Shown here: one piece after another, positions 1-64,000 of the stretch
Layout: every line of letters begins with the position of its first letter
Position numbering within the stretch: the stretch's first letter is position 1
Assembly: GCA_026706345.1 (NCBI GenBank)
Contig: JAPOYX010000237.1
Span: 13,175 to 77,174, forward strand
Origin: Gemmatimonadota bacterium
Lineage (GTDB): Bacteria; JAAXHH01
DNA length: 64,000 bases
Reading direction: 5' to 3'
Made by a program: the position numbers and the translations under genes
Notes under the pieces: model-generated
The model's input: the letters and a program-made list of their open reading frames with translations, nothing else
Databases searched by the model: none
Told to the model about the DNA's origin: nothing

Positions 1-503
1 TCTTCGCTGTAGGACGAATAACCTGTAAACCGGATCTTGCCCGCCTTCCGGGCTTTTTCAAGCTCCTCCATCACTGCGCCGTCCCGGATCATCCGCTCCT
101 CCAGCTCGAGCATGTCCCTGCCGTGCACCTGGAGCAGGTCGATGTAATCCGTCCGGAGTCTCGAAAGACTCTGGTCGATCGATTCGGATATGCTCCGTCG
201 CGACGCCGCGTAATCGAGTCCTTCATCCAGCCGGTGCATGCACTTGGTGGCGAGCACGTATTCGGACCGGCGGTCTTCGAGCGCCCGGCCGATAATCTCC
301 TCGCTGTTGCCGTACTGCGCCGCGGTATCAATGAAGTTCACGCCCGAATCGATGGCCCGGTTCAGCAGGTTCCTGGCGTCGGTCTCCGCCGGAACACGGG
401 ATTCGTTTTCTTCCTTCAGCCCGTACTCCATGCCCAGTTCAACCGTACCCAGGGATACCTCGGAAACGCTTAAGCCGGTCCGGGCCAGCACTCTGTACCG
501 CAC
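1..503 (-). CDS. aldo/keto reductase family oxidoreductase (N-terminal part; 3' end lies beyond window start)
   Basis: Minus-strand frame read from a GTG at 503 gives VRYRVLARTGLSVSEVSLGT...GVNFIDTAAQYGNSEEIIGRAL...YIDLLQVHGRD, the typical AKR N-terminal motifs. The reading frame runs off the window edge. Confidence 0.7.
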   Translation of the reverse strand, partial: MRYRVLARTGLSVSEVSLGTVELGMEYGLKEENESRVPAETDARNLLNRAIDSGVNFIDTAAQYGNSEEIIGRALEDRRSEYVLATKCMHRLDEGLDYAASRRSISESIDQSLSRLRTDYIDLLQVHGRDMLELEERMIRDGAVMEELEKARKAGKIRFTGYSSYSE

Positions 504-537
504 AGCTCGATCTCCCAAATGCTTTCGCTGGTTTTCA

Positions 538-1494
538 TCACGAGACCATCATGCCCACGTGCTCCACAACGCAGCGCCCCAGCGCCTCCAGGTCATAGCC
601 GCCTTCGAGCATGGATACCACGCGGCCGCCGCAGGCGTCATCCACGAAGTCCAGCAGGATCCGCGACATGGTCCGGAATCCCGTGTCGGTGACCAGGGTG
701 CCGGAAAGCGGATCGTCCATGTGGGCGTCGAAGCCAGCCGACAGGATGAAGAGGTCCGGCCGGTAATCCTTCATGACCGGAATGATCCGGCTTTTCAGTA
801 CGTCGATGTAGACTTCGTCGCCTGAACCCGCGGAAACGGGGACGTTCAGCGTGAACCCCGCACCTTTTCCCGTTCCCTTTTCCCGTTCCGCACCGGTAAA
901 GGGATACAGGGGCGCCTGGTGGACGCTGACATAGTACACCGACGGGTCGTCCTCGAAGATCTCCTGGGTCCCATTGCCGTGGTGGACGTCCCAGTCCAGG
1001 ATGGCCACCCGTTCCACTCCGAAACGCGACTGGGCATGCCTCGCCGCGACGCCCGCGTTGTTGTAGATGCAAAAGCCCATCCCCCGATTGGATTCCGCGT
1101 GGTGGCCGGGAGGGCGGGAGGCGCAAAAGACCCTGTCCGCTTCCTTCGTCAACACGGCGTCCACGGCCCTTACGCCCGCGCCGGCGGCCAATCGGGCGAC
1201 GGCCTCGGACTCCGGGCAGACGGTCGTGTCGCCCGTGGGCAGACTCCGGTATCCCCGCTCGCACCAGCCCGCGACGGCCTCGACGTACGCCGCATCGTGT
1301 ACGGCCGTGATCGAGGCGTCATCGGCGGCCGGCGGGGACAGGCACCGCAGCCCATCCGGCGCCGCGGCAGCGGGATCGTCCCCATCCAGGCCGAGCCCGG
1401 AAAGGATGGATGTTATGCGTTCGGGCCTTTCGGGATGGAAGGGCCCGGTATCGTGCAGAAGGAAATCGGGATGGGTGATCAACGCGGTGGGCAT
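538..1494 (-). CDS. histone deacetylase superfamily protein (AcuC/acetylpolyamine amidohydrolase-like)
   Basis: 318 aa; SRPPGHHAE, DWDVHHGNGTQ and SAGFDAH...D motifs of the arginase/deacetylase fold. Confidence 0.85.
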   Translation of the reverse strand: MPTALITHPDFLLHDTGPFHPERPERITSILSGLGLDGDDPAAAAPDGLRCLSPPAADDASITAVHDAAYVEAVAGWCERGYRSLPTGDTTVCPESEAVARLAAGAGVRAVDAVLTKEADRVFCASRPPGHHAESNRGMGFCIYNNAGVAARHAQSRFGVERVAILDWDVHHGNGTQEIFEDDPSVYYVSVHQAPLYPFTGAEREKGTGKGAGFTLNVPVSAGSGDEVYIDVLKSRIIPVMKDYRPDLFILSAGFDAHMDDPLSGTLVTDTGFRTMSRILLDFVDDACGGRVVSMLEGGYDLEALGRCVVEHVGMMVS

Positions 1495-1553
1495 GTTTTC
1501 AAAACGCGGGCGACACCGCGGCCCCGGGGAAAGGGGCCTTGGGCCGCAGCCTT

Positions 1554-4500
1554 TCAGTTGCGGTCCCTGTTTTTGGAGAGCTGCTCGAAATAATCGTTCA
1601 CCAGGTCCCGGTATCCCGGCGGCACTTCCTCCTCCCGCGCCAGGTACAGGCGCTCCCCGCGTCGCATGTCCCTGACCTCGGCGCGCAATCCTTCGTAGTA
1701 GTCCCGCAGGCTCCGAGCCAGATTGTTATGGAGCTCGTTCCATTTCCCTCGGTCGATCTTCCAGGGCTCGTTGCCCAGGGCGAGCGCCCGGTCCAGGTCA
1801 TCCTGCAGCTGCCCGGTCTCCCGGGACATCTGGGGCATCTGCCCTGAAAGATCCCGCAGGCGTTGGAGCTGTCGCTGGTAATCCCGGGAAATTTCGTCGA
1901 GGGACTGGGGATCGGGTATCCCGCGGTTCAGCCGGTACAACCGCCGCTGAAGGTTCTGCCATTCGGCCATGGCGTCTCGTGTGCTTTCCTGCGCCCTTGC
2001 CAGGTGGTCCATGTCCCGGGTGATCAGCCTGTCCCGGGCGGTACGGACCTGGTCCGCCAGTCTGCCCAGCGCGGCGGAGATTTCTTCCTCCGTACGGACC
2101 GACTGATCCAGGGTATCCCGTCTCAAGAGGCGCTTTGAACGTTCGATCCGCTCATTCAGCCCGTTTTCATCGATCATGTCGAGGGCCTCGGTCGCCGCTT
2201 CCGCCGTCTCGGGCTGCTCCCGGGAGGAATTCCTGACGAGGTAATCCAGATCCTGTCCGAGGCGTTCGAGATCCGTCCGAATCTCTTCCTTTGCTACTTC
2301 CACCCTCCGCAACCGTTCGCGTACGAACCGGTCCAGACGCTGCTCCCTCACCGCTTCATCCAGGCCGCCGCGCCGGGTTTCGATCGCATCCAGCCGGTTC
2401 CTTATCCCCTCGAACCCGCCATCCTTCTCGACCTTCAATTCGCCGACGTTCCGCGCGAGCTGTTCCTGTTGGGCAGCCAGTTGGTCCGCCAGGCGCACGG
2501 CTTCCCGCGCCAAGCGCTCGAGCGACGCGCCCTGCGCCCGCTGCAGCTGCCGGGATGCGTCGGTCAACCCCCGGGCGGCCTGGGAACCGTCCTCCGCGGC
2601 CTGCTGGAGGCGGTCGCGCCGCAGCTGCTCGATTGTTTCGCCCATGGCCTCGGAACTCTCACGCAACTCCCTTTCCGCCTGGTCCAGCATGGGGTCGGCC
2701 GAGCCCGGACGCGAGCCCCGTGTGCGTGGATCGTTCTCGGACCCCGAGAGCGTTCGGGCGATCTCTTCCGTCTCCTCCCTGAGCTCCCGCTGCGACCTGG
2801 TGAGCCGGTCCAGTTCCCTGCGGCGCCCGGCTTCCTGCCGTTCTTCCGCTTCCGCCTCCGCCAGCTGCCGCATGCGGTCGTTCAACTGCTGCTGGCGCCT
2901 GGCCAAGTCGCGGATGCGTTGATGGTTCTCGTCGATACGCCGCTCCCGCTGGCGGTCCATGGCCGGCTGATCGGGACGTTCGTACCTGTTCTTTTCGTCC
3001 TCCAGCTCGAGTTCCGAGGTGTCGGACATATCCAGCGGGGCCCTGCCCGCCATCCCGCGGCCCCGGTTCACCGTGTAATCCCGCATCTGGGCATCGAGCC
3101 TCGTCAGGTACATGAGCGCTTCTCGCTCGTGTACCAGGGCATCGTCGATCGAACCGGAGCGGAGCGCGTCGGAAGCGGCTCCCATCGGTCCGAGAGCCAT
3201 TTCCAGCGTTTCGGCCATTTTCATGGCTTCCCTGGAGAATCCGACCAGGAACCGCATGAAGGCGAGCGCTTCGTCCGCCTGGCCGCGCAGATCGTCCTGT
3301 ACCGCGGCAATCGCCTTGAGGTCTTCTTCCATCCGGATCCCGGGATTTCCGGCGAGGGTTCTCTTGACCCGCCACGTGGCCGAGATGATTTCCTTCTGCT
3401 TGCGGGAGAGCTGCCTCGTCTGCATCACATCGTTCCCGCCTCCTCCTCCGCCGCTTCCGCTCTCGCCCTGCCGGTAGGTTTCGTCAAACGGCTTCACTTC
3501 GATAAAGTACATGTCTGTCGCGGTCGTTCCCGCTTCTCCTCTGCGATCGCCCGCCGCCGCGTAGTAGGCGACGAAATCGCCCGGCTGGACCGACAGGTTT
3601 TCGAGGTAGACCACGTGTTCGCCTTCCCAGACCGTGCGGCCGGATCCGTCCTGCTGCGCGCCCAGGTCCACTATCTGTTCCTCTCCGCCATTCACCGCGT
3701 AATTGAGGGAGAAGGACGAAAGGCCGAAATCGTCCACGGCCTCGGCGCGGATCATGACTTCGTCAACGGGGGAAGCCCGTGTGTCTCTCTTCGGCTCCAG
3801 GATGGTCACCTGGGGCGCCCGGTCCGGCAGCGCCCGGACGTAGTATTCCACCGGATCGTCGTTTTCGGCGTCGTTCGAGTCCACCAGGTGGACGACATAG
3901 GACAGGTCCTCCCGCACCACGAAGGATCCCTCCTGGTTCCTCCCCGCCGCTTCGAGCTGCACCGACCGGCCGTTGCTGAAGCGCAACTCGGCCGATTCGA
4001 CCATCTTGCTGGCGGTAACAGTCAGGGTAACCCGCGTGGCTACGGGCGCCGTGATGTCCCCGCGGTCTTCCTCTGTCTTCGCGGCCAGCCCCGTATACGC
4101 GGGGAAGTCGTACCTGACGTCTATGCGCTCGACATAGGGAGGATCGAAGGCGGTAATGCGAAACTCCCGCGACCGGGTCTCGGCCACGGCGACGTAGTAA
4201 CGCGCGTCCTCGCTGATTCCGGGGATGCTTGCGGTGAAGGTACGCTCGTCATCCGTCGCATACAGCTCCAGCATCGACCAGTCTGCGTCCTGCCCGAACC
4301 GAACGAACAGGCTCGGGTCCGCAGTCAGGCCGCTGCCCAGCCGGGCGGTTACGGCCTGACTTTCACCGCGCCTGACCCGCGCGTCGCCGGGGTCCACCGC
4401 GATCTCGCCCGGCCCCCCGGGTACCACGACGGACCAGGAAACCAGGCGCAGGGCGGAACGGCCGAAATAGCCGGGGTCCAGGAAGACCATGACGAGGAGC

Positions 4501-4979
4501 AGGAGCGCGGCGAAGCCCGCGGCCGCATGCAGGCGAAGGTGCCGTCTGCGATCCACGATCCTTTTGAAGTCGATCTGTTCGGAGTATTCGGCGACATGCT
4601 CCAGGAGTTGGTCCAGGAGGGCCCGCTGCGGACCCCTGAGCCGGGCGTCGCCGTATTCCACGGCGCTGACGAAGGCATCGTTGAGTTCCGGATGCCGTTC
4701 TTCGATGTATCGCGCGACCTGCAGGTCCGAAGGTGTCCGGCGAAGCGGAACCGCGAGATACCTGAAGGCGAGATATCCGAGGGTGGCCAGGGCAACGGCC
4801 GGGAGCAGGACACTGAACGATCTGCCCGGATCGAAGACCTGAACCGCCGATACGCAAAGGAGGAGAAGGACTACCCCGGCGATGGCAAGCACGGACAGGC
4901 CCCGGAGGATCAGCATGAGACGCCAGCGATTGAGGACCCTGCGCAGGTAAGCGTGCATCGTGGATCTTCCGGATACCAT
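1554..4979 (-). CDS. large membrane-anchored coiled-coil protein (DUF4175-like; Bat/aerotolerance operon partner)
   Basis: 1141 aa. Two N-terminal hydrophobic helices are followed by a >300-aa Arg/Glu/Gln/Leu-rich predicted coiled-coil or single-alpha-helix region, a Gly run (GGGGGGN), and a beta-rich C-terminal half. It lies directly downstream of the BatA-like VWA gene. Confidence 0.6.
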   Translation of the reverse strand: MVSGRSTMHAYLRRVLNRWRLMLILRGLSVLAIAGVVLLLLCVSAVQVFDPGRSFSVLLPAVALATLGYLAFRYLAVPLRRTPSDLQVARYIEERHPELNDAFVSAVEYGDARLRGPQRALLDQLLEHVAEYSEQIDFKRIVDRRRHLRLHAAAGFAALLLLVMVFLDPGYFGRSALRLVSWSVVVPGGPGEIAVDPGDARVRRGESQAVTARLGSGLTADPSLFVRFGQDADWSMLELYATDDERTFTASIPGISEDARYYVAVAETRSREFRITAFDPPYVERIDVRYDFPAYTGLAAKTEEDRGDITAPVATRVTLTVTASKMVESAELRFSNGRSVQLEAAGRNQEGSFVVREDLSYVVHLVDSNDAENDDPVEYYVRALPDRAPQVTILEPKRDTRASPVDEVMIRAEAVDDFGLSSFSLNYAVNGGEEQIVDLGAQQDGSGRTVWEGEHVVYLENLSVQPGDFVAYYAAAGDRRGEAGTTATDMYFIEVKPFDETYRQGESGSGGGGGGNDVMQTRQLSRKQKEIISATWRVKRTLAGNPGIRMEEDLKAIAAVQDDLRGQADEALAFMRFLVGFSREAMKMAETLEMALGPMGAASDALRSGSIDDALVHEREALMYLTRLDAQMRDYTVNRGRGMAGRAPLDMSDTSELELEDEKNRYERPDQPAMDRQRERRIDENHQRIRDLARRQQQLNDRMRQLAEAEAEERQEAGRRRELDRLTRSQRELREETEEIARTLSGSENDPRTRGSRPGSADPMLDQAERELRESSEAMGETIEQLRRDRLQQAAEDGSQAARGLTDASRQLQRAQGASLERLAREAVRLADQLAAQQEQLARNVGELKVEKDGGFEGIRNRLDAIETRRGGLDEAVREQRLDRFVRERLRRVEVAKEEIRTDLERLGQDLDYLVRNSSREQPETAEAATEALDMIDENGLNERIERSKRLLRRDTLDQSVRTEEEISAALGRLADQVRTARDRLITRDMDHLARAQESTRDAMAEWQNLQRRLYRLNRGIPDPQSLDEISRDYQRQLQRLRDLSGQMPQMSRETGQLQDDLDRALALGNEPWKIDRGKWNELHNNLARSLRDYYEGLRAEVRDMRRGERLYLAREEEVPPGYRDLVNDYFEQLSKNRDRN

Positions 4980-4982
4980 GGG

Positions 4983-7055
4983 TCACCTGTGCGTCCGGTT
5001 CGCCAGGAAGGTTTCCCCGAGAACCAGGGCGATGAGCGTGAATCCCAGAAACCACCAGAGCCGTTGGCGGCGTTCCACTTCGGCGTCACGGGCATGCATG
5101 GCCAGCGATTCCGTTTCCCGTGATTCGGGGCTCTTCGTCACGGGATTGACCACGGCCGACGCGAAGGCCTCCGGATCCAGCCCGGCGAAGTCGGACTCCC
5201 TGGTATCGAGGTTGACCGCGAAGGTCTGCGGGCTTCCTTCCGTCTGAACCCGGTACAACCCGGGCCGCCGCGTTCGCGTGAACAGCTTCGTTCCCGTCCG
5301 GGACGCTTCTACCGGGACTTGCTCACCGGAGGGGAGCATTACCTGGCGGGCCTGGACAGGTAGCCGGACCGCCTCCCCGGTCAAGTGGTATGCGCGCGCC
5401 GCCCGCTCGTACATCGAACCGCGGGAAGCCAGGTAGTCGATACACTCGTAAAGAAACGGAACGAATACCTCTCGAATGGCGAAATCGTTCCACGAAAGAT
5501 CGAAGGTGGACAGAAACAGGAGCGTCCGACCGTTTCCCAGGGGCTTTTCCGCCAAAGCCGCGCCGCCGTCATCGAACCGGCCCGGGACCGAGGCCGACGA
5601 ATCGGGCTCGAGTCGGGCCGTCCCGTAGAACCGCACCGTGCCGAAATCCCCGTGGCGGGGACCGGAAAAGGGTTGAAAAACCGGGTGCTGGTAGTTCACG
5701 TCGGTCAGCAGCCGGTACCGGTCCCTCGGTGTGTCCGGGAATGAAACCGACTCGATGCGTCCGGGCAGCAGTTCGCCGAAGGACGAATTAAATATATCGG
5801 AAGAAACGGCTGGATTCAAGCCGATAATGAGGCTGCCGCCCGATCGCACGTAGCCGGTCAGCCTGTTCTTCGCGGACCGCGGCAAGGCGGACAGATTGGC
5901 TGAAACGACCACATCGTACCCCGCGGGATCGACCGCGGACAACGCGCTTGCCGATCGCACTTCCACGGTGACGGGCGGGTCCTGGCGCAGCGACAGCGCC
6001 TCGGACAGGTAGTAGGCGGCATCGGATGGGCGGTCCGGCCGGATGCGTTCCTCCACGCACAGCACGCGCACGGGAGAAGGCGCGTTCACGGTGAAGTAGA
6101 ATCGATTGTCCACCGGAAGCCCGTCTTCCCCGAAAGTCACGACACCCGTGTTCATGTCTGCTTCAAAGGATTGCCTGAAGATCTCCACGTGACCGGTCCG
6201 CGGGGGAATATCGACGCGACGCGTCGCGGTCGCGCTGCCGTTGACCTGGAGCGTGAGATCGTCCTGAAAGGGTGTCTGGCCATAGTTGCGAATCCGTACG
6301 GCCACGTCGCGGTTCCGATCGTCCCCGGAAAGCGCGGCGGGTATTTCCACGCCGGTAACGGCGACGTTGTCATCCTGTTCGTCCCGGACATCGATCATCC
6401 TGAGCTGGATGCCCGGACTGAGTTTCCAGCCGGCCGACCGGGGATTCCAGCCGGACTGCTGAAAATCGGAAATGAGGTAGAGGGTGCGCCGGTCGAAGTC
6501 GGCCCCGTTCAGCTGATCGTCGGCCGCGCGGAGCGCTTCCAGGTAATTCGTTCCGTCGAAGGTCGCGTCGATCCGGGTCTCGAGCATACCGGGCAGAACG
6601 GAGAGGTCGGGGCCGAGTTCCCGCACCACCGCGGCCTGGGCGGCGAAGGTCAGCAGGGCGACCTGGTCGCCAGTCTGAAGCCCGTCCAGGACTTCGGCGG
6701 CCCGGCGCCTGGCCAGGGCGAGGCGGTTCCCATACCCCATGCTGTAGGAGGTGTCGACCAATATCGCCACGGCTTCCGGCTGCGTGCCCGTGAAGATACT
6801 TTCTCCTTCGTCGCGGACGAAGGGCCGTGCGAAAATCACGGCCAGAAGCGCGCAGGCCGCCATGCGCAGCAGCAGGAGCAGGAGGCGCCGGAGTCTCTGC
6901 TGACGGACGACGGCCCGCTGGGAGGAGGCGAGAAACCGGACCATGCTGAAAACGTGGATCCCGGCCCGCTGTCTTCTGACCAGGTGCAGGATCAGCGGGA
7001 TCGCCGCGCCCAGGGCGCCGAAGAGAAACGTGACGTTCAGGAAGGCCAGGTCCAT
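4983..7055 (-). CDS. BatA-like aerotolerance-regulator N-terminal TM domain + von Willebrand factor A domain protein
   Basis: 690 aa. N-terminal TM helices; VWA MIDAS-like segment ILVDTSYSMGYGNRLALARRRAAEVLDGL...VALLTF; C-terminal hydrophobic helix. Confidence 0.75.
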   Translation of the reverse strand: MDLAFLNVTFLFGALGAAIPLILHLVRRQRAGIHVFSMVRFLASSQRAVVRQQRLRRLLLLLLRMAACALLAVIFARPFVRDEGESIFTGTQPEAVAILVDTSYSMGYGNRLALARRRAAEVLDGLQTGDQVALLTFAAQAAVVRELGPDLSVLPGMLETRIDATFDGTNYLEALRAADDQLNGADFDRRTLYLISDFQQSGWNPRSAGWKLSPGIQLRMIDVRDEQDDNVAVTGVEIPAALSGDDRNRDVAVRIRNYGQTPFQDDLTLQVNGSATATRRVDIPPRTGHVEIFRQSFEADMNTGVVTFGEDGLPVDNRFYFTVNAPSPVRVLCVEERIRPDRPSDAAYYLSEALSLRQDPPVTVEVRSASALSAVDPAGYDVVVSANLSALPRSAKNRLTGYVRSGGSLIIGLNPAVSSDIFNSSFGELLPGRIESVSFPDTPRDRYRLLTDVNYQHPVFQPFSGPRHGDFGTVRFYGTARLEPDSSASVPGRFDDGGAALAEKPLGNGRTLLFLSTFDLSWNDFAIREVFVPFLYECIDYLASRGSMYERAARAYHLTGEAVRLPVQARQVMLPSGEQVPVEASRTGTKLFTRTRRPGLYRVQTEGSPQTFAVNLDTRESDFAGLDPEAFASAVVNPVTKSPESRETESLAMHARDAEVERRQRLWWFLGFTLIALVLGETFLANRTHR

Positions 7056-7081
7056 GATTTAACCCATTGTGCCGGCGGGCC

Positions 7082-8065
7082 TTATCGTTTCACCATGCGC
7101 CTGCTCAGATAGGAGAACAGCGCGAAATCCAGCGGCCTTTCGGTTTCCATGCGCTCATAGTCGACCTGGATCTTCGCGCATCCCGTCCTGATCGATTCCA
7201 TGAAGTCCCCGACGGCTTCCAGGTATTCGTCGCGAATAGCCGAAGGCGTAACCGTGATCCGCTCACCGGTCTCGGGATCGTCGAACCTGGCCGTCTCGGT
7301 AAAGGGAAAGGTGAGTTCCTCCCGGTCGACAATGTGAAACACCAGCACTTCGTGCCCCTTGAAGCGGAAGTGCATCAGGGCGTTCATTATCTGTTCGACG
7401 TCGTCGATCAGGTCGGAGATCAGGATGACCAGCCCCCGCCTGGGGGCCGATTCGGCGAGATCATGCAGCGGTTTGCCGATATCGGTTCCTTCGGCGGCGC
7501 TCAGATCTTCAAGCATGGAGTGTATGGCGTGCAGATGGGTATTCTTCGAACTGGGCGGGAGATAGTCGTGGACGACCCGGTCGAAGGTGACGAGTCCCAC
7601 CCCGTCTCCCTGACGCATGATCAGGTATGCCAGGGAAGCCGCCAGATACGAGCCGTATTCGAGCTTGTCCAATCCGCTGGTCGGCCTGGTCGGACCGGCC
7701 GGCGTGGACGGCCTGTCGCGCCCGGAACGCCTGCCGCGCCCGGAACGCCTGGACCGCCCAGTAGGCCGGGCGCCGTATCCCATGGACGCGCTGCGGTCGA
7801 GCAGCAACACGCATTGCAGGTTGGTTTCGTCCTCGTATTCCTTGACGTAGTACCGGTCCGAGCGGCCCACGGCCTTCCAGTCCACGTGCCGGATGTCGTC
7901 GCCCGGCGTATACTGCCGGTACTCCACGAATTCCACGCCGAAGCCTCTGTACGGACTCTTGTGGAGACCGGAAACGAATCCCTCGACCACGATGCGCGCG
8001 CGCATTTCCATGGAGGAGAGACTGGAAAGGGTCTTCGGATCCAGGAACCGCGGGATTTCTGCCAT
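7082..8065 (-). CDS. DUF58 domain protein (VWA-like, MoxR partner)
   Basis: 327 aa; HKSPYRGFGVEFVEYRQYTPGDDIRHVDWKA...LLLDRSASMGYG is the hallmark DUF58 motif. Sits immediately downstream of MoxR. Confidence 0.8.
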   Translation of the reverse strand: MAEIPRFLDPKTLSSLSSMEMRARIVVEGFVSGLHKSPYRGFGVEFVEYRQYTPGDDIRHVDWKAVGRSDRYYVKEYEDETNLQCVLLLDRSASMGYGARPTGRSRRSGRGRRSGRDRPSTPAGPTRPTSGLDKLEYGSYLAASLAYLIMRQGDGVGLVTFDRVVHDYLPPSSKNTHLHAIHSMLEDLSAAEGTDIGKPLHDLAESAPRRGLVILISDLIDDVEQIMNALMHFRFKGHEVLVFHIVDREELTFPFTETARFDDPETGERITVTPSAIRDEYLEAVGDFMESIRTGCAKIQVDYERMETERPLDFALFSYLSRRMVKR

Positions 8066-8092
8066 GCTGGCGCCTTTGTGCCGGTGTGCGGA

Positions 8093-9130
8093 TTACATGC
8101 CCGACTGCGGCGCCGGAACGGCCTCGAGCAGCCGGTCGACGATGTCTTCGGACGTGACCTTCTCCGCCTCGGCGTAGAAATTGGTCAGGATGCGGTGGCG
8201 CAGGACCGGATGGGCGAGGACGCGAATGTCGTCGCAGGAAACGTGTCCGCGGCCGTTGAGCAGCGCCCTGGCCTTGGCGCCCAGGATAAGGTACTGGGAG
8301 GCGCGCAGTCCCGCCCCCCAGGAAACCCAGTTCTTGACGAACTCCGGCGCTTCCGCGCTGGAGGGCCTGCTCATGGATGCCAGGCGCACGGCGTAGCGGG
8401 CAACCTGTTCGGAGACGAGGACTTCCCGGACAAGCCGCTGGTATTCCCGGACGACTTCGCCCGACAGGACCGTATCGACCGAGACCGTTTCCGCGGAGGT
8501 GGTCGTCCGGGCCACCGCCACTTCGTCGTCTTCCTCGAGATAATCAATGTGGATGTTGAACATGAACCGGTCGAGCTGGGCTTCGGGCAGGGGGTAGGTC
8601 CCCTCCAGTTCAATGGGATTCTGGGTCGCGAGGACGAAGAAGGGTTCATCCAGCTGAAAGGTCGTGCGCCCGGCGGTCACCCGGTGTTCCTGCATGGCCT
8701 CGAGCAGGGCGGCCTGTGTCTTGGGCGGCGTCCGGTTGATTTCGTCGGCAAGCACGATGTTGCCGAAGATCGGGCCCTTGATGAAGGTCAGCGAGCGTTG
8801 CCCCGTGGCCTTGTCCTCTTCCAGGATTTCCGTTCCGGTGATGTCGGCCGGCATGAGGTCCGGCGTGAACTGGATGCGACGGAATTCCAGGTCCAGCACC
8901 TGGGCGAAGGTCTTGATGAGCAGGGTCTTGGCGAGTCCGGGCACCCCCGTGACGAGACAGTGGCCTCCCGCGAACAGGGCGATCAGCACCTGTTCGAGGA
9001 CCTCTTCCTGGCCGGTGATTACCTTGCGAACCTCCGCCAGGATCTTCTCTCGCCCCTCCTGGAATGCTTCGATGCGAACCTGCTGGGGTCCGTCTTCCGT
9101 ACCGCGCTGCGCGGCGTCGGTCGTCGTCAT
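8093..9130 (-). CDS. MoxR-family AAA+ ATPase
   Basis: 345 aa; Walker A GVPGLAKT, LLIKTFAQVLDLEFRRIQFTPDLMPADITG and LADEINRTPPKTQAALLEAMQE are typical of MoxR. Confidence 0.9.
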   Translation of the reverse strand: MTTTDAAQRGTEDGPQQVRIEAFQEGREKILAEVRKVITGQEEVLEQVLIALFAGGHCLVTGVPGLAKTLLIKTFAQVLDLEFRRIQFTPDLMPADITGTEILEEDKATGQRSLTFIKGPIFGNIVLADEINRTPPKTQAALLEAMQEHRVTAGRTTFQLDEPFFVLATQNPIELEGTYPLPEAQLDRFMFNIHIDYLEEDDEVAVARTTTSAETVSVDTVLSGEVVREYQRLVREVLVSEQVARYAVRLASMSRPSSAEAPEFVKNWVSWGAGLRASQYLILGAKARALLNGRGHVSCDDIRVLAHPVLRHRILTNFYAEAEKVTSEDIVDRLLEAVPAPQSGM

Positions 9131-9160
9131 CGGCCGGGTCCTTTCCGTGTGCCGCCGGGC

Positions 9161-10099
9161 TCAACTTTCCTCGCCGTGAGATTTGAAGTACGCGATGGTC
9201 TTCCTCATGCCCTCTTCGAGGGAGACCCTGGCTTCCCAGTCCAGTATTTCGCGCGCTCTCGTGGTGTCAGGGCGCCGAAGCTGGGGATCGTCCTGGGGAA
9301 GTGGCCTGAAGACGACCTCGCTATCGGAGCCGCACAACCGGATGATGGTGCGGGCGAGCTCGAGGACGGTGATCTCGTTTTCGTTGCCGATGTTCACCGG
9401 TTCGTGCTCGCCGGAATGCATGAGCCGCACGATGCCTTCGATGAGGTCTTCGCAGTAGCAGAAACTGCGGGTCTGTATTCCCTCGCCGAAGATCGTCAGC
9501 GGTTCGCCTCTGAGCGCCTTGGTGATGAAGGAAGGCGCGACGCGGCCGTCCGCGGGTCTCATCCGGGGTCCGTAGGTGTTGAAAATCCGTACGATACGCG
9601 TGTCGATCCCGTGTTTTCGGTGGTAGGCCATGGTCAGGGCTTCCGCGAAGCGCTTCGCCTCGTCGTAGACGCCCCTGACGCCGATGGGATTGACGTTTCC
9701 CCAGTAGCTCTCCGGCTGCGGGTTGACCGCCGGGTCGCCATAGACCTCCGACGTGGACGCGAGGAAGAACCCGGCCCCCTTGGCTTTGGCCAGGCCGAGC
9801 GCGTTGTGGGTGCCCAGGGCGCCCACTTTCAGGATCTGGATCGGCACGCGCTCGAAGTCGACGGGACTCGCTGGACTGGCGAAGTGCATGATGAAGTCCA
9901 CGTCGCCATCGATATCCAGGTATTCCGACACGTCCTGCTGGAGGTAGGTGAATCCTTCCCGGTCCAGGTTGTGGGCGATGTTTACAGTCCGGCCGGTGAT
10001 CAGGTTGTCGACGGCGACGACCTGGTGTCCATCGGCCAGCAGCCGGTCGCAAAGATGGGATCCCAGGAAACCCGCACCGCCGGTTACGACAACGCGCAC
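9161..10099 (-). CDS. UDP-glucuronate decarboxylase-like NAD-dependent epimerase/dehydratase (UXS family)
   Basis: 312 aa; [12 protein letters not shown] Rossmann motif, YDEAKR catalytic motif, and the overall UXS/dTDP-glucose dehydratase pattern. Confidence 0.85.
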
Positions 10100-10210
10100 A
10101 GACTTTTCCTTTCGAGGTCCGCGGAGGTCGTGGAAATCAACGGGATAAAGGGGGAAAATACGCGGCTTTCGCTCAGGGTGTCAAGCGCTCTTTTGACCGG
10201 GATATACCTG

Positions 10211-10239
10211 TTGACAGTCCCCGGATACCCACCTATAAT
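10211..10239 (+). promoter_or_regulatory. sigma70-type consensus promoter (TTGACA-17-TATAAT)
   Basis: Exact TTGACA at 10211-10216, a 17-nt spacer, and exact TATAAT at 10234-10239, about 70 nt upstream of the 10310 start. A GGAGACGG Shine-Dalgarno-like sequence precedes the ATG. Confidence 0.5.
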
Positions 10240-10309
10240 TTCAGCAGGAACCTACCATTTCGGATCTCTGATCATCCAATCGAAAAGCGGGTAATCTCAG
10301 GAGACGGCT

Positions 10310-11458
10310 ATGTTCGCAGACCTGCGGGATCAGGCAACGGTGCGCAGTGGCGATGACCTCGTGCGTCATCTCAGGAACTTTCCTCTCGAACTGAAGATCT
10401 CCGCCGGCGTCTGGTTCTTCTCGCCGTCCCAGATCCGGTTTCACGAAGCCTACATGGAGCCCTATTCCATCGAGGAGCGTCTGGCCATCGCCGGCGAACT
10501 GGCGGAATACGGCCTGTGCGGCATCGAGGCCCACTATCCGAACGAGATCAACGAGGACAACGCCCATCTCTACCAGCAACTGGAGCGGGACACGGGCGTG
10601 CGGCTGATCACGGTGATCCCCAACCTCTTCTGGGATGCCCAGTTCGAATTCGGGTCCCTGTCGTCCCCCGTGCCCGAAGCGCGCCGCGCCGCCATCGACC
10701 GGGTGATCGAGACGCTGCGGATGAACCGGGAACTGGACACGGACTTCATGGTCGTTTGGCCCGGCGGCGATGGCTATGAACTGAACTTCGGAACCGATTT
10801 CTACGCCATGTGGGACCTCTTCGAGTCGGGCCTGGCCGAAGCGCTGGACGCCGTTCCGGGGATTCGCACGGCCATCGAACCCAAACCCTACGAGCCCCGG
10901 GGCAACAACATCTACCGGAACACCACCGACGGCATCCTGATGGCCCAGAACGTGGATGAACGGCTCCAGGCCCCCGAAAACCGGGCGCTGATTGAAGCGG
11001 GCCACGCCATCGTCGGCCTGAATCCGGAACTCGGCCACGTCCTCATGGGCTTCGAGGATTTCCCCTATGCCCTGAGCCGTATACTCCGGCAGGGCAGACT
11101 GGCCCATACGCACTGGAACAGCCAGCCCCTGGGCAACTACGACCAGGACCTGCAGGTCGGCATCGTTTCGCCGGAGCAGATCTTCGCCGGCATGTACGCG
11201 CTGAAGATGTACGGCTACCAGGGTTACATGGGCATCGATATCTTCCCGGAGCGCATCCCCATCCGACAGGCCCTGATCAATTCCATCGACCGCATGAAGG
11301 CAATCGCCGAAATGACGGAACGGGTGGACCACGAACTGGTCGTGGCCTGCATGGAGCGGCCCGATCTCAACCGGGGCGTCATCGAAGCCCACCTGACCCG
11401 GCTTTTCCATCCTTCCTCGACTGGACTAAGCGCCATGCCGGCGTATCGAAAAGGTTAG
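10310..11458 (+). CDS. xylose isomerase family protein (divergent class I-like TIM barrel sugar isomerase)
   Basis: 382 aa. VVWPGGDGYE aligns with WGGREG, AIEPKPYEPRGN with IEPKPNEPRGD, GLNPELGH with VNPEVGHE, and NYDQDL with KYDQDL; these are the metal-binding and catalytic motifs of xylose isomerase. Confidence 0.7.
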   Translation: MFADLRDQATVRSGDDLVRHLRNFPLELKISAGVWFFSPSQIRFHEAYMEPYSIEERLAIAGELAEYGLCGIEAHYPNEINEDNAHLYQQLERDTGVRLITVIPNLFWDAQFEFGSLSSPVPEARRAAIDRVIETLRMNRELDTDFMVVWPGGDGYELNFGTDFYAMWDLFESGLAEALDAVPGIRTAIEPKPYEPRGNNIYRNTTDGILMAQNVDERLQAPENRALIEAGHAIVGLNPELGHVLMGFEDFPYALSRILRQGRLAHTHWNSQPLGNYDQDLQVGIVSPEQIFAGMYALKMYGYQGYMGIDIFPERIPIRQALINSIDRMKAIAEMTERVDHELVVACMERPDLNRGVIEAHLTRLFHPSSTGLSAMPAYRKG

Positions 11459-11689
11459 AAAAGGGAATCTATGCCCGGGCTTCCGTAGCCGTTGCGCCGC
11501 CTGGGATGCCGGACCGACTGATCCGCTGCGCCGCCTGGCACGCCGGGCCGCACCAGGTCCTGGCCGTCCCGGGGTGCCCGCCACGCGACGGCATGCAGCC
11601 GCTGCCGGCAACTACTGCCGCCCGAAGGCGTATAATCCCGTATTATACCTTGTTCCCATATCAGACCTTTTCCATAGACAGGGGGATCT

Positions 11690-12532
11690 ATGCGAGACAC
11701 CATACGGATCGCCGGCGCGCAGATGGACTTGAAACTCGCCGAGGCCGAGCAGAACCTGACCAAGGTATTCGACGCCATGCAGACCGCCTCCCGGGAAGGC
11801 GCGGACCTGGTCGTGTTTCCGGAGTGCGCGTTGACCGGCTACTGTTTTTACGACCTGGACGAAGCCCGGGCGTGCGCACAACCCGTTCCCGGCCCTTTCA
11901 CGGAACGCCTCGAACGCCAGTGCCGGGAACTCGACATCCATGTCATCATCGGCCTGCTGGAGGCCGATGGGTCAAGTATATATAATTCGGCGGCCTTCAT
12001 CGCCCCCAACGGACTGATCGGGCACTACCGCAAGATCCACCTCCCCTATCTCGGCATCGACCGTTTCCTGTCCCCCGGCGACCGCCCCTTTCGCGTGTAC
12101 GACTCCGAGGTCGGCCAGATCGGGTTGAACATCTGTTACGACGCGGCGTTTCCCGAGAGCTCCCGGGTGATGATGCTCCATGACGCGGAGCTGATCGCCC
12201 TGCCCACCAACTGGCCGGTCGGCGCCGACTGCAACACGGAATTCGTCATAAACACCCGCGCCTTCGAGAACCGCGTCAACTATATCGCCGTGAACCGCGT
12301 CGGCCGGGAAAGGGGAACCAATTTCATCGGCCAGAGCAAAATCGTCGATTTCACCGGACGAACCCTGGCGGAAGGCGACCGGTCCCGGGAGGAAATCATC
12401 TATGCCGACGTGGACCTCGCGGGCGCCCGGGAGAAGCACATCGTAAACGTGCCCAGGGCCTATGAACTCGACCGCCTGGAAGACCGCCGTGTGGAGTTCT
12501 ATGGTCCCATTGTCGAGGGAGAAAGTCCTTGA
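11690..12532 (+). CDS. carbon-nitrogen hydrolase family protein (nitrilase/amidase-like)
   Basis: 280 aa; catalytic E (VVFPE), K (RKIHL) and C (NICYD) triad context of the CN-hydrolase family. Confidence 0.85.
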   Translation: MRDTIRIAGAQMDLKLAEAEQNLTKVFDAMQTASREGADLVVFPECALTGYCFYDLDEARACAQPVPGPFTERLERQCRELDIHVIIGLLEADGSSIYNSAAFIAPNGLIGHYRKIHLPYLGIDRFLSPGDRPFRVYDSEVGQIGLNICYDAAFPESSRVMMLHDAELIALPTNWPVGADCNTEFVINTRAFENRVNYIAVNRVGRERGTNFIGQSKIVDFTGRTLAEGDRSREEIIYADVDLAGAREKHIVNVPRAYELDRLEDRRVEFYGPIVEGESP

Positions 12533-12612
12533 CACGACAGCCCCCCGAACCATAGTTTCTGCGGGGTATGAGGCCTGTGTGTATACGAGGTCGCCGTGTA
12601 TGAGGAGGGCAG

Positions 12613-13293
12613 GTGCTGCCTTGCTGGGTTGTCCGGGCCGGCACGATGGAATACGGCGTGGCGCTGTCTCTTCAGCGGAGTCTGCTTGCGGCGCGTCGTT
12701 CCGGCCTGATCGACAATGTGCTCCTGATTCTCGAACACCCCCCCACGTACACGATCGGTCGTAGACTGAGGGCAAGTGATCACCTGCTCTACGGGCAGGA
12801 AACGCTTGAAGCCCGCGGCATCCGGGTCTACGAAACGGATCGCGGAGGAGACATCACCTGCCACGGTCCCGGCCAGTTGGTGGGCTATACCATCTTTGAT
12901 ATCGCGGCGTGGTACCAGGATGTTTACCGGTACCTCCGCGATCTTGAAGCCGTGATGATCGGGCTCCTGGGCGATTTCGGTATCGCCGCCGACCGCCTGG
13001 AGGGGATAACCGGCGTCTGGGTGGAAGACAGGAAGGTCGCCGCGCTGGGCATACGGGTCAGCCGGTGGATCGCCATGCACGGGTTTTCCCTGAACGTGCA
13101 TCCCGACCTCACCCTGTACGAGGGAATCGTCCCCTGCGGCATCGCCGACCGAGAGGTCACTTCGATCGAGCGGATTCTCGGCCGGCCGGTTGCTATGGAA
13201 GAAGTGGAGACGGGCCTTCTCCATCACCTGGGCGAAGTGTTTGAAATGTCCTTCGAGGAGATGACCCTGGCCGAGTTGCAACAGCGCATATGA
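12613..13293 (+). CDS. lipB: lipoyl(octanoyl) transferase
   Basis: 226 aa; GRR...E...RGGDITCHGPGQLVGY and KVAALGIRVSRW...HGFSLNV are LipB signatures. The start may instead be the internal Met 33 nt downstream. Confidence 0.85.
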   Translation: MLPCWVVRAGTMEYGVALSLQRSLLAARRSGLIDNVLLILEHPPTYTIGRRLRASDHLLYGQETLEARGIRVYETDRGGDITCHGPGQLVGYTIFDIAAWYQDVYRYLRDLEAVMIGLLGDFGIAADRLEGITGVWVEDRKVAALGIRVSRWIAMHGFSLNVHPDLTLYEGIVPCGIADREVTSIERILGRPVAMEEVETGLLHHLGEVFEMSFEEMTLAELQQRI

Positions 13294-13335
13294 CGAATAT
13301 GACACCAGCATGCCACACCGCACCCAGGAGGCGCC

Positions 13336-14361
13336 ATGAACGTTGAGACCGCCCCCGCCCTGTCAGACCCCGACCTTAACGAGTCCGACCTCGACGATCT
13401 CGGCCTCGGCCGGGACGACTACCGGATCCTGTATCATACCATGCGTCTTCAGCGAGAGTTCGAAGAGCGCGTGTACCGCCTATTTCGCCAGGGCAGACTC
13501 GTCGGCGCGGCCTACGCGGGCGCGGGCCACGAGGCCATCGCCGCGGGAAGCGCTTACGCGCTGGGGGACGCGGACATCCTCGTCCCCATGCACCGGGTGA
13601 TCGGCGCCCATTTCCTCCGGGGCCATACCGCGCGCGACATGATGTGCCAGTACCTCGGCCGGGCCAACGGACCGACGGCCGGCAAAGACGGCAACATGCA
13701 CTGCGGCAACTGGGACCACCATATCGTCGGGATGATCAGCCACCTCGGCGCGAACATTCCGGTGGCGGCGGGCGTAGCCCTGGCCGGCAAGATCCGCGGC
13801 AACGGAGCGGTCTCCCTGACCTACATCGGAGAGGGCGGCTCAAGCATCGGCGATTTTCACGAAGGACTCAACTTCGCGGCCGTGCACAAGCTGCCCATGG
13901 TGCTGATCGTGGAGAACAACAAGTTCGCCTACTCCACGCCGACCCGGTTCGAGTACGCCTGCGAAAACATCGTGGACCGGGCGCAGGGTTACGGCATAGC
14001 GGGGGCTTTGATCGACGGCACGGACGTGCGCGCCGTTTACAAGGCGACGCGGGACGCCGTGGATCTGGCCCGGGAAGGCGGCGGTCCGACGCTGATCGAA
14101 GCGCGCTGTACCCGGCTGCTGGGACACGCCCAGCACGACGATGCCTTCTACGTCCCGAAGGAGATCATGGAGGACGGGTGGAACAACGATCCGGTCGTGA
14201 AGAGTGAAAGCCTGCTGCAGGAGCGGAAGTACTTCACCCGCGACGAGCTCGACGAGATCAAGGAAGAGGTCAAGGGCATTGTGGACGACGCGGTGGATTA
14301 CGCGGAACAGAGCCCCCTGCCCGAACCCGAAGAAGCGCTTGAAGGCGTCTACGCGGACTGA
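13336..14361 (+). CDS. 2-oxoacid (pyruvate/branched-chain) dehydrogenase E1 component alpha subunit
   Basis: 341 aa; TPP-binding GEGGSSIGDFHEGLNFAAVHKLPMVLIVENNKFAYSTP motif. Confidence 0.9.
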   Translation: MNVETAPALSDPDLNESDLDDLGLGRDDYRILYHTMRLQREFEERVYRLFRQGRLVGAAYAGAGHEAIAAGSAYALGDADILVPMHRVIGAHFLRGHTARDMMCQYLGRANGPTAGKDGNMHCGNWDHHIVGMISHLGANIPVAAGVALAGKIRGNGAVSLTYIGEGGSSIGDFHEGLNFAAVHKLPMVLIVENNKFAYSTPTRFEYACENIVDRAQGYGIAGALIDGTDVRAVYKATRDAVDLAREGGGPTLIEARCTRLLGHAQHDDAFYVPKEIMEDGWNNDPVVKSESLLQERKYFTRDELDEIKEEVKGIVDDAVDYAEQSPLPEPEEALEGVYAD

Positions 14362-14383
14362 AGCCCCCAACCGGGACGGACCC

Positions 14384-15364
14384 ATGCCACCCGTAACCTA
14401 TCTGGAAGCCATATCGGCGGGACTCCGAGAAGAAATGGAACGGGATGAGAGCGTCTTCTGTCTCGGCGAGGACATCGGGGTCTACGGCGGAGCGTTCAAA
14501 ATCACGAAGGGATTCCTGGACGACTTCGGAGAAGATCGGGTGATCGACGCGCCCGTGGCGGAATCCGTGATCATCGGCGCGGCGATGGGCGCGGCGCTGA
14601 TGGGCATGCGGCCGGTGGCCGAAATGCAGTTCGCCGATTTCATCACCTGCGGGTTCAATCAACTGGTGAACAACGTGGCCAAGACCCACTACCGCTGGGG
14701 CGCCGCCGTGCCGCTGGTGGTGAGATGTCCCTCCGGGGCCATCGGCAACGCAGGCCCGTTCCACTCGCAGAATCCGGAGGCCTGGTTCTGCAAGGTGCCG
14801 GGTCTCAAGGTCGTGACGCCGGCCACGACCTACGACGCGAAAGGCTTGCTCAAGTCGTCCATCCGGGACAACAACCCGGTGCTGTTCTTCGAACACAAGG
14901 GCCTGTACCGGTTTCCCCGGATCCGGGAAGAGATCCCCGAAGAAGATTACACCGTGCCCATCGGCGAGGCGGCAATCCGGCGGGAGGGCAGTGACGCGAC
15001 GATTGTCACTTACGGCAAGATGGTCTTTCACAGCCTGGACGCCGCGGAAACCCTGGCCGGAGAAGGGATCGAGACGGAGGTACTCGACCTGAGGTCGCTG
15101 CTGCCTTATGACAAGCAGGCCGTTCTCGAATCCGTCCGGAAGACGAACCGGCTCCTGGTCGTGCACGAAGATACGCTGACCGGCGGATTCGGTGGCGAAA
15201 TAGCCGCGGTGGTGGCCGACGAAGCCTTCGAGCATCTCGACGCGCCCGTGCGCAGGCTGGCGGCCATCGACACGCCCGTGCCCTTCAGTCCGCCGCTGGA
15301 GAGCTACTTCCTGCCGAACACGGAAAAGGTCACCGGCGCCCTCCGGGAGCTCGTGGCCTACTGA
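14384..15364 (+). CDS. 2-oxoacid dehydrogenase E1 component beta subunit
   Basis: Starts MPPVTYLEAISAGLREEMERDESVFCLGEDIGVYGGAFKITKGF, the transketolase-like beta-subunit pattern. The longer ORF in the track is an upstream overlap artefact. Confidence 0.9.
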   Translation: MPPVTYLEAISAGLREEMERDESVFCLGEDIGVYGGAFKITKGFLDDFGEDRVIDAPVAESVIIGAAMGAALMGMRPVAEMQFADFITCGFNQLVNNVAKTHYRWGAAVPLVVRCPSGAIGNAGPFHSQNPEAWFCKVPGLKVVTPATTYDAKGLLKSSIRDNNPVLFFEHKGLYRFPRIREEIPEEDYTVPIGEAAIRREGSDATIVTYGKMVFHSLDAAETLAGEGIETEVLDLRSLLPYDKQAVLESVRKTNRLLVVHEDTLTGGFGGEIAAVVADEAFEHLDAPVRRLAAIDTPVPFSPPLESYFLPNTEKVTGALRELVAY

Positions 15365-15430
15365 ACGGACAGCACGAACGAGCAGCAGTACACAGCACGA
15401 ACGAGCAGCAGTACAAAGAGGATACCCCAA

Positions 15431-16726
15431 GTGAACATCGTCATGCCCAGGCTCGGCGAGAGCGTCGAGGAAGGAACGGTCATCCGCTGGTTGAAGCAGG
15501 TCGGCGATCCCATCGAGCGGGACGAGTCCGTGGTGGAGATCACCACCGACAAGATCGACACGGACATTCCGGCCATCGCGGGCGGCGTGCTGAGCGAGAT
15601 ACGCGTGGCCGAGGGGACGACGGTGGCCATCGGGGAGGTCATCGGCGTCATCGATACCGGAGATGATGCGGACGCCGAATCGTCCGGGGCCGAGGCGGAT
15701 GAACAGTTGGAGGGCGCCGGCGAGGCGCCGGAGACGATCGAAGCCGACGAGCTGACCCCGGCCGCCGCGGATGGAGGCGGTGGCGGTCCGGTGAGACGGG
15801 CGCGCTCCGACCGCTTTTACTCACCCCTCGTACTGCGCATCGCCCGGGAAGAGCGTATCGACATGGCTACGCTCGAATCCCTGGAAGGGACCGGCAAGGG
15901 CGGCCGGGTAACCCGGGACGATCTGCTCACCTACCTGGAACGGCGGGCATCCCGGATTCCCGAACCGGCCGCGGAGCAGGAAGGAGAATCGGAATATATA
16001 TCGGTCTCCCGTCCGGCAGGCACCGAAGAAGCCCGCGTCGTGACCATGGACACCCTGCGCAAGACCATCGCGAAGCACATGGTCCACAGCAAGCAGGTGT
16101 CGCCTCACGTAACCTCCGTGTCGGAAGTCGACATGACCCACGTCGTGCGCTTTCGGGACGAGGCCAGGGAACGGTTCCAGCAGAAGACCGGCATCAGGCT
16201 GACGCTGACCCCGTTCTTTATCACCGCCATCGTCGACGCGCTTCGAGCGAACCCCATGCTGAACGCCACCATGGACGGCGACCGCATCCTGCAGTGGAAG
16301 CAAGTGAACATGGGCCTGGCGGTCGGACTGGAAAAGGGGGTCGTGGTGCCGGTGATCCGCCACGCGGACGAGATGGACTTCGCCGAGATAGCCGAGGCGG
16401 CCCATGATCTCGCCAAGCGCGTCCATGACCGCAAGCTAACTCCCGACGACCTGAAGGGCAGCACGTTCACGCTGACGAACCCGGGCATGTGGGACACGCT
16501 GTTCGGCACGCCGATCATCAATCAGCCCGAGGCGGGCATCATCGCCACGGGAAGCGTCAAGAAGCAGGTCGTCGTGCAGGCGGATGATTCCCTGGCCATC
16601 CGCTCCATGATGTTCCTGAGCCTTTCCTTCGATCACCGGTTCATCGACGGACTCAACGCCGCCCGGTTCATAAGGGACATCACGCGCGGCCTGGAGTCCT
16701 TCGACACCGACCGGGTCGGGGCCTGA
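15431..16726 (+). CDS. dihydrolipoamide acyltransferase (E2) of 2-oxoacid dehydrogenase complex
   Basis: 431 aa with GTG start. Lipoyl domain (TDKIDTDIPA), E3-binding domain (SPLVLRIAREERIDMATLESLEGTGKGGRVTRDDL), and catalytic domain ending SFDHRFIDG. Confidence 0.9.
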   Translation: MNIVMPRLGESVEEGTVIRWLKQVGDPIERDESVVEITTDKIDTDIPAIAGGVLSEIRVAEGTTVAIGEVIGVIDTGDDADAESSGAEADEQLEGAGEAPETIEADELTPAAADGGGGGPVRRARSDRFYSPLVLRIAREERIDMATLESLEGTGKGGRVTRDDLLTYLERRASRIPEPAAEQEGESEYISVSRPAGTEEARVVTMDTLRKTIAKHMVHSKQVSPHVTSVSEVDMTHVVRFRDEARERFQQKTGIRLTLTPFFITAIVDALRANPMLNATMDGDRILQWKQVNMGLAVGLEKGVVVPVIRHADEMDFAEIAEAAHDLAKRVHDRKLTPDDLKGSTFTLTNPGMWDTLFGTPIINQPEAGIIATGSVKKQVVVQADDSLAIRSMMFLSLSFDHRFIDGLNAARFIRDITRGLESFDTDRVGA

Positions 16727-16761
16727 CCCTGTCGCGATGCGGTTGGCGCGCCCGTACCGGT

Positions 16762-16857
16762 GAGTCCAGACGGGCCCAGGCGATTCCGCGAGTCCGGGCG
16801 AGTCCAGGCGTCCAGGTGAATCCGGGCGAGTCCAGGCGAGTCCAGGCGAGTCCGAGG
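16762..16857. repeat. imperfect tandem array of 10-bp GAGTCCRGGC units (about 6-8 copies)
   Basis: Read directly: gagtccgggc gagtccaggc ... gagtccaggc gagtccaggc gagtccgagg, in the spacer between the E2 stop and the DUF72 start. Confidence 0.6.
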
Positions 16858-16874
16858 GTCCGCGAGGAGCGGAA

Positions 16875-17693
16875 ATGACCGTGGAGCCCGGTTCACTGCG
16901 TATCGGCACGATGGGATGGACCTACCGGGACTGGTCGGGCACCTTCTACGCCCGCGACGCCGACCGGAAAGAGCTCCTGCGGTGCTACGCCCGGGTTTTC
17001 GACGCCCTCGAAATAGACAGCACCTTTCATTTCATCCCCAAACCGGAAGTGGTGACCGCCTGGCGCGACCGTACCCCCGATACGTTCCGGTTTACGGCCA
17101 AACTCCCCGGTAAAATCACCCACGAACGCGGATTGGTGGAAACGGAGGATCTGCTGGTCCCGTTCCTGGCCAGCATGGCCCTGCTGGGCGACCGGCTCGG
17201 CTGCCTGCTCGTTCAGCTCCCGCCCGGATTTCAATATAACCCGGGGACCTGCTCCCGTGTGGAGGCATTCCTGAAACTGCTGCCTGCCAGGGACTTCCGC
17301 TTCGCCTTCGAATTCCGCCACGCGTCCTGGATCAAGCCGGAAGTATTCGAACTCCTTCGCACGCACGGCGCGGCATGGACCATACAGGATCATCCCAAAA
17401 TCATGCCGATCGTGCCCGAGATTACTGCGGACTTCACCTACATCCGCTGGATGGGCGATACGGAAGACCCGCGCATCGGCCACTTCAGGGAATCCGTCGT
17501 CGACCGCACCCAGGACCTCATCAAGTGGGCGGAACGGGTGAAACGGGACATGCTCCCCAGGGTCGACGCGCTGTACGGGTTCTTCAACAACTACTATTCC
17601 GGGCACTCGCCCAGCGACTGCAACCGGATGAAACGGCTGCTCGGCCTGGATACCGTCGCCCCCGATTTCGACCGCCAGTTGAGTCTGTTCTGA
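16875..17693 (+). CDS. DUF72 (UPF0759/YecE-like) family protein
   Basis: 272 aa; IGTMGWTYRDW matches the conserved GTSGWxY start motif of DUF72. Confidence 0.8.
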   Translation: MTVEPGSLRIGTMGWTYRDWSGTFYARDADRKELLRCYARVFDALEIDSTFHFIPKPEVVTAWRDRTPDTFRFTAKLPGKITHERGLVETEDLLVPFLASMALLGDRLGCLLVQLPPGFQYNPGTCSRVEAFLKLLPARDFRFAFEFRHASWIKPEVFELLRTHGAAWTIQDHPKIMPIVPEITADFTYIRWMGDTEDPRIGHFRESVVDRTQDLIKWAERVKRDMLPRVDALYGFFNNYYSGHSPSDCNRMKRLLGLDTVAPDFDRQLSLF

Positions 17694-17716
17694 AACCAGT
17701 TGAGTCTGTGCTGAAA
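17675..17716. repeat. 21-bp direct tandem duplication spanning the DUF72 stop codon and running up to the start codon of the next gene
   Basis: ccagttgagtctgttctgaaa followed by ccagttgagtctgtgctgaaa (1 mismatch). The first copy encodes the C-terminal QLSLF-stop. Confidence 0.6.
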
Positions 17717-19128
17717 TGGGTTGCGCCATGGGCAAATTCATCGCGATCGGATCGATTCTGCTCGGACTGTGCGCCTGCTCCGCGGAGGCTCCGCCGGACG
17801 AAGACGGGATCCGGCTTACGCTCTGGACCCAGGACTACTGGGTCGGCGTCACCGGCCACGAACTGGACGGCGTCCCGCTGGATGATCCGCGCCGGGCGCA
17901 GTACACCGTCAAGGACTGGTACAACAAGGTCGCTCGCGATTTCAAGGCGCTGTATCCGGACCGCAAGATCCGCATCGACATCGAAACGCTCGACTGGACC
18001 AACGGATTCCAGAAGATCGACATCGCCGTGGCGTCCGGACGTCCGCCCGACGTCCTGATCAGCACGTCGGGCATCGCGTTGAAATACGCCCGGTTCGGGC
18101 TCCTGGAAGCCTTCGACGACGATCTCTCCGAGGAAGACATCAGGGATTTCGGCCCCTTCTACGATTTCAGCGAATACCAGGGCAGGCACTACTTCCTGCC
18201 CTTCATCGGCGGCAACCGGTACATGATGGCGAACCTGGAGATCTTCCGGGAACGGGACGCCGTGCATCTGCTGCCGAGCGAGGGCGACCGGCTCTGGACC
18301 TGCGGTCAGTTCCTCGCCGCCGCCCGCGCGACGACCTTCGACCGCGACGGAGACGGCAAGGTCGACGTATACGGCTTCGCCATGCCTTTCCAGCGGAACT
18401 CTCCGCAGCAGGACCAGATGCCTTTTTTCTGGGGACACGGCGCCCGTCAGTTCAACGAAAGCGGCGACAGCCTGGTGATCAACAGCGAGGAGGGTGTACG
18501 GGCCCTGCAGTTCCTGGTGGACCTGGAGCACGTACACCGCGTGGTGCCGGCGGGCTCCGCCGGGTTGCGCAACAACGACGTAACCGATCTGTGGAACGCG
18601 GGCCGGCTCGCCATGCGACAGGCCTACCACGGCACCCGGCGTGCCCACGAGCGCGCGCTGGCGACCGGCGTGATCGAAGAGGAGGTCATCGAACTCTACC
18701 CCATGATGTATCCTTCTCTGCCCGGGATCGATCCCGGCGCTTTCGTCGTGGCCGACTCTCCTTGCGTGTTCAGGCAGGAGGACGAGGAAAAACGGGCACT
18801 CTCCATCGCCCTGGCGAAGTTCCTGACCAACACCCGGCACGAACGGGAAGCCGCCTACGCCCTGTCCACCCTGCCGACCAGGTATTCCGCACTGGACGTC
18901 TGGGCCGACGATCCCTTCCAGCAATACGTCCTGCGCGTGGCGCGATACGGCACGAAAGACGCCATACAGGGGTACGGCATCCCCCTGGTAAACATGACGC
19001 TGAGCGCGTTCCAGGCCGCCATGTCCCGGCAGGCCACGCCCAGGAAGGCGCTCGACGACCTGGCCAGGCGGGGCAACCGGTTCATACGCAGAGACATCGA
19101 ACGCCGCCTGCGCGCGGGGGCGGGGTAA
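17716..19128 (+). CDS. carbohydrate ABC transporter substrate-binding lipoprotein (family 1 SBP)
   Basis: 470 aa. Signal peptide with lipobox LLGLCAC, and size/composition of a sugar SBP. Permease genes follow. Confidence 0.8.
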   Translation: MGCAMGKFIAIGSILLGLCACSAEAPPDEDGIRLTLWTQDYWVGVTGHELDGVPLDDPRRAQYTVKDWYNKVARDFKALYPDRKIRIDIETLDWTNGFQKIDIAVASGRPPDVLISTSGIALKYARFGLLEAFDDDLSEEDIRDFGPFYDFSEYQGRHYFLPFIGGNRYMMANLEIFRERDAVHLLPSEGDRLWTCGQFLAAARATTFDRDGDGKVDVYGFAMPFQRNSPQQDQMPFFWGHGARQFNESGDSLVINSEEGVRALQFLVDLEHVHRVVPAGSAGLRNNDVTDLWNAGRLAMRQAYHGTRRAHERALATGVIEEEVIELYPMMYPSLPGIDPGAFVVADSPCVFRQEDEEKRALSIALAKFLTNTRHEREAAYALSTLPTRYSALDVWADDPFQQYVLRVARYGTKDAIQGYGIPLVNMTLSAFQAAMSRQATPRKALDDLARRGNRFIRRDIERRLRAGAG

Positions 19129-19149
19129 GCGCCGGAGGGTCCTATCGTC

Positions 19150-20033
19150 TTGCGCCTCATACGAACTGTTTACAAGGAACGCTGGGCCTATCTGTTCCTC
19201 CTCCTGCCCCTCCTGCTTTTCGCGGTCTTCAACATGCTGCCCATGGCCGCGACGATCCTCCTCGGTTTCGCCGATTACTTTCCAGGAGGACAACCGGTCT
19301 GGACCGGCCTGGAGAACTACGCCTACGCGCTGTCGGACGACCTCTTCTGGAAGGCGCTGGGCATCACGACCCTGTACACCTGCGGGGTGGTGCCCGCCAG
19401 CCTGCTGATCTCGCTGTTCCTGGCCTACGTCATCTTCCGACTGAAATACGCCTGGGCCCAGGTCATCTTCAAATCGGCGTTCTACCTCCCGGTGGTGACG
19501 TCCGGGGCGATCCTCTCCCTGGTCTGGCTCTGGCTGTTCAACCCGGCCCGGGGCTGCTCAACTACGTGCTGTCCTTCGCGGGGCTGGGGCCCTATCTGTG
19601 GACCAGCGATCCCCAGATGGCCCTGCCCTCCCTGATGTTCATGGCGATCATGGGCGGGCACGGCGCCGCCATCGTGCTGCTGACCGCCGCCATGGGCGGC
19701 ATCCCGTCCAGCTACTACGAGGCGGCGCGTCTGGACGGGGCCGGCCCGTGGCGGCAGTACTGGAAGATCACCCTGCCCCTGCTCCGCCCGACGCTGCTCT
19801 ACCTGCTCGTCACCAGCACGATCGCCTCCTTCCAGGTGTTTACCCAGGTGCTCATGATGACGGGAGGCGGCCCGGACTACGCGACGACCACGCTGGTGTA
19901 TCTGATCTATACCGACGCCTTCGAGTACTTCGACTTCGGGAAGGCCTCCGCCGAGGCGACCCTGCTTTCCCTCAGCCTGGCCGGCATCGCCGTACTGCAG
20001 TACAAGTGGCTGGCCAGCGACGTGGAATATTGA
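19150..20033 (+). pseudogene. carbohydrate ABC transporter permease (MalF/UgpA-like) interrupted by a frameshift near 19545
   Basis: The N-terminal 5/6 of the protein is in frame 1 (19150..19635, ...SLVWLWLFNPA). The conserved remainder (GLLNYVLSFAGLGPY...EAARLDGAGPWRQYWKITLPLLRP... with the EAA loop) continues in another frame to 20033. An indel is likely in the aacccggcccggggctg run. Confidence 0.6.
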
Positions 20034-20076
20034 TTCGAGTCGCCAAAACCCCGCACAATGCTAAAACAGGACAGCC

Positions 20077-20886
20077 ATGTTTCCATACGTTTTCCGGGTC
20101 CTGCTCGCGCTCTTCGCCGTACTGACGCTGATGCCGCTGTACTGGATCGTCGTTACCGCGTTCCAGACGCCGTCGGTAGTCCTCGCCTTTCCGCCGAGCC
20201 TAGTGCCGTCGCCGGCGTCGTGGATCAACTTCGCCCGCCTGTTCAATGGTTCCGAGATCCTCGCCTGGATGTCCAATTCCCTCATCGTGACGGGCACGGT
20301 GACGGTATCCAACGTGCTCCTCGGCACCCTCGCCGGGTACACGCTGGCCAAGAAGATCTTTCCGGGACGCCAGACGATCTTCTGGACGGTGATCAGCCTC
20401 ATGTTCGTCCCGAGCCAGTTGACGATCATCCCGCTCTACGCGCTGATCGTCAAACTGGACTGGATCAATACCTACAAGGCACTGATCGTCCCGGCGCTGA
20501 TCATGCCCTTTTCAATTTTCCTGATGAAACAGTTCCTGCAGACGCTGCCCACGGAACTCATCGAGGCCGCGCGCATGGATGGATGCGGCGAGTGGGGGGT
20601 GTTTCAACGGGTGATCCTGCCGCTGGCGAAGCCAGGGATGGGCGTCCTGGCCATCTTCACCTTCATGGGCGTGTGGAACGAGTTCCTGTGGCCGTTGATC
20701 GTGATCAACAGGAGTTCGATGATGACGCTGCAGATCGGGCTCAACTCCCTGCAGAACCAGTACTATACCGACTACGGCCTGCTCATGGCCGGGGCCGCGG
20801 TCTCAGCCCTGCCCATGATCGCCTTCTTCCTCGTCTTCCAGCCCTATTTCGTGCGGAGTATCACCATCGGCGCGGTGAAGGGGTAA
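20077..20886 (+). CDS. carbohydrate ABC transporter permease (MalG/UgpE-like)
   Basis: 269 aa, six TM segments, EAA motif EAARMDGCGEWGVFQRVILPLAKPG. Confidence 0.85.
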   Translation: MFPYVFRVLLALFAVLTLMPLYWIVVTAFQTPSVVLAFPPSLVPSPASWINFARLFNGSEILAWMSNSLIVTGTVTVSNVLLGTLAGYTLAKKIFPGRQTIFWTVISLMFVPSQLTIIPLYALIVKLDWINTYKALIVPALIMPFSIFLMKQFLQTLPTELIEAARMDGCGEWGVFQRVILPLAKPGMGVLAIFTFMGVWNEFLWPLIVINRSSMMTLQIGLNSLQNQYYTDYGLLMAGAAVSALPMIAFFLVFQPYFVRSITIGAVKG

Positions 20887-20967
20887 GACGCCGGGTTTCC
20901 GGCAGGTGGAGGTCCCGCCGGAAGCTGCTATTCTGCGTCTGCGGTGCGATTCGGCCTGGCTCCGGTA

Positions 20968-21555
20968 CTAGTCCAGCGCCGGGAAGTCTTCCTGGTCCCG
21001 CAGGGTGTAGGACAGGAGGGCCAGGTCGTGCAGGCTGCCCTCGATGTCGCGGACCTGGGCGGGCAGGATGGCCCGCTGCACGAAACCGACCAGTTGCAGC
21101 AGCAGGATGGCGCCCCGCTGGACGTCCACCATGCACTCGGCGTTGAGCTGCTCGATCGACCCCGTATGGAGCGCTACGGAGATCAATTCGTTGATCATTT
21201 CGACGGCCAGTCCCTGCCGCCGGAAATCGGGGTGTACGACGAGGCGGAGCTTGCCGATATGGCTCTTCCAGCCGCGGCGCTCGCGGTGCAGCGACACCTC
21301 GGCGACGATTTCGCCGTCCACGATGGCCACGATGGGAATGACGACGTCCCAGTCGATATTGCTGCACCATCCCTCGATGATGCTCTTATCCCGGATGTCG
21401 TCTTTCAGGAAGATCCGGTCCTTGCGCGGGATCGACTGAAAAAAGGCGTAAAGCGCTTCCACGTCGTCCGATTCGAGCGGGCGGATCGTAACCTTCGTGC
21501 CGTCCTTCAGCGTCTCCGTCTTCGGGTATTCCTGGGCCAGGATTTCTTCCAGCAT
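20968..21555 (-). CDS. GNAT family N-acetyltransferase
   Basis: 195 aa; acetyl-CoA binding motif LVVHPDFRRQGLAVEMI (R/Q-x-x-G-x-A). Confidence 0.8.
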   Translation of the reverse strand: MLEEILAQEYPKTETLKDGTKVTIRPLESDDVEALYAFFQSIPRKDRIFLKDDIRDKSIIEGWCSNIDWDVVIPIVAIVDGEIVAEVSLHRERRGWKSHIGKLRLVVHPDFRRQGLAVEMINELISVALHTGSIEQLNAECMVDVQRGAILLLQLVGFVQRAILPAQVRDIEGSLHDLALLSYTLRDQEDFPALD

Positions 21556-22028
21556 GGAGGACTCCCTTCTGCTTTCGTGCCCCTCGCAGTGCCGAAAACA
21601 GCCGGCGGGCAGGCGCTTGTCTTCGCGTTATATCCACTGTTCGTCAATCTGGAAGTTAGGTCGAAGGGAAAGTATTGTCAAGCGGGGTCTGGTACATCCC
21701 GAACGGTCTTGTACAGGTTCCAATCAACCCGTTCAATGAAACGGAAACGGCCTTCATTATTGTAAAATTGAAATACTACCTGCAATTTGTCACAACGATG
21801 CAATGGCACCTCGTTCGGACCTCTGTACCAGGCTGTTCTTTCCCCCAAAAACCGCTTGACACGATAGCGCCTCACCCGTAGCCTTACAGCAGATCAATGC
21901 CACGAACGGAATTACCATTGTTTCGGGCCGCAACACGTTGAGCAGGGCTGCCTGCGTTGCGTCCTTCATTCTTGTGCTGTCATACCGATTAGCAGGTATA
22001 CGGCCCGTGGCCGGGGAGGAGCCTATCC

Positions 22029-22376
22029 ATGAAGCTTACATTCACCGATCTCAACGATATGATTCGTGAGTTGAAGGAGAAGAGTGTCCAGTCGATTCGA
22101 GTGAATGAAGTGATTCGTGATGTGCAGGTGATGATACCGGATGATTATCCGATGCCGGTAAAAGCCTTTTCGGTCTACGTAACCGCCAACATCGATGGAG
22201 AATGGAACGAGGATCTCGTGGCTGAGTACGTGGAGCACGTCGGCTGTGTCGACGAGCTCGCCGGGGAGGAGGTCCTTTCGGACCTGCATCGGCGCACGGG
22301 GAACAAGGTGGAGATCCTGCGCGAACTGCTGGCGGGCGAGTTCCTGACGGTAGGTTCGGGTCGGTTCGAAGAATGA
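22029..22376 (+). CDS. hypothetical small acidic protein
   Basis: 115-aa ORF after a ~470-bp low-GC intergenic region. No recognisable motif. Codon usage is acceptable. Confidence 0.4.
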   Translation: MKLTFTDLNDMIRELKEKSVQSIRVNEVIRDVQVMIPDDYPMPVKAFSVYVTANIDGEWNEDLVAEYVEHVGCVDELAGEEVLSDLHRRTGNKVEILRELLAGEFLTVGSGRFEE

Positions 22377-22463
22377 ATGGCGTTGCATCGCACGCCGGTC
22401 CCGTTGGGAATCCGCTGACCGGGACCGGCCTTGAAAACTCCAAAAAACAGAAGGGGTATTGAC

Positions 22464-23438
22464 GTGAGCACCGATTCCGTCGGCTTCGGCGTGATAGGGC
22501 TTGGTATGGGCGCCGTACGCGCCCGTTTCATTCATGAGACGGAAGGCGCAAGACTCGTGGCGGTCGCCGAACTCGACGAAGAACGGGGCCGGAAAGCCGC
22601 GGATGAATACGGGATCGACTGGTACCGGGACTACCGGCGCCTCCTCGACCGGGACGATATCGACGTCATCACCGTGATGACGCCCAGCGGCACCCATGCG
22701 GACTTTGCCATCGCGGCATCGGAGGCGGGCAAGCATGTCATCACCACCAAGCCCGTGGAGGTCAATCTGGAACGGGCGGACCGGATGATCGACGCCTGCC
22801 GCGAGGCGGGCGTGATCCTGGCCGTCGATTTCGAGGCGCGGTACATGGCCGACAACGTCCGCGTCAAGCAGGCCGTGGACGAAGGCCGCCTGGGCAGGAT
22901 GATCCTGGGCGAAGTGCGTCTGAAGTGGTTCCGGAACGACGCCTACTACGAAGGCTGGCACGGCACTTGGGCACTGGACGGCGGCGGATCGCTGATCAAC
23001 CAGTCCGTGCACCAGATAGATCTCCTGGTCTGGTTCATGGGTGCGCCGGAATCTGTCCAGGGCCAGATCGGGGTGTTCAACCACCACATCGAATCCGAAG
23101 ACCTCGGCATGGCCATGATCAAATTCGGGAGCGGTGCGGTGGGAACCATTCTCGGGACGACGACCTGCCCCGTCACCATCCCCGCCGGCGTGGAACTCCA
23201 CGGCACGGAAGGTCTGGTCATTACGGCCGGGAACAAGGTCGCTACCTGGCATATCCCGGAAGAATCGATCGATGACCCCTTCGAGTACGAGGGCCCCCGC
23301 AACGTGATCGAGGACATGGTCCGGCTGGTCCGCCACGGCGGAACTCCCCGCATAACGGGCGAGGAAGCCAAGAAGTCCCTCGCGCTGATCCTGGCCGTCT
23401 ACGAATCGTCGAAGACGGGAAAGTCCGTAACCCCGTAA
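22464..23438 (+). CDS. Gfo/Idh/MocA family oxidoreductase
   Basis: Starts at GTG (VSTDSVGFGVIGLGMGA... Rossmann) and has the EKP-like VITTKPVEVN motif. The upstream in-frame ATG at 22431 is the alternative start. Confidence 0.85.
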   Translation: MSTDSVGFGVIGLGMGAVRARFIHETEGARLVAVAELDEERGRKAADEYGIDWYRDYRRLLDRDDIDVITVMTPSGTHADFAIAASEAGKHVITTKPVEVNLERADRMIDACREAGVILAVDFEARYMADNVRVKQAVDEGRLGRMILGEVRLKWFRNDAYYEGWHGTWALDGGGSLINQSVHQIDLLVWFMGAPESVQGQIGVFNHHIESEDLGMAMIKFGSGAVGTILGTTTCPVTIPAGVELHGTEGLVITAGNKVATWHIPEESIDDPFEYEGPRNVIEDMVRLVRHGGTPRITGEEAKKSLALILAVYESSKTGKSVTP

Positions 23439-23446
23439 CCCGGAAG

Positions 23447-24694
23447 ATGGAAGAGCACAGCATGTCCAGCGCATTCGAAGTGTTGAGGGAACGGGGGTTC
23501 GTCTCCCAGGTCACGGACGAAGAGGCGGTCGCCCGCGCCTTCGACGAAGAGACCGTGACCTGTTACATCGGCTTTGACCCGACGGCGAGCAGCCTGCACG
23601 TCGGCCACCTCGTCCAGATCATGGCATTGGCCCACGTCCAACGCGGCGGTCACCGGCCCATCGCCCTGGTGGGGGGCGGGACGGCCATGGTCAGCGATCC
23701 GAGCGGCAAGGACGAGCTCCGGCCCATGCTGGCTACGGAGGCCATCGATCAGAACATCACCCGGATCAAGACCCAGCTTGAACGTCATCTCGACTTCGAT
23801 GGCGGAAGAGCGCTGATGGTCAACAACGCGGACTGGCTGCGGAGCCTGAACTATGTCTCTTTCCTGCGGGAAATCGGGGAGCATTTCAGCGTGAACCGCA
23901 TGCTGACGGCCGAAGCCTACAAGCTGCGCATGGAGAAGGGATTGACTTTCCTGGAATTCAATTACCAGATTCTCCAGGCCTACGATTTCCTGATGCTCTT
24001 CCGAAACTACGGATGCACGATGCAGTTGGGTGGAGACGATCAGTGGGGCAACATCGTGGCCGGCGTCGACCTGATCCGGCGAAAGGAACGGGCCGCGGCC
24101 CAGGCGGTCACGACGCCCCTGCTGACGACGGCCGACGGAAGCAAGATGGGCAAGACCCTGGGCGGCGCCCTGTGGCTCGATCCCGCCCTGACCTCGCCCT
24201 ACGACTACTATCAGTACTGGATCAACGTCGACGATCGGGACGTTGCGGGCCTCCTCGCCCGCTTTACCTTCCTGCCCATGGAGCAGATCCTGGAACTGTC
24301 CGCCCTGGAAGGCGAGAAAATCAGGGACGCCAAAACAGTGCTGGCCTACGAGGCAACAAAAATCACCCATGGCGAGGAGGAAGCGGCCCAGGCGGAGCGC
24401 GGCGCCCGGAGCGTGTTCGGCGGCGCGTGGGATGGCGGCGACCACGTACCCACCGTGGAAATAGGCCGTGATCGCCTGGAAGCCGGCATCAACGTCGTCG
24501 ATCTGTTCCTGGAAGCCGAACTGGGCAAGAGCAAGAGCGAAGTGCGCCGGTTGATTCAGCAGGGCGGCGCATCCGTCAACGGCGAAAAGGTGTCCGCGAT
24601 CGAGCGTGTACTCGATACCGGAGATCTCGACGACGAAGGCGTCCTGCTGCTGAGAGCCGGCAAGAAGCGTTTTCAGCGCGTCAAGACCGGATGA
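23447..24694 (+). CDS. tyrS: tyrosine--tRNA ligase
   Basis: 415 aa; HIGH motif (HVGHL), KMSKS motif (KMGKT), and a C-terminal S4 RNA-binding domain. Confidence 0.95.
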   Translation: MEEHSMSSAFEVLRERGFVSQVTDEEAVARAFDEETVTCYIGFDPTASSLHVGHLVQIMALAHVQRGGHRPIALVGGGTAMVSDPSGKDELRPMLATEAIDQNITRIKTQLERHLDFDGGRALMVNNADWLRSLNYVSFLREIGEHFSVNRMLTAEAYKLRMEKGLTFLEFNYQILQAYDFLMLFRNYGCTMQLGGDDQWGNIVAGVDLIRRKERAAAQAVTTPLLTTADGSKMGKTLGGALWLDPALTSPYDYYQYWINVDDRDVAGLLARFTFLPMEQILELSALEGEKIRDAKTVLAYEATKITHGEEEAAQAERGARSVFGGAWDGGDHVPTVEIGRDRLEAGINVVDLFLEAELGKSKSEVRRLIQQGGASVNGEKVSAIERVLDTGDLDDEGVLLLRAGKKRFQRVKTG

Positions 24695-24792
24695 GACCTG
24701 ACGCGGACGATCGCGTACGCGGCACCGCACCTGCTGTCATTCCTTGATCTTTTTCGCTCATCCCCGCCACGCGCGGGTTTTTCTTTTTTCTT

Positions 24793-25647
24793 ATGTTCAA
24801 GAACCTGAATCCCGGCATGATCGGCATCAGCGCTTCTCTGCCCGAGGCGCTGGATATGGCCGCGCAACACGGGTTCGGCGGGGTCGATCTCAACATGCCG
24901 GACGTGGCCGAACTGGTCGGGCGGACGTCTCTCGAGGAGGTCAGCGGTTTTTTCGCGAGAACCGGCCGGCGTACCGGGAACTGGGGACTGCCTGTCGAAT
25001 GGCATGGCAGCAGGGAGAAGTGGAAGGAAGAACTGGCCCTGTTGCGAAGCTACGCCGCCCTGGCGCGGGATATCGGCGCCCTGAGGACGACTACTGTTGT
25101 GCTGCCTTATTCGAATGAACGGACTTTCGACGAAAACTACGCCTTTCACGTGGAGCGGCTGAGGCCGGTCGCCGAAATCCTCGGGAAATACGGCTGCCGG
25201 TTCGGCCTGGAGTTCATCGGTCCGAAAACGCTGAGAGTGGGAAAGAAGCACGAATTCATCTGCACCATGGACGGCATGCTGGCGCTCTGCCGCGACCTGG
25301 GCCCGCACGTGGGGCTTTTGCTGGACCTGTGGCACTGGTATACGTCCCACGGCACCTGGGAAGATCTCTCGAAACTGGGCAACGACGACATCGTCAACGT
25401 GCACGTCAACGACGCGCCGGCCGGGATTCCGGTCGACGAGCAGATCGACAACCAACGGTGCCTGCCCGGCGAAACCGGCGTCCTCGATATAGCCCGGTTC
25501 CTCGGCGTGCTGGACGCCATGGGCTACGACGGGCCCGTCACGGCGGAGCCCTTCAGCGCCCGGGTGAACGGACTGGCACCGCATAATGCGCTCAGCGAAA
25601 CGGCCGAAGCCATGCACAGGGCATGGACTTCCGCCGGAATCGCGTAG
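24793..25647 (+). CDS. sugar phosphate isomerase/epimerase (xylose isomerase-like TIM barrel)
   Basis: 284 aa; TIM-barrel AP-endonuclease-2 family pattern (LEFIGPK..., LLDLWHW, HVNDA). Confidence 0.8.
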   Translation: MFKNLNPGMIGISASLPEALDMAAQHGFGGVDLNMPDVAELVGRTSLEEVSGFFARTGRRTGNWGLPVEWHGSREKWKEELALLRSYAALARDIGALRTTTVVLPYSNERTFDENYAFHVERLRPVAEILGKYGCRFGLEFIGPKTLRVGKKHEFICTMDGMLALCRDLGPHVGLLLDLWHWYTSHGTWEDLSKLGNDDIVNVHVNDAPAGIPVDEQIDNQRCLPGETGVLDIARFLGVLDAMGYDGPVTAEPFSARVNGLAPHNALSETAEAMHRAWTSAGIA

Positions 25648-25688
25648 TCCCGGCGGAATCGCATAGTCCCTGCGGGATCGCATAGTGC
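25631..25688. repeat. three imperfect tandem copies of a ~19-bp unit overlapping the stop codon of the preceding gene
   Basis: ccggaatcgcgtagtccc / ggcggaatcgcatagtccc / tgcgggatcgcatagtgc. The first copy contains the TAG stop of the 24793..25647 CDS. Confidence 0.5.
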
Positions 25689-25725
25689 AGCGCGAGTTAT
25701 CGATGCAGTCGAAGAAAGGTAAAGG

Positions 25726-26568
25726 ATGACGACATCCCCGGAACGCGTTTCCGTCCACGGCGGCCACAGCGGACAGTTCTGCGGTCACGCGGAGGATCAG
25801 TTGGAGGACATCGTCCGAGCCTATATCGCCCACGGGTACGCCTGGGTGGGCATCACCGAGCACATGCCGCCGGAGAAGGATGAGCTGAGCTACCCCGATG
25901 AGCTGGACGCCGGCCTGAGCGCCGTCGATCAACAGGCCCGTTTTGCCGAGTACATGTCGACCTGCCGGCGGCTCCGGGACAAATACGCCTCGGAGATCCG
26001 GATCCTGGTGGCCTTCGAGGCGGAGGCGTACACGGGCTATGAAAGCTGGGTGCCCGCCGTGCGGAAGGAGTTCGAGCCCGATTACATCGTGGGCTCCTTG
26101 CACCAGATCAATGACGAGTTGTTCGATGGGTCGCCGGAGTGGTACCGGGCGGCGGCAGAAACAGCAGGAGGTGTGGACGAGTTGTACTGTGCCTACTTCG
26201 ACCGCCAGTACGAGGTGATCACGACGCTTTCACCCGAGGTGATCGGGCACTTCGACCTGGTCCGAATCTTCGATCCGGATTACAGGGCGCGCCTGGTCAA
26301 ACCCTTCGTGTGGAAACGAGTCGTGCGTAACCTGGAAGCGATCCGGGACCTGGGGTCGATCATGGACTTCAACCTGGCCGCGCTAAAAAAGGGCCAGCCA
26401 GAGCCCTATATTGCCCGCCCGGTGCTCGAGCAGGCCCGGAAGATGGGCATCGCCGTGGTGCCCGGGGACGACTCCCACGGCGTGGGCAACATCGACCAGT
26501 TCTGGGACGAGGGCGTGCGCATACTGCGGGCTGCGGGATTCGACTTGAAATGGAAATGCCCCGCGTGA
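25726..26568 (+). CDS. histidinol-phosphatase, PHP family (HisJ/HisK-like)
   Basis: 280 aa; the N-terminal VHGGHSGQFCGHA metal-binding His cluster and a later ...GHFD motif are typical of PHP histidinol phosphatases. Confidence 0.75.
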   Translation: MTTSPERVSVHGGHSGQFCGHAEDQLEDIVRAYIAHGYAWVGITEHMPPEKDELSYPDELDAGLSAVDQQARFAEYMSTCRRLRDKYASEIRILVAFEAEAYTGYESWVPAVRKEFEPDYIVGSLHQINDELFDGSPEWYRAAAETAGGVDELYCAYFDRQYEVITTLSPEVIGHFDLVRIFDPDYRARLVKPFVWKRVVRNLEAIRDLGSIMDFNLAALKKGQPEPYIARPVLEQARKMGIAVVPGDDSHGVGNIDQFWDEGVRILRAAGFDLKWKCPA

Positions 26569-26749
26569 AGTGGAACGACATCCCAAACGCTCACAGCCAG
26601 TTAAGGAATCTTCTACAAAACGGCTTTTTTACTCGAGAAATTCATAACAGCATCGACTAACGGTAATGTATCGATGCTAAGAAGAAGATGTTTCGGTTGA
26701 TGGATATGTAGACGGGGCCAGTCCGGGATTGGATGAGAGAGGTGTCTAA

Positions 26750-27013
26750 ATGAGTGACTTTGAAAACCCATCGTCGCCTTCTCCTGGCACACCGATCGTC
26801 CTTCAGAATGAATGGCTGATGACGCAGCTCATTGACATTAAGAAGGAAATGGGCGAGATACGTGCCGAAATCGAAAAATCAAGAACCGAAATCGAAAAAT
26901 CAAGAACCGAAGCGGCGGACAGGGAAAACAGAATACTGAAATGGGCAATTGCCCTGGTGCCTGTAACTGCCCTCGCGTTACTGAAAATCTGGGATCTCTT
27001 ACCAATAAACTGA
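26750..27013 (+). CDS. hypothetical small protein with internal 7-aa tandem repeat and C-terminal hydrophobic anchor (low-GC insert)
   Basis: 87-aa ORF in a ~470-bp region of clearly lower GC than its flanks. It contains a perfect 21-bp tandem repeat (gaaatcgaaaaatcaagaacc, twice), giving EIEKSRT-EIEKSRT, and a C-terminal hydrophobic stretch WAIALVPVTALALLKIW. Confidence 0.4.
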   Translation: MSDFENPSSPSPGTPIVLQNEWLMTQLIDIKKEMGEIRAEIEKSRTEIEKSRTEAADRENRILKWAIALVPVTALALLKIWDLLPIN

Positions 27014-27042
27014 AGGAAAACGAAGAACGCTCAATTCGGTAC

Positions 27043-28620
27043 CTAGTACATTCTGTCCCAGGGACCGACCGGCACCTCGATGAGTGTCGGAGTATCCGCC
27101 GAAACGGCTTCGCTTACGGCCGCTTCCAACTGTGATGCGTCCTCGGCCAGAACTCCCCTTGCGCCATAGGCTTCGGCCAGCTTGACGAAATCGGGGTTGT
27201 GGAGTTCGGTGCCGACGACGTGGCCGTCGAATTCCTCCATCTGGGCACGCCAGACGTTGCCGTAGGCGTTGTCGTTGAACACGACTGTCACCACGTTAAC
27301 GCCATACTTCACGGCCGTGGCGAGCTCCTGGAGGTTGTAGAGGATGCCTCCGTCGCCGGAGACCACGACGACCGCCCGGTCGGGCCGGCCGATCTTCAGG
27401 CCGATGCCCACGGGGAACACGCTGCCGAGGGTGCCGTGGTGCGAGGAAGTCTGGTATCCCCTCGGGGAATTGGAATGGTAGTAGTTCCGGCTGTAGTATC
27501 CCATCTGGTTCATCCCGCCCACGAAGATCCCGTCGTCCGGTATCGCCGCCCGCATGGCGTCCATGAAAGCGCCTTGCGGTTGGAGTTGCTCGCCGGACCC
27601 GAAGCGATGGGCATTGATCGCCTGGATATCTTCGGTGACGTTGGGCCTGGGATCCGTCCGGGCGGACACGCGATCGAACAGGACTTCGAGGCTCAGTGCG
27701 GCGTCACCGAGAATGCCGTGGGTATGGGCGCCATCCTGGCTGATCTGGGAGAGATCGTCGTCGATTCGTATTACCGTCTGGGATGCCAGACGGCTGCCCA
27801 GGTCGGTGGACGTACCCACCGCCAGGATCACGTCGCACGCATCCACTCGGTCCTTCAGCGGTTTGAATCGCGTCTCGCACATACCAAGCGAGAGGGGATG
27901 GCGGGCCGGAAGGATGCCCTTTCCGCTGCGGCTGCTGACGACCGGGCTGCCCAGATGTTCGGCGAGCTTGCGAACCAGCGGCGCACCTTCCGATGCCCCG
28001 ACACCAACCCAGATCAGCGGCCGTTTCGCCTGGACCAGTAGTTCCGCCGCGTGATCCAGATGGGCCTCGTCGCCCGCCGCGGGTGCATAGGATTCGGCGG
28101 CCAGCAGTTCAACCTCTTCCGCGGATCTGAATATATCGGGGCCTACCTCCAGGATGACGGGACGCTTCCGTGGGGTATTGAGCTGGCGAAACGCTTCACG
28201 CACCAGGCCAGGTATATCCGCCGGCGATTCGGCCCGGCCCGCCCATTTCGAAAAGGCGCCATATTCGCCCAGACTGTCGTGTTTCGGCTGGCCGGGCTCG
28301 TGCACTCCGTGGTGGTCTCCCGTGATTAGCAGCACGGGCGACGACTGTGCGAAGGCCGTAGCCAGTCCGGCCGTGGTGTTGAAGAAACCGGGGCCCTCCA
28401 CAGCCAGGCCGACCCCCGGCTTGCCGCTCACGCGGGCGTAGCCGTCGGCGATGTAGCTGATTGCCTGCTCGTTGCGGGTGGTGATGTAGCGCATGCCCTC
28501 CTGTTGGTAAATGCCGTCTATGGCTTCGTACTGACCCGCTCCCGGCAGGCCGAAGACGACGCGCACGCCGTTATTGTACAGGGACCGGCTCAGTGCTTCG
28601 CCGCCATTCATTCTGGGCAT
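27043..28620 (-). CDS. thiamine pyrophosphate-dependent enzyme (acetolactate synthase large subunit-like)
   Basis: 525 aa with N-terminal TPP-Pyr, central and C-terminal TPP-PP domains. GDGG...N motif (VVSGDGGILYNLQELATA...NDNAYG). Confidence 0.85.
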   Translation of the reverse strand: MPRMNGGEALSRSLYNNGVRVVFGLPGAGQYEAIDGIYQQEGMRYITTRNEQAISYIADGYARVSGKPGVGLAVEGPGFFNTTAGLATAFAQSSPVLLITGDHHGVHEPGQPKHDSLGEYGAFSKWAGRAESPADIPGLVREAFRQLNTPRKRPVILEVGPDIFRSAEEVELLAAESYAPAAGDEAHLDHAAELLVQAKRPLIWVGVGASEGAPLVRKLAEHLGSPVVSSRSGKGILPARHPLSLGMCETRFKPLKDRVDACDVILAVGTSTDLGSRLASQTVIRIDDDLSQISQDGAHTHGILGDAALSLEVLFDRVSARTDPRPNVTEDIQAINAHRFGSGEQLQPQGAFMDAMRAAIPDDGIFVGGMNQMGYYSRNYYHSNSPRGYQTSSHHGTLGSVFPVGIGLKIGRPDRAVVVVSGDGGILYNLQELATAVKYGVNVVTVVFNDNAYGNVWRAQMEEFDGHVVGTELHNPDFVKLAEAYGARGVLAEDASQLEAAVSEAVSADTPTLIEVPVGPWDRMY

Positions 28621-28688
28621 CTGCTTCTCCTCTAATCCTTGATCTGAACTCCATGCCTTGGCCTGAAGTTTAATTCCTGGCCTTGAAT

Positions 28689-30095
28689 CTATTCACCGGC
28701 CACCTGCCTGCGGAACCACAGCAGGTAAACCGGCACGCCGAGGAGCAGCACGATAATCCCCGGCAGCGCCTCGCTGAAACTGAAAACGACCGTCGATACG
28801 ATGTATCCGAGCGACACGACGATAAAGAAGAGCGGCGTGACGGGATAACCCCACACCTTGAATGGACGGGGCGCGTCGGGATACTTGCGGCGAAGGATGA
28901 ATACGGCGACTACGCTCAACACGTAAAACACGAAGAGCACGTACATCACCGCCAGGACGATCTCCATGAAGTTGCCGACGAGGCTCCAGGCCATGCCCAG
29001 GATGGTCAGGGTCGTAATCGTCCGCGAAGGCGTTCGGAACCTGGGATGCACTCGGGTGAACCAGCTGAAAAAGAGGCGCTCGCGGGCCATGCCGTAGGCG
29101 ATACGCGGCATGTAGATGATGTTGGCGTTGAGGGTTCCGAAGGTGGCCACGACAACCGCCAGGGAGGTCAGCGATCCGCCGACCGGACCGATCAGCCTTT
29201 CCGCTACCTCGGCCGCAATTTGATTCGACCGGGCGATTTCGTCGATATTCATGACGTAAAGGTATGCCCAGTTTACCGCCAGGTAGACCAGCATGCACAG
29301 GCTCAGTCCGATGATGATGGCCAGGGGCAGCACCCGCCTGGGATCCTTCACCTCGCCCGCGACGTTGTTCGTGTTATACCAGCCGTTGTACGAAAACAGG
29401 ATGCCGACCATGGCCGTTCCCAGCGCGCCGAAGAGGCTCATTTCCCTGCCCGTGGCGGACGGCGTGGAGAAATGGTCCGCGGATCCGCCGACGATCAGGG
29501 CGAGGAATACCAGCCCCAGCAGGGCCGCGACCTTGGCGAAGGTGGACACGTTGGATATGATCCCTCCGAATCGCACACCCGCATAGTTGACGGCGCCAAG
29601 CAGCGCCAGGACAGCGAAGATCGCCAGGTGCTGGGTCGAGACCATCAGCGGTCCGGCCTGAATCAGCACATTTTCCAGCGAGATCTCCGGTACGAAGTAC
29701 CCGATGTACGAGGTGCAGATCATGGCGACGGCGGCCAGCGCGCCGGGACAGATCACCGCGGTTTCCGTCCACCCGTAGAGAAAGGGCACGAAGGGCGGAT
29801 AGGATTCCCGGAGATACACGATGATGCCGCCCGTGCGGGGCATCATGGCACCCAGTTCGGCGAAGCACAGGGCACCCGAGAAGCAAAGCATCCCGCCGAT
29901 CACCCAGACCAGCAGGAACAGTTCGGGAGAACCCAGCACGGCCGCGATACCCGCGGGGGCGCCGAATATGCCGGACCCTATGATGCCGCCGACGATGATC
30001 GTCGTGGCCGCGACCAGGCCGAGATCCCGGGCCAGTTCGGTTTCGAGCTGAAACCGGTTCCCGACGCGCTCCGGTTCCGGTACTTGTTCAGCCAT
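28689..30095 (-). CDS. APC superfamily amino acid permease
   Basis: 468 aa, about 12 TM segments; N-terminal signature GSGIFGAPAGIA. Confidence 0.85.
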   Translation of the reverse strand: MAEQVPEPERVGNRFQLETELARDLGLVAATTIIVGGIIGSGIFGAPAGIAAVLGSPELFLLVWVIGGMLCFSGALCFAELGAMMPRTGGIIVYLRESYPPFVPFLYGWTETAVICPGALAAVAMICTSYIGYFVPEISLENVLIQAGPLMVSTQHLAIFAVLALLGAVNYAGVRFGGIISNVSTFAKVAALLGLVFLALIVGGSADHFSTPSATGREMSLFGALGTAMVGILFSYNGWYNTNNVAGEVKDPRRVLPLAIIIGLSLCMLVYLAVNWAYLYVMNIDEIARSNQIAAEVAERLIGPVGGSLTSLAVVVATFGTLNANIIYMPRIAYGMARERLFFSWFTRVHPRFRTPSRTITTLTILGMAWSLVGNFMEIVLAVMYVLFVFYVLSVVAVFILRRKYPDAPRPFKVWGYPVTPLFFIVVSLGYIVSTVVFSFSEALPGIIVLLLGVPVYLLWFRRQVAGE

Positions 30096-30215
30096 GCTGT
30101 TCCTCCGGTGTCGTCATGAACAGCGATTGCGTGCCTTTGAAAACAGGAAAGAAACTTAAAAAAAATTGGAAGCGGGGTGATCGTCAAGGACAATATACCC
30201 CGCGCACATCCCGTT

Positions 30216-30244
30216 TGACAGGGCGGCGCCGGATCAGTATATTC
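30216..30244 (+). promoter_or_regulatory. candidate sigma70 promoter (TTGACA-17-TATATT)
   Basis: TTGACA at 30216-30221, a 17-nt spacer, and TATATT at 30239-30244, about 85 nt upstream of the ATG at 30331. Confidence 0.4.
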
Positions 30245-30330
30245 GGCCCGAATCCCGTCATCGACCGGGGGCAGGGCCCACGCCCGAGATCCCCGGTTCC
30301 GAACCTGTTTCCACCACCATCCAGACCTGA

Positions 30331-30913
30331 AATGCACCTCATCGTCGCCATCGTTGGCATGACCGGATCGGGCAAGTCGACGGCCGCCGAATGCCTGGTC
30401 GCCCGGGGCTGGCGCCACATTCGTTTCGGCCAGGTGACCATCGACCGGCTCAGGGAAGAAGGACGGGAAGTAAACCCGGAGAACGAGAAGGAGATGCGCG
30501 AGCAGTTACGGCGCGACCACGGGATGGGGGCTTTCGCGCTGCTTTCGCTTCCCGCCATCGCGGAAGGCCTGAAACACGGCCACGTCGTGATCGACGGGCT
30601 GTACTCCTGGTCGGAGCACAAGATCCTGAAGGAAGCCTACGGCGAGCGCATCCACGTGGTGGCCGTCGTCTCCTCGCCGAAGACCCGGTACGGGCGTCTG
30701 GAGAACCGGGTGCACGACGCGCGGCGCGACCCCCAGTACCGTATGCGGCCTCTCACGGCGGACGAGGCCCGGAAGCGGGATCATGCGGAGATCGAGAATA
30801 TCGAGAAGGGGGGTCCCATCGCCATGGCGGATTTCACCGTGGTAAACGAGTCGACCCCGCAAGACATGATCGACGCGGTCCTGGCCTACGTGGGCCGCGT
30901 CACTTCCTCGTAA
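30331..30913 (+). CDS. P-loop NTPase, putative nucleotide/nucleoside kinase (dephospho-CoA-kinase-like AAA domain)
   Basis: 194 aa; Walker A GMTGSGKST near the N-terminus and the small size typical of NMP-kinase-fold proteins. Confidence 0.6.
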
Positions 30914-30951
30914 CAAGCCGGCCCAGCTTCTTAACCCGCGGGTCCCGTTTC

Positions 30952-31983
30952 CTACAGGGGCAGGGAAATGGCCTTGCCTTCGGCCATGCTGCGGTTCACG
31001 GCCTCGGTGAACTCCATGTACTTGATCCCGACGTCGAAAGGCGTATGGGACACTTTTTCCAACCCTCGGATGGCGTTGACAAACTCCTCTTCCACCCGCC
31101 ATTCTCCGTGGTCCTCGGGCCGGATCTCGATTTCGGACAGGGCGTCGTCGCCCCGGCGGGCTCCGTAAAGCTTGCTGTCGCCCATGCGGATCGTGCCCTC
31201 GCTTCCATAGATCGTGGCTTCGCTTTCGTTGGCCAGGCCCTGGACGGTCGAAATCTTGATATAGGCCGACGCGCCGCAGATCATGTCCATCACGATGTCG
31301 ACGTGCTCCGGCACCCGTATGGCGCGCATCACGCCTGTATCGGCGTCTCTGCGCATTCTCGTGAAGGTCTTGCCCTGGGCGAAAACCGAAAGCGGATCCC
31401 CGACCCAGCGTCGCATGGCCTCGTACCAGATGCCCATGGTCATGATGTTCATCCCGCTGTAGTCTGTGTTCTGCCGCCAGTGCATGGGGCCGTCGCGGTC
31501 GATGAAGTCGCTGCCGGAGGAGCGGAGTTCTACGCTGAGTATGTCGCCCACGAATCCTTCTGCGATCAGCCGCTGAATGGTCTTGTCGGCCCACAGCGTC
31601 ATGGGCGACGGAACGATCTGGGCGACGAGGTCGGGATTGCCCTGCGCGGCGTCGTGCATGAGCAGGGCCTCTTCGTGGTTCATGGCCATGCGCGCCTCGC
31701 ACAGGATGTGCTTGCCGTTCGCCAGGGCCGCCAAGCTCGTGGCGCAGTGGAGGTAGGGCCAGGTGCCGACTACGATGGCGTCGGTGTCGTCCGCTTCGAT
31801 CAGCTCGGTCCACGTCTCGTATATGGTCGGGATGCCGAACTGTTTCGCCACGCGCTCCGAGGACGCGCGGCTGCGGTTGCACACGCTGACGATCTCCACT
31901 CCTTCGATGGCCTGGAGCTTCGGTATGTGCATGGTAACGGTATTGGCGCCGGCGCCGACTACGCCTACGCGTATGGTTTCCAT
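30952..31983 (-). CDS. Gfo/Idh/MocA family oxidoreductase
   Basis: Start taken at METIRVGVVGAGANTV (Rossmann motif). Typical ~340-aa length with the EARMAMN region. Confidence 0.8.
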   Translation of the reverse strand: METIRVGVVGAGANTVTMHIPKLQAIEGVEIVSVCNRSRASSERVAKQFGIPTIYETWTELIEADDTDAIVVGTWPYLHCATSLAALANGKHILCEARMAMNHEEALLMHDAAQGNPDLVAQIVPSPMTLWADKTIQRLIAEGFVGDILSVELRSSGSDFIDRDGPMHWRQNTDYSGMNIMTMGIWYEAMRRWVGDPLSVFAQGKTFTRMRRDADTGVMRAIRVPEHVDIVMDMICGASAYIKISTVQGLANESEATIYGSEGTIRMGDSKLYGARRGDDALSEIEIRPEDHGEWRVEEEFVNAIRGLEKVSHTPFDVGIKYMEFTEAVNRSMAEGKAISLPL

Positions 31984-32044
31984 TGAGTTCCCCTTTTCGT
32001 TCTGGTTGTTGAGTCCATCTTCGTTGCTCACGCTCTCCGTACGG

Positions 32045-33037
32045 CTATTTCCGTCGGGCGCGAATGATGTCCGCGAGGTTCCGCGCCATCTCTTCGAATC
32101 CCCCCGGCGCCGGGTGCACCAGGTCCACGGTCAGTCCGTTGTTGGACCGGAGCATGGCGTCTCCCGGAATGTGTACAAGTTTCGGACGGTTCAACTGACT
32201 GACGCGTTCGGCCACGATGGACCGGAAAGTCTTGCACTTCTCGACGCCCATAAAATCATAGAGGCACGGGAAGATGTCAATGCAGAAGATCCAGTCGTCG
32301 GGATGGGCGTCGGCAATGGCCGTTACGAAGTACTCCACGCGCCGGTGAAACTCGTCCACGTCGAAGGACTGCACCACGTTGATGCCCATCTCGAGCGTCG
32401 CGATGTCCCAGTCGTCCCGGCCGGCGATGTAGTCCGCCATGCCCGCTTCCATGTGGGCGCCACCGCCGAATCCCAGGTTGAAGAGATCGGTGCCCAGGAT
32501 CTCGGCGGTCCGGGCCGGATACGTGCCCGTGGGCCGGACGGCCGTGCTGCCGTGGGTGATCGAGGAACCGTAGGCCAGGTAACGCGTTTTCGGGGCCTGG
32601 TCCGGTCTCGGGAGCGAAGTCTCCCCCTCGATGGAGATCAGCCGGACCGAGGGTCGCCACGGCAGGACGACCCGGCTGAGGCCGGTATCGAACCGCGCGT
32701 CGGAAGGGGCGACCCGGCGCATGACCGGCTCGGTATCGGGGCGTTCCACGACAATCCGCGTTGGAGCCGCGTCGACGATGTGCAGCGCGCTGAAGTAATC
32801 GCCCTGGTATACTTCCGCGAGCGTCGGTCCTTCGGGACTCTGGAGCGTGATGACCGCCCGCTGGCCCTCCAGATTGAACCGGATTTCGCATCCCGACGCC
32901 TGCAGCGCGTTGTTCTTCGCCGATTCGTTCAGCGTCACGCGCAGGTCGTTCGGCACGCGACAGCAGATGCTGCCCGTTCCTCCCGGGTCGTCCAGCAGTT
33001 CGTGTACGTTGTGCAGTTCAGCTTGACCGAGAATCAC
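32045..33037 (-). CDS. SGNH/GDSL-like hydrolase family protein
   Basis: 330 aa; block I YLAYGSSITHGS (GDS-like motif with a Ser nucleophile), a later DxxH-like region, and an N-terminal beta-sandwich-like domain. Confidence 0.7.
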   Translation of the reverse strand: MILGQAELHNVHELLDDPGGTGSICCRVPNDLRVTLNESAKNNALQASGCEIRFNLEGQRAVITLQSPEGPTLAEVYQGDYFSALHIVDAAPTRIVVERPDTEPVMRRVAPSDARFDTGLSRVVLPWRPSVRLISIEGETSLPRPDQAPKTRYLAYGSSITHGSTAVRPTGTYPARTAEILGTDLFNLGFGGGAHMEAGMADYIAGRDDWDIATLEMGINVVQSFDVDEFHRRVEYFVTAIADAHPDDWIFCIDIFPCLYDFMGVEKCKTFRSIVAERVSQLNRPKLVHIPGDAMLRSNNGLTVDLVHPAPGGFEEMARNLADIIRARRK

Positions 33038-33100
33038 GCAAACCTCCAGAGTCGAGGGTGATCAGCTATTATTGAAAGCGTGTCATCGAAACGCATTCGG

Positions 33101-33154
33101 ATCGCCTGGTCCGCCTGGATCGCCTGGGTCGCCTGGATCGCCTGGGTTGTCTGG
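33101..33154. repeat. six tandem 9-bp units (RTCGCCTGG)
   Basis: atcgcctgg tccgcctgg atcgcctgg gtcgcctgg atcgcctgg gttgtctgg, lying between two co-directional minus-strand genes. It also creates a spurious plus-strand WIAW-repeat ORF. Confidence 0.5.
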
Positions 33155-33168
33155 GCCACCCGGGCCGC

Positions 33169-33918
33169 CTATATGCCCAGCAGCCGGGCCGCGTTCTCAC
33201 CCAGGGCCATGCGTTTCGCTTCGTCGGATATCCGGGCGGTGATGATCTTGCCGATCTGCGGCCTGGGATCCATCAGGGGCATGTCCGATCCGTACAGCAC
33301 GCGGTCAGCCCCGCCCTTTTCCACCAGTTCTTCGATTACGCCGGGCGTCCGGTACGTCGAGCAGGTCTCCAGGTAGACGTTCGGGTACTTCTGCGCGGCG
33401 GCGATGGCTTCGGCGCGAGCCTCCGGCACGTTGCCGCAGTGGGCGGAGACGAAATTCACCCGCGGGTAGGCGGGCGCAAGGTCTTCGAAGTAACGGGGCC
33501 GGCTGTTGATGAAGTGATCCGTGTGGAAAATGATGGCCAGTCCCCGGTCCTGGGCGAATTCGTAGATCGGATGCCAGGGTTCCTCGTTGAAGGGCCACGG
33601 AGTATAGGGCGGGTAGAGCTTGATGGCCGGGAACCCCAGTTTGTCGATCGCCCGTTCCAGTTCGGGCACCATGCGGTCGGGCATGGTCGGCGAGACATAG
33701 GCAAAACCCACGAAGCGGTCCGGGTTCCGGGCGACGAATTTCGCGGTCAGATCGTTGCCCGTGGTCCCGTCCGGGTGAAATATGTGGAAGAGGCACGCGA
33801 CATCGATACCGACGGCGTCCATGGCCCCCATCAGGAGTTCCGGGTCGTCCACCATGCCGTAACGTTCCCACCGGCCCACGTGACCGTGGTAGTCGATTAC
33901 CCTCGTACCGTCAATCAT
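33169..33918 (-). CDS. amidohydrolase-2 family (TIM-barrel metal-dependent hydrolase) protein
   Basis: Start at MIDGTRVIDYHGHVG (an HxH metal-binding start) with later HxxH and D motifs. The ORF in the track extends further upstream through an unlikely Arg/Pro-rich stretch. Confidence 0.75.
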   Translation of the reverse strand: MIDGTRVIDYHGHVGRWERYGMVDDPELLMGAMDAVGIDVACLFHIFHPDGTTGNDLTAKFVARNPDRFVGFAYVSPTMPDRMVPELERAIDKLGFPAIKLYPPYTPWPFNEEPWHPIYEFAQDRGLAIIFHTDHFINSRPRYFEDLAPAYPRVNFVSAHCGNVPEARAEAIAAAQKYPNVYLETCSTYRTPGVIEELVEKGGADRVLYGSDMPLMDPRPQIGKIITARISDEAKRMALGENAARLLGI

Positions 33919-34676
33919 GACCCCTCCGTGAGTCCGAGCAGCCGCTCGGCGTTTCCGGCACAGACCCGCGCGAGTTCCTCTTCGCTCATGCGCGTGTGGT
34001 GCAGGTAGAACAGGATCGGACCCATGGCGTATCGGGGATACCAGGAACCGTAGATGAACCGGTCCGCGCCGAACTGTTCGACGAGCGCCTCCACTTCGCC
34101 GATGGGTTCGTACCGGCTGAGTTCCAGCACGGCATGGGGACTCGCTTCCAGCAGGCCGCGAACGACCAGCGCGTGGGTATAGTGGGCCCCGACGAGCACC
34201 GCGTGCAGGTCGGGATAGGCCTTGAGTGTCGTGACCACGTGGTCCGCTTCCACGTCCATCAGCGGGATCCACAGCGGAATCCGGGCATCCGAGAGGTAGG
34301 ACAGCAGGTTGTCGTAACCCCACGGGAGAAAAGGAAGGCCGGCGGACTGGCAGTCGTGCAGGCGGACGGACATCACCCGCCCCCGGCTGTGCAGATCCGC
34401 GATCTGCCTGATGGAGATCTCCACGGGCGCGACGGTCCACTGAGGGATCAGCCTGCCTGCCGCGTCGAGCCAGTCCTCCAGATACACATTCCCGTCCGTG
34501 GGGCTGATCTGCTCACCCTGCGCATGGTAGATCAGGGCGCGCTGGACGCCGTGAAAACCCATTTCGTCGAGAAGCTGAGCGGGGCTTTGACAGGGCGATG
34601 GACCGGTATGGTGATTCCCCACGCATACATTCGCGTCGATGACGGGTACACGGGGCGAAAAAGACAGTGAGGGCAT
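33915..34676 (-). CDS. amidohydrolase-2 family protein (tandem paralog)
   Basis: 253 aa; VIDANVCVGNHH start. Its stop overlaps the next gene's ATG in an ATGA arrangement at 33915-33918. Confidence 0.75.
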   Translation of the reverse strand: MPSLSFSPRVPVIDANVCVGNHHTGPSPCQSPAQLLDEMGFHGVQRALIYHAQGEQISPTDGNVYLEDWLDAAGRLIPQWTVAPVEISIRQIADLHSRGRVMSVRLHDCQSAGLPFLPWGYDNLLSYLSDARIPLWIPLMDVEADHVVTTLKAYPDLHAVLVGAHYTHALVVRGLLEASPHAVLELSRYEPIGEVEALVEQFGADRFIYGSWYPRYAMGPILFYLHHTRMSEEELARVCAGNAERLLGLTEGS

Positions 34677-34780
34677 GTGGTGTCGGTCCCTTGGGAGGCT
34701 GGTTTCAGGATTCAGTAGCGTATCAGTTTGGCATTTACCATCCGGTGTTCGAACGAAGGCAATAGACTGATTCCAATCTA

Positions 34781-35878
34781 CTAAGGTTCTACGGTCACAT
34801 TGTTCCAGTTTGTTGGGAATGGTTGGTAATTTTCGTAAGGATATTCTGTATCTGACAATAAAGCCCGGGCACGAGGGGGTTCCCCATTCGTGTTGATCCT
34901 TGCAGTTGACGCCAAACTCTCGAGATGGTCGACTAAACGCCAGACTTCATCAACACGAACTCCAAATCCAATGTTTCCGGTTGGAACCCGTTCTGGCCGT
35001 CCAGTATTAACATCAAACACGAGCTTCTCTGTTCCGGAGTTATTCACAGCAATGATCCACCCTGAATGATCGAAAATGGGGCTTCCGCTGGTTCCCCCCG
35101 AAAGATCGAGATTGTGCTGTACGAAACTGGTGTTGAAAGGTGTCGGATTAATTCCTATTTGAAATGGTCGTAATGCACTAATCGTTCCGTCCTTGAAGGT
35201 GGCAATCGGAACAATCGAAAAAATATCAGCAATTTCGTCCGGAAATCCAAGCGTTGCTATGGGCTGTCCTACACGTAGGTTTGTTGCATGTTCCCGAGGC
35301 AGTAATCGAGGGACCAGTTCTGTCGATTCCACCACAATCACGGCAACATCTGGCGACAAGGCAGTTCCATCGTAGTTAGGATGTTCGAAGTATGTAGTCG
35401 GAAAGTATGTATCAGAACCTCCAATGCGTGTTCCTGACTTGGTGGCGAAAACCCGCCAGTTTGTTGTGGTCGGGGAGTTGATAAAATCGTTGATTCCTCT
35501 GATTACATGCGCGTTTGTCCAGATTGCGTCCGAATAGTGAGCACGGAATCCTGTGCCGATAACATAGTTGGAGCCATAAACCTGCAGTCCCAAAGCAAAG
35601 ATGTAGTCGTTAATAGGCACTTCATCGAGAACATCTGCCCAATTTAGCGGAGACCCGGACCCACCATCGCCAGTGGAACCTGCTGGCCCGGCTGGCCCGG
35701 CTGGCCCGGCTGGCCCTGGTTGACCATCTGATCCGGCTGGTCCCTGTGGTCCGGCTGGTCCGGCTGGCCCAGTTGACCCAGCTGGCCCGGCCGGACCCTT
35801 ACTACCTTCACATGCTACGACTACCGAGAACAAAAAGAATGACGTTAAAAACGACCTAATTATGGTAGAAACAGTCAC
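34781..35878 (-). CDS. secreted/lipoprotein collagen-like (Gly-X-Y)n repeat protein fused to a V8/glutamyl-endopeptidase-like (S1B) serine protease domain
   Basis: 365 aa. Signal peptide with a Cys lipobox (FLFSVVVAC); about 17 uninterrupted GPAGPAGSTGPAGPAGPQGPAGSDGQPGPAGPAGPAGPAGSTG collagen triplets. Protease catalytic motifs TNAHV (His), DVAVIVV (Asp) and GGTSGSPIF (Ser). The gene sits in a ~1.4-kb island of markedly lower GC. Confidence 0.75.
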   Translation of the reverse strand: MTVSTIIRSFLTSFFLFSVVVACEGSKGPAGPAGSTGPAGPAGPQGPAGSDGQPGPAGPAGPAGPAGSTGDGGSGSPLNWADVLDEVPINDYIFALGLQVYGSNYVIGTGFRAHYSDAIWTNAHVIRGINDFINSPTTTNWRVFATKSGTRIGGSDTYFPTTYFEHPNYDGTALSPDVAVIVVESTELVPRLLPREHATNLRVGQPIATLGFPDEIADIFSIVPIATFKDGTISALRPFQIGINPTPFNTSFVQHNLDLSGGTSGSPIFDHSGWIIAVNNSGTEKLVFDVNTGRPERVPTGNIGFGVRVDEVWRLVDHLESLASTARINTNGEPPRARALLSDTEYPYENYQPFPTNWNNVTVEP

Positions 35879-35977
35879 TGGTAGTTCCTTTCTTCGCTGA
35901 GACGTTACGGCTGCTTCTTTAAAGGTAAGAACAGTAATATCTGTTCTCTTTAACTACGGTGACTTACCCTATCCCTG

Positions 35978-35996
35978 CGTTGACATCATGTCAACG
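35978..35996. promoter_or_regulatory. 19-bp perfect palindrome CGTTGACATCATGTCAACG upstream of the collagen-like protease gene
   Basis: Perfect inverted repeat read directly, about 100 bp upstream of the minus-strand start at 35878. It contains TTGACA on both strands. Confidence 0.4.
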
Positions 35997-36133
35997 AAGT
36001 TTAAACTAAATAAACAATGTAGATTTCAATCTAATACACTACCCAGGATTCAACGGGTTTTCAGGTTGCCTCTTGTCGCTGAAAACTTGCAAGAAGATAC
36101 GTAAACGGATCTTTGTAGGTGCCTATGCAGGCG

Positions 36134-37036
36134 TCACGGCTGCTCCGCATCCATGCCCGGCCGGATGCCGATTTCCTGCCCGAGCTTCTCCCACAGATCG
36201 GGTGGAATGGTATCGGTGGCGGCCTCGTACGCATCGTGTACGTGCCGGATACTCGCCGGTCCGAACATGACTACGCTTTCAACCGGCGCCGCCAGGCAGA
36301 ACTGAATGGCGAGATGCCGGATGTTGACGCTGTTTTTGCGGCACCAGGTCCAGACCCTGTGCGCGCGCGGCTCGGAGCCGGGATGCATGCCCCGCTCCCG
36401 TTCCGGATCGGGCTCCAATCCCGTGAGGAGCCCCATGCCCTGCACGCTGGCGAGAATGATCCCGGTGCGTTGTTTCTTTGCCGCCGGAAAGATCGTGGCG
36501 GCGGCCGACTGGTTGATCAGCGTATAGTCCAGGAAGGTCAGGGACACATCGCTGATGCCTTCGTCAATCAGCCGGACGTGCCAGTCGTGTGACCGGGCGC
36601 CGAGCCCGATGTTCCTGACCACCCCCTGCGACTTCAGCTCGCGCAGCACGTCGAAAACCGCGCCTTCGCGTAACAACTCGTCCATGTCGGACGGATCGTG
36701 TACGAGTACGGAATCGAGGTAGTCCGTCTTCAGGGATCGCAGACTGCGGTCCAGGCTCCACCGGGCGCCCCCCCCGGTGAAGTCCTTCCTGCGTTCGGGA
36801 TGGGTGCCGATCTTGGCCTGCAGATAGTAGGAGGACCGGGGTACGCCGGACAGCGCCTCACCCCATTTTTCCTCGTGATGGCCCGGGTAAGTATCGAAGT
36901 AGTTAATACCCAGCGACAGGGCGGTCTGGATCGCTTCGACCGCCTCGGGGCTTTCGTGCAGAAAAGCGGCTCCCATGGCCAGGGCCGCCGGACGCATGCC
37001 GGTTCGCCCGAACGATCGGGCGGGTAGGTTGTTCAC
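36134..37036 (-). CDS. aldo/keto reductase family oxidoreductase
   Basis: 300 aa; GINYFDTYPGHHEEKWGEAL, LDSVLVHDP and GLGARSHD motifs of AKRs. Confidence 0.85.
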   Translation of the reverse strand: MNNLPARSFGRTGMRPAALAMGAAFLHESPEAVEAIQTALSLGINYFDTYPGHHEEKWGEALSGVPRSSYYLQAKIGTHPERRKDFTGGGARWSLDRSLRSLKTDYLDSVLVHDPSDMDELLREGAVFDVLRELKSQGVVRNIGLGARSHDWHVRLIDEGISDVSLTFLDYTLINQSAAATIFPAAKKQRTGIILASVQGMGLLTGLEPDPERERGMHPGSEPRAHRVWTWCRKNSVNIRHLAIQFCLAAPVESVVMFGPASIRHVHDAYEAATDTIPPDLWEKLGQEIGIRPGMDAEQP

Positions 37037-37048
37037 GTACGCTTTCGA

Positions 37049-38491
37049 TTACCGTCTGTCCGTATCAGGGGAATCATCGACTTCCTCTCCTGTATCGTCC
37101 TCCACGGCGGGTTCATCTTCGTCTTCGATATCGAAGTCCGTATCGTCGTCCTCCAGGTCGATATCATCGTCGTCCTCGGCTTCGTCGCCGTCGTCAACTG
37201 TTTGTGCCGACGCTGTCTCGTCCTCTTCTGCTTCTTCTTCGACTTCGTCAGCGTAGTCCACGTCTACTTCGGACGTTTCCTCTTCGAACGCAGCCTCCGC
37301 ATCCTCACCTTTTTCTACTTCCGTTTCGTCATCAGCGGCTGCCTCGGTGTCTCCTGCTCCGCCCTCCTCCCCATCCTCGGCGCTGGCTTCCTCCGCAACA
37401 TCGATTTCCTCTTCGGTTTCTTCTGCTTCGTCCGCTTCCTCGGCCTCCGTCGCTTCGATGTCCTCACCGTCTAATTCGTCGGCGACGGCGTCATCGTCAT
37501 CTCCCGATCCATCCGCATCCGCTGCTTCTTCCCCTTTATACTCTTCGGCCTCGACCTCTTCCTCACCATCATCGATCTCATCGACAGCCGCGTCCTCGAT
37601 CTCGTCTTCGGCTTCCACCGGTTCGGCGTCATCCCAGTCGACTTCCGCCACCACGGCTGCCGCGACGGCCTCTTCGACGCCATACTCCTCGTCCGCTTCC
37701 TCGGAATCCGCGTCCTCATCTGATTCCTGCGGCATCTCGACTTCACCCACTTCGACCGCGAACGTGACGTATTCGAACCAGCCTTCGCCCTGGTTGGCGA
37801 AACGATGCGCGACGCCCGGGAGCACATGGGCCGCGGATCCATCGGTGACCAGTTGCCGGTTTCCGTCAGCTTCCTCGATGGTACCATAGCCGCTGAGCAC
37901 GTAATGGACGAGTTCGATCCCGTCCAACTGCTGCCAGTCGGTGCCCTGCCGTCCCTGGACGGCATAGCGGGTCACACCGTGCACGCGCTGGAGCACGCCA
38001 CCTTCGCTGGCCGGGACTTCCTCCTCGCGCAGCAGCAGCGGCCAGGACACAGTGCCGCCTTCCAGCACCACGGGATGGACGTCGCGCCAGTCGCGGACCG
38101 CGGGGGTGCCCTCCCGGATCTCGTCCAGCGGGCAGCTGACGATGAGATGCTCCATCCATCCATCCCCGTCGTTGAACGCCTGGTGAGGCACGTTGACGGG
38201 CATGTAGACGGCCGTGCCGTCCCGGACGTCCACCTTGTCGTCCCCGATGGTCAGTTGGCCTCGCCCCCGAAGGATGAAATACAGCTGCTCGATGCTGTCG
38301 TGCTGGTGGTGGTCCGAATGCTGATGGCCCTGCAGCCCGTGCTTGACGAAGCTGTTGATCCCATGCAGCCGGTTCACTTCCGGCGGAGATGTTTCATCCT
38401 TGTCATGGGACTGGTACAGCGTCCATACCAGCGCGCTGATATGCCCCACGTAAGGTGCCTGGTCGCGCCAGTTTCGCACGCGGATACTCAT
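37049..38491 (-). CDS. bicupin domain protein with ~230-aa poly-acidic (Asp/Glu-rich) C-terminal tail
   Basis: 480 aa. Two cupin motifs (GTAVYMPVNVPHQAFNDGDGWMEHL and GSAAHVLPGVAHRFANQGEGWFEY) are followed by a continuous in-frame low-complexity D/E/A-rich tail to the stop codon. The antisense frame gives a spurious Pro/Arg-rich ORF. Confidence 0.7.
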   Translation of the reverse strand: MSIRVRNWRDQAPYVGHISALVWTLYQSHDKDETSPPEVNRLHGINSFVKHGLQGHQHSDHHQHDSIEQLYFILRGRGQLTIGDDKVDVRDGTAVYMPVNVPHQAFNDGDGWMEHLIVSCPLDEIREGTPAVRDWRDVHPVVLEGGTVSWPLLLREEEVPASEGGVLQRVHGVTRYAVQGRQGTDWQQLDGIELVHYVLSGYGTIEEADGNRQLVTDGSAAHVLPGVAHRFANQGEGWFEYVTFAVEVGEVEMPQESDEDADSEEADEEYGVEEAVAAAVVAEVDWDDAEPVEAEDEIEDAAVDEIDDGEEEVEAEEYKGEEAADADGSGDDDDAVADELDGEDIEATEAEEADEAEETEEEIDVAEEASAEDGEEGGAGDTEAAADDETEVEKGEDAEAAFEEETSEVDVDYADEVEEEAEEDETASAQTVDDGDEAEDDDDIDLEDDDTDFDIEDEDEPAVEDDTGEEVDDSPDTDRR

Positions 38492-38512
38492 GATATCTCC
38501 TTTGGGGTTCGG

Positions 38513-39673
38513 CTACTTCTCCCCGAAACGGGATTCGTGTACAGCACCCTGTCGAATCAATCGTTCGATCTCATCCTCTGCGTAGCCGCATTCCGCAAGC
38601 ACTGCGCGCGTGTGTTCGCCCCGGACGGGCGGCGGGAGCGGCGCATCGGCGTCCGGCGCGTCCGTACGATACGGCGCTTTCACCTGCCGGCTCTCCGATC
38701 GGTCGGACGCCACGAGGCTGTAAAACGGATTTCGATACTGTATATAAGGATCGCGCGGTAGCTCGTCAAGGTTGTAAATGGCCGCACAGGGCACGTCGGC
38801 TTCCCCCAGTCGCCGGTCCCATTCCCGGCAGGTCGCCGTGGCAAAAACGGTGCGGAGTTTTTCCTGTATCTCGGCCGCCCTGCTCAACCGCATCACGGAA
38901 GACCAGTCCCGCCATTCGTTCAGTCCCAGGACATCGCAGAGGCGGGTCCAGAAATGGTCCTCGTGGATGATCCCCAGGCTGATGTGACGGCCGTCCGAAG
39001 TCTCGAAAACGCCGTAGTGCGGAATGTTTCCGAGAAACTGTTCCTGCGCCGCGTCCGGGTCCTGTGCCTCGGCGGCGATATCGAGGGCCATCCAGGAAAG
39101 GATGCAGTCGGTCATGGACAGGTCGATGAAACGCCCCTCCCCGGTGGCCGTACGGTGCATCAGCGCGGCGGAGACGGCCAGCGCGGCGTACAGGCCGGAG
39201 GACAGGTCCGAAATCAGCACAGGAGGGACCGCGGGCGGATCGCCGCGTCCCAGCAGGCCGCCGATCGCGAGATAGTTGATGTCATGGCCCGTGCGGTTCC
39301 GGTACGGACCCTCCTGTCCGAACCCCGATATCGCGCAGTAGACGATGGCGGGATTCAGGTGTCTTGCCGATGGGTAATCCACGCCGAGTCGTTCAGCCAC
39401 GCCGGGCCGGAATCCTTCCAGCACGACGTCGGCCCGGGTGATCAGGCGGCTCATGACCTCCCGCCCCGCATCGTTCTTCAGATCGATCACGATGTCCCGC
39501 TTGCCGCGGTTCACGCTCGCGAAGGCCGGGGGAAAGCCGCGCAGGGGATCGCCGCCGGGCGGTTCCACCTTGATCACCCGGGCGCCCAGGTCGGCAAGCA
39601 GCATGGAACAGTACGGACCCGGCAATTGCGTGGTGAGATCCACTACCAGGTAGTCGGTCAGTGCGGGAATCAT
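38513..39673 (-). CDS. CoA transferase family III (CaiB/BaiF-like)
   Basis: Start at MIPALTDYLVVDLTTQLPGPYCSMLLADLGARVIKVEPP, the canonical family III N-terminus; the catalytic Asp region is present. Confidence 0.85.
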   Translation of the reverse strand: MIPALTDYLVVDLTTQLPGPYCSMLLADLGARVIKVEPPGGDPLRGFPPAFASVNRGKRDIVIDLKNDAGREVMSRLITRADVVLEGFRPGVAERLGVDYPSARHLNPAIVYCAISGFGQEGPYRNRTGHDINYLAIGGLLGRGDPPAVPPVLISDLSSGLYAALAVSAALMHRTATGEGRFIDLSMTDCILSWMALDIAAEAQDPDAAQEQFLGNIPHYGVFETSDGRHISLGIIHEDHFWTRLCDVLGLNEWRDWSSVMRLSRAAEIQEKLRTVFATATCREWDRRLGEADVPCAAIYNLDELPRDPYIQYRNPFYSLVASDRSESRQVKAPYRTDAPDADAPLPPPVRGEHTRAVLAECGYAEDEIERLIRQGAVHESRFGEK

Positions 39674-40326
39674 GAGGGGTCGGACACGTCTTGCACCGCG
39701 ACGGCCAGCCCGTCGCGCCACGCGTCGAGCTGCGCGAGGCCGTAGCTTTCGTCACCGTGACAGTGCGTTGTCCCGGTAGCCGATGTTCCCCTGTCGTACA
39801 CGACGATGCAGGGGTCTGTTCCCCGGGTATCGGCCGCCTTGAACCCGGCCGGAGCGAGGGAGACGCGGCGGTCGTAGTCCACCCAGCCTTCCCGTTCCCA
39901 GCCTACGGACAGCCAGTGGACGACCCGGGTGCAGTCGTCCCGGAAAGGATTGACCAGGTCCGCCACAATATCGGTCGTGATCACCAGCGATGATCGGGAC
40001 TGGATGATATGATCCTTCAGAACCTGCGCCGGGGACGCGTCCTGGCTAAGGACGGCTACGGCGCCGGCCCGCATGCATCCCAGGACGGATTCCCACCAGG
40101 CAACGCATGCCGGAAGCAGGATGAATACCCGGTGGTCCGGACGCACGCCGTGACGGTACAGCACGTGGGCGACCTTCTCCGAACGGATCTTCAGGTCCAG
40201 GAAGGTCACGTCCGTCGCCACGCCGTCGGGCTTTTGCCATTGCAGGGCGACTTTGCCCGGGTCCTCCGCGCACCGATCGACGATATCCACCGCGAAATTG
40301 GAAACGGCTTCTGTCATGATATGCAA
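39670..40326 (-). CDS. AMP-dependent synthetase/ligase N-terminal fragment (truncated acyl-CoA synthetase; possible remnant)
   Basis: 218 aa resembling only the N-terminal third of an ANL enzyme, with a degenerate P-loop-like TSATGTTHCHG. The stop TGA overlaps the CoA-transferase ATG (ATGA at 39670-39673). Confidence 0.5.
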   Translation of the reverse strand: MHIMTEAVSNFAVDIVDRCAEDPGKVALQWQKPDGVATDVTFLDLKIRSEKVAHVLYRHGVRPDHRVFILLPACVAWWESVLGCMRAGAVAVLSQDASPAQVLKDHIIQSRSSLVITTDIVADLVNPFRDDCTRVVHWLSVGWEREGWVDYDRRVSLAPAGFKAADTRGTDPCIVVYDRGTSATGTTHCHGDESYGLAQLDAWRDGLAVAVQDVSDPS

Positions 40327-40405
40327 TATTCCGTCTTCACGCGCGCCGGTCGACGATATCCACCGCGAAATTGGAAACGGCTTCCGTCATGATATGCACA
40401 ATCCT
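40275..40405. repeat. tandem direct duplication (~56 bp unit, 2 copies) of the 5' end of the AMP-ligase fragment, including its start codons
   Basis: cgacgatatccaccgcgaaattggaaacggcttc[t/c]gtcatgatatgca occurs at about 40275-40330 and again at 40350-40405. Confidence 0.6.
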
Positions 40406-40507
40406 GTCCTTGTAAGCACTATTCCGTCCTCAAGCTCGACGGGCGGACGGTATGCACGATCCCGCCTCCCTGCGTGCGCCTCACCCTGCGTGCGCCGGCC
40501 GGGCCGG

Positions 40508-41242
40508 TCAATCCATCAACAGGCCACCGTTGACGTCCAGGATCTCGCCGGTGATATGGCGCGACCGGTCCGATGCCAGGAACAGCGCCGCCTCGGCCAC
40601 GTCCCGCGGTTCCCCCTTGCCTCCCAGGGGGATCGCATCCACAAACGATTGATCGTGGTTAGCGGTCAGGGCGGTATCTATGATCCCGGGCGCAATGGCG
40701 TTGACCCGTACGCCGCAGGGCGCCAGTTCCCGGGCCAGCGACTTGGTCAGGCACTCGATTCCGGCCTTCGATACCGAGTACGGCGCGCCCGACACCACGC
40801 CGCCGGTCTTTCCCGCCACCGAGGCCAGATTGATTACCGCGCCGGACTGCTGCGCCTTCATCGTGGGCAGCAGGGCTTTCGCCAGCAGAAAAGGTCCCTT
40901 GAGATTAACGGCCATCACACGGTCCCATTCTTCCTCCGTGCACTGTTCCACCGACCTGAATACGGCCAGGCCCGCGTTGTTCACGAGTATATCCACGCGG
41001 CCGGAATCCGCGAGGACGCCGTCCACCAGGGCCTCGATCTCCGCGCCCGACGAGACGTCGGCGCGTACCGCCTTCGCCGCATGGCCTTCCCGATTCAGTT
41101 GATGGGCCGTCTCGCCGGCCCGGGCTTCGTCGATATCCACAGCCACGACCGAAGCGCCTTCTTCCGCGAAGATCCCGCATATCGCCCGGCCGATACCCTG
41201 TCCGCCGCCGGTGACGATTGCCGTGCGTCCCTGCAGTATCAT
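40508..41242 (-). CDS. SDR family oxidoreductase (3-oxoacyl-ACP reductase-like)
   Basis: Start at MILQGRTAIVTGGGQGIGRAI (TGxxxGxG), NNAG, and catalytic YSVSK (YxxxK). The start overlaps the upstream stop as ATGA. Confidence 0.85.
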   Translation of the reverse strand: MILQGRTAIVTGGGQGIGRAICGIFAEEGASVVAVDIDEARAGETAHQLNREGHAAKAVRADVSSGAEIEALVDGVLADSGRVDILVNNAGLAVFRSVEQCTEEEWDRVMAVNLKGPFLLAKALLPTMKAQQSGAVINLASVAGKTGGVVSGAPYSVSKAGIECLTKSLARELAPCGVRVNAIAPGIIDTALTANHDQSFVDAIPLGGKGEPRDVAEAALFLASDRSRHITGEILDVNGGLLMD

Positions 41243-42201
41243 GAGAGCACCCTTTCCTCGAACATTCTGGTGAATTCCTGTACGTCCAGCGCGGTGCACA
41301 CCCTGGCGTTGGGTTCGCCCCACCTTGCCGAACGTAGATCGGCGACCGTCATCCCCGTGGTGAGATCACCGGCGGTTTCCACGTCCACCCGCGCGGGCAC
41401 CAGTGTGACGAGATCTTCCCGAATGGCGACGGCCACGGCCAGGGGATCGTGGAGGAAGCAGCCGTTGACGCCCCGGTTGCGCCGGTGGAACGCGACGTAA
41501 CGGGCGGTGCAGTCGCGAACGAAAGTCGCCCTGGCGCCTCCCTCCTGCGCATGGCGGTCTATCATTTCGGCGTCCAGGAGCGCCTGCCTGGTCACATCGA
41601 GGGGAACGAAGACCAGGGGGATCCCGGAATCGCAGACGATCTGCGCGGCGTGGGGGTCGGCGTGGATGTTGAACTCCGCCACGGGGGACACGTTGCCCCC
41701 GGTCTCGAAGGCGCCGCCCATGATGATGATTTGCCGGAGACCCCGCATTCGATCCGGATCCCGCATTATGGCCCGCGCGACGTTGGTGAGCGGGCCCACG
41801 GCGACCAGGCTCAGTTCATCCGGGTACCGGCCTGCCCGTTCCAGGATCATATCGACGGCGTGCACGGGACTCACCCGTTGCACCGGATCCGGGTATATGC
41901 GGACTCCCTTCGCGTCCTTCAGGCGGGTCACGTCGCCCAGCCCGTCGGTTCCGTGGATATCCCCGGCGAAGGCAAGCTCGCGGACGAGCGGCCGGTCCTC
42001 CCCCCTGGCCACTTCCGGCGCGGAAGGGGCATTGAGTACGCCCAACGTGATGTGTATGTTGCGCATGCAGTGGTCGAGGGGCGTGTTGCCGCATACCCCG
42101 GTAATGGCCTCGACGTGCAGTTCGGGGGACCGCATGGCCAGCATAATGGCCAGGGCGTCGTCGACCCCTGTGTCGGTGTCCAGGATGATACGGACGGGCA
42201 T
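41239..42201 (-). CDS. inosine-uridine preferring nucleoside hydrolase family protein
   Basis: 320 aa; N-terminal ILDTDTGVDDALAI (DxDxxxDD) signature. Confidence 0.9.
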   Translation of the reverse strand: MPVRIILDTDTGVDDALAIMLAMRSPELHVEAITGVCGNTPLDHCMRNIHITLGVLNAPSAPEVARGEDRPLVRELAFAGDIHGTDGLGDVTRLKDAKGVRIYPDPVQRVSPVHAVDMILERAGRYPDELSLVAVGPLTNVARAIMRDPDRMRGLRQIIIMGGAFETGGNVSPVAEFNIHADPHAAQIVCDSGIPLVFVPLDVTRQALLDAEMIDRHAQEGGARATFVRDCTARYVAFHRRNRGVNGCFLHDPLAVAVAIREDLVTLVPARVDVETAGDLTTGMTVADLRSARWGEPNARVCTALDVQEFTRMFEERVLS

Positions 42202-42243
42202 GCGGGCTCCGTCGTGTGAGGGTTCAGGGCCGCTGCCGGTCCT

Positions 42244-43860
42244 TCAGGGCTGCTGCCGGTCCGCCGGCTCGCGCAGTATGGGATAGTAAGTCGCGTCCTC
42301 GAGCACATCATCCATAAGGGCCCACGCGACCAGGCCGTCGTCGGACCGGGGTTCCAGCAGGTAGAAGACCAGCCTGCCCAGTTGCTGGTCTACCGGCACG
42401 ACCAGCGTGCCGGCTTCCAGCGTCCGGACCACGGGCTCGTACGCGCCGGAAAGAGTCCGCTCGTGTCTTCCTTGGAAGGGCCGCTCGGCCGCCCGCGTCG
42501 AATCGATTCTGAATCGCTCCAGCGCCATCTCACGCGGACCGGAGAGTTCCTCGAACCAGACTCCATGGGCCCCGAGCCGTTCGATCACGACGGCCAGGGA
42601 GGGTGGCACGAAATAGGTCCTGGGGGCGCGCTCTGTCTCCACCGCGGCGAATTGTCCATACTCGTACATCGAAGTCGGAATCAGCGTTTCTTCCCTGAGA
42701 TACATGACCTCGCCGGTGTACGGGTTACGGGTTTCCGAGACTTCACCCAGCAGGATGTCGACCGGTTTCGCGGACCGGGCGAACTCGGAACGGACGGCCA
42801 TATCCCGACCCACGACCGTTTCCAGGTCGACCGTTTCGAGGGTCTGGCGGATCAGGGCCGCGTGCCGGTGGGCGTAGTGCAGGTTCTCCTTCACGAACGC
42901 CAGGGTGGCCAGGATGCGCTCTTCAAACGTCGCGTAGGAATAGGCTTCGCTCAGTATGGCGATACGGTTTCGGAGCCCCACGTAGTTGTTGTTGAACCGG
43001 GGTCGATGATCGAAGGTATACCAGCCCGGTTCACGGGTCGATCCGGCCCTCGGCACGTTTCCGTAATAGTAGAATTCCCATCCGTAGGTCTCCCGGATGG
43101 CGTCGCGCACTTCGGGCAGCCACCGCTCCCGCAACAGGTCGATGATGGGATCGGCGGTATTCGGGTTGAGCGGCGGCGAGTAGGTCAGGTGATAGCCGTG
43201 CACGGTGCCGTTGGTCGTGTGGAGATCGATGAGCACGTGGGGATCGTATTCGTTCATGAGCCGCACGAGGGACCGCGCCTCGGGGGCGTCCAGCTTCATG
43301 TGGTCGCGATTGAGGTCGAAACCCTGGGCGTTGGGGCGCTGTCCCATGCCCCCTACGGGTCCATGTTGACGGGGCCGGTTGTACAGGCTGATCCGCTCGT
43401 TGCCGTCGGCGTTGTAGATGGGTGCCATAAGTACCACCAGCGAATCGGCCCAGTCGGCGTATGCGCCGGAAGCCAGTTCCCGGATCAGCATCAGCAGGGC
43501 TTCCTTGCCGCAGACCTCTCCCGCGTGGATGTTCGCCTGGACGAATACCCGCGTTCTGCCGGTCCCGGCAACCTCCCCGGGGGTCGCATCCCAGACGTCG
43601 CCATAGACGAGCAGGGGCAATTTCCGGCCTTCGGTCGTGTAACCGAATTCAGTCAGATGGAGCCGGTCGGAGGCAAGCACGGCGGCCCGAAGGAACGACA
43701 TGACCTCTTCGTACCGCGTCGTCTCGTCGAAATAGGAGAACTCGGCGCGGGTCTGGAGTTCGGAAACATCGTAGTCCTGGGCGGTAGCCGTGTTAACGGC
43801 CGCCAGGACCAGCGCCAATGCAGTGAGAAATCGATACATGGGATCGTACCTTGCCCGCAA
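42244..43860 (-). CDS. secreted M14 family zinc carboxypeptidase
   Basis: 538 aa with a signal peptide; zinc ligands in QANIHAGEVCG (HxxE) and a later His. Confidence 0.8.
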   Translation of the reverse strand: MRARYDPMYRFLTALALVLAAVNTATAQDYDVSELQTRAEFSYFDETTRYEEVMSFLRAAVLASDRLHLTEFGYTTEGRKLPLLVYGDVWDATPGEVAGTGRTRVFVQANIHAGEVCGKEALLMLIRELASGAYADWADSLVVLMAPIYNADGNERISLYNRPRQHGPVGGMGQRPNAQGFDLNRDHMKLDAPEARSLVRLMNEYDPHVLIDLHTTNGTVHGYHLTYSPPLNPNTADPIIDLLRERWLPEVRDAIRETYGWEFYYYGNVPRAGSTREPGWYTFDHRPRFNNNYVGLRNRIAILSEAYSYATFEERILATLAFVKENLHYAHRHAALIRQTLETVDLETVVGRDMAVRSEFARSAKPVDILLGEVSETRNPYTGEVMYLREETLIPTSMYEYGQFAAVETERAPRTYFVPPSLAVVIERLGAHGVWFEELSGPREMALERFRIDSTRAAERPFQGRHERTLSGAYEPVVRTLEAGTLVVPVDQQLGRLVFYLLEPRSDDGLVAWALMDDVLEDATYYPILREPADRQQP

Positions 43861-43926
43861 AGGAGTTTATGGGCATTCATAAACCAGGACGAGTCGGTTT
43901 CAGTGCTGCGCTTCTGCGGCGGCGGG

Positions 43927-44349
43927 TCAATGCACCTGGAAGAACTCGATCACCTCGCCGCTGGGGCCTTTGAAGAAGGCGATGGTCACATCCAGTCCCC
44001 CGAGATTCAGGTCTTTCGGCTCGACTGTCACTTCATATCCATGGGCCCGGACATGTTCGATCGCGGCCCGCGTATCCGTCGTGGCCAGGGCGATATGCGT
44101 GACCGGGTCGTTGGGCGCTTCGCCTCCCGGCGACGGGGTCTCGCCTGTGGGCTGGAATAACTCGATGTGGCTGCCGTCCCCGGCGTCGAGGAGCATGATC
44201 CTGCGCTCCTCCGGTCCGAATTCCGCCACGAATTTCATCCCGAGGACATCCCGGTACAATTGCAGCGACGCGTCCCAGTCCCTTGACTGGATGGCCACGT
44301 GATGCGTACCGCAGCCGGGAATCGCCTGGTTCTTCGTTCCCACTGGCAT
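43927..44349 (-). CDS. VOC family protein (glyoxalase/bleomycin resistance/dioxygenase fold)
   Basis: 140 aa; HHVAIQSRDWDASLQLYRDVLGM ... HIALAT paired beta-alpha-beta-beta-beta modules. Confidence 0.75.
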   Translation of the reverse strand: MPVGTKNQAIPGCGTHHVAIQSRDWDASLQLYRDVLGMKFVAEFGPEERRIMLLDAGDGSHIELFQPTGETPSPGGEAPNDPVTHIALATTDTRAAIEHVRAHGYEVTVEPKDLNLGGLDVTIAFFKGPSGEVIEFFQVH

Positions 44350-44381
44350 GGGCGTAATCTCCCGTTGTCTTGCCTACCTTG

Positions 44382-45617
44382 CTATTGCGTCTGGCTGGAT
44401 GATTTAAGTGCCCTGGCGCTGACGCCCAACACGCCGAGAAACCCCTCGGAATCCTTGTGGTCGAAGTCTCCCACGCCCTCCATGGACGCCGTCGTCTCGG
44501 AATAGAGCGAGTGAGGGACGTCTTCGGCCGACACGAAGGACACGCGTCCCTTGTACAGTTCGACCCGGATGGTCCCCGTGGCGAGCCGGTTGAACACGTC
44601 CACGGAGGCCCGGAGAGCCTGGGTGGACGGATCGTACCAGTAGCCCTGGTAGATCTGCTCCGCGATCACCACCGAGGTCTGGTCGAAGGTACGCCGCGCG
44701 CGACGGTCGAGAATGAGCTGCAGCAGGAACTCGTAGCACTGTCCGAGGAGCGTCATGGCCGGCGATTCATAGACGCCCCGGCTCTTGATGCCAACGAACC
44801 GGTTCTCCACCGTGTGGATGCCGATCCCGATGCCGTTTCTGCCGCCGATCCGGTTGGCCGTTTCGATGGCCGACAGCGGCGTGACCGGATCTTCGTTTAT
44901 CCGGACCGGTACGCCCCGTTCGAATCGAACGGCCAGGAGTTCGGGCTCATCGGGTGCTTCACGGGGATGGACCCCCATGCCGGGCGTGATGAAACCGGCC
45001 GGGGTTTCGAGCGACTCGAGACGGCCGGCCTCGTGGGTCAGTCCGAGGATATTGGCATCCGTGGAATAGGGTTTTTCATGGGAAGCCTGTATCGGCAACT
45101 CCCGGTTCTCACAGAAGTCGATCATTTCCTTCCGCCCGGGGAAATCGTCCAGGAAAGCCTGATCCCGCCAGGGGGCGTAGACATCTACCGATGGATCGAT
45201 CATGTTGGCGACGAGTTGAAACCGGACCTGGTCGTTCCCGCGGCCGGTCGCGCCGTGGGACAGGATATCGATGCCGCGCTTCTTGAGCTCGGGCAGCAGG
45301 GTCCGCACGGTGATATGTCTGGCTATTCCGGTCGTGTTCCAGTAGCTCCCCTCGTACATGGCCTGGCACTGGATGACCTCGACGCCGGCCCGCGCCAGTT
45401 CTTCCTTCGCATCCACGATCACGGCTTCCTTCGCGCCGCACCGCATCATGCGTTCCGCGACATAGTCGATGCGTTCTTCGTCCGGCTGGCCGAGATCGGC
45501 CGTAACGCAGACGACGTCGACGTCGTGGTCCGCGAGCCAGCGCGTAACCGTACAACTGTCCAGTCCGCCGGATACCGCCGCCCCGACGGTCCTGCCCTTC
45601 AGACTGCTCAGATCCAT
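44382..45617 (-). CDS. argG: argininosuccinate synthase
   Basis: Start MDLSSLKGRTVGAAVSGGLDS (PP-loop SGGxDS), with the conserved HGATGRGNDQVRFQL ArgG motif. Confidence 0.95.
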   Translation of the reverse strand: MDLSSLKGRTVGAAVSGGLDSCTVTRWLADHDVDVVCVTADLGQPDEERIDYVAERMMRCGAKEAVIVDAKEELARAGVEVIQCQAMYEGSYWNTTGIARHITVRTLLPELKKRGIDILSHGATGRGNDQVRFQLVANMIDPSVDVYAPWRDQAFLDDFPGRKEMIDFCENRELPIQASHEKPYSTDANILGLTHEAGRLESLETPAGFITPGMGVHPREAPDEPELLAVRFERGVPVRINEDPVTPLSAIETANRIGGRNGIGIGIHTVENRFVGIKSRGVYESPAMTLLGQCYEFLLQLILDRRARRTFDQTSVVIAEQIYQGYWYDPSTQALRASVDVFNRLATGTIRVELYKGRVSFVSAEDVPHSLYSETTASMEGVGDFDHKDSEGFLGVLGVSARALKSSSQTQ

Positions 45618-45905
45618 GATTCGCAACTCCCGAGATAGCCGGTTGGCAAGGTATGCGACCGAAATCTCGAAGTAACGCGCACTCAGGTCAAAAGTCAAGG
45701 TACTATTCGGGAATCCGACCCTTCGTCAAGGGCTTTACCATCCGGTTCCCAACCCTACAATTCATTTGCCTTCCCGGGCGGGCGGGCCTATCTTCTTTGG
45801 CGGGTTGAAACGGGAGATGAACCTGCGTTTCGGCGTTCGCCTGATCAGGCTTCGGACACTGTTCAACCACCCGTGTCGAGATAGTCGCCAGAGGGAGGAT
45901 TTCGC

Positions 45906-48764
45906 TTGGATCTCTTGCGCGAGTTTCATGGTCCGAACGCCGGCTACGTGATCGCGTTGTACGAGCGGTACCTCGAGGATCCCGATTCCGTCGACGCGGC
46001 CACCCGTGAGCTCTTCTCCCGGCACGTGCCCTCCCTGGACGGTGATCCTTCCGGCGGGCCGTCTGCTGATTTCCCCGCCTGTCCCGCCGATATCGACCAG
46101 ATTGTATTCATCGCCAATCTGGCCCAGAACGTCCGCGAATATGGACATCTCGGCGCTCACCTGGATCCCCTGGCCGACCCCAGGTACTTTCCCTATTCCG
46201 TTTTCGCGACCGAGGACGACACGGCGCTGGGCGACCCTCTGACGGAACTGGAACTCCAGGCGCAGGGCGTGACGGAAGAGACGATGCGCCAGCTTCCTTC
46301 TTCCCTGATCGGCGGTCCGGTGAGCAGACAGTGCGGCAACGCGTCCGAGGCTCTCAGGAGACTGAAGCGCGTCTATTCGTCCACCACCGGTTACGACTAC
46401 ATGCACATCGAAGTCCCTGGAGAACGGGAATGGCTGCAGGAGGCGGCGGAAACGGGGCGGTTCAGGCCCTCGGAGGACAACGACAGCGCGCTGGCCATCC
46501 TGGACCGTCTCACGGAGGTGGAGGTCTTCGAGCAGTTTCTGCACCGGACCTTTCCCGGCAAGACCCGGTTCTCCATCGAAGGCCTGGACACCATGATCCT
46601 CATCCTGGACGGGGTCATTGCCGAGGCCGCGGAGAACAACACCAGCAACATTCTGATCGGCATGGCCCACCGGGGCCGGCTCAACGTGCTCGCCCATATA
46701 CTGCACAAACCCTACGAACACATCCTGGCCGAATTCCGGGACCCGGTCCGGCGGGTCAACAAGACCGGAAACGACACGGGGTGGACCGGCGACGTGAAGT
46801 ATCACAGCGGCGCCCAGCGGATGTACCAGGACGATACGGGCGCGGAAGTGGATCTGCATATCCATCTTGCGCCGAACCCCAGCCACCTGGAAGCCGTCAA
46901 TCCGGTGCTGGAGGGCATGGCCCGCGCCGCGGGGACGATCGTCAACCTGCCGGGGGACGTCCGGCCGCTGCCCGAGCGGAACCTGCCCATCCTGATCCAT
47001 GGCGACGCGGCCTTCGCGGGCCAGGGCGTCGTGGCGGAAACCTTCACGCTGTACCGCGTCCCGGGTTTTCGTACGGGCGGTACGATACACCTCATCACCA
47101 ACAACCAGCTCGGATACACCACGCCGTCGGAACAGTCCCGCAGCACCCTGTACGCCAGCGACATCGCGCGGGGATTCGAGATACCCATTATCCATGTCAA
47201 CGCCGATGACCCCATGGCCTGCCTGGAGGCCGCAAGGATCGCCTACGCCTACCGCGTCAAGTTCCGCAAGGACTTCCTCATCGATCTGGTGGGGTACCGC
47301 CGGCACGGCCACAACGAGGGCGACGATCCTTCGCTCACCCATCCCAGTCTCTACCGGCGGATCGAAGCCCATCCGACGGTGAGGAAGCTGTGGGCCGAAC
47401 GGCTCGTGTCGGCGGGACGGATCGAGGCGGAAAAGCCGGAGGAAATGGTCGCCGACCGCATGAACGGCATGCAGACGATGCTGGATGAACTGAAACCGGA
47501 AGAAGTGCTGGTGGAACCCTACTACAAGACCCCGAGATCGGGCACCGCGAAGCGCACACGCTCTTCCGTTTCCATGCGGCGTCTCAAGAACCTGAATAAA
47601 GCGCTCTGGACGTTCCCGGAAAACTTCGCCCTGCATCCCAGGCTGAACCGGGTGATCGAACGGCGGCGGCGGGCGCTGGACGACGTGGACGCACGGAAAA
47701 TAGACTGGGCCCTAGCGGAGACCCTCGCCTTCGCCTCCATCATCGAGGATGGGGTTCCGGTCAGACTTACGGGCCAGGATGTGGAGCGGGGGACCTTCAG
47801 CCAGCGGCACAACGTGCTGCACGACTACAAGACCGACCTGGCCTGGACGCCGCTGCGCCGGCTGCCGCAGGCGCACGCCTCCTTCGAGACGCGAAACACG
47901 CCACTGACCGAGTACGCCGCCCTGGGATTCGAATACGGGTACAGCATCCAGGCGCCGGAGCGTTTCGTACTCTGGGAAGCCCAGTACGGCGACTTCGTGG
48001 ACGGCGCCCAGATCATCATCGACGAATTCCTCGTTTCCGGCCGCGCCAAGTGGGGACAGACCTCGTCCCTGACCATCCTGCTCCCCCACGGATTCGAGGG
48101 ACAGGGGCCGGATCATTCCAGCGGACTCATGGAACGTTTCCTCTCCTTCGGCGCCGATTTCAATATCCGGGTCGCCAACTGTACCACGGCCTCCCAGTAC
48201 TTCCACCTGCTGCGGCGCCAGTCGAGGCTCCTGGAGTCCGACCCGCTGCCCCTGATCATCATGACGCCCAAGAGTCTGCTGCGCCATCCGGACGTGGCTT
48301 CTTCGGCACGGGAACTGGCGGAGGGAAAATGGAGGCCGATCATCGAAGACGGCAGGGCGGAGGCAAATCCCGAAAAGATCCGCCGGCTGGTGTTCTGCAG
48401 CGGCAAGGTGTATGTCGACCTGATGAACGACGAGCAATGGAAAAGCGCAACGCACGCCGCGGTCGTTCGTATAGAACAACTCTATCCGGTGGCGACGGAC
48501 CAGCTGGTGAAGATCATAGGCCGGTATGCCAATCTGGAGGAAGTCGTCTGGCTCCAGGAAGAACCGGAGAACATGGGCGCCTGGGACTACATCCGCAAGG
48601 TCCTGGAATCCGCCCTGGATGGCCGGTGTCCGATTTACCGCGTTTCCCGTCCGCCGAGCGCGGTTCCCTCGGAGGGCTCGACGGCCATTCACAACCGGAA
48701 CCAGCAGAACCTCGCCAAAATGGCCTTTGCCATGGGCGCATCGGGAAATATCGAGATGAATTGA
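45906..48764 (+). CDS. sucA: 2-oxoglutarate dehydrogenase E1 component
   Basis: 952 aa with TTG start; TPP motifs HGDAAFAGQGVV and RHGHNEGDDP, and the typical SucA N-terminus. Confidence 0.95.
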   Translation: MDLLREFHGPNAGYVIALYERYLEDPDSVDAATRELFSRHVPSLDGDPSGGPSADFPACPADIDQIVFIANLAQNVREYGHLGAHLDPLADPRYFPYSVFATEDDTALGDPLTELELQAQGVTEETMRQLPSSLIGGPVSRQCGNASEALRRLKRVYSSTTGYDYMHIEVPGEREWLQEAAETGRFRPSEDNDSALAILDRLTEVEVFEQFLHRTFPGKTRFSIEGLDTMILILDGVIAEAAENNTSNILIGMAHRGRLNVLAHILHKPYEHILAEFRDPVRRVNKTGNDTGWTGDVKYHSGAQRMYQDDTGAEVDLHIHLAPNPSHLEAVNPVLEGMARAAGTIVNLPGDVRPLPERNLPILIHGDAAFAGQGVVAETFTLYRVPGFRTGGTIHLITNNQLGYTTPSEQSRSTLYASDIARGFEIPIIHVNADDPMACLEAARIAYAYRVKFRKDFLIDLVGYRRHGHNEGDDPSLTHPSLYRRIEAHPTVRKLWAERLVSAGRIEAEKPEEMVADRMNGMQTMLDELKPEEVLVEPYYKTPRSGTAKRTRSSVSMRRLKNLNKALWTFPENFALHPRLNRVIERRRRALDDVDARKIDWALAETLAFASIIEDGVPVRLTGQDVERGTFSQRHNVLHDYKTDLAWTPLRRLPQAHASFETRNTPLTEYAALGFEYGYSIQAPERFVLWEAQYGDFVDGAQIIIDEFLVSGRAKWGQTSSLTILLPHGFEGQGPDHSSGLMERFLSFGADFNIRVANCTTASQYFHLLRRQSRLLESDPLPLIIMTPKSLLRHPDVASSARELAEGKWRPIIEDGRAEANPEKIRRLVFCSGKVYVDLMNDEQWKSATHAAVVRIEQLYPVATDQLVKIIGRYANLEEVVWLQEEPENMGAWDYIRKVLESALDGRCPIYRVSRPPSAVPSEGSTAIHNRNQQNLAKMAFAMGASGNIEMN

Positions 48765-48951
48765 CAGATCGCGGCGCCTGGCGCATCTTGTTCGCTTCGG
48801 GGATGAGTCCGGCGATTCGGGCATGTTGTCCGGCATTTCGCGCATGTTGCCGGACACGTCCCTTCCTGCTGGTCGAAAAAAGTTGTATCGCGGATGTCCC
48901 GGCGGCTGAAACAGTCTGTCGCAAATGAAATGAATACCCAGGGAGAGTGAA

Positions 48952-50322
48952 ATGGCCATCGACATCACCGTGCCGCAACTGGGTGAATCCATCGTGGAAG
49001 CAACCGTCATCCAATGGTTCAAAAAGGAAGGCGATTCGGTTACGGTGGGCGAGGCGCTCCTGGAACTGGAAACCGAAAAAGTCACGCTCGAGGTAAACGC
49101 CAACGATAGCGGCGTCCTGACGCGCATCGAACGGGCGGCGGGCGAGGACGTCCAAATCGGCGACCTGCTCGGGGTACTCGACGATAGCGCCGCGGCCGAT
49201 GCGACGGAGGCCGGCGCGGACACCCCTGACGCGGAGGCCCCGGATGCGGCGAATGAAGCCGAAAGGCCGGTGGACGATACGGACGAGCCTGTCACGGCAG
49301 TCGCCGGCGACGCGGGTACTGAGGAGCAGCCCGAGGCCCTTTCGGACGACCGGATAACCCCCGTGGCGCGGCGCATGGCGGACGAAGCGGGCATATCCCT
49401 TTCCGGCGTGGAAGGGACGGGGATGGGCGGTAGAATACGCCGGGAGGACGTGGAACGGGCCGTAACGGAACGAAAGGAAAAAGCGGTTGCCGAGACGGCG
49501 GGGCCGGACGCGCCTGCCGAGACATCCGCCGATCCGGTACGGGAGACCGTCGAACCGAAAACGGGTGCCGGGGAAACCATGCGTCCGACCGGAAGCGCCG
49601 CCGGCGCCGGGACGGCCGATGACGAACGGGAGGAGATCGTACCCATGTCCCGGCGGCGTCGCACCATCGCCAGCCGGCTCGTGGAAGCGCAGCAGACCGC
49701 GGCGATGCTGACGACCTTCAACGAGATCGACATGAGCACGGTGATGACGATACGCCGCAGGAACCGGGAGGCCTTCGAGGAACGGCACGGCGTGCGGCTG
49801 GGATTCATGTCCTTTTTCGTCAAGGCCGTGATCGGGGCGCTCAAGGACTTTCCGGAGCTCAACGCCGAAATCCGCGGGGACTCGATCGTCAGGAAACACT
49901 ACTACGACATCGGGATCGCGGTGGGCGCCGAAGACGGGCTCGTGGTACCGGTCCTGCGGGACGCGGACCGTATGTCATTCGCGGAGATCGAGAGCAATAT
50001 CAGACAGTACGCGGCAAAGGCGGGCGAGGGCAAACTGTCGCTGGAGGACCTGCGCGGGGGCACCTTTACGATTACGAACGGCGGGGTTTTCGGTTCGATG
50101 CTGAGCACGCCCATCCTGAACCCTCCGCAGGTGGGCATACTGGGACTCCACCGAATCGACGACCGGCCCGTGGCCGTCGACGGAGAGGTGGTGATCCGGC
50201 CCATGATGTACGTGGCGCTGAGCTACGATCACCGGATCATTGACGGCCGGGAAGCCGTGCAGTTCCTGGGAAAGGTAAAGTCCCTGATCGAAGTGCCCGC
50301 GGCTTTGCTGCTCGAAGTGTGA
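48952..50322 (+). CDS. sucB: dihydrolipoamide succinyltransferase (E2 of 2-oxoglutarate dehydrogenase)
   Basis: 456 aa; lipoyl domain (ETEKVTLEV), Ala/Pro/Glu-rich linker, E3-binding domain, and catalytic SYDHRIIDG. Confidence 0.9.
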
Positions 50323-50360
50323 AGTTCTGACGGAGATTTACCTGATTCCGGGAGGGGCTG

Positions 50361-50792
50361 ATGGCCTGGTGGGTCTGGATTATTGGCGGCGTGTTGCTCT
50401 GTCTGGCCGAGATGGCCACGCCGGGCGCCTTTTACCTGCTGTTCTTCGGCGTCGCGGCGCTCGTAGTCGGCGTGCTGGCCTGGGCGGGCCTGGTGGAGAC
50501 GACCTGGGTTCAGTTTCTCCTGTTTTCGGTCTTTTCCATCGCCTCTCTCGTCCTGTTCCGGCGGACACTGACCGAAAGGCTGAATCCTCAAGAGCCCGCC
50601 ACGAAGATCAACACCCTGGAGGGAGAATCCGGCAGGGCCCTTGAGGACATCCCGGCCAGCGGCACCGGCAAGGTGGAAGTGCGGGGCACGGGCTGGAACG
50701 CCGTGAACAAGGGCGAATCGCTTATCGAAAAGGGACAGGCCTGCGTGGTCGAACGCGTTGAAGGCGTTTCACTCTGGGTAAAGGGCGCGTAA
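50361..50792 (+). CDS. NfeD family membrane protein
   Basis: 143 aa; N-terminal TM helices followed by a C-terminal OB-fold-like soluble domain. Immediately upstream of an SPFH gene. Confidence 0.75.
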   Translation: MAWWVWIIGGVLLCLAEMATPGAFYLLFFGVAALVVGVLAWAGLVETTWVQFLLFSVFSIASLVLFRRTLTERLNPQEPATKINTLEGESGRALEDIPASGTGKVEVRGTGWNAVNKGESLIEKGQACVVERVEGVSLWVKGA

Positions 50793-50860
50793 AAGCCCGG
50801 ATGGTAGCGGGGGTTATGTACGACCTCGCCCGTTTCTAATCGCGCCGGAAGGAACCTGTA

Positions 50861-51826
50861 ATGGAAGGTCTGATAGTAACCATCGTCGTCGCGGTCGCGG
50901 CGATCATATTCCTGAGAAACCTGATCATCGTCGTGCCGCAGCAGGAAGCCCGCGTGATCGAAAGGCTGGGCAAATACAGCAAGACGCTGAACGCCGGTTT
51001 CTACATCCTGTTGCCCTTCGTGGACCGGGTAGCCTACCGGCACACGCTGAAGGAGCAGTCCATCGACATCCCCGAACAGCTCTGCATCACGCGGGACAAC
51101 GTCCAGGTCGGCGTGGACGGTGTACTCTACATGCAGGTGCTGGACGCCGAGCGGGCTTCCTACGGCATAGCCGATTACGACATGGCCATCACGCAACTCG
51201 CCCAGACCACCCTGAGAAGCGAAGTCGGGAAGATCGACCTGGACAAAACCTTCGAAGAGCGGGGCGCCATCAACTTTGCCGTCGTCAGCGAACTGGACAA
51301 GGCGTCCGATCCCTGGGGCGTAAAGGTCCTGCGGTACGAAATCAGAAACATCAATCCGCCCCGGGACGTCCTGGAAGCCATGGAGAAACAGATGCGGGCG
51401 GAGCGCGAAAAACGGGCGGCGATCCTGAATTCGGAGGGGATGCGCGACTCCAACATCAACCAGGCCGAAGGCGAGAAGCAGAAAGTCATCAAGGAATCCG
51501 AGGCCAAGAAGCAGCAGCAGATCAACGAGGCCGAGGGCGAAGCCCAGGCCATCCTCACCGTCGCCAACGCCACGGCCGAGGGCGTCCGCGCCATAGCGGG
51601 CGCCATCAAGTCGGATGGAGGCGACGAGGCCGTGCAGCTGCGGGTGGCCGAGCAGTACATCGAAACCTTCGGCAACCTGGCCAAGTCGGGCAACAGCCTG
51701 ATCATACCCTCCAATCTCAGTGACGTCAGTTCCATCATCGCGTCGGCCATGTCCGTGATCAAGCACGACCGGGCGGCGGACAACGGCGACCGGGCGGCGG
51801 ACAACGGCGACCGGGGACGCGTCTAG
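50861..51826 (+). CDS. SPFH/band-7 (stomatin-like) family protein
   Basis: 321 aa; N-terminal TM helix, SPFH core (ITRDNVQVGVDGVLYMQV...), a coiled-coil region, and a C-terminus ending with the tandem DRAADNG repeat. Confidence 0.85.
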   Translation: MEGLIVTIVVAVAAIIFLRNLIIVVPQQEARVIERLGKYSKTLNAGFYILLPFVDRVAYRHTLKEQSIDIPEQLCITRDNVQVGVDGVLYMQVLDAERASYGIADYDMAITQLAQTTLRSEVGKIDLDKTFEERGAINFAVVSELDKASDPWGVKVLRYEIRNINPPRDVLEAMEKQMRAEREKRAAILNSEGMRDSNINQAEGEKQKVIKESEAKKQQQINEAEGEAQAILTVANATAEGVRAIAGAIKSDGGDEAVQLRVAEQYIETFGNLAKSGNSLIIPSNLSDVSSIIASAMSVIKHDRAADNGDRAADNGDRGRV

Positions 51827-51966
51827 CTTACGACCACACGCGGTCCGGCCAAGTCCGACGGCGCCGGGCTACGTCCGAAGGCGCCGAGCCACGTCGGAAG
51901 GCGCGCGGCTTCGCGTTTGTCGGCCGCGCCATCAACCACTGGAGGACCCCGGAGCGTTTCGATACC

Positions 51967-53160
51967 ATGTCCAACCGACCGAAGATCGCCGCGATCACGA
52001 CCATCTACCACCCCTATGCCCACACCCAGCACATTGTGGACCGCTTCCTGGAGGGATACGGCTGGGCGGGCCGGCACCACCACCCGCCCATGGACCTGGT
52101 ATCCCTGTACGTGGACCAGGTGCGCGAGAACGATCTCAGCAGGGACCGGGCCGCCCGGTTCCCCCAGATGAAGATATACCCCACGGTCGCCGACGCCCTA
52201 ACCCTGGGCGGGGATTCGCTGCAGGTGGACGGCGTCCTCCTGGTGGGCGAGCACGGCGAGTATCCGGCCAACGAGAAGGGGCAGCGGCTCTATCCGCGTT
52301 ACGAACTGTTCCGCGAGATCGTGGAGGTATATGAAAGCAGCGGCCGGTCCGTTCCCATTTTCAATGACAAGCACCTGTCGTGGAACTGGGATTGGGCCAG
52401 GGAGATGTACGACACGTCGCAGCGGCTGGGATTCGCCTTCATGGCGGGGTCGAGCCTGCCGGTGACCTGGCGGACGCCGTCGGTCGACATGCCGCTGCAC
52501 GCCGAGGTGGAAGAGGCCGTATGCGTATGCTACGGCGGGGTCGACAGCTACGACTTCCACGGCCTGGAGACCCTGCAGTGCATGGTCGAGCGGCGAGGCG
52601 GCGGCGAGCCGGGCGTAGCCTGGCTCCACGCCTGGCGCGGCGAGGCCTTCTGGGAAGCCTACCACGACGAAGAGTGGTCCCGCGAGCTATTCGAAGCGGC
52701 ACTCTGTCGCAGTCACACGCTGAAACCCTCCCGCGACGGCTTCAACAACATCTTCCCGACCATCAACGAGATGAAGCGGATGGTGGAAGACCCCGTGGCC
52801 TATACCTACGAGCACCGTGACGGGCTCAGGTGCACCATGATCCTCTTCAACGGACTGGTGGAGGATTTCAATTTCGCGGCGCGCCTCGCGGGCCGGAGCG
52901 AGCCGCTGTCGACGCAGATGTACCTGCCCATGCCGCCCGCGCGCACCTCGCTGGCCAACTTCTTCTCGCCGCAGGTCAACAACGTGGAGCAGATGTTCCT
53001 CACCGGCGAGGCCGCCTATCCCGTCGAGCGGACCCTGCTGACGACCGGCCTGACCGCGGCTGGGGTCGACAGCCTGCACGAGGGACAGGTTCGGTTGGAA
53101 ACGCCCCATCTCGACGTCGCCTACCCGGCGCCCGAAAACTCCACGTTCTGGAGATATTGA
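51967..53160 (+). CDS. uncharacterized protein, tandem paralog A (unknown family)
   Basis: 397 aa. Shares conserved blocks with the next gene: HTQH, EHGxYPxNEKGQxLYPRYExF, AGSSLPVTWR, ERRxGGExGV and RLETP. Confidence 0.6.
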   Translation: MSNRPKIAAITTIYHPYAHTQHIVDRFLEGYGWAGRHHHPPMDLVSLYVDQVRENDLSRDRAARFPQMKIYPTVADALTLGGDSLQVDGVLLVGEHGEYPANEKGQRLYPRYELFREIVEVYESSGRSVPIFNDKHLSWNWDWAREMYDTSQRLGFAFMAGSSLPVTWRTPSVDMPLHAEVEEAVCVCYGGVDSYDFHGLETLQCMVERRGGGEPGVAWLHAWRGEAFWEAYHDEEWSRELFEAALCRSHTLKPSRDGFNNIFPTINEMKRMVEDPVAYTYEHRDGLRCTMILFNGLVEDFNFAARLAGRSEPLSTQMYLPMPPARTSLANFFSPQVNNVEQMFLTGEAAYPVERTLLTTGLTAAGVDSLHEGQVRLETPHLDVAYPAPENSTFWRY

Positions 53161-53164
53161 CATC

Positions 53165-54364
53165 ATGCCCAAACGGCTCGCCGTGATCAGTTCCATCTAC
53201 ACGTATCTGTCCCACACGCAGCATTTCGCGGACCGTTTTCTCGTCGGCTATCCGCGGTCCGGCCGTTGGCACAGGCCGGACGTGGAGGTGGCGTCGCTCT
53301 ACGTCGACCAGCGGCCCGAAGGCGACCAGAGTGTCGGCCGCGCCCGCGAGTTCGGCTTCGAGGTCTACCCCACCATCGCCGAAGCGCTGCGGTGCGGCGG
53401 GGATTCCCTGGCGGTGGACGGTATTCTCATCATCTGCGAACACGGCGACTATCCGAACAACGAGAAGGGGCAGAAACTCTACCCGCGGTACGAGATGTTC
53501 AAGGCCTGTGTCGAGGTGTTCGAGCAGGACGGCCGCGCGGTGCCGGTCTACAACGACAAGAACCTGTCCTACAGCTTCGACAGGGGGCTGGAGATGGTGG
53601 CCGATTCGAAGCGGCTCGGCTTTCCCGTGCTCGCCGGATCGAGTCTGCCGGTGACCTGGCGGCTGCCCGAACTGGAACTCCCGCTGGAATGCGATATCGA
53701 GGAAGCGTTGATGGTGGGTGTCGGCGGTTCGGACGCCATGGATTACCACGCCCTCGAAGCCATGCAGTGCATGATCGAGCGGCGCAGGGGAGGCGAAACG
53801 GGAGTCAGGACGGTGCAGATGATCGTGGGTGACGAAGTCTGGGAAGCGGGCGAGCAGGGACGCTATTCAGTAGAATTGCTGGAATCGGCGCTGTCCCGCT
53901 GCGACAGTCCGAAGGGGCTTACGGAGGAGGACGGCCGTACCCAGGACCTGCTGGGCACGGGAGAGTTGCGCCGTCTCGCCGAGGAGCCTGCCGCGTACTT
54001 CATCGAACACGTGGATGGACTGCAGACCACGCTGCTCATGCTCAACGGCGCCATCGGCGACTACTGTTTCGCCGCCCGTCTGAAGGGCGAACCCGATCCG
54101 AAGTCGACCCAGTTCTTCCTGCCGCCCACCCCGCCGGTCACCTATTCCGCCTGCCTGGTGTCGAGGATCGACGAGATGTTCGAGACCGGCGTGTCTCCGA
54201 TCCCGGTGGAACGGACGCTCACCGTCTGCGGCATCCTCGACCACTGCCTCACGTCGAAGCAGCGGGGCGGCATCCGCCTGGAGACGCCCGATCACCGCGT
54301 GCAGTACCGGGCGCCGGCCCGGCCGCAGCACTGCGGCGCCGCCCAAGACGGATATACTTCCTGA
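53165..54364 (+). CDS. uncharacterized protein, tandem paralog B (unknown family)
   Basis: 399 aa; clear paralog of 51967..53160. The intergenic gap is only 4 bp. Confidence 0.6.
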   Translation: MPKRLAVISSIYTYLSHTQHFADRFLVGYPRSGRWHRPDVEVASLYVDQRPEGDQSVGRAREFGFEVYPTIAEALRCGGDSLAVDGILIICEHGDYPNNEKGQKLYPRYEMFKACVEVFEQDGRAVPVYNDKNLSYSFDRGLEMVADSKRLGFPVLAGSSLPVTWRLPELELPLECDIEEALMVGVGGSDAMDYHALEAMQCMIERRRGGETGVRTVQMIVGDEVWEAGEQGRYSVELLESALSRCDSPKGLTEEDGRTQDLLGTGELRRLAEEPAAYFIEHVDGLQTTLLMLNGAIGDYCFAARLKGEPDPKSTQFFLPPTPPVTYSACLVSRIDEMFETGVSPIPVERTLTVCGILDHCLTSKQRGGIRLETPDHRVQYRAPARPQHCGAAQDGYTS

Positions 54365-54419
54365 ACCGGATCAGCGAAGATCAGATGAACGAGCCTTTCC
54401 GGCTCGCCGTGGGCTCCGC

Positions 54420-55880
54420 TCAGCAGAACCAGGCCTCGGTCAGCCGGGGAACGCGCCGTCGTTTGACCGGGAGGTCTTGAAAAGGCCGCTCCGTGGGCGC
54501 CTCGACGCCCGCCGCTTCCGCCGCCAGGCACCTGATCCGGTGGAACAAACTTCGATTGTCTCTTTCCTCTCCCGAGGCGTCCGCCTCCTCCACGAGACGG
54601 GAAACCCGTTGATGCAGACGGTCCATGCGCGCATCGCCATGGCGCCACGTGTAGGTGAACCCGGCTTCATCCAGCGCGCCGATCCATGACCGGGTATCCG
54701 GTTCAGCCAGCAGGGCCGACCCCGGCGGTACGAGCAGGCGGATGCTATACTGCACCGGGTCGACGTGGTCGACCAGGTCGTGGACTTCGACGAAATCCAG
54801 CAGATCCAGGTAGTCGTCCAGCGTCGTCCAGGGCGTGAAAGCCACCAGCGAGGGCCGCATGGGAATTTCCGCGTCGCGCAGGACGGCGAGGGCCCGGACG
54901 ATATCGTCTCGTGTGTGTCCTTTCCTGAGGCGCTCCAGCACCACGTCGCTGACCGATTCCACGGCCGATACGACGAAAATGCCGCCCAGATCCCGGGCTT
55001 CGGAGAAAAAGGACGCGTGCCGGAGGATGTGTTCGATCTTGGTGGTGAAGTCGAAGGTGAGGCCGGGGTGGGCGTCGCTCATCCTGCGCAAGATACGCAG
55101 GACGTGGGTGGGGCCGTTCAGGAAATCCGGGTCCCCGAAGGTGATATGCCGGGCCCCCATGCGCACCTGCTGGTCCACGTCGGCGAGCACCACGTCGGCG
55201 GGCACGGCGAAGAACCGGCCGTTGTACACGGGCGTGATCGGGCAGTGCAGACAGGTATGCAGGCAACCGCGCGTGGTCTCGGTGTAGCCGGCGGGAAGCG
55301 ATTCCACGCCGTTGTCCAACTGGGCGTACCGTTTCAGACCGGGCAGCGTATCGCGGTCCGGGACCAACCAGGTCTGGCGGGAGAGATTCGGAGCGGCAGC
55401 CGCACCGCCGGCCGACGCGGGACCTCCGGCTGAAACTGGACCGCCCGCCGATGCGGGACCGCCGGCCTTTGCGGGACCTCCGGCCGCCACTGACGGTTCG
55501 CCACCGCACAACCGGCCGACCAGATCGCAAAGCGGCTGTTCAAACTCTCCGCCGATCACCGAGTCGGCCCCGTGGGACAGGAGATAATCGGCGTTCAGGG
55601 TGGCATAGAGTCCGTAGAAGCAAAGATGCGCGCCGGGGTTGAGTTTCCGGATACGGCGCGACAGGTCCATCCCGACCCGCATCGCCGTGTGCATGGGCAC
55701 CGAGATTCCGATGAAACCGGCCCGGCGGACGATATCCTCCGGGACCGGCTCGATCGCGGCATCGACTACGGCGACGTCATATCCTTCGGACTTCAGGCGG
55801 GCGGCGGGTGAGGCCAGGCTGAAGGGTTGATGGCCCAGTTCATAGCAGGAGATGAGCAGGATATCATCGTCACGCTTCAT
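54420..55880 (-). CDS. B12-binding domain-containing radical SAM protein
   Basis: 486 aa. N-terminal cobalamin-binding Rossmann-like domain and radical SAM CxxxCxxC (TRGCLHTCLHCP). An internal GGPAKAGGPASAGGPVSAGGPASAGG repeat linker sits between the domains. Confidence 0.8.
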   Translation of the reverse strand: MKRDDDILLISCYELGHQPFSLASPAARLKSEGYDVAVVDAAIEPVPEDIVRRAGFIGISVPMHTAMRVGMDLSRRIRKLNPGAHLCFYGLYATLNADYLLSHGADSVIGGEFEQPLCDLVGRLCGGEPSVAAGGPAKAGGPASAGGPVSAGGPASAGGAAAAPNLSRQTWLVPDRDTLPGLKRYAQLDNGVESLPAGYTETTRGCLHTCLHCPITPVYNGRFFAVPADVVLADVDQQVRMGARHITFGDPDFLNGPTHVLRILRRMSDAHPGLTFDFTTKIEHILRHASFFSEARDLGGIFVVSAVESVSDVVLERLRKGHTRDDIVRALAVLRDAEIPMRPSLVAFTPWTTLDDYLDLLDFVEVHDLVDHVDPVQYSIRLLVPPGSALLAEPDTRSWIGALDEAGFTYTWRHGDARMDRLHQRVSRLVEEADASGEERDNRSLFHRIRCLAAEAAGVEAPTERPFQDLPVKRRRVPRLTEAWFC

Positions 55881-55913
55881 GATGAAACCACGGGACGGCG
55901 GCGACGACCGGGG

Positions 55914-56189
55914 TTACTTCGTCTGAGGGGGACGGTATCCCGGCGGCATCTCGGCGCCTTCGCCAAAGAAGAACTCTTCCAGGTGCCGGTCGTAGACTTC
56001 CTGGCCCTCGGTCGTGGCGAGATTCAGGCGGTACTCGTTGATGACCATGACCGAATAGTTGATCCACATCTGCCAGGCCTGTTTGGATATGTTATCGTAG
56101 ATGCGCTGGCCGAGTTCGTTGGGGAAGGGGACGAAGTCGAGTCCTTCCAGTTCCTCGTTGAGCTTGGCGCATTGGACCATGCGGGCCAT
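55914..56189 (-). CDS. yggX: Fe(2+)-trafficking / oxidative-damage protection protein YggX
   Basis: 91 aa, the same length as and collinear with E. coli YggX: QCAKLNEELEGLDFVPFPNELGQRIYDNISKQAW ... VINEYRLNL. Confidence 0.9.
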   Translation of the reverse strand: MARMVQCAKLNEELEGLDFVPFPNELGQRIYDNISKQAWQMWINYSVMVINEYRLNLATTEGQEVYDRHLEEFFFGEGAEMPPGYRPPQTK

Positions 56190-56319
56190 GCCGGGCCTCC
56201 TCGTAACGGGCGTAATCTTCGCTGATCATATGCCGGTCGGTATCGCTTGCGTTACAACACAGGCTATATACCGGTCCGCCCATTGTTTGTCAAGTTGGCC
56301 GTGGACGAGACCCGGCATC

Positions 56320-56480
56320 GAAACAAAGCGCCCGGAGATCGAAGCAAGATTCCCGGACATCGATGTGAAGCGTCCGGCATCGATGTGAAGCGTCCGGCAT
56401 CGATGTGAAGCGTCCGTCTCGAAGCGAAGCGCCCGGACCTCGCGGCAAAAACTCCCCGTCTCGAAGCGAAACTCCTGGAC
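56320..56480. repeat. tandem repeat region upstream of yggX: 3 copies of 20-bp CATCGATGTGAAGCGTCCGG plus related GTCTCGAAGCGAA units
   Basis: Read directly at 56359-56418 (three head-to-tail copies; the last has 1 mismatch), with flanking related motifs. Confidence 0.6.
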
Positions 56481-56533
56481 GAGGGCCCCGCCCAACCCGT
56501 CCGGGGGCCTCCGATGTTTCGCCGCATTCCGCT

Positions 56534-58054
56534 TCAGTCCTCGATGTATTGCGACAGCACCGCGTCCATGGCGGCATTGCCGGTGGGATAGCGTCCTTCC
56601 GGGACACTGAGCCCATGGTCGAGCAGTAGACCGAGCGCGTCGGGGTATTCGCCTTTGTCCCGATTCCACTGGCAGTGAATCACGGTGTGAATCGGGTCCT
56701 GGAAGTATCCGCCGATGGGTTCGGTGGAGACGTCCCGCCGGAGAAGGAAATCGACCATTTCGGGATTTCCCTTGCACAGGGCCCAGTAGAGGGGCGTGGC
56801 ATCCATCCAGCCCCGGGCGTCCACCGGCCAGCCGAGTTCCGCCATGAGACGAACCGCGTCCCAGTTGTCCACCTGGCCCACGTGACTGATCAGGGTCCGG
56901 TCATCGTCCGTCAAGGCGGCCAGGTAACGATCTTTCAGGTGCTCCACGGTTTCGAGATCCGCATTGCCGCACGCGACTACGAAGCGATCGTATTCGGACA
57001 TGGGGGACGGCACCGCGCCATGCCGTTGGAGGAGCGCTGCGACCTCACCGCGGCCGAGCCGGAGGGCGAAGTCGAGCGGCGTGTACCCGACGATCCCGAG
57101 CGCTGTGCTCTTTCCGGTAGACGTGCGGGCGTTGGGGTCCGCCCCGGCTTCCAGGAGCGCGCCGATCACTAAGGCCGAGTTGTTTCTCTTTACGGCCCAG
57201 TGCAGGGACGTTTCCCGGTCGGCGGGATGGATGGCGTTGGGATCGGCGCCCTGGTCGAGAAACCACCTGATGCCCTCGGTCCAGTTCATGTCCATGACAT
57301 GCTTGATGCAATAGGAAACAGCTTCTGCGTCCAGCCCGTTCGCCGCGACCGTCTCCAGCAGTTCGAGATTGAACTTCTCGCAGGCGTGGTACAGGGACTC
57401 GTTGTCGTTGGGATTGGCGCCCGCGTCCACCAGCACCCGGGCCGCCGGCACGCAGTTGTTTTCCACGCATCCGTAGAGGGCCGACTCCTTCCAGTCGTCA
57501 TCGTTCACCCAGTAGCTGTCCGGATCGGCGCCATGCCGCAGCAGGAGTTCCAGAACGCGGACCATGGCGTCGGCACGCTCGGAAAGAAAGCAGGACCACG
57601 CCGCGTGGAGGATCGGGGTCCAGTCTTTCGGGCCGCCCTTCGTCGTGGCCGCGGCGGGATCGGTCTCCAGGATGTCTGTGACGGCATCCACGTCCCCGGC
57701 TGCGCAGGCGGCGTGGATATCTCCCCGGGTAAGTTCCGGCGCCGATTCGAGCACGGCCTCGGCGCGTTTCCGGTCGCCCCATACCCAGGCGGAGGACAGA
57801 AACATCTCCCGCTTTTCATCCAGGTTCCTTGCGACGATTTCGAAGTGGATCTTGAGATGGGGCCAGGACCCGAACCCATTTTCCCTGGCGATGGCGTGAT
57901 AGGCGTCCGACAGCACGAGACGGCCACGCCGCGCTCCGGTGGCCGACCGGATTCTGTCGACGGCATGTTCTTCGCCGCTGCGCGCAGATTTCAGAAGCGT
58001 TTTCGCCTGCAGCCTGAGATGGCGTATATCGGGATTGGAAGGCAGGGAGGACAT
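56534..58054 (-). CDS. ankyrin repeat domain protein (paralog 1)
   Basis: 506 aa; multiple ANK consensus segments (LHxAxxxxxxxxVxxLLxxGADPN), an N-terminal RHLRLQAKTLLK...ENGFGSWPHLK motif, and a strong AAGGAGG Shine-Dalgarno sequence. Confidence 0.8.
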   Translation of the reverse strand: MSSLPSNPDIRHLRLQAKTLLKSARSGEEHAVDRIRSATGARRGRLVLSDAYHAIARENGFGSWPHLKIHFEIVARNLDEKREMFLSSAWVWGDRKRAEAVLESAPELTRGDIHAACAAGDVDAVTDILETDPAAATTKGGPKDWTPILHAAWSCFLSERADAMVRVLELLLRHGADPDSYWVNDDDWKESALYGCVENNCVPAARVLVDAGANPNDNESLYHACEKFNLELLETVAANGLDAEAVSYCIKHVMDMNWTEGIRWFLDQGADPNAIHPADRETSLHWAVKRNNSALVIGALLEAGADPNARTSTGKSTALGIVGYTPLDFALRLGRGEVAALLQRHGAVPSPMSEYDRFVVACGNADLETVEHLKDRYLAALTDDDRTLISHVGQVDNWDAVRLMAELGWPVDARGWMDATPLYWALCKGNPEMVDFLLRRDVSTEPIGGYFQDPIHTVIHCQWNRDKGEYPDALGLLLDHGLSVPEGRYPTGNAAMDAVLSQYIED

Positions 58055-58370
58055 GGAACCTCCTTCAGGCGATCATGAGACCGCCGGAACACCCGTGCGT
58101 CCGCCGAACGGGCAAGAAGAAGGTTGCCACGGCAGATGGGAACCGATACAGGTGAACTTGTGTTCTTTCCGCGGACGGGCGGCGTCCTGCACACGCCGAT
58201 TACTGGCAATATACAGGCGCCACAGAAGGCGCGTCAAGAGAAAGCGTCCGGCGGAACGAGGGCGGAAAGATGGCGGACGACAGCTGGACCTCAGTCCGGG
58301 TTGTGGCTCCAGGCCGGCAAGCGCGCCGGCTTGACGCGGGCGCCTTTTCCCGTTACTTATCGCATCAGTC

Positions 58371-59177
58371 ATGATCTATCGGGAATTCGAAACGCACGCC
58401 AGTCTGGCCCCCTACGTTCAACTCGTTTGGATGATGGAGTCCGAGCACGAGGGCGACCACGCGCCGAAATCGCTCATCGTGCCGGACGGCATCGTGGAGA
58501 TCGTTTTACACTACGGCGATCCGTGGATCACGACCGTGGCGGGTGGGAAAAGCATGGTCCAGCCGCGGAGTTTCGCGATCTCCCAGATGCGCAAGTACAT
58601 AGAAATCGAGTCCAACGGAAGGACCGGCTTCGTGTCGGTACGCTTCTATCCGTGGGGCGCCTACCATTTCTTTGACCGACCCGTCAGTGGTTTTCTGGAC
58701 GACACGGTGAGCACCCGGACACTTTGGCCGATGCATTACGAAGATTTGATGGAGAAACTCCGCAAGACACCGGGCGGCGCGGACTTCGCCCGTGTCGTGC
58801 AGGAGTTCCTGCTGGACCGGCTGAAGGAGCACCGCAGGGATGATGGCGCGCTCGACGAAGCGGTCAAGCTCATCCGGTCCGGCGGCGGGCAACTATCCAT
58901 AGAAGAGGTCGGTGAACGCGTCGGTCTATCCAGAAAGCAACTGGAAAGGAAGTTCGCGTCTACGGTCGGCACGACGCCAAAGACCTTTGCCCGAATCAGC
59001 CGGTTCCTGAACATCTGCCATCATCTGGACAGGTACCGGGGAAAGACGCTGACCCATCTGGCCCACGAATGCGGGTATTTCGATCAGGCCCATTTCATCC
59101 GGGAGTTCAACGCCTTTACCGGGTTTACCCCGAAGGCGTTCTTTGAAAAAAACAACGTGAAATTCGCGGAACTTTAG
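58371..59177 (+). CDS. AraC/XylS family transcriptional regulator
   Basis: 268 aa; C-terminal double HTH (EEVGERVGLSRKQLERKF ... LAHECGYFDQAHFIREFNAFTGFTPKAFF). Confidence 0.85.
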   Translation: MIYREFETHASLAPYVQLVWMMESEHEGDHAPKSLIVPDGIVEIVLHYGDPWITTVAGGKSMVQPRSFAISQMRKYIEIESNGRTGFVSVRFYPWGAYHFFDRPVSGFLDDTVSTRTLWPMHYEDLMEKLRKTPGGADFARVVQEFLLDRLKEHRRDDGALDEAVKLIRSGGGQLSIEEVGERVGLSRKQLERKFASTVGTTPKTFARISRFLNICHHLDRYRGKTLTHLAHECGYFDQAHFIREFNAFTGFTPKAFFEKNNVKFAEL

Positions 59178-59294
59178 CCCAATGTCTCTTTTTTACAATT
59201 TTAACGCGCCGCGTGTTGTATCTTTTATCATGACAGTTATTTGACGTTGGCGAATCCGTCACCCGCGCGGTGGCTTACAGCAAGGAGACCTATC

Positions 59295-59720
59295 GTGAAA
59301 CTGGTACCCTATCTGGCATTCAACGGACAATGCGAGGAGGCGCTCGGGTTTTACCGGGACTGTCTCGGCGGCGAGTTCGTTACCATAAGCTACTACAGCA
59401 GGGACCAGGACATCGGCATGGAAATCCCCGACCACATGGTGGGACAGGTCATGCACGTGTCTCTCCGGTTCGGCGATAATGTGATCATGGGGTCCGACCA
59501 TATTGAGACGGTCCCTTCGGATACCAACATCTCGTTGTCGATCGACTTCGCGAGCGTGGATGAAATCGAGCAGGCGTTCAACGCCATGTCCGCCGGCGGC
59601 GAGGTGACCATGCCGCTACAGGATACTTTCTGGGGTGCTCGTTTCGGAACGATCACGGACAAATTCGGCACAAACTGGATGTTCAACTGTCACCTGAATA
59701 CACCGGAGCAGCCGTCATGA
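59295..59720 (+). CDS. VOC/PhnB-like (3-demethylubiquinone-9 methyltransferase-like fold) protein
   Basis: GTG start VKLVPYLAFNGQCEEALGFYRDCLGG...; the PhnB-like family pattern. Confidence 0.7.
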   Translation: MKLVPYLAFNGQCEEALGFYRDCLGGEFVTISYYSRDQDIGMEIPDHMVGQVMHVSLRFGDNVIMGSDHIETVPSDTNISLSIDFASVDEIEQAFNAMSAGGEVTMPLQDTFWGARFGTITDKFGTNWMFNCHLNTPEQPS

Positions 59721-60043
59721 AGCGCGTACCATTGGGTTTGATCGCCGGCGCGGTGCTCGGCCTGCTGGACGGGCTGTCCGCTTTCCTGATTCCCGAGGCC
59801 CAGGGCATGATGACCGAGATCATCGTGTGGGGAACGGCGAAGGGCCTGGTCACGGGTCTACTGGTCGGCGTTATAGCGTGCAGAGTCGAGGGGGTCGGCA
59901 AGAACGTGATGGCCGGCGGCGCGGTGGGCGCGGTCCTTTCTCTTCTCGCGGCGGTCTCCACGGGATCCTACGTCGAGATCGTGCCTCCGGGGATTGTCGT
60001 CGGGTTGCTGGCGGGCCTGGTCGTTTCGAAATGGGGAAAGTAA
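59717..60043 (+). CDS. small hydrophobic membrane protein (hypothetical)
   Basis: 108 aa; Gly/Ala/Leu/Val-rich with 3-4 predicted TM helices. Its start overlaps the preceding stop (ATGA). Confidence 0.45.
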   Translation: MKRVPLGLIAGAVLGLLDGLSAFLIPEAQGMMTEIIVWGTAKGLVTGLLVGVIACRVEGVGKNVMAGGAVGAVLSLLAAVSTGSYVEIVPPGIVVGLLAGLVVSKWGK

Positions 60044-60127
60044 ACCCGGAAACAGTTGAGGGCTCACTAAGACGGGGCGTCGTTCGATTCGACAGGACCG
60101 ACGCCGTGTCAGGACGCCGGTGCCGAT

Positions 60128-64000: not shown

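Follow-up and report, generated by a model that had tools for sequence, protein, structure and literature searches.

A low-GC segment at 34715..36043 of the 64,000-nt stretch of DNA analysed here (the window) is probably a non-autonomous, IS1-type cassette that delivered a lipid-anchored, collagen-stalked, HtrA-like protease belonging to a large uncharacterised family. The cassette measures 1329 bp, holds one passenger gene with a promoter-like region and lacks a transposase. It would have inserted into the spacer that separates an aldo/keto reductase gene from an amidohydrolase gene, duplicating 8–9 bp of target.

Insertion site and cassette ends

The sequence-only reading had described a low-GC island of roughly 45% GC between flanks of about 65%. 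The composition shift is real, but these figures were slightly too strong: GC content is 48.5% at 34677..36133 versus 62.8±2.0% (63%) in equal-sized windows elsewhere (z=-7.3, the window minimum). The tetranucleotide distance of the segment, the other measure that the reading had proposed, is 0.58 versus 0.24±0.03 elsewhere (maximum 0.35). GC3 is 43% for the ORF at 34781..35878 and 76–84% in six neighbouring genes. The ORF and both junctions are present in two independent assemblies with 99.98% and 100% identity (L084, L085), so we are not dealing with an assembly artefact.

NCBI labels the host, a sponge-associated bacterium with high GC, as Gemmatimonadota; its close relatives are labelled Latescibacterota. 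Four close relatives (L080, L082, L083 and L087; aldo/keto reductase 85–94% identical) keep the gene order, yet their flanking genes are adjacent and no protease gene is present. The low-GC segment is thus an insertion. The target spacer between the aldo/keto reductase and amidohydrolase genes is 105–112 bp. The nearest homologue, P0002, lies at another locus in a relative. The site is laid out as follows.

33915..34676, minus strand: Amidohydro_2 gene, downstream flank; host DNA, 63.8% GC
34706..34714, no strand: target-site duplication, copy 1 (CAGGATTCA); exact 9-bp direct repeat of 36044-36052
34715..34738, plus strand: terminal inverted repeat, cassette 3' end (GTAGCGTATCAGTTTGGCATTTAC); matches the other end and an IS1-family terminal sequence
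36019..36043, minus strand: terminal inverted repeat, cassette 5' end (GGTAGTGTATTAGATTGAAATCTAC), with a GGnnnTG-type terminus; inverted match in the sequence
36044..36052, no strand: target-site duplication, copy 2 (CAGGATTCA); exact direct repeat exactly at the junction
36134..37036, minus strand: aldo/keto reductase gene, upstream flank; host DNA, 63.8% GC

An IS1-derived element is recognised by a target duplication and an uninterrupted target in relatives. Here CAGGATTCA occurs twice, four relatives have empty sites, and the same sequence is single-copy at the uninterrupted site in L080, L082 and L083. The duplication measures 8 bp instead of 9 if A34714 is assigned to the element, and a target duplication of 8–9 bp fits IS1 (ISfinder tables). 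Mobile-element scars had been proposed as a check on the segment, and they are found at its ends in the form of the target duplication (CAGGATTCA) and the terminal inverted repeats. Empty sites in four relatives and transposon-type ends together bear out the horizontal acquisition that the sequence-only reading had suggested.

The terminal inverted repeats are imperfect and 24–25 bp long. Scored at the ends fixed by the empty sites, their ungapped inverted match covers 18/24 positions (75%), a score reached in 0/2000 shuffles of the 40-nt ends; the window's terminal repeats were not significant in an unanchored inverted-repeat search (450x350 nt). The termini read GGTAGTG... and (A)GTAGCG..., a GGnnnTG-type end, a trait reported for elements of the IS1 and IS6 families (PMC6807381). 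Three unrelated metagenome contigs carry a degenerate form of the terminal pattern, each with G-GTAG[TC]GTATCAGTTTGAAAT[CT]TAC. One of them, L090, contains an IS1-family transposase fragment 1.4 kb inside the terminal repeat, and this fragment shares 60–65% identity with annotated transposases of the IS1 family (E=4e-41). In Acidiphilium, an annotated IS1-family element has the end GGTAATGTCTCAGTTTGAAATTTCT 9 nt past its transposase stop codon, identical to the cassette end at 20/25 positions.

No transposase was found in the cassette, in the 64-kb window or at the other loci examined. The element thus looks like a non-autonomous IS1-type mobile insertion cassette, and we infer its mobility as a historical event. 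The 66 nt 3' of the stop codon hold the terminal repeat only. A search for a second copy of the terminal repeat found none in the window and none among 86 loci. L086 is a diverged and truncated second copy of the cassette in another high-GC genome, 77% identical from the terminal repeat to about aa 249, and adjoins tRNA-Ser. In mobile insertion cassettes no transposase is present, and the passenger gene is bounded by terminal inverted repeats and by a duplicated target (PMC5444012); examples are the MIC231 type and the Aeromonas qnrS2 cassette. Those cassettes carry a resistance gene, whereas the passenger here is a symbiont-type protease, and the only further copy found (L086) is decayed. We also considered an integron gene cassette, which is marked by an attC site at its 3' end and a GTTRRRY core at its boundaries, and rejected it: inspection of the junctions showed no GTTRRRY, and the gene has its own 165-nt upstream region. 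Rfam gave nothing credible in the cassette.

Could the segment instead be what is left of a phage or genomic island, or a chimera produced in assembly? We consider this very improbable. Its collagen repeats do match many phage tail-fibre PHROGs, and the L086 copy adjoins not only the tRNA-Ser gene but also a GmrSD gene of foreign composition. However, the PHROG matches are confined to the collagen repeat, viral contigs gave no match to the family alignment or to the terminal-repeat pattern, and a blastn search with the cassette matched plasmid and phage sequences in the collagen repeat only; the link to phage fibres drawn from the sequence alone is therefore not supported. A tRNA-linked island or prophage was rejected because the window contains no tRNA, the insert amounts to one gene and the searches turned up no viral relatives. 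The exact boundaries with target duplication and inverted repeats argue against a phage or island origin as well, and the junctions, identical in two independent assemblies, argue against a chimera. The same empty sites would result if each of the four relatives had lost the segment by deletion between 9-bp repeats, but an insertion is the more parsimonious account, and a deletion does not explain the composition.

The cassette gene and its upstream region

The gene and its product have the following features.

34781..35878, minus strand: the only gene of the cassette, for a lipoprotein of 365 aa made up of collagen-like stalk, S1 protease domain and conserved tail
35885..35891, minus strand: Shine-Dalgarno-like AAAGGAA, 6 nt before GTG; read from the sequence, conserved in L086
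35810..35878, minus strand: signal peptide with lipobox VVAC, by sequence pattern; Cys23 codon 35810-35812
35654..35806, minus strand: (Gly-X-Y)17 collagen-like region, aa 25-75; Pro at 10/17 X positions
34910..35653, minus strand: S1 (PA-clan) protease domain, aa 76-323, by triad motifs and Pfam
35507-35509, 35348-35350 and 35087-35089, minus strand: catalytic codons of His124, Asp177 and Ser264
34784..34909, minus strand: C-terminal extension, aa 324-365, with terminal tail YPYENYQPFPTNWNNVTVEP, by family conservation

The 365-aa ORF starts with GTG preceded by AAAGGAA. Its signal peptide has R8, a hydrophobic core and V-V-A-C23, which conforms to the [LVI][ASTVI][GAS]-Cys lipobox, and the AlphaFold model places a helix at residues 3-22. 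From G25 to G73 every third residue is a glycine, giving 17 unbroken triplets; the DNA shows a tandem 9-bp period at 35682-35791. A Gly-X-Y run of this kind defines collagen-like proteins; BclA is the best PDB sequence match (E=3.5e-8), and Pfam Collagen scores 27.7 bits, only just over its 27.2 cut-off. In the protease domain, the triad motifs TNAHV (His124), SPDVAVIVV (Asp177) and GGTSGSPIF (Ser264) stand in the His-Asp-Ser order within a double beta-barrel that marks the S1 family (PA clan), and Pfam reports Trypsin_2 (E=1.1e-12). Thus, the lipoprotein signal, the uninterrupted collagen-type repeat and the S1 serine protease with an intact triad, all proposed from the sequence alone, hold up. 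In the C-terminal tail, Pro355 is found in 93/93 and Trp358 in 91/93 family members, and residues 358-362 form a beta-strand in the AlphaFold model. This monomer model has a pLDDT of 83 overall, >90 over most of the protease core and 55–72 in the collagen region.

Public annotation names members of this protein family 'serine protease' only, and for the present gene the annotated start leaves out the signal peptide and the collagen part. Neither the 365-aa protein nor the 279-aa version of NCBI had an exact match in a contig index.

Upstream of the gene lie three further elements.

35928..35947, minus strand: another inverted repeat, AGAACAG-ATATTA-CTGTTCT, within the presumed 5' leader
35966..35994, minus strand: promoter-like element, TTGACA 35989-35994, 17-nt spacer, TAGGGT 35966-35971; aligned with L086
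35978..35996, no strand: 19-bp palindrome CGTTGACATCATGTCAACG = CGTTGACAT-C-ATGTCAACG; exact, 9-nt arms, one central base

The 19-bp perfect palindrome noticed in the sequence-only reading is indeed exact. It had been proposed as the site of a dimeric regulator, and an operator at which a dimeric repressor controls the cassette gene is conceivable but doubtful. The palindrome spans the -35 box and spacer of the conserved promoter-like element: arm 35988-35996 contains the -35 box and arm 35978-35986 lies over the spacer. In L086, the closest relative, the element reads TTGACA-N17-TACAGT, and L086 has a palindrome built on the same TTGACA (GTCAACA-AC-TGTTGAC) plus a further TGTCAACGCA. Such a palindrome occurs in only ~1% of simulated 165-nt upstream regions. 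Over the whole window, however, 3 palindromes (arms >=9, spacer <=8) were observed versus 3.9±2.3 expected in Markov-1 simulations, so for the window as a whole the palindrome does not exceed chance. L086 does not conserve the right arm and has the partner arm on the opposite side, neither the palindrome nor a TTGACAT motif occurs upstream of 24 other homologues, and the cassette has no regulator gene. The -10 box is weak, below consensus in a scan of the minus strand; sigma-70 rules may not hold in this phylum. The predicted start of transcription is near 35959.

Protease type, family and likely role

The protease fold is closest to HtrA/Deg (S1C) and not specifically to V8 (S1B). The V8/S1B-type assignment of the sequence-only reading was not upheld, the S1B structures (V8/Esp/Spl) ranking below S1C for this protein. 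The domain is similar to that of HtrA/DegP/DegS/Deg, but Pfam finds no PDZ domain and the HtrA models score far below cut-off (TIGR02037, 24.2 vs 416 bits; NF041521, 22 vs 450), while the HtrA matches by PDB sequence reach E~0.04 only. The protein also differs from HtrA in its N-terminal lipid anchor, its collagen stalk and its C-terminal tail, YxPFPxxW, which is specific to the family. PADLOC returned weak generic protease matches only.

The stalk invites comparison with the bacterial collagen-like proteins Scl1/Scl2, BclA, Lcl and Bucl8, which likewise have unbroken Gly-X-Y without hydroxyproline and an adjoining globular domain. That domain serves as an adhesin, an exosporium component or an efflux component in those proteins and is a protease here; the anchor is a lipobox here versus LPXTG in bacterial collagen-like proteins. 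The NCBIfam Scl and Lcl models score 20–28 bits versus cut-offs of 325–500. Bucl8 is described as a collagen-like protein forming an outer-membrane component of an efflux pump (PMC7682875). We detected 531 homologues of the cassette protein, mostly with collagen and Trypsin_2. Animals have collagen-stalked enzyme assemblies as well: in MBL/ficolin-MASP, C1q-C1r/C1s and ColQ-acetylcholinesterase, catalytic domains are displayed or held in position by a triple helix of collagen. The likeness is a functional analogy only: there is no homology past the generic repeat and the S1 fold, and stalk and enzyme are separate polypeptides in animals but a single chain with a lipid anchor here.

The family is multiplied within genomes (3–5 paralogues per genome) and spread patchily over several phyla, and many of its members are associated with marine animals. 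Its MAGs belong to Gemmatimonadota, Latescibacterota, Spirochaetia and Chloroflexota, many of them from sponges and a coral. At E<=1e-30 it forms ~200 clusters (50% identity), a count that includes some collagen-only proteins. In an alignment of 93 sequences, 86 have at least 8 Gly-X-Y triplets, 92 have the lipobox Cys and 85 a lipobox-like pattern, so the architecture, which had been called uncommon, is that of a populous family. The stalk varies from 0 to 31 triplets. In members from Spirochaetia and Chloroflexota MAGs, and in 6/93 of the aligned members (e.g. P0108), the collagen run is swapped for a short or Pro-rich linker while lipobox, protease and tail are still there; this fits a spacer role for the collagen stalk. 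Full-text searches of the literature found no description of a collagen and protease family or of its architecture, and a protein-based scan of JGI metagenomes found no close relatives. An unanchored inverted-repeat search around 40 homologues gave no significant pairs; the same search also missed the window's own repeats. The lack of inverted repeats around these 40 members suggests that most copies lie outside recognisable cassettes.

What does the protein do? It is improbable that a secreted glutamyl endopeptidase of the V8/S1B type, mounted on a collagen stalk, was acquired here as a virulence-like factor of the surface: besides the ranking of the structures, nothing supports Glu specificity, and 75 residues (lipid anchor and collagen) precede the domain, a long N-terminal extension compared with V8, although later processing is possible. 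Rather unlikely, if less so, is a periplasmic HtrA-like protease for housekeeping or quality control, whose anchor and stalk only set its height and which has no link to a host or niche. The nearest fold is that of the HtrA family, lipoproteins of diderms mostly face the periplasm, and part of the family stems from MAGs of seawater or sediment (SI074, SI072, CSSed, LaPlata). Yet for a housekeeping gene, absence from the site in four close relatives, carriage on a mobile cassette and 43% GC3 in an 80% GC3 genome would all be unexpected. The number of paralogues per genome, the patchy spread across phyla, the variable stalk length and the missing PDZ domain also speak against this role.

Most likely, the protein acts as a membrane-tethered endopeptidase, presumably trimeric and extracytoplasmic, on envelope, matrix or host proteins. 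Its signal peptide would be cleaved and Cys23 lipidated, as the lipobox pattern predicts. With its 17 Gly-X-Y triplets the stalk could wind into a collagen-type triple helix roughly 15 nm long, which would trimerise the protein and keep the catalytic domains off the membrane. HtrA/Deg proteases work as trimers. The S1 domain, with its HtrA/Deg-like fold and the conserved tail in place of PDZ domains, is expected to be proteolytically active.

Significance for symbiont genomes

Lipobox, bacterial collagen repeat, S1 protease and IS1-type ends are each known already, and it is their combination that is significant. The analysis defines a sizeable family and provides a base-exact case in which a one-gene, transposon-type cassette brings an extracytoplasmic enzyme into a symbiont chromosome. 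The cassette is a concrete mechanism for a lateral transfer that has so far been inferred statistically in such communities. One large study of sponge MAGs reported no collagenases (PMC8163846). The family occurs above all in phyla that typify the microbiomes of sponges and corals, and it could bear on how symbionts handle a collagen-rich host matrix. As a bolder and rather speculative idea, the proteins may form an undescribed class of symbiont-specific trimeric proteases in which a collagen helix replaces the PDZ/oligomerisation apparatus of HtrA and may also, as a collagen mimic, dock the enzyme in the collagen-rich matrix of a sponge or coral, with the genes exchanged among Gemmatimonadota, Latescibacterota, Spirochaetota and Chloroflexota, partly on IS1-derived single-gene cassettes. 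If this is true, the cassette gene would represent a mobile 'host-matrix interaction' module.

Insertion site and composition of the cassette

The GC content of the intergenic space 34677..36133 is 48.5%, versus 62.8±2.0% in equal-sized windows elsewhere (z=-7.3), and is the minimum across the 64 kb. The GC3 of its single ORF is 43% versus 76-84% in six neighbour genes, and the tetranucleotide distance of the ORF is 0.58 versus 0.24±0.03. The low-GC island proposed by the sequence-only reading is thus confirmed. The ORF and both junctions recur in two independent assemblies (ROBB21-1_SAMN13943208 scaffold_647 and Logan SRR10996932; 99.98% and 100% identity, with two amino-acid differences in one of them), so the ORF is neither disrupted nor an assembly artefact.

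Features of the cassette and its surroundings
34706-34714 and 36044-36052: 9-bp direct repeat CAGGATTCA, exactly where similarity to relatives breaks
34781..35878, minus strand: cassette gene, 365 aa, GTG start, AAAGGAA ahead of the start
35978..35996: exact 19-bp palindrome, 9-nt arms and one central base
36134..37036: aldo/keto reductase gene, upstream flank, many close homologues
62046-63987: ankyrin-repeat genes at the window end

We compared the locus with four relatives whose reductase is 85-94% identical (JAJEHX010000005.1, OZ241838.1, a TARA scaffold and a relative of CBDAUD01). Gene order matches the window in all four: M14 peptidase, nucleoside hydrolase, SDR, AMP-binding, CoA-transferase, cupin, reductase, two amidohydrolases, GDSL lipase and GFO/IDH/MocA oxidoreductase. 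In each, an amidohydrolase directly follows the reductase, and the spacer between them measures 105-112 bp wherever neither gene call is truncated. BLAST similarity to the window ends at ~36046 and restarts at ~34710-34713, and the uninterrupted sites carry a single copy of CAGGATTCA. Just inside the direct repeats, the cassette ends are mutual inverted copies (GGTAGTGTATTAGATTGAAATCTAC and GTAGCGTATCAGTTTGGCATTTAC) with 18 of 24 positions matching ungapped, a score that 2000 shuffles of the 40-nt ends never reached. This significance holds when the match is anchored at the independently defined ends; in an unanchored inverted-repeat search (450x350 nt) the cassette ends were not significant. 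The low-GC segment was inserted, and its transposon-type ends are exact: the empty sites in four relatives, the direct repeat and the inverted ends carry the earlier suggestion of horizontal acquisition to base-pair resolution.

Other irregularities were noted in the window. Two more low-GC dips, at 26400-27200 (~45%) and 21400-22200 (~51%), may be other small foreign insertions; the former holds an ORF (26750..27013, 87 aa) with a perfect 21-bp tandem repeat (EIEKSRT x2) and a hydrophobic C-terminus. Between the second amidohydrolase and GDSL lipase genes, a 9-bp tandem repeat GGATCGCCT runs for ~8 copies (33099-33170), in a spacer of 131 bp versus 56-73 bp in L080 and L083, two relatives with an uninterrupted target site. 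On the plus strand this repeat can incidentally be read as Gly-X-Y (ORF 33072..33242), but it is intergenic and too short. The bicupin gene (37049-38491, minus strand) encodes a C-terminal tail of ~250 aa that is nearly all Asp, Glu and Ala, so that both GC and AT skew are strong (the former to -0.41); its orthologues in relatives differ in length (480, 522, 564 and 618 aa). Secondary BLAST matches revealed a ~59-nt direct repeat upstream of the AMP-binding gene (40267-40325 and 40340-40398, 73 nt apart, ~95% identical).

IS1-type ends and other copies

A degenerate pattern built from both cassette ends recurs in three unrelated JGI metagenome contigs (GC 53, 56 and 44%), and all matches read G-GTAG[TC]GTATCAGTTTGAAAT[CT]TAC; roughly 0.2 chance matches are expected in a few 10^11 bases, the collection size being our own estimate. 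On L090, a metagenome contig with the same ends, a transposase fragment lies 1.4 kb inside the terminal repeat, past two small ORFs. It scores 24.0 bits against Pfam DDE_Tnp_IS1 (cut-off 24.1) and is 60-65% identical (E=4e-41) to plasmid genes annotated 'IS1 family transposase'. On an Acidiphilium multivorum plasmid, an inverted GGTAATGTCTCAGTTTGAAATTTCT occurs 9 nt past the stop of that gene and matches 20 of 25 consensus positions; a Mesorhizobium copy reads GGTAGTGGGTCAGTTTGAAATTCCA. IS1 duplications are 8-9 bp long in the ISfinder tables. GGnnnTG termini are common to IS6/IS26 and IS1 elements (Harmer and Hall, PMC6807381). A second such contig, L089, carries at 719-773 a 39-bp perfect-arm palindromic mini-element (GGTAGTGGTCAAGTT-TGAATTTTA-AACTTGACCACTACC) with the 8-bp direct repeat TAGACGCG on both sides; it resembles a fusion of two IS1-type termini together with a target duplication. 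No transposase was found in the cassette, the 64-kb window or the other loci. Because it has IS1-type ends and no transposase, the segment is best described as a non-autonomous IS1-type mobile insertion cassette (for the concept, see PMC5444012).

The IS1-family element of L090 (155-2050) has ORFs of 98 and 227 aa, neither with a Pfam match, between transposase and terminal repeat, and seems to be related to the parent element of the cassette, with passengers of its own. Past its terminal repeat lies a palindrome with 12-bp arms (GTTCTGTTCAAT-C-ATTGAACAGAAC); GAACAG/CTGTTC half-sites are common to this palindrome and a second inverted repeat in the window (35928-35947).

The closest DNA relative of the cassette is a diverged copy at L086 (3693-4780), which encodes P0030. 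Identity is 77% over a stretch that begins 34 nt ahead of the start codon and runs to about residue 249; there the copy breaks off, and P0030 consequently lacks the catalytic serine. Further upstream, the alignment reaches back to sequence resembling the terminal repeat. This copy lies 57 nt from tRNA-Ser(TGA) and beside a GmrSD gene (GmrSD_C, type IV restriction), with GC contents of 61.6% in the flanks, 49.6% in the cassette gene, 36% in its upstream region and 48.5% in the GmrSD_C gene. This site, in a different high-GC genome, resembles a hot-spot for integration. Among full-length homologues the nearest is P0002 (68% identity over the protease part), encoded in the CBDAUD01 relative directly upstream of an orthologous ankyrin gene (L001 10001-12187). 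The ankyrin-repeat genes beside it are syntenic with the window at 48-63 kb, and the corresponding window position holds a different ankyrin gene and no protease gene. Among 5.8 billion proteins searched, none was more than 68% identical except the truncated P0030 (78% over 64% of the query). In the clade nearest the window protein, GC3 is ~0.5 and genome GC 55-61%; the window copy is the most extreme.

A family of predicted lipoprotein proteases

The cassette gene encodes the parts first described for its product. The window protein has a lipobox (VVAC closes the signal peptide; Cys23 is the lipobox cysteine), an unbroken collagen repeat (Gly at every third residue over G25-G73, 17 triplets, Pro at X in 10) and an intact triad in an S1 fold: His124 (TNAHV), Asp177 (SPDVAVIVV) and Ser264 (GGTSGSPIF). 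Pfam matches are Trypsin_2 (E=1.1e-12), Trypsin (1.3e-6) and, narrowly, Collagen (27.7 bits versus a cut-off of 27.2). The NCBI entry MCY3773708.1 (P0001; 'MAG: serine protease [Gemmatimonadetes bacterium]', 279 aa) begins at residue 87, its first residue given as M, so the signal peptide, lipobox and entire collagen region are missing from the public record. The full 365 aa are called in two other assemblies.

The protease had been taken for a V8-like S1B enzyme. No solved structure is close by sequence (best match HtrA2, E~0.04). In Foldseek searches with the AlphaFold model (mean pLDDT 83, pTM 0.76, core mostly >90), HtrA-family chains fill ~45 of the 50 top places, and sub-threshold NCBIfam protease matches are mainly HtrA models. 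By these matches the domain is a generic PA-clan S1 protease, nearest S1C, and we place it in neither S1B nor S1C. Unlike HtrA (S1C), the window protein has no PDZ domain and falls below all curated family cut-offs. The V8 mechanism needs a free N-terminus at the domain start, whereas here 75 residues and a conserved, structured linker precede the domain. An S1B identity was not borne out, and we found no support for Glu/Asp specificity of the window protease. Asp258, six residues before Ser264, is conserved in 89 of 93 aligned members; this spacing is that of Asp189 in trypsin, an observation that carries no specificity prediction.

The architecture, thought uncommon, proved widespread: a search with the protease part returned 531 homologues, mostly of 340-370 aa with Pfam Collagen and Trypsin_2, and in a profile search across 1.84 billion representatives, 200 clusters reached E<=1e-30, a few collagen-only giants being among these. 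An affinity with phage was not supported either. We aligned 93 members to count conservation. Asp177, Ser264 and Pro355 are invariant, and Cys23 (92/93), Trp358 (91/93) and His124 (89/93) nearly so; conserved blocks are LNWADV, IWTNAHV, SPD, PIATFKDGTISALRP, QHNLDLSGGTSGS and a terminal YxPFPxNWNGxTxxP. Of the 93, 86 carry at least 8 triplets (median 16, maximum 31). The run is absent from six (e.g. P0108, which has a Pro-rich linker instead); members in Spirochaetia and Chloroflexota MAGs also lack it but keep lipobox, protease and tail. The constant core is thus a lipoprotein protease with its tail, and the collagen part is probably a variable spacer and oligomerisation module. Four homologues of 470-511 aa (P0029, P0049, P0054 and P0078) have an additional ~120-aa domain between lipobox and collagen run.

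The GTDB species representatives contain 78 loci. All of them lie in MAGs, which are labelled Gemmatimonadota/Longimicrobiales, Latescibacterota, Spirochaetia and Chloroflexota/Dehalococcoidia, with up to 3-5 paralogues per genome. A few loci come from seawater or sediment. From the names, we take SB0665 to be a sponge sample and Plut_88884 a Porites coral sample. The isolate prefixes APA, COS4, IRC1 and RHO1, borne by many, presumably denote the sponge species sampled by Robbins et al. 2021 (PMC8163846).

Expression and possible role

The palindrome upstream of the gene is exact, as first reported, and had been read as a dimeric regulator site. The window holds three palindromes of that class versus 3.9±2.3 simulated, so this one is unremarkable for the window, although in simulations such a palindrome turns up in only ~1% of 165-nt upstream regions. 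(The other two lie at 22664-22682 and 11947-11969, CGTCATCACCGTGATGACG and CATCGGCCTGCTGGAGGCCGATG.) In gene orientation, its left arm contains a conserved -35 hexamer and its right arm, not kept in L086, covers the spacer. The promoter-like element TTGACA-N17-TAGGGT has a conserved counterpart in L086, TTGACA-N17-TACAGT, whose TTGACA belongs to a different palindrome (GTCAACA-AC-TGTTGAC) with the partner arm on the opposite side. The upstream regions of 24 other homologues hold no comparable motif. An operator function is possible, but the evidence better supports reading the palindrome as a marker of the cassette promoter.

Transcription would start from this element within the cassette; read-through from the reductase gene, which has the same orientation, could also occur. 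The protein would then be exported and lipidated at Cys23. Collagen helices rise ~0.29 nm per residue, and the 51 residues may form a homotrimeric triple helix of ~15 nm that gathers three HtrA-like domains and keeps them off the membrane. The conserved C-terminal tail (residues 358-362 modelled as a strand) may substitute for PDZ domains in a regulatory or packing role. The mobility, the multiplied paralogues and the skew towards host-associated bacteria suggest an extracytoplasmic target specific to the niche, for example envelope, matrix or host proteins. Quality control confined to the periplasm is a serious rival.

Full-text literature searches returned no description of this architecture or family. 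The individual parts are familiar; the combination and its mode of delivery are new variants. Taken together, the locus is a textbook-clean single-gene IS1-type cassette that does not overturn current understanding, and its product belongs to a well-defined family that is open to testing and may play a part in animal-microbe symbiosis.

Follow-up and report, generated by a model that had tools for sequence, protein, structure and literature searches.

Two adjacent genes in the 64,000-nucleotide stretch of DNA that we analysed (hereafter the window), here called A and B, most likely specify the partner subunits of a single, obligately heteromeric protein, which is found widely among uncultured bacteria; in the window, where the two proteins are unfused, they would likewise assemble with each other. 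On balance, we lean towards the view that they form a cytoplasmic, carbohydrate-type oxidoreductase-like complex, which acts with a noncanonically held nicotinamide cofactor and is uncoupled from the neighbouring genes encoding a radical SAM protein (rSAM) and YggX.

The A/B pair and its distribution

Gene A (51967..53160, plus strand) and gene B (53165..54364, plus strand) are ORFs of 397 and 399 aa, respectively, and are located where a previous sequence-only reading had placed them, 4 bp apart. That reading had considered them paralogs, which is confirmed by BLASTP (48% identity over 386 aa, E = 8e-129); the blocks it had quoted, HTQH, EHG-YP-NEKGQ-LYPRYE-F, AGSSLPVTWR, ERR-GGE-GV and RLETP, are all present in the alignment. 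At the A/B junction (53150..53167, plus strand), as read from the sequence, a GGAG motif is located at 53150-53153, within the 3' end of A and 11 nt ahead of the ATG of B, and the TGA stop codon of A (53158-53160) is separated by a 4-nt spacer (53161-53164) from the start codon of B (53165-53167). This layout, with GGAG inside A and such a short spacer, suggests that translation of B may be coupled to that of A. No signal peptide was found in the A or B protein of the window, and A is of a cytoplasmic type whose domain begins at about residue 4.

Of the 89 loci, which span at least six phyla (the taxa being Latescibacterota, Poribacteria, Gemmatimonadota, Acidobacteriota, Chloroflexota and Handelsmanbacteria), 87 carry a B-type gene directly downstream of the A-type gene and in the same orientation; in the remaining two, the contig edge is reached before a B gene becomes visible. 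Neither A without B nor B without A was encountered in any of the 87 informative loci. The A orthologs of the 89 loci are 70-96% identical, and the B-type orthologs 65-96%. Across phyla, the orthologs of each type are 65-77% identical, compared with 48% between A and B, which implies that the duplication is older than the spread of the pair. Hence, the local tandem duplication proposed earlier does not hold: the duplication is ancient, and A-then-B has been inherited as a unit over at least six phyla. In addition, natural A-B fusions form more than 80 distinct clusters (805-850 aa, 56-84% identity), and one of them, modelled as a single chain, gave a compact body (pLDDT 90.8, pTM 0.90) with disorder limited to the linker. 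A and B are also better conserved than sucA and sucB of the same loci; in locus L008, for example, the identities are 83% for A and 79% for B, versus 68% for sucA and 62% for sucB. The two types have 89 invariant positions in common and differ by 25 fixed, reciprocal differences.

These data bear on the possibility that A and B are redundant recent paralogs that arose by local tandem duplication, each functioning alone as a homo-oligomer and with overlapping functions. The genes are indeed adjacent, in tandem and 48% identical, and canonical Gfo/Idh/MocA enzymes, whose fold A and B are predicted to share (see below), are usually homo-oligomers. However, this possibility is contradicted by the ancient divergence, the obligate pairing, the reciprocally fixed differences and the widespread fusions in fixed order, and we consider it very improbable.

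Fold, conserved residues and genomic context

A and B have no matches in Pfam, NCBIfam, PADLOC or PHROGs, a PDB sequence search with the single protein gave no match, and every source labels them 'hypothetical protein'. Thus, the description of A and B as members of an unrecognised family is right at the sequence level; it is not right in the sense of a family without relatives, since by fold they appear to be a highly diverged branch of the Gfo/Idh/MocA superfamily. Structure prediction and profile searches of the paralogs led to this fold and to no named family. The AlphaFold models are confident (pLDDT 88-91; for the AF2 model of A, pLDDT 88.3 and pTM 0.89), and predict that each protein has the two-domain Gfo/Idh/MocA fold, composed of an N-terminal Rossmann-type domain and a C-terminal alpha/beta sheet domain. 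Comparison of the A model with the PDB by Foldseek resulted in 304 matches with E <= 1e-3 (best E = 1e-12), of which the best 50 are Gfo/Idh/MocA-fold proteins (TM 0.5-0.66, 9-14% identity); GenD2, myo-inositol dehydrogenase, GFOR, biliverdin reductase, NAD-dependent sulfoquinovosidases and Gal80 are among the best matches. The link at the sequence level is weak. A and B do not match PF01408 or PF02894, PF01408 being touched by one of 66 family members (E = 0.03), and comparison with a single canonical Gfo/Idh/MocA sequence was not significant. A profile of the diverse family aligned with the Gfo/Idh/MocA protein 6z3b (E = 0.0012), and YjhC (6o15), 5uhw and 3ezy aligned on the same segment; the profile alignment pairs VPVFxDKHLS...mAGS of A/B with the canonical VFcEKPia...mAGh. 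Global hhalign against canonical members was co-linear (E = 2e-4, probability 21%).

About 20 charged or polar residues, catalytic-type Lys and His among them, are near-invariant in 150 diverse representatives. K135 (93%), D134 (90%), H198 (89%), E201 (93%) and R210 (99%) also belong to the positions that are invariant in both A and B. The catalytic-type Lys is kept within D134-K135-H136, where canonical enzymes have EKP, and the C-terminal domain contributes a conserved His, H198. The enzyme-like look noted earlier agrees with these many invariant polar residues, although, of the 'conserved His/Glu/Cys', it is His and Glu that, together with Asp, Arg and Lys, make up most of the invariant positions, and Cys is not a strong feature. 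Because no family-invariant polar residue is missing from either protein, both A and B appear to be catalytically competent. Strand 1, on the other hand, is followed not by the Gly-rich dinucleotide loop but by a conserved T12-x-Y14...S18-H19...R26 motif. A GxGxxG/A loop is found in none of the 118 A/B family members, and NAD(P) binding by A and B is therefore something that we infer. In 82%, strand 2 ends in an acidic residue (D50 or E), at the site that contacts the NAD ribose in canonical enzymes.

The relatives provide hints on cofactor and substrate. TAT-like signals are present in 50 of 113 A/B relatives. TAT export is the route of GFOR-type enzymes with bound NADP (PMC8121099), and the frequent TAT signals suggest that these relatives are exported with a bound cofactor. 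Several relatives, however, carry Sec-like instead of TAT signals, which is difficult to reconcile with a cofactor whose insertion has to precede export. Domains fused to A/B relatives include PF06439 (DUF1080, 3-keto-disaccharide hydrolase; two cases), a PQQ-type sugar dehydrogenase, an esterase and cytochrome c, the last of which is an uncommon partner for an enzyme working with NAD(P) alone. Sulfatase, MR_MLE/UxuA sugar-acid dehydratase, aldo/keto reductase or Amidohydro_2 genes are neighbours in 35 of the 89 loci. Sulfatases lie near A-B in 13 loci, and the contexts are marine or sponge-associated carbohydrate and sulfated-glycan ones. There is no universal neighbour family, the commonest being present in 20 of 87 A-B loci, and the neighbours in the lineage of the window (sucAB, nfeD, band7 and yggX) are uninformative on the substrate.

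The adjacent radical SAM selenoprotein and yggX

The sequence-only reading had recognised a yggX gene and a B12-domain radical SAM gene, 33 bp apart (55881-55913), and our searches agree. The first, yggX (55914..56189, minus strand), encodes a 91-aa Fe2+-trafficking / oxidative damage protection protein (PF04362, E = 2.8e-36; NF003817, 125 bits, cutoff 74). The second, rSAM (54381..55880, minus strand), encodes a CUAEP-type radical SAM selenoprotein (NF040546, 669 bits, cutoff 500) with the domains PF02310 (B12-binding) and PF04055 (Radical_SAM). The two do form a pair on the minus strand, but the gene that faces B is rSAM and not yggX, which is located upstream of rSAM. The first ORF call stopped at 54420. 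Codon comparison among 80 homologs indicates that the in-frame UGA at this position (54420..54422, minus strand) is a selenocysteine codon and not a stop: it corresponds to TGA in 60, TGT in 11 and TGC in 9 homologs, and AEPT always comes next. The read-through frame, C-U-AEPTASRKGSFI-stop, gives a true length of 499 aa (Sec counted), and because it continues to 54381, the gap to the convergent B gene shrinks to 16 bp. A SECIS-like stem-loop starts from the UGA (54371..54422, minus strand; MFE -22.9 kcal/mol, z = -1.92); its apical hairpin (54388-54408, loop GGAAA) shows a compensatory G-C to A-U change in L008/L009.

The C-U-A-E-P motif, the in-frame UGA and the alternation of Sec and Cys among homologs are shared with NF040546, the CUAEP/CCAEP-tail radical SAM (seleno)protein. 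Unlike the tail in that description, however, the motif is not terminal, as 12-42 residues follow the Sec/Cys position. ArsL (NF040542) is the next closest, with 313 bits, under the cutoff of 450. The CUAEP protein has been listed as an uncharacterized CU-motif selenoprotein in a 2022 preprint (10.1101/2022.07.06.499078). Recurrent partners of the 80 homologs are Nfu/NifU (38 loci), an ATP-grasp ligase (32) and DUF169 (20), whereas in the lineage of the window rSAM lies beside yggX.

It had been suggested that A, B, rSAM and yggX could constitute one metabolic or modification module. In such a module, rSAM might, for instance, modify a product or subunit of A/B, and YggX might supply iron. The four genes are physically adjacent, the convergent ends are only those 16 bp apart, and the arrangement recurs in L010 and L012 and, with a thioredoxin-like gene added, in L008/L009. 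However, rSAM is missing between B and yggX in L004, L006, L007, L011 (A 96% identical) and L013, and is absent from all of the approximately 76 A-B loci outside this lineage; altogether it is found in only 4 of the 89. Conversely, among the 80 rSAM homologs elsewhere, A/B is nearby in one and yggX in four, and yggX is a neighbour of A-B in no lineage other than that of the window. Moreover, A/B and rSAM are convergent, making a shared transcript impossible. Synteny is thus lost even in close relatives, which refutes a shared module; we give it hardly any credence. To judge from this distribution, A/B functions independently of its neighbours rSAM and yggX.

Working model and comparison with known systems

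In the model that we favour, an ancient duplication would have given rise to the A and B subunits, encoded in the order A then B and frequently fused elsewhere. The cytoplasmic complex would bind a sugar or sugar derivative in the cleft between the two domains, the geometry of this cleft and of the A/B interface being putative. Lys/His acid-base residues would perform the chemistry, and a nicotinamide, a cofactor that we regard as uncertain, would be tightly held in a non-canonical way. The reaction may be a dehydrogenation or may be redox-assisted.

It is possible, though somewhat unlikely, that the enzyme kept the same fold and heteromeric state but abandoned NAD(P) for hydrolytic, lyase or isomerase chemistry instead of hydride transfer, with a metal ion or a different ligand bound by the S18-H19...R26 loop plus E95-H96, D134-K135-H136, H198 and E201. 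Such a switch would fit with the complete loss of the Gly-rich loop (kept by none of 118 members) and its replacement by a conserved His-containing motif, the unusually numerous invariant His, Asp and Glu residues, the Sec-like signal peptides of some relatives, which are incompatible with a pre-bound organic cofactor, and the fusions to the hydrolase-type DUF1080 domain and an esterase. Against it stand the conservation of the EKP Lys, the acidic end of strand 2 at the NAD-ribose site, the TAT signals, and the fact that the closest structures (the best listed Foldseek matches) are all NAD(P) proteins or derived from them. The presence among the Foldseek matches of Gal80 (3v2u, 3btv and 2nvw), a yeast protein with the same fold, may indicate instead that A/B is non-catalytic and serves as a ligand sensor or a regulatory/scaffolding complex. 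Although the loss of the canonical cofactor loop and the variable genomic contexts, without a fixed pathway partner, are in line with this idea, we consider it quite improbable: the near-invariant residues include a catalytic-type Lys and His, the periplasmic export and the catalytic-domain and cytochrome c fusions of many relatives are hard to square with a regulator, and no attached DNA-binding or signalling domain was found.

Our preferred reading, a heteromeric oxidoreductase-like complex, places A/B next to several known systems. With members of the Gfo/Idh/MocA superfamily, such as B. subtilis myo-inositol 2-dehydrogenase (3nt2/4l9r), Zymomonas glucose-fructose oxidoreductase (1ofg) and GenD2 (6nor), A/B shares the two-domain architecture and order of elements, the strand-5 Lys (DK for EKP) and the G-S/x...R motif after the next strand, the conserved His on the helix that opens the C-terminal domain, and a dimer assembly, which for A/B is that of the fusion model. 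A/B differs from them by its low identity and lack of their Pfam domains, by T-x-Y...S-H...R in place of the dinucleotide loop, by an added beta-hairpin (31-38) and loop (98-110, YPxNEKGQxLYPR), and by being an obligate heteromer of two paralogs instead of a homo-oligomer. The NAD-dependent glycoside hydrolases (oxidoreductive sulfoquinovosidases 8qc3/8qc6/8zn9) also have the fold in common with A/B (Foldseek E about 1e-11); however, A/B stands no nearer to them than to the other Gfo/Idh/MocA structures, and lacks the canonical NAD loop.

The periplasmic 3-keto-glycoside pathway of Bacteroides (BT2156-BT2159) comprises two adjacent MviM-like dehydrogenases and a DUF1080 3-keto-disaccharide hydrolase; its dehydrogenase carries a TAT signal, and BT2158 and BT2159 are canonical PF01408 proteins (PMC8121099). 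Adjacent paralogous Gfo-fold genes, TAT signals and DUF1080 fusion (in two representatives) are also features of A/B or its relatives. On the other hand, the A/B proteins of the window have no signal peptide, there is no DUF1080 or sugar-phosphate isomerase gene nearby, and there is no sign here of glycoside C3 oxidation by A/B.

Finally, the strongest profile signal among solved structures is to the RgNanOx/YjhC-type enzymes (6z3b, 6z3c and 6o15). It reaches E = 0.0012 for 6z3b/6z3c, and a non-significant E = 0.25 for YjhC 6o15 on the same segment (EKP strand, next helix and next strand). Unlike A/B, these enzymes have the Gly-rich loop, belong to the canonical Pfam families and are homodimeric, and the similarity spans only about 40 residues. 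RgNanOx/YjhC-type enzymes retain their NAD and employ it to transform sugars without net redox change, and by analogy one plausible option for A/B is such a redox-neutral, NAD-retaining chemistry.

The paralogous pair and its flanks

The genes A (51967-53160, plus strand, 397 aa) and B (53165-54364, plus strand, 399 aa) are called in the ORF list, and their pairwise alignment shows 48% identity across 386 residues (E = 8e-129). Every sequence block that the sequence-only reading had quoted as common to both was found in this alignment, which bears out the paralogy and the coordinates that it proposed. Only 4 nt separate the stop codon of A from the start codon of B, and a GGAG sequence lies 11 nt ahead of the latter. 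The opposite strand carries a gene encoding a radical SAM protein with a B12-binding domain (rSAM; called as a 486-aa ORF at 54420-55880, minus strand) and, 33 bp further on, yggX (55914-56189, minus strand, 91 aa). These two minus-strand genes do converge on the A/B pair, as had been described, but the direct neighbour of B is rSAM and not yggX. In general, the observations of the earlier reading were confirmed, and its interpretation as a whole was partly supported.

Several features of the surrounding sequence deserve mention. The spacer between the Band7 gene and A (51827-51966) contains a GC-rich insert, about 110 bp long, in which inverted repeats are present (51854-51912); this insert is missing in two related loci (L010 and L011), where A starts no more than about 10 nt past the Band7 stop codon. 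At its 3' end (51780-51815), the Band7 gene holds an exact, spaced 21-nt duplication (ACAACGGCGACCGGG, present twice). A scan of 50300-58400 for promoters and terminators gave results at chance level. Beside yggX lies a gene for a 506-aa ankyrin-repeat protein (56534-58054, minus strand), which is kept in loci L004 and L010-L012; it is eukaryote-like, in keeping with the coral- and sponge-associated Latescibacterota metagenome-assembled genomes (MAGs) that best match the window.

We examined 89 loci containing an A-type gene, 80 from a one-genome-per-species scan and nine found by looking up exact proteins. In 87 of them, the A-type gene is followed in the same orientation by a B-type gene with 65-96% identity to B, and the other two loci stop at a contig edge. 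The pair is found in Latescibacterota, Poribacteria, Gemmatimonadota, Handelsmanbacteria, Acidobacteriota (Bryobacteraceae and Vicinamibacterales) and Chloroflexota (Caldilineaceae, including Litorilinea aerophila). Across phyla, the orthologs of A keep about 75% identity to it and those of B about 70%, against only 48% between the two paralogs; the duplication is therefore old. In the lineage of the window, A and B are more conserved than sucA, sucB, nfeD and rSAM. The family is under unusually strong constraint, above that on the 2-oxoglutarate dehydrogenase genes of the same loci.

In addition, more than 80 distinct clusters consist of single-chain A-linker-B fusions of 805-850 aa, with named examples from Planctomycetota, Acidobacteriota and Chloroflexota. 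A model of a fusion over 810 residues, built with 34 fusion sequences, has a pLDDT of 90.8 and a pTM of 0.90, with disorder confined to the linker (398-414), values at which the relative placement of both halves is predicted with confidence. A and B have 89 invariant positions in common, including every candidate catalytic residue, together with 25 reciprocally fixed differences. Taken together, the pairing, the fusions, the fusion model, the common invariant residues and the fixed differences argue for an obligate asymmetric heteromer in which both subunits are competent. That A and B are merely redundant paralogs is contradicted by the strict pairing, the fusions and the fixed differences, and the reading of one subunit as an inactive pseudo-enzyme was rejected, since every key residue is invariant in A as well as in B.

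The convergent radical SAM gene

The end of rSAM at 54420, as read in the earlier description, is not its true stop. The apparent stop codon is an in-frame UGA (54420-54422, minus strand) that is read through, so that the true gene spans 54381-55880 (minus strand). The UGA is followed in frame by 12 codons, AEPTASRKGSFI, and then a stop; the window reads WFC-TGA-AEP at this position. The protein matches the NCBIfam model NF040546, "CUAEP/CCAEP-tail radical SAM (seleno)protein", with 669 bits (cutoff 500), a family that is known and uncharacterised (10.1101/2022.07.06.499078). Orthologs retain the read-through peptide down to 61% identity, and their similarity ends where the second stop codon lies. 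Among 80 rSAM homologs, the selenocysteine position is encoded by TGA in 60 and by a Cys codon in 20 (TGT in 11, TGC in 9); AEPT always comes next, followed by 8-38 residues, so that a total of 12-42 residues follow the Sec/Cys position. A SECIS-like hairpin begins at the UGA (54371-54422, minus strand; MFE -22.9 kcal/mol, z = -1.92), and one compensatory change, from a G-C to an A-U pair, is present in loci L008/L009. An Rfam scan of the window gave no family at threshold, and a tRNA scan of the 64 kb found no tRNA gene. The gene model is hereby corrected for a selenoprotein of the kind that ORF finders shorten. Residues 133-164 of the protein (window ~55389-55484, minus strand) form a low-complexity GGPA/GGPV repeat linker, AGGPAKAGGPASAGGPVSAGGPASAGGAAAAP, that separates the B12-binding domain from the radical SAM domain and seems to have been inserted in comparison with the family model.

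The sequence-only reading had proposed that A, B, rSAM and yggX could form a functional module. This idea is refuted by a lack of synteny in related and unrelated genomes, seen in both directions of the comparison; loss of synteny with rSAM in related genomes is the outcome that the reading itself had named as refuting. In the lineage of the window, the conserved order is sucA-sucB-nfeD-band7-A-B, followed by a convergent yggX. The rSAM gene occurs in the window and otherwise just in L010, L012 and L008/L009, and is missing from L004, L006, L007, L013 and L011; among the 89 A-B loci, four carry it. Even among very close relatives, its presence between B and yggX is polymorphic: L010 carries the gene and L011 lacks it, and the A proteins of both are 96% identical to that of the window. 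Outside this lineage, neither rSAM nor yggX was found beside A-B among the 89 loci. Conversely, of 80 metagenomic loci with rSAM homologs (49-80% identity; 66 with at least 400 bp upstream of rSAM), A/B is nearby in one and yggX in four. Their recurrent partners are instead an Nfu/NifU scaffold (38 loci), an ATP-grasp protein of the L-amino-acid-ligase type (32) and DUF169 (20). The adjacency in the window therefore reflects inherited gene order plus a variable insertion, and a false lead is removed.

Two further observations concern the rSAM neighbourhood. In the lineage of the window, Nfu/NifU, ATP-grasp and DUF169 genes are not adjacent to rSAM, and the iron-trafficking gene yggX lies upstream instead. 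In L008/L009, a gene for a 428-aa AhpC/redoxin/thioredoxin-like protein (12477-13763) is inserted between B and rSAM; CU motifs have been noted in some redoxin-domain proteins (Haft preprint).

An unnamed family with a rebuilt cofactor loop

A and B had been described as enzyme-like proteins that could not be assigned to a named family, and this view holds: neither has a match in Pfam, NCBIfam, PADLOC or PHROGs (E <= 0.1), a phmmer search of the PDB with A returned nothing meaningful, and literature searches yielded no description of the family. Nevertheless, the family is very large. Searches at 90% identity of a collection of 5.8 billion proteins gave at least 8000 candidates for A and at least 7963 for B; the matches at 73-94% identity come from MAGs labelled Latescibacteria, Zixibacteria, Gemmatimonadota, Poribacteria and Chloroflexota, and all are labelled "hypothetical" and have no precomputed Pfam domain. 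An exhaustive profile search covering 1.84 billion cluster representatives found 3569 clusters (50% identity) at E <= 1e-3 and 826 at E <= 1e-30. A plasmid tblastn search gave a single Arthrobacter homolog (33% identity) in a poorly annotated, uninformative context. Thus, a very large family is covered by no domain or naming database, and its recognition as a strictly paired, often fused heteromer of the Gfo/Idh/MocA fold (a sugar-dehydrogenase fold superfamily) offers annotators a name and a testable hypothesis.

This fold was recognized from the AlphaFold2 model of A (pLDDT 88.3, pTM 0.89), with which Foldseek found 304 PDB matches at E <= 1e-3. The best 50 of these all have the Gfo/Idh/MocA fold (TM 0.5-0.66, identity 9-14%), and include GenD2, myo-inositol dehydrogenases, glucose-fructose oxidoreductase (GFOR), biliverdin reductase, NAD-dependent sulfoquinovosidases, YjhC and Gal80. 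The links at the level of primary sequence are at the edge of detection. PF01408 was touched by one of 66 diverse members (E = 0.031), and a profile of these 66 members matched the Gfo/Idh/MocA structure 6z3b with E = 0.0012, the same segment being matched in YjhC (6o15), 5uhw and 3ezy; here, VPVF-x-D-K-H-L-S...mAGS of the A/B family is aligned to VFcEKPia...mAGh of the structures. A global hhalign comparison with a profile built from seven canonical sequences of the loci under study was co-linear but only suggestive (E = 2e-4, probability 21%), and hhalign against one canonical sequence was not significant. The window itself contains two canonical Gfo/Idh/MocA genes elsewhere (22506-23435, plus strand; 30955-31983, minus strand), which served as reference sequences in the profile comparison.

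Among 150 representatives, H19 (90%), K135 (93%), H198 (89%) and R210 (99%) are near-invariant, as are D56, E95, H96, D134, E201, E208, E214, D285 and R355. The GxGxxG/A loop between strand 1 and helix A was found in none of 118 representatives. Its place is taken by the pattern A8...T12-x-Y14...S18-H19...R26 (A8 96%, T12 77%, Y14 67%, S18 88%, H19 90%, R/K26 90%). The Lys of the E-K-P motif that follows strand 5 in Gfo/Idh/MocA proteins is aligned with D134-K135-H136, with D for E and H for P (counterparts in 6z3b, 6o15, 5uhw and 3ezy). Candidates for the catalytic His/Asp at the start of the C-terminal domain, in its first helix, are H198 (89%) and D/E193 (92%), H198 lying opposite the canonical His solely in the low-probability global hhalign alignment (21%). 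The conserved-residue pattern and the missing loop together indicate that the family keeps a catalytic-type Lys and a conserved His, but that the dinucleotide-pyrophosphate clamp of its Rossmann domain has been rebuilt. For enzymologists, this is a clean case of a Rossmann-type enzyme with a rebuilt cofactor loop.

Possible function and comparison with known dehydrogenases

Among the 113 representatives whose N-terminus is intact, 50 carry a TAT-like RR signal, 22 have other extensions, several of them Sec-like in look, eight have extra N-terminal domains, and 33 have no extension; the last group resembles A and B of the window, in which the domain begins directly and no twin-arginine signal peptide is present. 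The Pfam model TAT_signal was matched by seven of the 66 diverse members. Among exported relatives, P0283, P0288, P0299, P0318 and P0336 seem to have signals of the Sec type rather than the TAT type, an unexpected trait in proteins that would carry an already bound cofactor. Long representatives include two fusions to the 3-keto-disaccharide hydrolase domain PF06439 (DUF1080; distant relatives P0268 and P0308), two to cytochrome c, one of them together with a PQQ-type glucose/sorbosone dehydrogenase, and one to an esterase. One TAT-type relative and one DUF1080 fusion proved to be stand-alone genes whose contexts give no pathway clue.

The gene neighbourhoods of the cytoplasmic A-B pair contain no universal partner, the commonest family occurring in 20 of 87 loci. 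Sulfatases, enolase-superfamily/UxuA sugar-acid dehydratases, aldo/keto reductases, Amidohydro_2 or Zn-ADH genes are present in 35 of 89 loci, AP_endonuc_2 genes in a few, and PhyH dioxygenases are common around the pair in Poribacteria. TIR and type I restriction genes beside one pair (L003) raised the idea of a role in defence, which was discarded, as PADLOC gave no match and the context is not recurrent.

We favour the view that A/B would be a carbohydrate-type oxidoreductase, or a redox-assisted enzyme, that holds a nicotinamide cofactor tightly, because of the TAT signals, the fused domains, the sugar-type neighbours and a parallel in Bacteroides. In the latter, a DUF1080 3-keto-disaccharide hydrolase works with two adjacent Gfo-type dehydrogenases, one of which is TAT-exported and proposed to hold NAD(P) tightly, like GFOR (PMC8121099; PMC9007349). 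On the other hand, a serious rival is that A/B is a cofactor-switched, metal- or His-dependent enzyme, a reading favoured by the lost Gly loop, the Sec-like signals in relatives and the cytochrome c fusions. The indirect hints on NAD(P)(H) binding point both ways: the TAT signals and the retained Lys speak for it, and the lost Gly loop and the Sec-like signals against it. In its most specific form, the rival holds that the conserved Ser-His...Arg site, into which the dinucleotide loop was rebuilt, may bind a ligand other than NAD(P) together with invariant Glu-His, Asp-Lys-His and His/Glu residues, in an obligate heteromer that would catalyze an undescribed core reaction of carbohydrate metabolism. 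We regard this form as rather unlikely; if true, the cofactor switch would span thousands of clusters in Latescibacterota, Poribacteria, Acidobacteriota, Chloroflexota, Planctomycetota and other phyla. The pair is carried by one cultured organism, Litorilinea aerophila, and experiments are therefore feasible.

The A/B pair differs in its setting from the known 3-keto-glycoside pathway, in which DUF1080 (PF06439) and sugar-phosphate isomerase/epimerase genes are linked; neither is near A/B in the window. With respect to the Gfo/Idh/MocA superfamily, A and B do not match its sequence models PF01408, PF02894 and PF22725 above the gathering score, whereas the model of A has the same two-domain fold, an N-terminal Rossmann-type domain and a C-terminal alpha/beta sheet. 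Within this known fold superfamily, A/B represents a heteromeric variant that is new and very divergent, as well as widespread and strongly conserved.
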